This document shows, one piece after another, positions 1 through 30,878 of a stretch of DNA of 30,878 bases (its first letter is position 1; every line of letters begins with the position of its first letter). The stretch is taken from the NCBI GenBank assembly GCA_037447435.1, contig JBBIGR010000052.1, positions 1-30,878 of the forward strand. Reading direction: 5' to 3'. The notes below the pieces were generated by a model that saw only the letters and a program-made list of their open reading frames with translations, was not told the origin of the DNA and searched no databases. A program made the position numbers and the translations under genes. Source of the stretch: Fibrobacteria bacterium. Lineage in GTDB: Bacteria; Fibrobacterota; Chitinivibrionia; Chitinivibrionales; FEN-1185.

Positions 1-53
1 TACGTTCTCCCATTTTGCCTCCGGAAACTGTAAACATATTTCCGGACTAGACC
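1..53 (-). mobile_element. End of an insertion sequence, probably the left end; the rest lies outside the window
   Basis: Bases 2-53 are the exact reverse complement of 30827-30878, and identity stops abruptly at 54. Read on the minus strand it is GGTCTAGTCCGGAAATATGTTTACAG...GGAGGcaaaATGGGAGAACGT, i.e. a terminal sequence, an RBS and a putative transposase start (MGER). It interrupts a lipoprotein ORF. The family is uncertain (IS3- or IS256-like). Confidence 0.75.
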
Positions 54-230
54 TACCGATGCTCCCCTTGCAGGGAGCCCGCCTGCGTACAGCGCCCTGC
101 CGGATACTGTCGCATTGTCTGTAGTCGTCGATCCGCCGCCGTTTCCCGCTATCGAATGCGTACATTGAAAAAGTACGGAACTACAAAGACCACAGAGTAT
201 GGTGAAAGTACTGAAAAAAAAACGTTTCAT
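54..230 (-). pseudogene. 5' part of a lipoprotein gene interrupted by the IS end
   Basis: Own translation: MKRFFFSTFTILCGLCSSVLFQCTHSIAGNGGGSTTTDNATVSGRALYAGGLPARGASV, then the frame enters IS sequence at 53. It has a signal peptide with Cys, a GGGSTTT linker and the start of a carboxypeptidase-regulatory-like domain. It is absent from the ORF track. Confidence 0.75.
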
Positions 231-285
231 ATTGGCAAAATCGCCCTTATTTAATGAATTACAAGCAAGCGCATTTCAGGCTGCC

Positions 286-1984
286 TCACGGCGAAGTCAA
301 GATCATTCCGCCGTAACCCACAGCGACAAGCCGGTTTCCCGCCCAAGTGATGCCGTAAATAGGATCCGAAGTTCCGGATACACGGGACTTCCATGTCGAC
401 GAGCCAACCGAGGTTTGAATTGTGCCGTCTTCTCCGACCGCAACAAAGGTCTTACCGGTCCATGTCACGGCGTTGAGCATCTTTTGCGTACTTGCCGTCA
501 TCTCGAACCAATCAGATCCGTCAACCGATGAGTAAATCGCCGACGCAGGGTAAGTCAAATCCCTGCTCCCTCCAACCGCAATCAATCCCTTACCCCCCCC
601 AGATGATCGAGTTAAGGCTGACAAGGTCGGAAACGCCTGTCCCCGTGGAAGTCCAAGAGACGCCGTCTGTCGATTCATACATCACGGCAAAGCTGTAGTC
701 GCTCACTGTCGTAAAATCGTAATTGTAACCGATGGCAATAAACTTCTTTCCTGTCCAGGCAATGGAATACCAAATGACTATTCCGCCATTCTGTTTTGTC
801 CATGTTGTTCCGTCGCGCGAGGTGACCACGTTATTGTAATTGAGCCCGGAATTGATAAATTGTCCGCCAACGGCAACGTATTGGGAACCGGTCCAGACCA
901 CCGATTGCAGGCCATAGGTCGTTGAGGAGTTCTGTATGGTCCAGGTCGTACCGTTCCCCGATGTCAGGATCGTACCGTCATCACCGACGGCGACGAACTG
1001 AGTCCCGGCCCATATCACGCAATTGAGGCACGACGTGACGCCGGAAACCCTCGCAGTCCAGGCGACACCGTCCGGCGAGGTCAGGATCGTGCCCGTGTTC
1101 CCAACTACTACGATCAGAGAACCATTCCATGCCACGCCGATCAAACCGTTCCCGTTACCTGAATTCCTGCTTGTCCAAACCCTTCCTTCAGCAGCATTGG
1201 AAAAGGTGGCACTGATCGTGATATCCGAATCGATCGTGGTTTCAATAAAATCTTCGCTGAACCCAAGGGGTGCCATATTTCCACCCCACGAAACCAATTC
1301 GTATGTGGAATCCGGGGTCGCGATCAAGGTCACGTCGGTTCCTGGTTTGTACTTATAGCCGTCGCCCCATTTGATGCCCGGCGGGGAAAACGTTATTCGT
1401 CCGTGTAAAGGTTGAGGATTCACCCGAATCGTGAAGAAAGTCATTTTTGGGTCTAGGATAAAATTGGCCGTAATGGTTCCGCTCCGTGATACAACCAGTG
1501 ACGAAGCGGAATCCGTTCCGTTTAGAAGGCCGCTCCAATTCGCAAAGACAACACCCGAGTCGTGCATCACATTCACCGAAATCACTGTTCCGCTGTCATA
1601 CACTCCGCCAAGCGGCAATAAGCCGATACTGCCGTTTTCCGAAGAAGTAAGAATGGTGAAAACTTTTTTGCCCGTGGTGTTATTGACAAAATCGGCAAAT
1701 ACGGAAACGTTCTTTTGCATGACGATAACCATCGTATTCGTTATCGACACGTAGTCGCCATGCCATCCTGTAAAGGTATACCCCGAAGCCGCGGTCGCAG
1801 TAACTTTTACCGTATCCCCAAAATCGTATTCCTGTTTATCCGGAACCCGGACAACGGTTCCAACAACCGAGGTTTCCGTTGTCGAAAGCGTGTAGGTGGT
1901 TTTTACGGAATTGCCGGGACCAACGACAGTATTGCTGCAAGACATAACTAATACCGTTGCAATAACGGCTGCGAAATGCTTCAT
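286..1984 (-). pseudogene. Surface lipoprotein with three InlB-B/bacterial-repeat-like domains and a BNR/WD40-like beta-propeller, frameshifted at a G8 tract (593-600)
   Basis: Start MKHFAAVIATVLVMSC (lipobox; RBS GAGGAG) at 1984. Repeats include YDFGDTVKVTATAASGYTFTGW, and propeller repeats read W.G..FVAVG..GTILTS. ORF 590..2047 stops at IIWGG*, and ORF 286..678 continues the same repeats in another frame (KGLIAVGG...VAVGYGGMILTSP). Confidence 0.85.
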
Positions 1985-2081
1985 CGTATTCTCCTCTGAA
2001 TTTCCTGGTATTTTTTTGTAAACAGGGCGATTGCAAACTATTATCAATAGTATACATCCCTTTCACCAAACTTGTAAATAG

Positions 2082-2117
2082 CCAAAGAGGAATACTTAGT
2101 ATAAGATTCCTCTTTGG
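2082..2117. terminator. Stem-loop, probable terminator downstream of TIGR02147
   Basis: CCAAAGAGGAAT-N12-ATTCCTCTTTGG with perfect 12-bp arms; the U tract is weak. Confidence 0.5.
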
Positions 2118-2404
2118 TGAGACACGTTCTCAAATTGCAAAAGCTCGTCGGCTTTACAAATTCCGTATGCGATCAGTGCTTTGCGTAATGCCCAATCACC
2201 GTCATAGTTGACCCAAGTTTGGTTTGCAATGATGTCAATGTCAGCGTCGATCCCGAAACGACGTATGCATGTTTTTGCGAAAACAAAGGGTCCGTAAACT
2301 CCTTTAGGATTTTTTCATTCGGTTATTGTCACTTTTCACCTTTTCTATTCAGAAATCGCCTCTCATGCGACGCGTCTTTCACCCATGAGTTGCGATGATT
2401 CCTT

Positions 2405-3247
2405 CTATTTTTTAACTTCTTTGGTATTTTTCCGGCGGGCAACAGGAAAAAGTTGCAAATTCATCTGATACACGCTGTCGACATCAGCGCTGTTATGCAC
2501 GATAGCTGCGATACGGTCTTTGAACGATTCTATTTCAGCGCACAAAACATCATAACTCGATTTCGACAATCCCACGGTCATGCCCGACACATTGCGCTCG
2601 GTGTTTTCTATCGTATCAACAGCTTGTTTTGCCAAATCGATCATGGTTTTGTTAAAAGCCCGTATCGCCGGGCCTGCTATTTCCCGGTTAGTCGCCAATG
2701 CCCGGTCCGTATGCCGGTATGTCCCGTCCGGTTGTTTTACAATTAAACCGATGCGCAGCAACAGCTTCACGGAAGTCGCTGCTTCCTTTTTGGTAATCGG
2801 CGGCACTATCGACGATGCAAGGGCCAAAAAGTCATCTTCAAAATCATGCTGACAAATGAGTTCACGGATCACGACATTATACCATTTGCTCAGATACTCG
2901 AATTGTTCGCTGCCCAGAACATGGCGCGACACATTATTGCTCATGGTCACTAAAACCGCATAATGGTCTTGTTTTTCTTCAGCGGTTTTGGCCTGATTGA
3001 ATTGAACCAGATGCTTGAAAAACCGCGACTCATGCTTGTTAAAAGACAGCGCCTTGGTAAATTTATCGATCATCTCGACGCTGATGTTGCTTTTTCCCTC
3101 CATAACGAGCTTCAGAAACACGGGAGATGAAATACCGGCCTTGCTGCAGAAATACCGGTACGAAAAATGCCGGGTTGTTGCCTTTTTCTCCGAATAATAA
3201 TCCCGAAGAAATAAGCGGTAATCGATGTACTGGAATACAGGTTTCAT
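2405..3247 (-). CDS. TIGR02147 family protein (DUF4423; putative DNA-binding regulator)
   Basis: N-terminus MKPVFQYIDYRLFLRDYY...FSYRYFCSKAGISSP, central WYNVVIREL and C-terminal ERNVSGMTVG...VYQMNLQLFP are typical of this Fibrobacterota-expanded family. Start moved from 3310 to the ATG at 3247. Confidence 0.9.
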   Translation of the reverse strand: MKPVFQYIDYRLFLRDYYSEKKATTRHFSYRYFCSKAGISSPVFLKLVMEGKSNISVEMIDKFTKALSFNKHESRFFKHLVQFNQAKTAEEKQDHYAVLVTMSNNVSRHVLGSEQFEYLSKWYNVVIRELICQHDFEDDFLALASSIVPPITKKEAATSVKLLLRIGLIVKQPDGTYRHTDRALATNREIAGPAIRAFNKTMIDLAKQAVDTIENTERNVSGMTVGLSKSSYDVLCAEIESFKDRIAAIVHNSADVDSVYQMNLQLFPVARRKNTKEVKK

Positions 3248-3320
3248 ACTATTGAGTATACAAAATCCTGCATTTAAAAAGCCAACAATATTTGGGCTGT
3301 TTTTCTTCATAATTTTTATT

Positions 3321-3575
3321 ATGATACATTTTTAGTTGTATCTTATTGATTTTATTGGTATTATTTTAATTATATGATTTTTATTATATTTTTATGATAC
3401 ATTAAATTTAAAGCATCGTTTCTATCGGCTTCCTGCCTTAGATAGATTTCAAGATCATTGCCGCCGGTATTTTGGGGGGATGTTTTTCCCTGTTGTATAT
3501 AAGATACACTTCTTTACATGCAAACACACGCTAAAAGCAGGATGTATGAAAGATTCCGTATCATGTCATGATACA
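3321..3575. promoter_or_regulatory. Cluster of GATACA/TGTATC half-sites, putative operators
   Basis: GATACA at 3323, 3396, 3503 and 3570; TGTATC at 3337; TGTAT at 3494; perfect palindrome GTATCATG-T-CATGATAC at 3558-3574. All lie in an AT-rich intergenic region. Confidence 0.55.
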
Positions 3576-3648
3576 ACAGAGGCACAGTACGATCTAAATT
3601 GACCCAAGAGAAACATGACTTTCCCGGGCTATGAGAAAAGCGGTTTCG

Positions 3649-4581
3649 TTATTTCGAGAGGAACAAGGGGTTTTTCACACCGCGCACGAAGTCATTGACA
3701 AATTTAATATATCGGCCGAAACCGATCACGGTGGGCAGATTGCTGTGACCGCCGCCTTCCACCTCGACATAGTAACCCTCCGGACCGGAATAATTGTTCC
3801 AAATAGGAAGACCGTTTGTCGATCGTTCGAGGGTTTCGTCATTGGTTCCGTGGAGCCAGAAAAACGGGACCTTCACTTTTTTTATTTTTTCAGAATTATC
3901 GCTGGTGTACGTAGAGAGATACGACCGGGGAATATCGAGATAGGAGCCGTCATCCGTCAATGTCGCGATACTGTGTATCGGTACTTCCAAAACGAACTTG
4001 ATCATTTGTGAATCAATGTCGTTTGAGGCCATTTCGGTGGCCGGAATGGACCCGAGCGACATTCCGTAAATCACCACATGTGGATTACCGAGTTTTTCCT
4101 TTGCAAATTTCATGGCTGCGCGCGCGTCGCTAAAAAGGCCCTGTTCGGTTGTGGCACCGGCGCTGCTCCCGAATCCCTGATAATCGATGGCAAGCACAGA
4201 AAAGCCGGATGCAAAAAGCAAGCGGATGCGCGGCCAATAATAGTCCAGGTTCCCTGTATTTCCGTGAAAAAAAACAATCAGGGTGTCTGTGGGCTTTAAT
4301 ATGGAATCAGCGGCAAGCAACACGGCCGCAATGGTGTTTCCGCCGCTTGACAATGAGTACAAATGGATATCGGACGTTGAATATTTGTTTTCAACAATAC
4401 CCGATTTTTCCAAAGCAGCGATTGAATCCGGCGCATTGCTGCAACTTTTTTGTCCGGTATACGCATCAAACGAATACGAGTTTTCTTTTGTCGGGTTAAA
4501 TAAAAACGGATCGAGGCTAAAACACCCTATTACGAAAAAAATAACGACGCAGCAAAGAATCAGTCGTTGTGCCGTTTTCAT
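3649..4581 (-). CDS. Alpha/beta hydrolase lipoprotein (ABHD/Hydrolase_4-like)
   Basis: Motifs FFHGNTGN, IDYQGFGSS, nucleophile elbow GMSLG, HGTNDE and GGGHS; lipobox VIGC. The ATG at 4581 overlaps the upstream stop (ATGA). Confidence 0.88.
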   Translation of the reverse strand: MKTAQRLILCCVVIFFVIGCFSLDPFLFNPTKENSYSFDAYTGQKSCSNAPDSIAALEKSGIVENKYSTSDIHLYSLSSGGNTIAAVLLAADSILKPTDTLIVFFHGNTGNLDYYWPRIRLLFASGFSVLAIDYQGFGSSAGATTEQGLFSDARAAMKFAKEKLGNPHVVIYGMSLGSIPATEMASNDIDSQMIKFVLEVPIHSIATLTDDGSYLDIPRSYLSTYTSDNSEKIKKVKVPFFWLHGTNDETLERSTNGLPIWNNYSGPEGYYVEVEGGGHSNLPTVIGFGRYIKFVNDFVRGVKNPLFLSK

Positions 4582-5285
4582 TTTCCGCCTCCAAAATCCC
4601 TGCTCGCGCCGAGAAAAAGTCCAAACACGCCGTAGTTTCCCGGACCTAAATAATGTGCGCCTCGCCCTCTGTTCCACAGATTCGGCGTATACAGTTCACC
4701 TTGAATCTGATAATGCCATTTCCCGCATTCCATATCGATGCCGACTGCCGGAGCAATCAGCCAATGCTCTTGTTGCGCTAAGCCGTCGTCCCGGGTAGAA
4801 CAAAGATCGAACCAGTTTTCCAATGCAATATAGGGGCGCCACCATTTTTCCCTGTTCCACCAGGCGGTTATCGATATATCGGGGTAACAACGGAAATTTT
4901 TCATGGTGAACTCGGATATCGGATCAATATCCTCTGTCAAATAAACCGCCGGACTTATGATGAGTCCGGGAATCCAGCCTGCAGGTACTGTGGGGCGATA
5001 ATTGACTCCGGCGTTCAATTCACCGATGCCGAAAAGCGCCTGTGTCACGCCGAGGCCCGCTTCAATATCGATGGTCTTCGACATTCCGTAGTTATAGCCG
5101 AGCGATAAAAGCGGCAGCGGCACATACATACCGAATAGCTGCGTGAAAGGACCGCCGCAGCTCACGCCGACCGACGATTCGCCGACTTCAAGCGGCGTGA
5201 TACGCCGTATTGCAGAGCAACCGAACGAAAGCATAAGGCATAAAGCCAGAATGGAAGTTGACTTTGCAGACGTTTTCAACGGCAT
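4578..5285 (-). CDS. Hypothetical lipoprotein, probable outer-membrane beta-barrel
   Basis: Lipobox LSFGC and alternating amphipathic strands (SLGYNYG, ELNAGVNY, GLFLGASRDF). It is translationally coupled to the hydrolase. Confidence 0.65.
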   Translation of the reverse strand: MPLKTSAKSTSILALCLMLSFGCSAIRRITPLEVGESSVGVSCGGPFTQLFGMYVPLPLLSLGYNYGMSKTIDIEAGLGVTQALFGIGELNAGVNYRPTVPAGWIPGLIISPAVYLTEDIDPISEFTMKNFRCYPDISITAWWNREKWWRPYIALENWFDLCSTRDDGLAQQEHWLIAPAVGIDMECGKWHYQIQGELYTPNLWNRGRGAHYLGPGNYGVFGLFLGASRDFGGGK

Positions 5286-5375
5286 AAATCCTTACCACGA
5301 TTTTGCGACAGGAACCGATCAAACTTTCATTTTCGATTACTATACGATAATTTCCTGCACAAAAAAAATGCAACA

Positions 5376-6896
5376 TTATTTTTTAAGGATTTTATCACCG
5401 GGCAAAACTATCCTGTTTGTATACCTTACATTTTCTCCCGCCGATACATTAACAAAGTAAACGCCTTTTGCGGCGGTTTTCCACAATACTTCTTTAGAGG
5501 CATTGCAATCGATTCGTTTCAGGGTGGTTCCCAATGCGTCGACGATTTCTATCATTGCCCCAAAAGCGGTATTGTTCCTGATCCTGATGCACTGTCCGCT
5601 AATCAACACCGATACCGGATTCGACGGGATGTATTGCCGGTTTGTCATAGACCCGGTCAGCAACGATCCGCGTATCCAGTCTTCGGTAAACATAAGCGAG
5701 CGCATCGAGTGATAACTTGCTTTCCACGCATCGCCCATATTGGTCGTTCCGTTTACCGTGCCGTCGGCATTGCATGTGTTGTACCATTCCCCCGCCGCGG
5801 GACTAAGCTGGTATTTCTCTATCCAATTGAGCGTACCCTCAAGCCTGTTCAGGTGGATGGTATCTTTTGTAAATTTGTACGTCCACCAGAGTCCTTCCAT
5901 AGCCTCCGCCTGTATCCACCAAACTTTTGTGAGTGTGGTGGGATTTCCCGCTACCGGTCCCTGCGTGTAATAGCCGCCCATTGCCGCATGCCACCCTTTT
6001 GCGCCCGAAAATGTCCCCAGCGAGGTAGACGTCGCGATAATCGCCGAATCCTGCATTCTCCCAAGTACGCGCGCCGCCTCCATGAGAAGCCAGGCTGCTT
6101 CCAAATCGTGGCCGTAGCTCACCGTTGCCGGTGCCACCGGCGTCCAATTTGCGGAAAATTCCAGATTATTATATCCTTGCGGTTGCTTTACTTTGGTTAT
6201 CATGATGTTGACCATTTCAAGCAATCGTGCTTTTACCAGAGAGTCTTTTGTCGCTTCATATAATGTCGTGAAAGTTTCCATCAAATGCATTTGCGTATTT
6301 GTTTCCTTGACCCCGCCATACTGCAAAAAATTAGGCTCGGCGGTTTCTGTATATCCGCCGTATTGCGCATCATGCCGTGCTTTATCCAACGCAAGAAAGC
6401 ATTTGAGCGCATAATCCGCGGCCTCGGGCTTTTTAAATGCCATGGAATATTGGGAAAGCGCATAAATGGTGAAACCGTCCATATACAACTGACTATTGGC
6501 ATCTTTTATCGCGCCTTGTTCCGTCACTGTGGTATAAAACCGGCCCGTGGCCGGGTTGCGAAAATATTTGATGATAAAATTATAAAGGTTATCGGCAATT
6601 GCTTTTATGGAATCCGATTGTTCCCGTCTTTGATAATAGGTTGAAAAGGCCCATAAATGCCTTGCTTCCTGCACGATTCCCTTGTCGGTGGGTGTTGTTT
6701 TATTGCCGTTTTTATCCATGGTCCCTAAAAAGCCTCCGTAAACCGTATCCGGCCCGTGCTTTTTCCAGAAGGTAATGCATTTTGTTCCGAGAACGTGGAT
6801 TCGGTCGGCAATGGTTTGCAAACGAGATTGCGAAACATCCGCGTAACTTTGTGCTTGTACAAACAGTAATACAAATAGAATGAAGAATCTTTTCAT
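5376..6896 (-). CDS. Secreted AGE-family epimerase (cellobiose 2-epimerase-like) with a T9SS-like C-terminal domain
   Basis: Motifs DTVYGGF, EARHLWAFS, NTQMHLMET, SYGHDLEAAWLL, KVWWIQAE and WKASYH. Signal peptide MKRFFILFVLLFVQAQSYA (RBS GGAGG). C-terminal tail IVDALG...GVYFVNV. Confidence 0.9.
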   Translation of the reverse strand: MKRFFILFVLLFVQAQSYADVSQSRLQTIADRIHVLGTKCITFWKKHGPDTVYGGFLGTMDKNGNKTTPTDKGIVQEARHLWAFSTYYQRREQSDSIKAIADNLYNFIIKYFRNPATGRFYTTVTEQGAIKDANSQLYMDGFTIYALSQYSMAFKKPEAADYALKCFLALDKARHDAQYGGYTETAEPNFLQYGGVKETNTQMHLMETFTTLYEATKDSLVKARLLEMVNIMITKVKQPQGYNNLEFSANWTPVAPATVSYGHDLEAAWLLMEAARVLGRMQDSAIIATSTSLGTFSGAKGWHAAMGGYYTQGPVAGNPTTLTKVWWIQAEAMEGLWWTYKFTKDTIHLNRLEGTLNWIEKYQLSPAAGEWYNTCNADGTVNGTTNMGDAWKASYHSMRSLMFTEDWIRGSLLTGSMTNRQYIPSNPVSVLISGQCIRIRNNTAFGAMIEIVDALGTTLKRIDCNASKEVLWKTAAKGVYFVNVSAGENVRYTNRIVLPGDKILKK

Positions 6897-7132
6897 GGTC
6901 CCCTCCAAAAAAAAGAATTTTTCAAATGTGATTTTGTTACCAATATAACAAATTGTCGGCCAATTTTCAGATATTATTCTTGGAAAGATAGTCGGATGGA
7001 ACATTTTTTTATTTCATGTCCGTATTCTTCATATATTATCCGTATTCGATTGGAATCGGTTTTTCCGGTATTACTATGAAGACGTTTAACGATACTATCG
7101 GGCAACGTAACCACCTTTAAAGGAAAGCTCTT

Positions 7133-8668
7133 ATGAAAAAGCACATTGCCGCATTCCTATTTCTCTTTTGTTTTTTATGCCCCGCATTTGCCGACGAAGC
7201 CGATGATCTGATTAAACTTGCGCAATCGGGCGTTGATGAAGAAGTATTGCTTGCCTACATCAATCAGTCTCCTGCGCCGATCGACCTTTCCGCCGACGAT
7301 GTCATAACATTAAACGATCTCGGCGTATCGTCCCGGGTCATCAGCGAAGCATTACGTCACGGGCTTGGCGATACGGTAATCGCGCCCCAGGATACGGTCG
7401 CCGCTGTCGTCCCGGAAACAACGACGTCGGTTGCCGTTTCATCGCAGGTAGTTGCTCCGCAGGAAAAAAACCTGAACATATCATATTTCTATGAAGCAAT
7501 GAATCCATACGGCATCTGGCGATACGTCGATAACGTATGGTGCTGGCAACCCAATGCAACCGTTGTGGATTACAGTTGGGCTCCCTATTGCAATCATGGA
7601 CATTGGGTATACACGGATTTGGGTTGGGCTTGGGTATCCGATTATTCATGGGGATGGGCCGCGTTCCATTACGGACGTTGGCATCGCGACCGTGAACTGG
7701 GATGGCTTTGGACGCCGGGTACGGAATGGAGTCCTGCCTGGGTTTCCTGGCGAACAAGTGCCGACTATTGCGGATGGGCGCCGTTGCCGCCAAAGGCGCG
7801 ATTTGTCCGTAGCGTAGGGTTTTACTATGGCGATAAACGGGTCCGCGACGATTTCGAATTCGATTTGACCGCAGACGATTATTTCTTCGTTCATGCCGGT
7901 CATTTCTGCGATCAAAATCCCTGGGAACATGTCGAACCGCAAAGCCGTACCGCGCATCTCTATAAAGCAACTACCGTGGTCAAAAGTAATTACACTGTTG
8001 TCAACGACAACCTCGTCAACCGCGGACCACAACTGTCGGTTATTTCAAAAAACACGAACGCCCCGATAAAACAGATTCAAATCGTCGGCGACAACATCAA
8101 GCCCGGTCAACCCGTCCATGCGGGACTTGTAAAACAGAATCAACTTGTCATGTACAAACCGATAATCGCTCCTGTTGCGCCCGAAACGCCGATAGCCGTA
8201 AAGCAACGAATCATAAAAACCTCGGTTCCCCTTCCTTCTGTTATCAAGCAACAACCGACAGAACAACGCGCCCAGCTTTTCCAAAAGCGTCATGAGGATG
8301 CCCGCGCACTTGCGGCAAAAAAGCAACATTTGGCTGCCGACTCGGCCGAACGCGAACGCGCCCGGCTGGAACAACAGGCTCAAAAAGAAGAAGACCTTAA
8401 GAAACGCGCCGCATTAAAAGCCGATGCGGCGGTCCAGGCCATGAAGGCAAAAGAGGCGAAACTGCATGCCGAACGGGCCGAAAAATGGAAACAACCCGAA
8501 GAAACTCCATTGCCTAAAATCAAGAAAGAAAATACTGCGGTCAAAGACTCCCTCAACGAGCGCAAGGCATTGCTTAAATCTCTCAAACTGCAGGAACAGG
8601 CCGAAAAACGGAAAAAGAAGGCGCTCGAAGAACAGCAGCGGAAAGACGCCGAATTGCAAAACAAGTAA
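7133..8668 (+). CDS. Exported DUF6600-like Trp-rich protein with a C-terminal coiled coil
   Basis: Signal peptide; Trp-rich core PYGIW...WAPYCNHGHWVYTDLGWAWVSDYSWGWAAFHYGRW...WSPAWVSWR...GWAPLPP; K/E/A/Q-rich helical tail. Confidence 0.8.
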   Translation: MKKHIAAFLFLFCFLCPAFADEADDLIKLAQSGVDEEVLLAYINQSPAPIDLSADDVITLNDLGVSSRVISEALRHGLGDTVIAPQDTVAAVVPETTTSVAVSSQVVAPQEKNLNISYFYEAMNPYGIWRYVDNVWCWQPNATVVDYSWAPYCNHGHWVYTDLGWAWVSDYSWGWAAFHYGRWHRDRELGWLWTPGTEWSPAWVSWRTSADYCGWAPLPPKARFVRSVGFYYGDKRVRDDFEFDLTADDYFFVHAGHFCDQNPWEHVEPQSRTAHLYKATTVVKSNYTVVNDNLVNRGPQLSVISKNTNAPIKQIQIVGDNIKPGQPVHAGLVKQNQLVMYKPIIAPVAPETPIAVKQRIIKTSVPLPSVIKQQPTEQRAQLFQKRHEDARALAAKKQHLAADSAERERARLEQQAQKEEDLKKRAALKADAAVQAMKAKEAKLHAERAEKWKQPEETPLPKIKKENTAVKDSLNERKALLKSLKLQEQAEKRKKKALEEQQRKDAELQNK

Positions 8669-8696
8669 ATCGGGCCTTTTGTTGCGGGAAATCCGG

Positions 8697-9242
8697 TTAT
8701 ATACCGGATTTCCCGTTTGCGATTTCAACCAGGGAATTCACCGTTTTCCAATTTCTGGTTGTCGCCGTCACCCTGAGCTTTCTCTCAAACACGGCATTGG
8801 TCAATTTCGTCCTGCCGTACCCGTTGGGATAGAACAAATAAATTTCTTTACCCGAAATGATAAATTCCTCTTTTTCGGTTCCCACTTTATTAAGTTCGTC
8901 GAGAGGAATCGAAGACGGCTCAGCGGATAAAAACGTTACATACAGATGGTCGATGTCTTTTTTCAGGAATGGATTTTTCTTTATCGCGATTTGCATTTCA
9001 TCTTTTAACCTGATGATAACCGGCACCTCAAACCCAAAAGTCTTAGCGATTTCTTTTTGAATTTTCTCTTCCAAAGCCGATGGTTTGACATTAGAACTTT
9101 CAAACACCACGTTTCCGCTTTGAATAAATGTTCGGGAATTCTTAAATCCCAACCCATCATACATCATCTTCAACGCGTCCATTTTAATCATTTTCTGGCC
9201 ACTTACGTTGATTCCGCGGAGCATGGAAATATAGGTTTTCAT
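8697..9242 (-). CDS. DUF1697 family protein
   Basis: Motifs YISMLRGINVSG, TFIQSGNVVF and TATTRNWKTV. Confidence 0.92.
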   Translation of the reverse strand: MKTYISMLRGINVSGQKMIKMDALKMMYDGLGFKNSRTFIQSGNVVFESSNVKPSALEEKIQKEIAKTFGFEVPVIIRLKDEMQIAIKKNPFLKKDIDHLYVTFLSAEPSSIPLDELNKVGTEKEEFIISGKEIYLFYPNGYGRTKLTNAVFERKLRVTATTRNWKTVNSLVEIANGKSGI

Positions 9243-9271
9243 GTTTTTTCCCAATTTTTTGATAGGCTATA

Positions 9272-10609
9272 TTATTTATTTTTAAGCAAGTATTTTATTT
9301 CCAGACCAGTCATGAAAACATTTGACGTAATGGAAGGAATAATTGAAAATTCCAATTGTGACCCGATTTTCCCGCGCAGCCCCAGAGCAAGCTCTTCTGC
9401 AAAAAGATTTACTGATCTACTTTTTGTCATTTGGTCATTTTGCGTGAGCTTTGAAATTGAACCGTCAATTTCCGGTGTAAAACGCAAAATCGAATAAACG
9501 TCGGATTTAAATAAATTTATATCAACGATGCAAGGAAATTTCAAAAATCCATTGAATTCCCTTTGGTTCGATCGTTCAAAATGGGTAAGATCGGAAAATG
9601 CAATGTTCGATTGAGCTATAAAAGGAACGCTTTCACTCGCTCCGATATTAATCCCTAAAAACAATGAGTGTTTTAAATAGTGTAACAATTTTCCTTGAGA
9701 ACCCTCTACTCCAACACCAATGGCACCTGTGTAAGGATACGGATTACTGGAAGCATTTGTGTAATTGGTATTTACATTTCTCGTAACCCCATTTACAGTA
9801 ATATTTAGCTGTTGCCCATTTTGGTTTATTATTCCTGCTGTAAATGCCCCGCCTACAGATTTGTCATCGGATGTAGCAGAACTCTCAGACTGAGTTACTC
9901 CATAATAGTAGGTATTTGAGTAATTACTAGAATAGTTTGATCGTTCTCCCCTATTGTAAACACCATATAGACCAATTAACAAATCATATTTTGTCGAAGC
10001 CTTAATTAAGGAGTTCGCATATATCGAAACATATTTATTTTTTAATGTGCTTGAACTTTTGTAATAACTGAAATTGTTGTAATAATATGTACTGCTATAC
10101 GAATACGATGAATAATCTGAACGAGAGCTGCCATAAGCACCATCGACAACCAAAGAAATTCCACGGAGGGCTCTATCATTTTTGGGAGTAAACCATACAG
10201 CACATCGACCGGTAGCATAATCCTGGATACTCGTATTGCTAGACTCTACACTTTGATCGTTTCCCGATAAATTGCCAATCCATCCACCGATTTTCCCGAT
10301 TCCTGAATTCACTTCTGACCATGCGTATAAATCACTCCAATTGAGCCCCGATTGCGGTATCGCCATATTCGTATTTAAAAAGCTTTTTAGGCCCTGCGAT
10401 GCAGACAGATACCCCGCGGCTATGGAAGAGGACGTATCCTTTATTAATCCCGGAAAATAGATTTTCCTTGAAACGGTCTGGGTTGAATCACCGGCAAATA
10501 AAATACCGCGATAATAATTATCAAGTACGGTATTGCTAGCAAAATCATAAATTTGTTGGGAAGATACCGAGTAATAAAACAGAATAATAACTGCAGCAAC
10601 CTTCTGCAT
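9272..10609 (-). CDS. Hypothetical exported protein, possible outer-membrane beta-barrel; AT-rich gene
   Basis: Long ORF with a signal peptide, RBS AGGAG 6 nt before the ATG at 10609, S/Y/N-rich loops and a C-terminal strand TGLEIKY. Confidence 0.65.
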   Translation of the reverse strand: MQKVAAVIILFYYSVSSQQIYDFASNTVLDNYYRGILFAGDSTQTVSRKIYFPGLIKDTSSSIAAGYLSASQGLKSFLNTNMAIPQSGLNWSDLYAWSEVNSGIGKIGGWIGNLSGNDQSVESSNTSIQDYATGRCAVWFTPKNDRALRGISLVVDGAYGSSRSDYSSYSYSSTYYYNNFSYYKSSSTLKNKYVSIYANSLIKASTKYDLLIGLYGVYNRGERSNYSSNYSNTYYYGVTQSESSATSDDKSVGGAFTAGIINQNGQQLNITVNGVTRNVNTNYTNASSNPYPYTGAIGVGVEGSQGKLLHYLKHSLFLGINIGASESVPFIAQSNIAFSDLTHFERSNQREFNGFLKFPCIVDINLFKSDVYSILRFTPEIDGSISKLTQNDQMTKSRSVNLFAEELALGLRGKIGSQLEFSIIPSITSNVFMTGLEIKYLLKNK

Positions 10610-10728
10610 AAGCAACTCCTATTGTTTAATGGTAAAACCAGTTTAAATCGCGATCATTACCTGGTTATAGTCTATATATCAATTAACATCTGATTAAATA
10701 TATAATCTTTTTTCTACCTTAACACGAT

Positions 10729-10777
10729 TCTAATTGAGCAAAGTGTTTTCTCGCAGAAAACATTTTGCTCAATTAGA
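10729..10777. repeat. 49-bp near-perfect inverted repeat in a divergent intergenic region
   Basis: TCTAATTGAGCAAAGTGTTTTCT-CGC-AGAAAACATTTTGCTCAATTAGA: 23-bp arms with one G-T pair. Confidence 0.85.
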
Positions 10778-10961
10778 GTAAGAGTAGGAACTGTTATTGA
10801 TCCCCGTTAGCAGCTTCCGCGATTTAAAGGTACTGTTTCGCCGGCTTCCTGCGAGTGGCGTTTGCTACCCAATCCAATTAATAATCGAAAACCGGATAAT
10901 TTTCATATATCTTTAATATTGTTGGCGTATTGAGTTTACGTTTTTTTCAAAGGATTACACA

Positions 10962-11999
10962 ATGAAATCATTATTGTCGTTTACCGTTTTATTTTTTATT
11001 TTGCATGTTTCGGCAGCCCCCAATCCCGACAAATCGAAACTTTCCGGCTATCATATTGTCGACAGTTTAAAACTCGGCGGCGAAGGCGGCTGGGACCTCT
11101 ATGGCCTTGATACTGCCGCGCAACGGTTATACGTCTCACGAAGCACGCGCGTGCAAGTTATAAATTGTAAAACGGATTCCCTCATTGGCGAAATCCCGAA
11201 TACAAACGGGGTCCACGGAATCGCCATAGCATCCGAGTTCGGCAAAGGCTTTACAAGTAACGGTAAAGACTCTTCGGTCACCGTATTTGACCTCAAAACC
11301 TTCAAACGGCTTGCATTAGTGAAACTGCAGGCCCGAAATCCCGACGTTATCCTTTTTGAGCCCAAATCGGGTCGGGTCTTTGTGTTTAACGGCGGAAGCA
11401 ACAACGCGGTCGTACTCGATGCAAAAACAAATGAAATCATAGGTACTGTTTCGTTTGAGGGTAAACCGGAACTCGCGGTTTCCGATTCTAAAGGCAATGT
11501 ATTTGTCAACATAGAAGATAAAAGTTCAATTGTCCGCTTTGATGCGCAATCGCTGAAAATCATCAATACCTGGACTCTTTCTCCGGGCAAAGAACCCACC
11601 GGCCTTGCCATAGACAGTAAAAGCCGCAGGCTGTTCTCGACATGCAATAACAACCTGATGATGGTTCTCGATGCCGATTCGGGAAAAGTGGTGGCACAAC
11701 TTCCCATTGGCAACGGCGTCGACGGGGCGGGTTTCGACCCGACGACGAATTTCGCATTCAGCTCCAACGGCGACGGTACATTGACAATAGTTCACGAGGA
11801 ATCGCCGACGAAGTTTTCCGTGGTCGACAATGTTCCGACCCGTAAAGGTGCCCGCACCATGATTTTTAATGAGAAAAACAACCGGATCTATATGCTTTCG
11901 GCCCAATTCGGCCCGGCCCCGGCACCTTCGGCCGAACGCCCGCACCCCCGTCCGGTCATTGAGCCCGGCAGCGTAACGCTGTATGTATTCGGCAGGTAG
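10962..11999 (+). CDS. YncE/YVTN-family beta-propeller protein, exported
   Basis: Signal peptide and motifs GGEGGWD, GVHGIAIA, GFTSNG, EPTGLAID, IGNGVDGAGFDP and GARTM. Confidence 0.88.
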   Translation: MKSLLSFTVLFFILHVSAAPNPDKSKLSGYHIVDSLKLGGEGGWDLYGLDTAAQRLYVSRSTRVQVINCKTDSLIGEIPNTNGVHGIAIASEFGKGFTSNGKDSSVTVFDLKTFKRLALVKLQARNPDVILFEPKSGRVFVFNGGSNNAVVLDAKTNEIIGTVSFEGKPELAVSDSKGNVFVNIEDKSSIVRFDAQSLKIINTWTLSPGKEPTGLAIDSKSRRLFSTCNNNLMMVLDADSGKVVAQLPIGNGVDGAGFDPTTNFAFSSNGDGTLTIVHEESPTKFSVVDNVPTRKGARTMIFNEKNNRIYMLSAQFGPAPAPSAERPHPRPVIEPGSVTLYVFGR

Positions 12000-12011
12000 A
12001 TGCCGGCGTAT

Positions 12012-13433
12012 TTACAAATGTAATCCGAGTCGCGACACGAGCACGATTAAAGGGCTTCGGTTAAGAAATTGCCAGGAAAGGATTGCCGAAGCGGCGTTCA
12101 TGCCTATCGACACCGTAACAATTGCAATCATTACGGCACGGACAAACCGGTTTTTCCAAACGTGCATCGACGGAATTCGAATGAGGGAAATGAGCAAGAG
12201 AGGAAGGACAGGAATTATAAGACGCGGGCCGAATACATCGCCACCGCTCGGACAAACATTAATTGCAATTACGGAAAAATATATTGCAAATCCTAAAATA
12301 AGTGCCAATGCGTCTCCGCCGAACTTCCTGAAAAAAGCCGGCCATGCAATCAGAGACAAAAGCGCCAACGGGCATGTCCATATAATGCCGCGTTGCGTCG
12401 ATACCCACAAAAGAGTGGAGCCTTCAAAAAAATTTCCAAATTCAAAGACTTGGCAAAAATTTCGATACGAGCCGAACATTGCCTTATTAAGACACATCTG
12501 GACAATCGCTGCAACGACTGCCGGGGCAACGATTACAACAATTTTTTTTAAATCAAAAAACCTTCTACTCGAAAAAATATGATACAAAAGTGCCAGTACC
12601 AGGGGCGCAAGCAATACAATGAAAAAGGGTTTCATAAGCATACCCAAGCCGATGAAAACTCCGGCGAAAAAATATTTTTGATACCGTATGACCATTGTAA
12701 ATGCCGCTACCGCGAATAACGCAAGAAACGCCTCCGTGTATAACACTCTTCCGTAATGCCAAAGCGGTGACCCGAGAACAATAATCGAGGCAACAATATC
12801 GGCTGCAGGGCGGTCCGGTGTAAAACGCCTGAGCAACAGGGAAAGAAATACAAAAATAAAAAACACTGCCGCGCCTGTTAGCGCCAGTGACAACGGCTCG
12901 ATTAAAAATGGTACGGCTTTGAAAAAGAAAATGAATGGCGCAAGCACAAATGCCATTCCCGGCGGATGCACGCTGTATTCCGGGGAAAAGGCCGCTTGCG
13001 AAATATCATCGACTATCGGAACAGGCGCCGGGAATCCACTGCTGTCGATCGTCCATTTCCAACGGTCGTAAAATTCTATCCAACTGCGTTGTTTTCCGTT
13101 CAGTTTAAAATACGTTTGATGATTCAGCGGTTTTTTTGCAAACCGGATTCCCGCCTGTAGCGAGCCATGATGCGAAGCCAGATAATTGTTGTGTAAATCA
13201 AGATCTCCGTCGTAAACAAGACTGTTGATACTCAGGAGATAATGCGGTTCATCGCCGTTCAAAACATGCGGCAGTCCGACGTGTATTTTCTCGCCGCGCA
13301 ACGGTTTGTCGAAACAATGCGGAATAAAGACCAAAATGAAAGTTACTGCCCAAATCACCGGCGATATCGGCATTGTTCGAGAAAAGAGTTTACTCATTTC
13401 CTGATTATATGGTATGTACCGAGCGCGAGTCAA
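12012..13433 (-). CDS. Polytopic membrane protein, GT-C (ArnT/PMT-like) glycosyltransferase
   Basis: GDEPHY in the first external loop, HPPG, SPLWHYGRVLYTE, LMKP and FGPRLIIPVLP, with many hydrophobic segments. The start codon is uncertain. Confidence 0.7.
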   Translation of the reverse strand: MTRARYIPYNQEMSKLFSRTMPISPVIWAVTFILVFIPHCFDKPLRGEKIHVGLPHVLNGDEPHYLLSINSLVYDGDLDLHNNYLASHHGSLQAGIRFAKKPLNHQTYFKLNGKQRSWIEFYDRWKWTIDSSGFPAPVPIVDDISQAAFSPEYSVHPPGMAFVLAPFIFFFKAVPFLIEPLSLALTGAAVFFIFVFLSLLLRRFTPDRPAADIVASIIVLGSPLWHYGRVLYTEAFLALFAVAAFTMVIRYQKYFFAGVFIGLGMLMKPFFIVLLAPLVLALLYHIFSSRRFFDLKKIVVIVAPAVVAAIVQMCLNKAMFGSYRNFCQVFEFGNFFEGSTLLWVSTQRGIIWTCPLALLSLIAWPAFFRKFGGDALALILGFAIYFSVIAINVCPSGGDVFGPRLIIPVLPLLLISLIRIPSMHVWKNRFVRAVMIAIVTVSIGMNAASAILSWQFLNRSPLIVLVSRLGLHL

Positions 13434-13502
13434 ATGGATTTTCAGTGGAGCCTGTTGGCGGCAATGCTATCCTCATGACGCCAGCGAAGTAAACCACACA
13501 AT

Positions 13503-15254
13503 CTACTTTGTCAAAACCAAGGTTTTGCTCAAAGATTTTCCGGAGGCCGGAACAACGGTGCATACGTAAATCCCTTCCAAAACGGTTTGGGGAAGGATAC
13601 AGTCGAAACCGGCCCTGCTTGGCAAAACGTTGCGCTCGAATATTTTCCTGCCCGCCACCGTTTTCAGCGATACGGTGGCCGCGGTTCCGTTACCGGTCAG
13701 TCGGATTTTGTTCCCCAAACAACTAATTCCAATGGGCGATTCGGCTTCCGCACCGGCGGAATGTTCCAACCTCGTCGGAGCCGACAATGCAAGATCGGCA
13801 TACCAGGTAACGGTTGTGCCATCGGCCGTTGTCGGAAAGGAATTCGAAGACGCCACGGTTTTATTCGCCTTTGTATCGATAACGCTGAAATCTTTTATGG
13901 TAAGCGCGGAACCGTCGTTTACGGAGTCCTTCACGATGCAATACCATCGGTAGGTTGTTCCGTTTGCCAACGCGAAAGAGTCGACAAGCCCGGTAAAATC
14001 CAGGCAAAATGTGCCGTCCACGGCACTTGTGGTCCCGTTAAAAGACAAAGCCCCGCCTTTTTCATTCAAGGCCTCATTATCCCATGTCGCAGCCGGTGTG
14101 GTGCGAGAGAGATCGGAATATCCTATTCTAACCGCGATTTGATTGCGTTTCGCATGGCGCAAGGTGAATTGACCGATCAGTTTCGGCGCGTAATTTGGCT
14201 TTACCGTGCACCAGGCGGTTTCGATAATCAAGTTGTCTTTTAAGGCATTGGTATACCCCGCGACTTTCGATTGCTTTATCAGGGCATCATAGGCTATCCA
14301 GCAAAATCCGCCGTCTTCATACCCGGTGCCCCAATTATTTACAATACGCAACGCCCCTTTTTCACCGCTGTCGACCTTGCCGTTGCCGTTAATATCGGTC
14401 CAAATGTTATCGTTATACCCGACAATGGTCATCGCATGGTCGCAACCGCCTTTTGTCCAGGCAACCACGTTCTTTCCGACCCAGGCGTCATCGGCGGCAG
14501 TGGCGGGGTCGTCTTTTATTTTAATGTATTGCCAATTGCCGATGCTCGTGGAAAAGGCGATAATGTACCCGTTGACCAAAAACCTTTTCAAATTGGCAAG
14601 CTCGGTATCGGTGCGCAACAGGCCGAGGGAGCCGATTTGGTCGATCCGGTTATTCAGTGCGGCGCGCCATACGGCGGCGCTGGTGCTCCATTGCGTGCAA
14701 TTTGTGTCGTACGGCATGTCTTTCAAGGAAGCGCAACCGTTCTTCTTTAAAATCATATACGTATCGGTAAAGTTCGTGCCGTTATTGCCTCCGCCATTGA
14801 CAAAATCAAAAGTCCATTTTGTGGAAAACCTGTTATTGTCCGAGTTGGCCGCGGTTTTATTCGCGAAATTGGCCATATACGAAAACTGATAATAGGTGGT
14901 TGAAAACGCTGCGCAGCAATTGAGATTTCCCTGAGAAGAAACAGGGGGAAAATACGATAATTTGCTGTTATCGACATTATCGGGAAGCGCAGTCTGCGCT
15001 AATGAAACCTTATTCAAACCGGTCGGCAATGTTCCTAGCCCTTTTTCTATGCGATATTCGTTAATTCTGGTAATTGCAAGGTCTGTGAGCCCGACACTTT
15101 CAATAGAGGTGGAATTATCGATAAACCATTGTTTTTCTTGTTCTGTGGGAATTCTATACCCTTTGGCATGCGGATCATTGTCCATTTCATTCGCCGCCAA
15201 AGCGCCCATATACATAAAACCGATAATAGCCATGATGATGCTGCACTTAGCCAT
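13503..15254 (-). CDS. Secreted papain-like (C1) cysteine protease with a T9SS-like C-terminal domain
   Basis: LPDNVD, SQGNLNCCAAFS (oxyanion Gln, catalytic Cys), DHAMTIVGYND (His) and IVNNWG (Asn). Signal peptide; RBS AAGGAG; tail VAGRKI...GIYVCTV. Confidence 0.9.
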   Translation of the reverse strand: MAKCSIIMAIIGFMYMGALAANEMDNDPHAKGYRIPTEQEKQWFIDNSTSIESVGLTDLAITRINEYRIEKGLGTLPTGLNKVSLAQTALPDNVDNSKLSYFPPVSSQGNLNCCAAFSTTYYQFSYMANFANKTAANSDNNRFSTKWTFDFVNGGGNNGTNFTDTYMILKKNGCASLKDMPYDTNCTQWSTSAAVWRAALNNRIDQIGSLGLLRTDTELANLKRFLVNGYIIAFSTSIGNWQYIKIKDDPATAADDAWVGKNVVAWTKGGCDHAMTIVGYNDNIWTDINGNGKVDSGEKGALRIVNNWGTGYEDGGFCWIAYDALIKQSKVAGYTNALKDNLIIETAWCTVKPNYAPKLIGQFTLRHAKRNQIAVRIGYSDLSRTTPAATWDNEALNEKGGALSFNGTTSAVDGTFCLDFTGLVDSFALANGTTYRWYCIVKDSVNDGSALTIKDFSVIDTKANKTVASSNSFPTTADGTTVTWYADLALSAPTRLEHSAGAEAESPIGISCLGNKIRLTGNGTAATVSLKTVAGRKIFERNVLPSRAGFDCILPQTVLEGIYVCTVVPASGKSLSKTLVLTK

Positions 15255-15549
15255 CAATTACTCCTTTAATGAACGCGGATATGTGCCCAAAAAAGCTCCG
15301 GGCTTAAATCATTTTTATTTTCCCTATCCATAACAATACTTAAAAATTAAAAAAAAATCATGTTTTTTCCTGAAACGCCTTGATAGTATGCAATAAACTG
15401 AAACAAATGACCGAATTTTTCATAAAGGTTGATGTGCGCCCGCACTAAATTCTTGAATATTGTATATTGAAATTCGTATTCTTTCCAAAGTGTGTTCAAA
15501 CAGCGCCCGATTTTTTCCACAAAAAACATTTTCATCGGAGATTTCCAGA

Positions 15550-16035
15550 ATGGCCAAAACCGAGAAAATATCGAGTTACAGTCGTTTTGCAGTATTGCTT
15601 TTTACAATCGGCGGACTATTTGCCGTTGATTCTTTATTTCATCTGTCGTTTATTTACAAATTATGGCCGTTAATCATAACGATGCTCGGCATTGGTTTTA
15701 TCGGTATATTTAAAACCCGCGATAGGAAAGAATCTTTATATTTGTCCGTCGGCATTTACCTTGTCTGCTTCAGTTTCTTGGCGCTCTTTTGCGATTTCAC
15801 CAATTGGGCAATACTAAAATCATTTTGGCCGATTTTCATAGCGTTCCTCGGTATTTCTATTACTTTTTCCTATGCGCTTTGCCAAAAAAAAACGGCATGG
15901 TTGCTTGCCGGTCTGCTGTTGCTATCGACATCTGCGGTCTTTTTCCTGGTTTTCTCCGTTAGTAAAGAACTATGGTGGAGCGTATTTCTTCTCGCCGGTA
16001 TGAGCGTATGGATCGCCGAGAGGGACGCTAAATGA
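15550..16035 (+). CDS. Membrane protein (LiaF/LiaI-like transmembrane repeats)
   Basis: About six hydrophobic segments with repeated LWPLII/FWPIFI motifs. Its stop overlaps the next start. Confidence 0.7.
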   Translation: MAKTEKISSYSRFAVLLFTIGGLFAVDSLFHLSFIYKLWPLIITMLGIGFIGIFKTRDRKESLYLSVGIYLVCFSFLALFCDFTNWAILKSFWPIFIAFLGISITFSYALCQKKTAWLLAGLLLLSTSAVFFLVFSVSKELWWSVFLLAGMSVWIAERDAK

Positions 16036-17462
16036 GCCAAGCAAATAAAAAGTCCGTTGTTTTCATAGAACCTTCAGGCGCTGCGGCGAATGTTTTCGAA
16101 AAGTACATGAAGCTGCCCCTGACCGGTACCTTGTACCTAGGCACCATACTCCATAACGCGGGATACGATGTTCGGATTTTCAATGAAAGCGTATTACCGC
16201 AACGCATTGATCCGTTTGCCATAAAAGCCGACGTGTTTTGCATTTCATCGTTAACGACTTCGTCGGGCCGGGCCAAGGCCCTTGCCAATCAAATCAGACG
16301 CATTTATCCGCATTGCAAAATCATTATCGGCGGTATTCACGCCTCGCTGTTGCCCCACGATTTCGACGAAGTGGCGGACCAGATTGTCCAAGGAGAAGCG
16401 GAAAAGAACATCATCGACATCATCGAGGGGAAATATTCCGAAAAAATCGTACAAGGACAGGCGATAGACGATATCGAACAATTACCGCTTATAAATTACG
16501 ATCTTATCCAGGGCCGCGAATCAATGGACATTATTCCGGTCATGACATCACGCGGGTGCCCGTTCGATTGCAATTTCTGCACCGTTACCAAGATTTTCGG
16601 CAAACGATTCCGCATGCAATCTCCCAAACGCATTATCGAAGAACTCAAACACGCTTTATCGTTTTTTAAAACCCGAAACGTTTTCTTTTACGACGACAAC
16701 TTTACCGCCAATCAAGGCCGGATCAACGAGCTTTGCGACATGATTCTTGACGAAGGAATAGACATCGCATGGACCGCCCAGGTACGCCAGGACATAGCCA
16801 AAAATCCCGAATTGCTTAGAAAAATGGGCAAAACGGGCTGCCGCATTGTTTTCATCGGCTTCGAATCGATCAATAACGAAGCGCTGGCGGCAATGCACAA
16901 GTCACAAACGAAACAGGATATAGAAAACTCGATACGAATCATTCAGCGCTCAGGCATCAATATCCACGGCATGTTCATTTTCGGCGACGATAACGATACG
17001 GTGCAAAACATGCGTCAAACCGTCGACTTTGCAATTAATCAACATATCGACACCGTACAATTCATGATACTCACGCCCTTTCCCGGCACTCCCGTCTATG
17101 AGAAAATCAAGGCCGAGAAACGGTTATTCCACGAACGCTGGGAGTATTATAACGGCATGTTCATCGTTTTCCAGCCTAAAACAATGACGCCGGCGCAATT
17201 GCAAAACGAAATGATAACGGCATATAAAAAATTTTATTCGTTACAACATTTGTCGCTGGAGATGCTGAAACTTATTTTTACTGTTTTCATAGACGCGTTG
17301 GTTTGGAATTTCGACCGTGTGTTTCGGTTCAGTTTCGAATCGCTGCTGCTGAAAGGCGGCTTCAAATTTTTGGTAACGAAATTCACGAAATTGTACGGCG
17401 GATATTTTCAATTCCTTGAAAACATCGATATGCCGAAACAACAACTTCATCAGGAAGATTGA
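16032..17462 (+). CDS. B12-binding-domain radical SAM protein
   Basis: IIIGGIHAS and QGEAE (cobalamin-binding domain), TSRGCPFDCNFC (CxxxCxxC), FFYDDNF, IGFES and ILTPFPGT. Confidence 0.93.
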   Translation: MSQANKKSVVFIEPSGAAANVFEKYMKLPLTGTLYLGTILHNAGYDVRIFNESVLPQRIDPFAIKADVFCISSLTTSSGRAKALANQIRRIYPHCKIIIGGIHASLLPHDFDEVADQIVQGEAEKNIIDIIEGKYSEKIVQGQAIDDIEQLPLINYDLIQGRESMDIIPVMTSRGCPFDCNFCTVTKIFGKRFRMQSPKRIIEELKHALSFFKTRNVFFYDDNFTANQGRINELCDMILDEGIDIAWTAQVRQDIAKNPELLRKMGKTGCRIVFIGFESINNEALAAMHKSQTKQDIENSIRIIQRSGINIHGMFIFGDDNDTVQNMRQTVDFAINQHIDTVQFMILTPFPGTPVYEKIKAEKRLFHERWEYYNGMFIVFQPKTMTPAQLQNEMITAYKKFYSLQHLSLEMLKLIFTVFIDALVWNFDRVFRFSFESLLLKGGFKFLVTKFTKLYGGYFQFLENIDMPKQQLHQED

Positions 17463-17490
17463 TTTATAACAAAATCATTACTACTATCAT

Positions 17491-18585
17491 ATGTCAACAA
17501 ATACCGTTAACGTGCTGTTCGAAATCGTTCAGGAATATTATTGGCCCGCCATGGAACCGATTTACCGGGAGCTCGAAAAAGACCCGGCATACCGTCTTTC
17601 TATCCGAATCGGGCCAAATCAAAAGCGTTTTGCGGGCATCTTTCTTGTTTCGCAAAGAGAGTCCATAGAACGTAAATTCGCGGGCATGGGACTTCGCGTC
17701 ACCCGTGACACTGCGGGTTACGACGTGGTCATTTGCGGCGACACGGTCAAGCATCCCGAAATTTTCGGTTCCGCCATACTCTGCAATGTCGACCATGGCC
17801 CGTGCTTTAAAACATTACGGTACCGAAACCTTCTCAAACAACCCAAAACCCCGTATCTGGTTTTGGCCGAAGGTCCCTACCGGGTGGAAAAGCTCAAGGA
17901 ACACGGTCTAGACAAAATAGATATCGTCCGAGACGTGGGGTTGCCCAAACTCGATCCGTTTTTCACCGGAAAATATTCCAGAAACGATATCGTCGAAAAG
18001 CACAAGCTAAACGCGCAAAAAAAGATCGTTCTATACGCGCCCACTTATAAGCCGACATCCATTTTTCACGTCGCCGAAAAGTTGCCGTTACTGTTGGACG
18101 AATACAATGTCATTATCAAATTGCATCCCTATAGCTGGAGCGGCAAATATGCCCCGCATTCACAGCACCGGATTTTCGAATCCCTGGCGAAAAAGCACCC
18201 CTCGCTGGTTCTGGTTTCCAAAAACGACCATGACATTATGCCGTATCTTTTCAGCGCAGATACCATGATCAGCGAAGCGTCGAGCGTGATCAATGAATTT
18301 TTGGCTCTTTCCAGATGCGGCATAATTTTCGACCTCAACGACGACGCGCTCAAACACTCCGACGGAGAACCTTTGCTCGAAGAGAAAACCACCCAATGGC
18401 TGAAAGACTCTTTCGTTCATTTGAATGACGCAAACGACCTTCCCAAAGCCGTGCATGAGGCCGTGTATCCGTCCCAAAAGCGCCTTGCGTTTCTTGAACG
18501 CGACAGGAATTACATCTATTCCTCCGTCGACGGGACATCCTCGGCCAAAGTAAAAAAGGTCTTAGAGGCTTTATTGGGGAAATAA
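17491..18585 (+). CDS. CDP-glycerol glycerophosphotransferase family protein (TagF/TagB-like)
   Basis: Motifs DHG, VGLPKLD, VLYAPTY, IKLHP and ADTMISEASSVINEF. Confidence 0.85.
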   Translation: MSTNTVNVLFEIVQEYYWPAMEPIYRELEKDPAYRLSIRIGPNQKRFAGIFLVSQRESIERKFAGMGLRVTRDTAGYDVVICGDTVKHPEIFGSAILCNVDHGPCFKTLRYRNLLKQPKTPYLVLAEGPYRVEKLKEHGLDKIDIVRDVGLPKLDPFFTGKYSRNDIVEKHKLNAQKKIVLYAPTYKPTSIFHVAEKLPLLLDEYNVIIKLHPYSWSGKYAPHSQHRIFESLAKKHPSLVLVSKNDHDIMPYLFSADTMISEASSVINEFLALSRCGIIFDLNDDALKHSDGEPLLEEKTTQWLKDSFVHLNDANDLPKAVHEAVYPSQKRLAFLERDRNYIYSSVDGTSSAKVKKVLEALLGK

Positions 18586-18622
18586 CTGCAACGTCAAGTT
18601 ACCCCGCGGTCGGCAAGATTGC

Positions 18623-19909
18623 TCATTTTGCGATCATCGTTTTAAACGTCGGATTAAAATAACCGAGATTCAAATCCGTAAACCGTTTTTGAATCTCGCT
18701 TTGCCATTGTTTCATGCCGATGGAATCGTCCGATCCCTTTCCCAGTCCCATTTCCCGCATATACCATAACGGGTCGATGTTTAAATTTCTGGTTTGTATC
18801 ATATTAATTTTTGTTTTTGCCAAAAGTTGTTTCAAGGCTTTTATTTCATGAGTATTATCGGTAAACCCCGGAAAGACCAAATAATTAATCGAAACCCATA
18901 CCCCATGCTTTTTGGCGACAACGATGGATTTGACGACGTCGTCGAATGAAAATCCGCGCGGCCTGTAATAGGCGTGATACGCCGGTTTCTGCGCCGAATT
19001 CATGCTGACGCGCATACTGTTTAATCCAGCTTTGCACAGCCGTTCGATCGCACGGGGTTTGCTGGCATTCGTATTGCAATTGATTATTCCCCGCGTTGTC
19101 CGCAAGCGGATTTCGCGAATCGATTCTTCGATTATATCCGCAGAAAGCAATGGTTCGCCCTCGCAGCCCTGCCCAAAACTGGCAATCGGATTGTTCGCCC
19201 GTTGCAAATGCGGAACGACATATTCAACGATTTCCCCGACCGTAGGTACAAAATCGAGCCTCTGTTGCGTCGAAGGGATGCACGACGACTTCGGCTGCTT
19301 CGAAATGCAGCCGAGGCACGATGCATTGCACGCAGTACTGACGGGGATAGGACATTCCCATTTTCCCAGCACCAAATTGCATGCATTCGGACACCGGTAT
19401 TGCAAGACGCAATTGTCAACCAAATGCGCCACAAGCCTGTTCCCCGCATGTCGTTTTCTCATCGAAACCGCCTTCGCATCTATCAATGCCAGGGATTCGT
19501 CGGCTATCTCGTGCCGCAACTGCTTGTCGATACGGAATCCGGCCGCATAAAATTTCCCGCTTTTAAACCCGAGGGCTGCATAACAGAATAACGGTAGCTT
19601 TGGCGCGCCGCCCATTTCCTCGTACGCACTGAAATGGGTCTGTACATACCCCGGTGGCATAAATGCCGCTGCCGCAAATACCTTTTGACCGGCATATTCG
19701 CGTAAAGCGACAAATTGTCCGGTCACCGGATCATATCCGACGGGAAGCCGTTTCGGCAAAACATGAAAAACACTCGACTGGGGCAAGGCAACAAGATCCT
19801 TTGTGTCCGGTACAACGATTTTACCCGCGCTTGCTCCGGCCATGAGCAACTCCGGAATTTCAAATACCTCGCCCTTGCTGTTGCAAACAACCATATTCGG
19901 TTTTTTCAT
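18623..19909 (-). CDS. Radical SAM protein of unknown function
   Basis: CNASCLGCIS (CxxxCxxC), SFGQGCEGEPLL, NTNAS, RVSMNSA and RNLNIDP. Confidence 0.88.
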   Translation of the reverse strand: MKKPNMVVCNSKGEVFEIPELLMAGASAGKIVVPDTKDLVALPQSSVFHVLPKRLPVGYDPVTGQFVALREYAGQKVFAAAAFMPPGYVQTHFSAYEEMGGAPKLPLFCYAALGFKSGKFYAAGFRIDKQLRHEIADESLALIDAKAVSMRKRHAGNRLVAHLVDNCVLQYRCPNACNLVLGKWECPIPVSTACNASCLGCISKQPKSSCIPSTQQRLDFVPTVGEIVEYVVPHLQRANNPIASFGQGCEGEPLLSADIIEESIREIRLRTTRGIINCNTNASKPRAIERLCKAGLNSMRVSMNSAQKPAYHAYYRPRGFSFDDVVKSIVVAKKHGVWVSINYLVFPGFTDNTHEIKALKQLLAKTKINMIQTRNLNIDPLWYMREMGLGKGSDDSIGMKQWQSEIQKRFTDLNLGYFNPTFKTMIAK

Positions 19910-20110
19910 GATTCATCCTTTACAAGTTACCATTACTAAACAACCTCTCCGATCACCTCCGGAGGCGTGCACAATCGCAAATGCATTGTAAAATACCCTC
20001 CCCCCTTCGTCAAACACAAAATGATCTTCGGCATTTTATTTTTTCTTGCTGAATCCAAACCGGAATTGTACGATTTGGGAAACCACATCGCCCCCTGAAA
20101 GGATTACCGT

Positions 20111-20518
20111 ATGGCATTAATTGATTGGAGTCCCAAGCTCTCTGTCGGTGTTGCCGAAATCGACGAGCAACATAAAAAATGGATCGGGATAACAAACGAA
20201 TTGAACGATGCGATGAAAAGCGGGAAAGGTTCCGCCGTGCTTGGCACGATCCTGAAGGAAATCGAAAACTATGTCGCTTTCCATTTTTCACATGAAGAAA
20301 AGCTCATGGAAAAAGCCGGATACACGGACATTGTTGCTCATAAAGCAATTCATACGAAATATACCCTTGAAATGAAAAAATTAAATGAGGAATTTAAAGC
20401 AGGGAAATTGATGCTTTCTTTGCAAGTCATGGATTCTTTGAAAAATTGGCTTACGTCCCATATCCAAGGACAAGACCAAAAATATACCGCCGCATTAAAC
20501 GCTAAAGGTATCAAATAA
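20111..20518 (+). CDS. Bacteriohemerythrin
   Basis: W...SVGVAEIDEQH, HFSHEE, HKAIH and WLTSHIQGQD: the complete di-iron ligand set. Confidence 0.95.
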   Translation: MALIDWSPKLSVGVAEIDEQHKKWIGITNELNDAMKSGKGSAVLGTILKEIENYVAFHFSHEEKLMEKAGYTDIVAHKAIHTKYTLEMKKLNEEFKAGKLMLSLQVMDSLKNWLTSHIQGQDQKYTAALNAKGIK

Positions 20519-20550
20519 CCGTCCCCGTATCACAACCTTTTTCACCGTTC

Positions 20551-20596
20551 GCATAATAAAAAGGGCTGATTCGCGAATCAGCCCTTTTTATTATGC
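20551..20596. terminator. Intrinsic terminator (perfect 46-bp palindrome, potentially bidirectional)
   Basis: GCATAATAAAAAGGGCTGATTCG|CGAATCAGCCCTTTTTATTATGC directly after hemerythrin, with A and T tracts on both sides. Confidence 0.85.
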
Positions 20597-20613
20597 TTTT
20601 CCAAAAATTCTTC

Positions 20614-20640
20614 TAAAGTTTTTTCAAATTATGCCGAAAA
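20614..20640 (+). promoter_or_regulatory. Sigma-28 (FliA/SigD) promoter
   Basis: TAAAgttttttcaaattatGCCGAAAA = TAAA-N15-GCCGAAAA. It matches the consensus TAAAGTTT-N11-GCCGATAA at 15 of 16 positions with exact spacing. Confidence 0.82.
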
Positions 20641-20725
20641 GTTAATAAGGGAAGCTATAGGATAACGAGCATTTTCGCGTGCAACATGCGAGAATGTTCA
20701 TCGCAAATAAATCAGGGAGGTGCTT

Positions 20726-21511
20726 ATGAAAGTCAATGGAAAGACCGTTGATGCGCTGCAATGGCTACGCGATACCGGCGGCGCCAATGCCGTAAAACGG
20801 TTTTCTGGCCAACAAGCTACGGCGCAAACCGATAAAGCCGCTCAGGTCAAATCACTCAGCAAAGACGAAGCAAGCCAACTTAAAATCCAAATGCAATATA
20901 ATAAGGCAGGTATGGCCACAAGCGCATCAACCGATTCCTTAGCCTCTTATTTAGGTAGCCTTAAGGATTTGCAAAACTCGCCGACCGGGCAACCATTGAC
21001 AAAGAGCACAAACTCGGTACGATTCAGCAACGCAACAAACAATGCAACTGTCAATGGCGGTTTCAATTCGGTCGATTTTAAAGGAAACGCAAAACTGGAA
21101 AAAAACAATGCGATTACTGTGACCGGCGAAGGCAACATCGTCCGCGGATACAACGGCGGGCAATCGGACAATTCCGTGAAAATCACGGGAAACACCAACC
21201 GCTTATACGCCGGCGAAAACGTTTCCAACAATTCTGCAACCATTACCGGCGGCAAAAACACGGTAAATCTTTCTTCCGAAGCGTCGAACAACACGATTTC
21301 GGTATCCGGTAATAACGTCAAAGTCGCAATCGGCTCGGCCGGACTTGCCGCCGGCTCCAATCAAAACTGGAACATCAATGTTGCGGCAAGCAATGTCGAC
21401 GTCACCGTTGCCAACGGCAAAGCCAGCGTTTCCATGGCCGACGAATTAAAAGACAAATATAAAGTAAATATAGACAATACGGCAAAAACCGTGACTATCA
21501 CTGCGGTGTAA
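20726..21511 (+). CDS. Hypothetical Asn/Gly-rich beta-solenoid repeat protein without a Sec signal
   Basis: RBS GGGAGG and ATG at 20726. About six repeats of 20-23 aa: NNATVNGGFNSV, NNAITVTGEGNIV, DNSVKITGNTNRL, NNSATITGGKNTV, NNTISVSGNNVKV and a degenerate sixth. Confidence 0.8.
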   Translation: MKVNGKTVDALQWLRDTGGANAVKRFSGQQATAQTDKAAQVKSLSKDEASQLKIQMQYNKAGMATSASTDSLASYLGSLKDLQNSPTGQPLTKSTNSVRFSNATNNATVNGGFNSVDFKGNAKLEKNNAITVTGEGNIVRGYNGGQSDNSVKITGNTNRLYAGENVSNNSATITGGKNTVNLSSEASNNTISVSGNNVKVAIGSAGLAAGSNQNWNINVAASNVDVTVANGKASVSMADELKDKYKVNIDNTAKTVTITAV

Positions 21512-21517
21512 CCGGTA

Positions 21518-21554
21518 ATCCGCCGGTCTCGGCCGGCGGATCTGCGTCTTTTTT
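21518..21554 (+). terminator. Probable intrinsic terminator between convergent genes
   Basis: ATCCGCCGG-TCTCGG-CCGGCGGAT, followed after 7 nt by a T tract. Confidence 0.55.
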
Positions 21555-21557
21555 GTA

Positions 21558-22229
21558 TTAATACCTTCGCGGCGGGAGTTGAGCACCCACGACCTGGAGG
21601 GCGGGTTTTAATGAATCGGGCAGCTCATAATATTGTTTCATTGCAAAAACGATAAGGTTTCTGTACTCGACGCTTTGGGACATTTTTTCCGCCATGTCCC
21701 GGCACCGCAGGTAATCGGCTTTGTCTTGTTGCGTTATTAGAATAATCGGGCCGTCCGTTTTCTTGTACGTATTGCCGTTTCCCGTATACGCGACGATCGC
21801 AGGTTCTTTATATGCCGGGTAAATCCGGATAATGACATTGACCATTTCCTTGTGCAGCACCGACAACGAGGAAATTTCCTTATGCAAACTGTCTATCCTG
21901 TCGTCGATCTTCATGATTCTCTGGTTTGTCCCCGCGTCCCATAACTTGTCTTTAAGTTCCGCAACTTCGTTCTTTAAAAAAAACAATTGTTTACGTATGG
22001 GAACAAGACTGCTGTCGAGCGGCCTGATGATATCGCCGTATTGCGGGGGGTACGTCGCGAAGGTTTTTTTAAGCAGTTCGGTATTGCTATACCGATGCAT
22101 GCCGCATTGCGCGCAAAGCAAGCATATGCCGACGAGCACAAGAGCGGAAAATACTTTTCTCTTCCAACCGGCAGGAAACGTCACAAAAACTCCATCTCCC
22201 AAAAGCCTTAATTGCCCGAAAAAAAGCAT
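21558..22229 (-). CDS. Hypothetical protein, possible lipoprotein with a coiled coil
   Basis: Hydrophobic segment ending LLCAQC, then heptad-like helices. The start is uncertain. Confidence 0.6.
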   Translation of the reverse strand: MLFFGQLRLLGDGVFVTFPAGWKRKVFSALVLVGICLLCAQCGMHRYSNTELLKKTFATYPPQYGDIIRPLDSSLVPIRKQLFFLKNEVAELKDKLWDAGTNQRIMKIDDRIDSLHKEISSLSVLHKEMVNVIIRIYPAYKEPAIVAYTGNGNTYKKTDGPIILITQQDKADYLRCRDMAEKMSQSVEYRNLIVFAMKQYYELPDSLKPALQVVGAQLPPRRY

Positions 22230-22327
22230 TCTCTATTATTGTGCAATTAAATAAATAAGAATACAAGACTAATAAATAAATTCATTCCGCTATCCGTATC
22301 GGCCTGCGCAGCGGGTAATTTTAAAGT

Positions 22328-22882
22328 ATGAAAAAAGAAACGGCAAAAATGGTGTTTTACTGTTGCATCATCGACGCGATATGCTCATTGCCGATGTTCT
22401 TTTTATCATATGCCGAAGGCGAAGGTTGGCTCAATGCAAAGCAGCAACTGGGCCTAGCAATACTTAACATAGGGTATGCTGCGGTTTCCGTCATCATATA
22501 TGGCGGTTTCAAGCTGCTTTTGCAAACTTTTATGAAAAGGACCGGCTTTCACTTGTTTTTCGATGCCTTGATTGCATTTTCCATTATTACCCCGATACTC
22601 ATGTTCGCGAAAATTTACAGTCCCTCATTCAAACATACGATAGACCTTTTCTTCATGGTCGTGTCGATTCCGTCGTATATCGCCTTCTCTTTTGTCTTTT
22701 TTCGCCTCAGGACCTGCCAGGATGCCTTCGGTTCATTGTGGAAAAATTTATGCCTTGTAAATGTATGGACCGGTATTTGTTTTTTAAGCGTTGTTCTGAT
22801 CCCGCTCGCTATCGTTTTGAATGTCATTTCCAGCATCATGAGTGCAAAGGTATTTTTAGCTGCATCAAAAATCGAAGAGTAA
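22328..22882 (+). CDS. Hypothetical membrane protein
   Basis: 184 aa with five or six hydrophobic segments; fills the gap between neighbouring genes. Confidence 0.7.
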   Translation: MKKETAKMVFYCCIIDAICSLPMFFLSYAEGEGWLNAKQQLGLAILNIGYAAVSVIIYGGFKLLLQTFMKRTGFHLFFDALIAFSIITPILMFAKIYSPSFKHTIDLFFMVVSIPSYIAFSFVFFRLRTCQDAFGSLWKNLCLVNVWTGICFLSVVLIPLAIVLNVISSIMSAKVFLAASKIEE

Positions 22883-23011
22883 AAAAAATTAAGATCGAAC
22901 TTGCATTGGCATGTAAGCATAATATTATATTATATCCGTAACGGCAGCATCGCATATTCGTGCCATGGCGGCCATAATCAATATCACATTCCGTCTCAAA
23001 GGAGTTTCTTG

Positions 23012-23305
23012 ATGGGCAACAAGTTATATGTAGGCAACCTTGCTTACAGTATCAGCGACAATGAACTGCAAAACATTTTTACACCGTTTGGCACGGTAGC
23101 TTCGGCCAAGGTGATCATGGATCGCGACACTGGCCGTTCAAAAGGTTTTGGCTTTGTCGAAATGGGTTCCGATCAGGAAGCGCAAGCAGCTATCGCCGGA
23201 TGCAATGGCAAAGAAATTTCTGGTCGTCCTCTTACTGTTAACGAAGCTCGCCCCAAACCCGAAGGTGGTCGCGGCGGTTTCGGCGGCGGCGGGAAACGCT
23301 GGTAA
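23012..23305 (+). CDS. RRM-domain RNA-binding protein
   Basis: RNP2 LYVGNL, RNP1 KGFGFVEM, LTVNEARP and a Gly-rich tail; RBS AAGGAG. Confidence 0.95.
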   Translation: MGNKLYVGNLAYSISDNELQNIFTPFGTVASAKVIMDRDTGRSKGFGFVEMGSDQEAQAAIAGCNGKEISGRPLTVNEARPKPEGGRGGFGGGGKRW

Positions 23306-23328
23306 GCTTTTCCGAAATATATTGTCGA

Positions 23329-23358
23329 GAAAGGGAGGCTTTTTAGCTTCCCTTTTTT
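23329..23358. terminator. Intrinsic terminator between convergent genes
   Basis: GAAAGGGAGGCT-TTTT-AGCTTCCCTTTTTT. Confidence 0.7.
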
Positions 23359-23833
23359 ATTTGGAGGTCTTCTTTTTTGCCTGTTTCCGGGCGACATGCG
23401 AACGTGAAATCAGGAACGAACACGTCGCTTTCACCGATAAACTCCCATAATCACAAGCCGCATCGATATGACCTGAAACATTAAACGGGATATTGACAAG
23501 ATATACCATTATTTTTCCGTTTTTATCGGTCCTGGTGCAACTACCAATTGCGGTGTCAACCACGGTACTATCATCAATATCCGGCGGTTTACAGGAAAAA
23601 ACTCCGCAATTGGCGGCAAGTTCTATTTCCTGATCCGGTATCGGTTTTCCGTCTTTTGTTTGTAACGTCGCATAAATCCGCGCCTTGCCGTATTGTTCCG
23701 AAGAATCCGAAGGATACACTGCCGCTTTTACATGGATTTTACAGGTACCTTCAAGTCCGAAGTCATTTTCCCCCGAAAAACCATTTGCAAACAGCAGTAA
23801 AATCGCTAATGACCCGAGCAGTACTTTTTTCAT
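23357..23833 (-). CDS. Hypothetical exported protein with an Ig-like (Big_1/invasin-like) fold
   Basis: Signal peptide; ARIYATLQTKDGKPIPDQEIEL...TDKNGK pattern; several Cys residues. Confidence 0.65.
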   Translation of the reverse strand: MKKVLLGSLAILLLFANGFSGENDFGLEGTCKIHVKAAVYPSDSSEQYGKARIYATLQTKDGKPIPDQEIELAANCGVFSCKPPDIDDSTVVDTAIGSCTRTDKNGKIMVYLVNIPFNVSGHIDAACDYGSLSVKATCSFLISRSHVARKQAKKKTSK

Positions 23834-23997
23834 TTTCCCCCCTCATCATGCTTTAAGGATTTTAAAATATACGTTTTGCCTCGGAGTGAAGGCCCCTTAC
23901 AAGCTTTGGAAAACGCAATCCCGCCGGTCTACATTAGTATGTCGGAAATTATCATCCATGTCGTATATTAAAAGGCATTATTAACCAAGGAGTATCG

Positions 23998-24309
23998 GTG
24001 GATAAACTTAAAGGATTTCAAAAACAGTTTCTTAAGGGGCTTGCCCATAGCATGAAGCCCGTGATATTTATCGGCCAAAACGGCCTGGCCCCGAGCGTAA
24101 TGAAAGCCATAGCCGACGCCTTGAATCAGCACGAACTCATCAAACTGAAATTTCTTGACATAAAAGAGAAGGAACGGAAACAGGAAATGATTCAATCCAT
24201 CGAAAAAGAATCCGCCGCCGAAATGATCGGAATGATCGGGCATGTTGCGATATTTTTCAGGCAAAACCCGGATGTTGACAAAAGAAAGATACTCATCCCG
24301 AAGCGATAA
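23998..24309 (+). CDS. yhbY: YhbY family (CRM domain) RNA-binding protein
   Basis: LKGLAHSMKPVIFIGQNGL, ALNQHELIKLK and IGHVAIFFR; GTG start after AAGGAG. Confidence 0.92.
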   Translation: MDKLKGFQKQFLKGLAHSMKPVIFIGQNGLAPSVMKAIADALNQHELIKLKFLDIKEKERKQEMIQSIEKESAAEMIGMIGHVAIFFRQNPDVDKRKILIPKR

Positions 24310-24315
24310 ATCCCC

Positions 24316-24711
24316 ATGTTCAATTTTGCAATTTCATCACAAGGGCTGCTTATTTCCACAGGAATCGCCTTAAACCTTTTAGGCATTGTTTATTTGATAC
24401 AAATTAAGAGCATTGCAAAAGGGTTCAAATTCATTTTAACAAGCCACAAATACCTGTTTACCATGGGCCTTTCGGGTATAGGGTTGTTTTGCATTTTCAT
24501 CGGTACGGCGGTTGAAACGTGCGCAATTATCAACCCCTACAGCCCTGTCAGCAAAGGGATGTTTTTCCTATGTGCCGCAATGCTTGTTTTGCTCGGTATC
24601 CTGGTGGGCTCAAGCGGCGGAAAAAGCGACTTCGTCATTTTTAAAATCGGCGCTGTTGCAAAAATCGCGGCAGCAATGCTGATGATTGCTGCCGTCGCTT
24701 CATCACATTGA
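24316..24711 (+). CDS. Hypothetical four-helix membrane protein
   Basis: Four hydrophobic segments; starts 6 nt after yhbY. Confidence 0.65.
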   Translation: MFNFAISSQGLLISTGIALNLLGIVYLIQIKSIAKGFKFILTSHKYLFTMGLSGIGLFCIFIGTAVETCAIINPYSPVSKGMFFLCAAMLVLLGILVGSSGGKSDFVIFKIGAVAKIAAAMLMIAAVASSH

Positions 24712-25917
24712 TCCCCGTACTAGTACCGTTGCGAGCCGGGCAAGCCCTCTGTCCTTTTCCTCGTCGCTCGATTGCGTGAAATTCAACCGGAGAAACGATT
24801 CGCCGCCGCCATTGGCAAAAAACGCCGCGCCGTCGGCAAAGGCCACGCCGCGCGACACGCATTGCCGCAACAACAGGGACGCGGTAATATCGGGCCTATT
24901 GAACTTTGTCCAGAAAAACATCCCTCCCTCGGGCTTTTGCCAGGTGCATAAACCGTCCAAATGCCTATGCATACAGCGGTCCATGATGTCTCTTTTTTGC
25001 CGGTATACCTCGCGCACTTTTTCCAAATGCGCGTCAAGGTCCATGCGTTTTAAAACCTCCAGCACGAGCAATTGTGCAAATCTGCTTGTGCAAAGGTCCG
25101 CCCCTTGCTTTGCAGTAATCATATGACGCATCGCTTTCGATTTTGTCCAAACCCATCCCAATCGAAACCCCGGCGCAATCATTTTTGAAAACGTTCCCAA
25201 CAACATGCAATTATCAACGCCATACGCGCAAACGGGTTTATCGGGTTTTTCGCCGTAATACAATTGCCCGTAAGGATCGTCCTAAACAAGCATTGTCCCG
25301 AATCTGTTCAGGACTGCAGCGGTTTCAAAACGTCGCTGTTTTGAATAGCATATCCCCGTGGGGTTTTGAAATGTCGGGACCGTATAAAAAAATGTCGCCA
25401 TTTTGCTGCTGCAATGCCGTGTCAAATGGTCCACATTCGCGCCATCGCCATCCATTGCAACTTCAAAATACGCCGGCTCAAATGCGGAAAACGCCTGCAG
25501 CGCGGCCAAATAGGTGGGCCTCTCCACTATGACAAGCGACGCAGGATCAATAAACACCTTGCCTATCAGATCCAACGCCTGTTGCGACCCGTTGACAATC
25601 ATTATTTCTTCGGGCAACGCCGCGATGCCGAGTTTTGTAAGCCATGTTGCCGCTACGAATTCCCGCAAGTCATTCTCACCTTCGCTTTGGCCGTATAGAA
25701 ACGCACGCGTTCCGTGTTTCGCCACGACGTTCTCAAACGCCCCGGCAATGATATCGAGCGGTATGCACGAATCGTCCGGCACGCCGCCGCCGAACGATAT
25801 GAGCTCGTTAGTTGTGTTGAGCGATAGGATTTCTCTCACGCTGGAACGCGGCATTCCTTGCACGCGCTTTGCTAAACGATATGCTGTGGGGATGGATTGT
25901 GGTTCACGTGTTTTCAT
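24703..25917 (-). pseudogene. PLP-dependent class I/II aminotransferase (LysN/ARO8-like) with an in-frame amber stop at 25282-25284
   Basis: ISFGGGVPD, NGSQQALDL, PTYLAALQAF, YTVPTFQNPTG, LV*DDPYG, GTFSK (PLP lysine), PGFRLGW, PEGGMFFW and LRLNF. ORFs 25282..25980 and 24703..25263 are in the same frame. Confidence 0.9.
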
Positions 25918-26047
25918 GATAGGGCCTCGATGAAAATAAAAGATATCTTCCATTAGTCGATAATACGACAAAGTCAACAAACAGGTTTACTGCAATACCG
26001 CGGGCTGCTGCGAACATCATACGAACTCCTTGAATGAGGTGAAAATT

Positions 26048-26083
26048 AAAAAAAAAGGCCTCCCGGTTTTACCCGGAAGGCCT
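26048..26083 (-). terminator. Intrinsic terminator of the attenuator upstream of the aminotransferase
   Basis: Minus strand AGGCCTTCCGG-GTAAAA-CCGGGAGGCCT running into a T9 tract. Confidence 0.88.
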
Positions 26084-26107
26084 CATATAATCGATGTACT
26101 GTATGGC

Positions 26108-26230
26108 TTATTCCGGGTATTTTCCTTTGGAAACCGCAGCGTCAATAATGGCTGCAACGGTCCACAACGCAGCCGCAGCCGGCGCATTAAGGGTTGTAAA
26201 ACGGGAAAATGCCAGGAAATTTTTATTCAT
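26108..26230 (-). CDS. Putative Ala-rich attenuator leader peptide (40 aa)
   Basis: Own translation: MNKNFLAFSRFTTLNAPAAAALWTVAAIIDAAVSKGKYPE*. It has 10 Ala, 9 of them in codons 16-32, and its stop lies 24 nt before the terminator stem. Confidence 0.75.
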   Translation of the reverse strand: MNKNFLAFSRFTTLNAPAAAALWTVAAIIDAAVSKGKYPE

Positions 26231-26236
26231 GTTTAA

Positions 26237-26266
26237 AATATAAACGCCATGCATTTGTTTTGTCAA
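26237..26266 (-). promoter_or_regulatory. Sigma-70 promoter giving a leaderless transcript of the leader peptide
   Basis: TTGACA (26266-26261)-N18-TATATT (26242-26237), then 6 nt, then the ATG at 26230. Confidence 0.7.
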
Positions 26267-26476
26267 TAAAAAAGTTCCAGATATTCCGATGCTTTAAAAA
26301 TTCTGCCGAAATTGCCCGAGTCTCTGCCTGCGGCAATAAACAAAATGATGTGGCATATGCAAACCTGGAATACTATAATTAAAAATACGCCGGAAAAAAA
26401 TATCGATTCGACAACCACAGGGTTTCCTAACCCTGTGTTGTCGTCCGGAAATCACAGTCAGCTTCGAAAGTGCACC

Positions 26477-28051
26477 GTGTTTTCAGAAAACGACAAGACA
26501 AAAAAGCAAATCGCGGAGCTCGAAGAAAAAATCGCGCGCCAAACCCAGGCTATCGGCGGTTATCGCGATCAATTGCTGAAGCTTACCGACCACAAATCGG
26601 AACGCGATCTTTATTCGGAACTTGCCGTTGTTTTCGCAAAAGAAACGGTAATCGACGACGTTTATAAAAAAACCATCGACGCTTTATCGCAACACATCAA
26701 AGCCACTTATTTCGGCGTATTCGTTCTTGACGGAAAAAACGACACGTTTGAATTCCGGCATGGCAAGGGATACAACGCCCAATCCATGCCGGAAATCCCC
26801 TATATCGGCAGTCTTATGGGACAATGTCTTTTTCGAAGGGAAATTTTGTGGGAGCCGGCTTTCGCCAAACGGCCGGGGTTCATGCAATTAAATCAGGATC
26901 CGCTCGAAAACAATGTGCTTTGCGTGCCGCTGATACTGCTTGGCATCGAAACCGCTGTACTTCGATGCGCGAATATCGATCCCGTCATCATCGACAAAAC
27001 AAAAACAATCATGCGGACGATTTCCCAGTTGCTCTGTTCTTCCCTCGAAAGGCTGCTTTTGCAATCAAAAAGCGAATGGACGCTTCGGAGCCTGGACATC
27101 AGTTTTTCCATAGCCCGATTGCTTCAGGACACTTTCGACAAACAGGAAATAACAAAACGGATCTGTGCGGAAGTCCCTCGGCTTTACGAATGCGTCGGAT
27201 GCGTCTTGGCAATGAAGGATGAGCAAGGAATTCCATCGACTGTCGCGAAGTGGCCCGATACCTTTGTTCTGGCAGGTAACGAAAAATCCGAGGCGATTTA
27301 CATTCGAAATCTTTTGCAGGCGTACCCGAACGGAAACGTTCTTATTGCCAACATACACCGCGACGACCATCGCTGGTCGTGGTCCAATCCAAAAGTAAAG
27401 TCAATTTGCATGGCGCCGATCAAGATAGCCAATAAGGTCCAAGGCGTATTGATCGCCGTCGGTCCGGCCAACACCGCATATGAGCACCCGCATGAAAATC
27501 TGCTCGGCATCGTTGCGTCTCAAACATCAATGACCCTAGAACGGGCCTCCTATTTTCAAAAACAGGAAGACCATGCGCGTTGCGACAGCCTAACCGGATT
27601 GTTCAATCGCCGAATATTCCAGGAATGCCTTCAGGATGAAATCAACCGCGTTAAACGGTATGGAAGCGCGCTTTCATTGGTCATGCTCGATATCGATCAT
27701 TTCAAAAAATTCAATGACACGTACGGCCACCCTGTCGGCGACGAAATCATCAAAATGGTTAGCCGCTGCATCAAGTCGTTGATTCGTACGACGGATCGGG
27801 CGTTTCGATATGGCGGCGAGGAATTCGCGATTTTACTTCCGGAAACCGCTCCCGGAAACGGCTATACGCTCAGCGAACGGCTCCGCTTGGCAATCACCGC
27901 CGATAAAACCGTAAAGGCGCTTTCCGTAACCATCAGCAGCGGGATAACCGGGTATTTGGAGACAGACACGCTCGAATCTTTTGTGAAGAGAAGCGACACA
28001 TGCCTGTATAGCGCAAAAGAATCCGGGCGCAACAAGGTAATAATCGGTTGA
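26477..28051 (+). CDS. Diguanylate cyclase with a coiled coil, two GAF domains and a GGDEF domain
   Basis: DSLTGLFNRR, DIDHFKKFNDTYGHPVGD, I-site RTTD, RYGGEEF and AKESGRN; two GAF-like segments (LCVPL, ICMAPI). The start is uncertain: the GTG at 26477 was chosen, but the frame is open from 26312. Confidence 0.9.
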   Translation: MFSENDKTKKQIAELEEKIARQTQAIGGYRDQLLKLTDHKSERDLYSELAVVFAKETVIDDVYKKTIDALSQHIKATYFGVFVLDGKNDTFEFRHGKGYNAQSMPEIPYIGSLMGQCLFRREILWEPAFAKRPGFMQLNQDPLENNVLCVPLILLGIETAVLRCANIDPVIIDKTKTIMRTISQLLCSSLERLLLQSKSEWTLRSLDISFSIARLLQDTFDKQEITKRICAEVPRLYECVGCVLAMKDEQGIPSTVAKWPDTFVLAGNEKSEAIYIRNLLQAYPNGNVLIANIHRDDHRWSWSNPKVKSICMAPIKIANKVQGVLIAVGPANTAYEHPHENLLGIVASQTSMTLERASYFQKQEDHARCDSLTGLFNRRIFQECLQDEINRVKRYGSALSLVMLDIDHFKKFNDTYGHPVGDEIIKMVSRCIKSLIRTTDRAFRYGGEEFAILLPETAPGNGYTLSERLRLAITADKTVKALSVTISSGITGYLETDTLESFVKRSDTCLYSAKESGRNKVIIG

Positions 28052-28064
28052 TCGCTAGCTTTTA

Positions 28065-28406
28065 TCAATTAACATAATAAAAACTTCTGCTTTCGGTGAC
28101 CGAGAGACCTCCGAGTTTGGCCGTAAAAAAAATCGAATATTCGCCCGTTTGCCCCGGAATGGAATAGGTCCCGGTAAAATGTCCGGTGTCGTCGACTGTT
28201 GCGGTAAAATCGACTACCCCGGCGGCGGAACCCAGGGTTACCGATGCGCCGACAGAAGTTTTCCCGGAAACCGGAATCGAGGTGACGTGCAGGGTGTCGC
28301 CGTTCGACGGTTTGTCAATCCTTAAGTATACCGGGGTTGTTTTGGTCGGACTGCAGGAAACAACGAGCAGCACTGCGAGAAAGCCCAATACAAGCCGTTT
28401 GATCAT
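28065..28406 (-). CDS. Small lipoprotein with an Ig-like domain
   Basis: Lipobox VVSC; IDKPSNGDT...VSGKT...VDDTGHF pattern. Confidence 0.75.
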   Translation of the reverse strand: MIKRLVLGFLAVLLVVSCSPTKTTPVYLRIDKPSNGDTLHVTSIPVSGKTSVGASVTLGSAAGVVDFTATVDDTGHFTGTYSIPGQTGEYSIFFTAKLGGLSVTESRSFYYVN

Positions 28407-28464
28407 AATGACTCCCTTGGAAATTGTCCTGTTGTAAATACGGTCGCCGTATCGAAGAAAAGGT

Positions 28465-30129
28465 TCATTCCTTGTACTGAATATCGTAAGTATACCCCTG
28501 TTCTGTCAAGAACAATTGACGGTTCATGGCAAAATCCAATTCACGGCTTTCACGGGTGACCACCGAATAAAAAACAGCCTGTTCGCCCTGTTTTTTGGGT
28601 CGCAAAATTCTTCCTAAACGCTGCGCCTCTTCCTGGCGCGATCCGAAAGACCCCGATATCTGGATGGCGATATTCGCATCGGGCAGGTCTATGGCAAAAT
28701 TGCCCACTTTAGACAATATGAGCGTTTTCAGAGTGCCTTTGCGGAATCCGTCGTACAATTCGTCGCGTTTGTCATTCGGCGTTGCGCCGCTGATGACCGG
28801 AATGTCAAATTCCGCGGCAAAATCATGCAATTGCGAAAGATATTGCCCCATGATCAGCACTTGTTCGCCTTCATGCTTTTTCAAGAGCTCGCGAACGATC
28901 GGGATTTTCTGCGGATTTTCGTAAGCCAAACGCACCTGCTCGCGCGGCGACAGGCCGAAATATTTAAGCTTTTCGGCGGTCGGCAAATCCACCCTGATCT
29001 CGACGCAGCGCGCAGTGGCGATCCATCCCTGTCGCTCAAGGTCTTTCCACGGCACATCGAATTTTTTAGGCCCGATCAGCGTGAAAACGTCGTTTTCATG
29101 CCCATCTTCACGAATAAGAGTCGCCGTCAGCCCGAGCCTGCGCCGTGCCTGAAGTTCTGCCGTGAATTTAAACACCGGCGCCGGCAGCAAATGAACTTCG
29201 TCGTAGACGATAAGCCCCCAATTTCTGGAATTGAAAAGTTCGTAATGCATGAAAGGGTCGGTTTTTTTCTTCCGATAGGTGATTATCTGGTACGTTGCAA
29301 TAGTGATCGGCTTGATGTCCTTGTGCTCGCCGCTATATTCGCCGATCGCGTCGTCGGTGATATCCGTTTTGTCCAGTATTTCGCGCTTCCATTGACGTGC
29401 GGCGGTAACGTTGGTGACCAATATCAGGGTGCTGCGGGATAAAAGAGACATGACATACATCCCGACAACGGTTTTCCCCGCACCGCACGGCAATACCACA
29501 ACGCCGCTGCCGCCGGGCATCTGCGCGTTGCCGACATAGCTTTCGGCTGCCTGGCGCTGGTATTCCCTGATGGTAAACTCGGATCCGTCGCCTATTTTTT
29601 TCTTCATGGCAACGGCGTACGGATCTCCGTCGACGTACCCGGCGACATCGTGTACCGGAAAACCGATGGCAATGAGCACTTGCTTTATAAGACCACGGTT
29701 CCCGGGAAGCACTTCATATGAATTGGCGTCGATCTGGGATCCGATGAGGCCGGCCAACCGTTGATTGCGTACCAAATGGGAAAGCATTTCCGGCTCGGTG
29801 CACCGTAGCACTAAGCCGCCATTCCCCGTTTCCAGGACAAGTTTTCCAAAACGTCCCATGAGGTCGATAATACCGTCGGAAACGTTTTGCGGAAGACTGT
29901 ACTTCGAGTATTTGTCAAGCAGTTCGATGACCCGGGCCGGCGTCAGGCCCAATGCCGCCGCATTCCACAACGAAAGCGGCGTTATGGAATAGGTATGGAT
30001 ATGCTCAGGGCTTTTTTCCAGATGCGCAAACATGGTAATGGCATCGCGGGTTTCCCTAAAAAGCGGATTGTTTACTTCAAGTAAAAGCGAACTGTTGCTT
30101 TGAACGATAAGCGGGTTTCCGATGTTCAT
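28465..30129 (-). CDS. xpb: DNA repair helicase XPB (Ssl2/Rad25 family)
   Basis: PLIVQSN..LLLEV, EKSPEHIHTYSITPLSLWNA, Walker A LPCGAGKT, DEVH, GLTAT, RED motif and GSRQEEAQRLGRILR. Confidence 0.95.
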   Translation of the reverse strand: MNIGNPLIVQSNSSLLLEVNNPLFRETRDAITMFAHLEKSPEHIHTYSITPLSLWNAAALGLTPARVIELLDKYSKYSLPQNVSDGIIDLMGRFGKLVLETGNGGLVLRCTEPEMLSHLVRNQRLAGLIGSQIDANSYEVLPGNRGLIKQVLIAIGFPVHDVAGYVDGDPYAVAMKKKIGDGSEFTIREYQRQAAESYVGNAQMPGGSGVVVLPCGAGKTVVGMYVMSLLSRSTLILVTNVTAARQWKREILDKTDITDDAIGEYSGEHKDIKPITIATYQIITYRKKKTDPFMHYELFNSRNWGLIVYDEVHLLPAPVFKFTAELQARRRLGLTATLIREDGHENDVFTLIGPKKFDVPWKDLERQGWIATARCVEIRVDLPTAEKLKYFGLSPREQVRLAYENPQKIPIVRELLKKHEGEQVLIMGQYLSQLHDFAAEFDIPVISGATPNDKRDELYDGFRKGTLKTLILSKVGNFAIDLPDANIAIQISGSFGSRQEEAQRLGRILRPKKQGEQAVFYSVVTRESRELDFAMNRQLFLTEQGYTYDIQYKE

Positions 30130-30408
30130 AGTGATTTTTGGGTCTTTGGTTTTGGTGAAAAAACTTTTTTTATTTTCCGCAATGTCAGGATTGATCGGAA
30201 AAACTTCAAATTCCGGACAAGTTTCGAAAAATACCCTATGCGTAGCTTTTTTACATGCTATTTAGTTCATATATCCGAATTATCTGCGCTTTTTGCGTAG
30301 ATAATCTATAAAACAGTCTTATCCCATGGGGTAACGATATGGAAAAATTCAGTCGGAAATTTTGCCAGGCCTCGCCGGCCCTAAAACGCGGCAGGAAAAA
30401 TGCGCATT

Positions 30409-30436
30409 ATACTGGCGGGACAGAGCCCGCCAGTAT
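30409..30436. terminator. Stem-loop downstream of the S74 gene
   Basis: ATACTGGCGGG-ACAGAG-CCCGCCAGTAT; no immediate U tract. Confidence 0.45.
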
Positions 30437-30454
30437 GCTCTATGAGAAAATAAA

Positions 30455-30826
30455 TTATTTCCTTTTTTCAAGCAGTTCCACTCGTTTTGCCAGGTGGGCA
30501 ATTGCGGCATTCTGCGTATCGATGAGATTTTTCTGATTGGTAATTTCTTTCTGCTGCTCCTTCACCGCCTCAATAAGCACTGCGGTCAACTTATCGTACG
30601 AAAGCGATTTATACCCTTCATTGTCGGTATTGACCACTTCGGGTACGACTGTTTCAACGTCCTGGGCGATTAATCCGATCTGCTTGGCTTCGGAGAATTT
30701 TTTCTGCGGCCATTTTTTGCGGTCCCAATTGTAATACACCCCCTGGAGTTTCGATACTTTGGAAAGAGAGGAATCGATCGGGACTATATCGGTTTTATAG
30801 CGCCGGTCCGAAGGGGACGTGCAGGC
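30455..30826 (-). pseudogene. 3' end of a gene with a peptidase S74 intramolecular chaperone domain, interrupted by the IS end
   Basis: Own translation extending the track ORF: ACTSPSDRRYKTDIVPIDSSLSKVSKLQGVYYNW...IGLIAQDVETVVPEVV...LSYDKLTAVLIEAVKEQQ, then a coiled coil. It abuts IS sequence at 30827. Confidence 0.88.
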
Positions 30827-30878
30827 GGTCTAGTCCGGAAATATGTTTACAGTTTCCGGAGGCAAAATGGGAGAACGT
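30827..30878 (+). mobile_element. End of an insertion sequence, second copy, inverted relative to 2-53
   Basis: 52/52 identity with the reverse complement of 2-53; contains GGAGG-N4-ATG reading out of the window. Confidence 0.75.

Follow-up and report, generated by a model that had tools for sequence, protein, structure and literature searches.

In the enterobacterial trp, his, thr, leu, ilv, and phe attenuators, a short upstream open reading frame (uORF) containing codons for the cognate amino acid is followed by an antiterminator that the ribosome can mask and by a terminator. An effect of alanine on the attenuation of Escherichia coli ilvBN was reportedly described in a 1984 paper. In the accessible part of a 2013 survey, the attenuator amino acids listed are His, Leu, Thr, Trp, Ile/Val, and Phe (PMC3766115). 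According to the accessible portions of the respective papers, the leaders of ilvB from Mycobacterium tuberculosis (PMC13236596) and ilvD from Staphylococcus aureus (PMC5794164) resemble the locus described here: a short uORF with cognate codons, a ribosome that masks the antiterminator at the stop codon, and an intrinsic terminator. These leaders and the trp/his/thr/leu/ilv/phe attenuators differed from it in amino acid and target, and in the 1:2 hairpin, which was inconsistent here. With regard to alanine, the closest system is mycobacterial whiB7, the uORF of which is Ala-enriched and feeds back on alanine aminotransferase ("Ala leader" in the authors' term; accessible part of bioRxiv 10.1101/2023.06.02.543512). 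From that part, the likeness consisted of an Ala-enriched uORF, an antiterminator/terminator switch, and feedback on a (presumed) alanine-forming aminotransferase, whereas the whiB7 uORF is longer, senses broadly, and acts via a transcription factor on aspC. The leaders studied here (31-48 codons) had a compact Ala run, lay directly on the enzyme gene, probably start translation leaderless, and were followed by a second uORF. A first-pass annotation of this locus had noted that alanine is absent from the textbook list of attenuator amino acids, while allowing for earlier computational predictions; an Ala-tuned uORF attenuator has been published for whiB7, and, as far as the accessible part of that preprint goes, the present leader is therefore not the first alanine attenuator known.

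The window, i.e., the whole stretch of DNA that was analyzed (30,878 nucleotides, from a Fibrobacteria bacterium), contained the following features:

26237..26266, minus strand: sigma-70-like promoter (-35, 26266-26261; -10, 26242-26237)
26108..26230, minus strand: uORF1, a leader peptide ORF of 40 codons (a uORF with an Ala run in 13/13 branch loci, see below)
26135..26185, minus strand: sensing codons, nine Ala in codons 16-32 (each of the four Ala codons occurs among 11 loci)
26111..26119, minus strand: antiterminator 5' strand, the last three sense codons of uORF1 (by folding)
26070..26078, minus strand: shared switch segment, the top of the terminator left arm and the loop (by folding)
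26048..26084, minus strand: intrinsic terminator, 12-bp stem and nine U (by folding; compensatory change in 6/13 stem pairs among 11 loci)
26026..26031, minus strand: Shine-Dalgarno sequence of uORF2 (an SD-like word precedes uORF2 in 11 loci)
25904..26020, minus strand: uORF2, 38 codons, with a 14-nt overlap onto the start of the aminotransferase (13/13 branch loci)
25925..25928, minus strand: weak Shine-Dalgarno sequence of the aminotransferase, within uORF2 (read by eye)
24703..25917, minus strand: interrupted gene (404 codons) for a class I PLP aminotransferase that belongs to the LysN/Aro8/KAT-II (aminoadipate) clade
25282..25284, minus strand: in-frame TAG at codon 212, where a Glu is nearly invariant, upstream of the catalytic Lys

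All coordinates of the first-pass annotation were reproduced on the minus strand. The promoter-like site TTGACA-18-TATATT (26266-26237) was the best of nine hits in 24000-28000, with 11/12 matches (shuffles yielded 5.1 hits), and the ATG at 26230 was located 6 nt downstream of the -10 hexamer. The 40-codon ORF (26230-26108) contained ten Ala codons in all, nine of which fell in codons 16-32; at least nine Ala per 17 codons occurred in 21 of 593,340 non-overlapping windows in the six frames of the whole genome. The complementarity between 26119-26111 and 26078-26070 was exact, and the terminator had a 12-bp stem followed by nine T at 26056-26048. The antiterminator and terminator folds, with energies of -17.4 kcal/mol (z, -3.3) and -24.4 kcal/mol (z, -5.9), respectively, were each equaled by 0/200 shuffles. 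On the other hand, the pause hairpin suggested within the sensing codons (26185-26135) was unsupported: 150/200 shuffles folded as well (z, +0.72). The 1:2 pause/protector hairpin of the four-segment trp/his-type attenuator was accordingly not found at this locus, and none was consistent across 11 loci.

In a genome-wide scan for a uORF followed by a terminator, 36 of 881 terminator-like sites were kept, and the uORF1 locus ranked first; the ilvB leader of this genome, with the same geometry and spacing, was also recovered. Searches against Rfam gave no hit in the window at the gathering score; in 19 related loci, no leader family was matched. A further candidate attenuator was observed at G000:C7:55064-55290 (L248:365-590, plus strand): a 35-codon uORF, counted from the second ATG, with His, Trp, and Ala near its end and complementarity in its final codons; a strong terminator was located 56 nt beyond the stop. 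The downstream gene, judged from its N-terminus, is presumably an EamA/DMT transporter. Next to uORF1, a GGDEF diguanylate cyclase gene was divergently arranged (26312-28051, plus strand), and a promoter-like site at 26350-26379 suggested that the listed TTG lies upstream of the true start of this gene. At the other end, a gene similar to yhbY and a hydrophobic ORF of 131 aa (23998-24711, plus strand) were both convergent on the aminotransferase gene; the latter ORF had no NCBIfam match and overlapped the 3' end of the aminotransferase gene by 9 nt. A selenocysteine tRNA was also encoded in the genome.

Orthologous loci formed a branch of 13: nine Fibrobacterota-type loci (eight genomic and one metagenome) and four sister loci (L039 from Lentisphaerae, L040 from Verrucomicrobiota, L223, and L247). 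The Ala-run leader, the antiterminator segment in its final codons, and the terminator hairpin were found in 13/13. In the Fibrobacterota-type loci, this layout was kept in 9/9 at 53-60% protein identity, with leader sequences that were otherwise divergent, and uORF1 consisted of 31-40 codons in 9/9. The same -10 hexamer preceded the leader ATG by 6 nt in 8/9 and by 8 nt in 1/9, and none of the nine had a Shine-Dalgarno sequence before this ATG; these features suggest a leaderless start of uORF1. In the three sister loci with enough upstream sequence, the ATG was further from the promoter. The distance from the stop codon to the U-tract was 49-56 nt in 12/13 branch loci; the intrinsic terminator between the uORF and the gene, a feature of attenuators, lacked its U-tract in the remaining one (L040). 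Covariation, which the first-pass annotation had proposed as a check of the terminator/antiterminator pairing, was found in the terminator as compensatory changes in 6/13 stem pairs across 11 loci. The antiterminator helix, the core of which was nearly invariant, showed no covariation beyond that of shuffles in an alignment with at least two misregistered rows: 142/500 shuffles were as high in cells paired and 155/500 in score. A close orthologue was absent from 5/5 same-genus and 7/7 same-family genomes, leaving no close-range comparison.

Ala accounted for 74/220 of the last 20 codons in 11 loci, compared with a background of 8.4%; enrichment of a short uORF in a single amino acid, another feature of attenuators, was thus present. 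That all four Ala codons are used points to selection on the amino acid rather than on the bases. The branched-chain co-sensing by uORF1 that had also been suggested appeared to be weak: Ile, Val, and Leu numbered 24, 20, and 8 in the same codons (11, 9, and 4% vs. 7.0, 6.9, and 8.5% in the background, respectively). A leader of this composition may instead sense a general slow-down of translation or a ligand of the nascent peptide, the Ala/hydrophobic stretch being an arrest motif. The whiB7 uORF, according to the accessible part of the preprint, is induced by translation inhibitors as well as by many kinds of starvation (bioRxiv 10.1101/2023.06.02.543512), and many of the present leaders end in Pro-Asp/Glu. 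However, these last residues were explained by the bases of the antiterminator, the peptide was unconserved beyond its Ala content, and the target is an enzyme for amino acids; we consider arrest quite improbable.

The two folds were mutually exclusive, and their balance depended on the ribosome. In a ribosome walk along the leader, the probability of antiterminator pairing was 0.54-1.00 when the ribosome was placed 8-20 codons ahead of the stop, and not more than 0.16 in the last two ribosome positions, in 11/11 loci; the values at this locus were 0.98 (ribosome at the control codons) and at most 0.03 (near the stop). In silico, a ribosome at the control codons therefore left the antiterminator free, and one at the stop masked it, as in known attenuators. 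Compared with windows of the same locus, the antiterminator duplex was exceptional in 7/11 loci (fraction, 0.026 or less) and ordinary in 4/11 (0.12-0.20). Once the whole terminator was transcribed, it won at equilibrium at any ribosome position (P of at least 0.93), and the switch must therefore be kinetic, i.e., co-transcriptional. Since the antiterminator also formed without a ribosome in 8/11 loci, a three-segment design fits better than the four-segment trp design. These folds (8/11) also predict that loss of the uORF start would raise expression, as is the case for whiB7 in the accessible part of its description.

The equilibrium strength of the terminator may also be read in another way: uORF1 may be a gene for a small protein with its own terminator, the aminotransferase may be transcribed separately, and uORF2 may encode another small hydrophobic protein. 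A weak promoter-like site (9/12) was located after the terminator (26045-26016), and uORF2 has a hydrophobic start and a basic end, similar to a small membrane protein. However, the basic end of uORF2 is encoded by the Shine-Dalgarno sequence of the enzyme, the spacing between stop and terminator was fixed, the complementarity was placed at the stop codon, and the arrangement was strictly linked to a single enzyme clade in loci that are otherwise unrelated. Separate genes at this locus thus appear to be highly improbable. Apart from compensatory change in the antiterminator helix, for which shuffles were as high on the partly misregistered alignment, the testable defining features of a leader-peptide attenuator were found in silico, and we are highly confident that the locus is a ribosome-mediated transcription attenuator of this class. 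The conservation in 13/13 loci and the folding with ribosome masking supported both the attenuator and alanine as its main codon signal, as the first-pass annotation had proposed; that alanine is the main signal in the cell is likely.

The attenuator would operate as follows. Transcription would start at or beside the ATG at 26230, and uORF1 would be translated from a leaderless mRNA. When alanine is plentiful, a ribosome at the last codons would cover 26119-26111, and the terminator would halt RNA polymerase near position 26050. Under a shortage of Ala-tRNA, the ribosome would wait at codons 16-32, and the antiterminator strand would capture the top of the terminator left arm as it emerges, such that polymerase reads on. 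The folding part of this switch was reproduced in silico, and its kinetics are our proposal.

A second uORF (26020-25904), which the first-pass annotation had not noticed, was found with its own Shine-Dalgarno sequence after the terminator. It comprised 38-41 codons in the nine Fibrobacterota-type loci, was in the -1 frame, and ended inside the enzyme gene. The detector found uORF2 in 13/13 branch loci and in 1/197 other loci. Its overlap with the enzyme gene was 14 nt in ten loci, 11 nt in one, and 20 nt in two (two loci were assigned by eye); the first -1-frame stop occurred at 14 in 46/1170 genes of the genome, and the branch loci are related and hence do not form an independent test. Over 11 loci, Ala made up 26% and Ile 15% of codons 2-21; at this locus, Ala accounted for 4/20. 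No RNA switch over the enzyme's ribosome-binding site in uORF2 was found, as judged by a consistent change in accessibility across 11 loci.

Overlapping uORFs may act by translational coupling or occlusion, both of which are known, and the accessible part of the report on Sinorhizobium uORFs (PMC13285730) describes a similar overlap with the main start, with coupling or occlusion of the ribosome-binding site; uORF2 likewise has its own Shine-Dalgarno sequence. That part reports no sensing of amino acids, whereas uORF2 was Ala-rich and followed an attenuator. The mycobacterial polycysteine sORFs (accessible part of bioRxiv 10.1101/834739) are likewise leaderless sensing uORFs; however, they act on translation via an RNA duplex over the ribosome-binding site, whereas uORF1 would act on a terminator. 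Occlusion relieved by stalling would agree in direction with the attenuator, and translational coupling would have the opposite direction. As a conserved, Ala-rich part of the device after the terminator, uORF2 probably adds a translational layer. Separately, beyond the terminator of the Val/Ile/Leu-rich ilvB leader of this genome (G000:C14:73142-72770, L249, minus strand), a second uORF containing an Ile run was found, together with a further hairpin with a T-rich tail; this may be a tandem attenuator.

The aminotransferase was nearest, in both sequence and fold, to the LysN/Aro8/KAT-II class I aminotransferases: Pyrococcus PH0207, Thermococcus MsAT, and Thermus LysN, and also KAT-II. An orthologue (P0002) aligned with the nearest structures, which are broad-specificity LysN/KAT-II enzymes, at TM-scores of 0.86-0.88 and 34% identity. 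Databases label the subfamily as "2-aminoadipate transaminase"; in spite of the likeness in fold and clade to LysN, PH0207, MsAT, and KAT-II, the regulators pointed to Ala/Val and not lysine. The N-terminal GntR DNA-binding domain of MocR/GabR was not found in the 404 residues, and the MocR profiles matched only from positions 91-139 on. Membership in the AvtA family (NCBIfam PRK09440) was not supported either (85 and 73 bits against cut-offs of 402 and 467, respectively). E. coli AvtA, which converts valine and pyruvate to alanine, is placed in the aminoadipate clade in the accessible part of PMC9309667; the present enzyme belonged to the same clade, yet scored below the AvtA cut-off.

The gene contained an in-frame TAG (25284-25282), which the first-pass annotation had only hinted at by the words "repaired enzyme". 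The same TAG was present in a second assembly contig (run X1; depth, 7.65), which may derive from the same DNA source and is not independent. Read-through was rejected: there was no CUA tRNA among 43 and no PylS over the cut-off, and, while TAG ended 399/2439 long ORFs, an open frame followed in 49/399, with no marked excess over TAA (139/1269). Because of its presence in the second assembly and the absence of any sign of recoding, the copy is most likely a recent pseudogene, and the switch in this genome would control a broken gene.

Close homologues carried the source name Chitinispirillaceae, and the subfamily was found in 8/81 genomes of the order and 8/296 of the phylum; no member was found within the same genus or family. 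An AlaA-like gene was present elsewhere in this genome, in 70/81 genomes of the order, and in 7/8 carriers of the subfamily; replacement of AlaA by the present enzyme was rejected on the basis of this coexistence. No alanine dehydrogenase exceeded the cut-off in 5/5 genomes.

The detector was run over 210 distinct LysN-like loci and gave 34 hits (L134 was dropped as weak, and L040 was added by eye). In a FastTree tree of 208 rows, all 34 leader-bearing rows fell in one clade of 102 rows (SH support, 100), compared with 0/106 rows outside. In a Bacteroidota branch, 20/23 rows had Val/Ala-rich leaders and terminators, and the three misses had 0, 17, and 162 nt of upstream sequence. Leader units were in tandem in 15 of these 20 by the detector, and apparently by eye in the other five. 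Tandem Val/Ala leader/terminator units were observed in this branch at L043, L046, L049, L053, L057, L059, L124, L172, L194, and L231-L245; those scanned had no Rfam match. T-boxes were found in 3 of 20 clade loci scanned, all from Bacillota and with the specifier GUA (valine):

L041:2188-2444, valine T-box before a LysN-like aminotransferase
L050:2172-2427, valine T-box before a LysN-like aminotransferase
L060:2111-2364, valine T-box before a LysN-like aminotransferase

The three shared an insert of approximately 30 nt after stem II A/B. At L041, valS follows, and the T-box may therefore serve valS; unrelated genes follow at L050 and L060. The clade gene at L131 was located between leuB and ilvC, and a valS-like fragment adjoined the gene at L102, as did valS that at L041. 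Two further elements were observed before clade aminotransferases: a Val-rich leader and terminator outside the Bacteroidota branch (L193:30-210; its sister L102 is just behind a valS-like gene), and a promoter, a structured GC-rich leader, a terminator, and an overlapping uORF (L123:2060-2460) with no Rfam hit, possibly an undescribed RNA element. In samples of 301 genomes each around G296 and G299, there were six and three hits, respectively, indicating that the clade is sparse; two alignment scans for relatives gave, among the matches listed, mostly distant ones.

The valine T-boxes, the ilv/leu/valS neighbors, the Val-rich Bacteroidota leaders, and Ile as 15% of uORF2 codons 2-21 may be taken to indicate that a branched-chain aminotransferase is controlled by a mixed gauge of Ala, Val, and Ile, alanine being only one input. 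On the other hand, Ala was enriched four-fold in uORF1 of the 11 loci, with Val and Ile near the background and Leu below it, and IlvE-family genes were present in 5/5 genomes tested; we regard a mixed gauge as unlikely and retain alanine as the main input. From its regulators and neighbors, the clade points to a valine:pyruvate (alanine-forming) transaminase, which would explain Ala leaders, Val/Ala leaders, and Val T-boxes in three phyla. Most clade members lacked these regulators, and the relatives of the enzyme are promiscuous. The first-pass reading of an alanine-forming transaminase is thus plausible, with valine as the partner substrate pointed to by the wider clade, and we lean slightly toward a valine:pyruvate or other alanine-forming activity. 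The enzyme would then most likely move amino groups between valine and pyruvate, making alanine here and serving valine synthesis in relatives.

For hisS, T-boxes and leader peptides are known to replace one another, according to the accessible part of PMC2965389. A two-tier alanine gauge, in which a leaderless Ala attenuator is followed by an Ala-sensing uORF2 that blocks the enzyme start unless ribosomes stall, with the clade as a mis-annotated valine:pyruvate transaminase family that swaps its control across phyla between this device, tandem Val/Ala attenuators, and valine T-boxes, is a tentative idea. The combination of an alanyl-tRNA attenuator, a uORF2 layer, and a valine:pyruvate enzyme that is a pseudogene here is, as a whole, fairly likely. 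We found no literature on this leader, uORF2, or this clade, and supplements and subscription papers may hold predictions; the accessible parts of PMC2965389, PMC3766115, PMC2494555, PMC6449708, and the GapMind preprint do not mention this leader or clade.

The mechanism class is a textbook one, and the copy in the window controls a broken gene; nevertheless, the attenuator is real, conserved, and most likely alanine-tuned. Alanine control by a leader peptide is known from accessible papers only indirectly (whiB7), and a compact leader directly on an enzyme gene offers a clean, small test system, intact versions of which occur in culturable-type lineages (Pedobacter, Cytophaga, and Clostridium loci). 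From the regulators, a testable prediction of the substrates also follows for a clade that is now labeled as 2-aminoadipate transaminase. The conserved uORF2 could be a new way to stack translational control on attenuation, and the two-tier gauge, if true, would represent overlapping-uORF logic in a bacterium.
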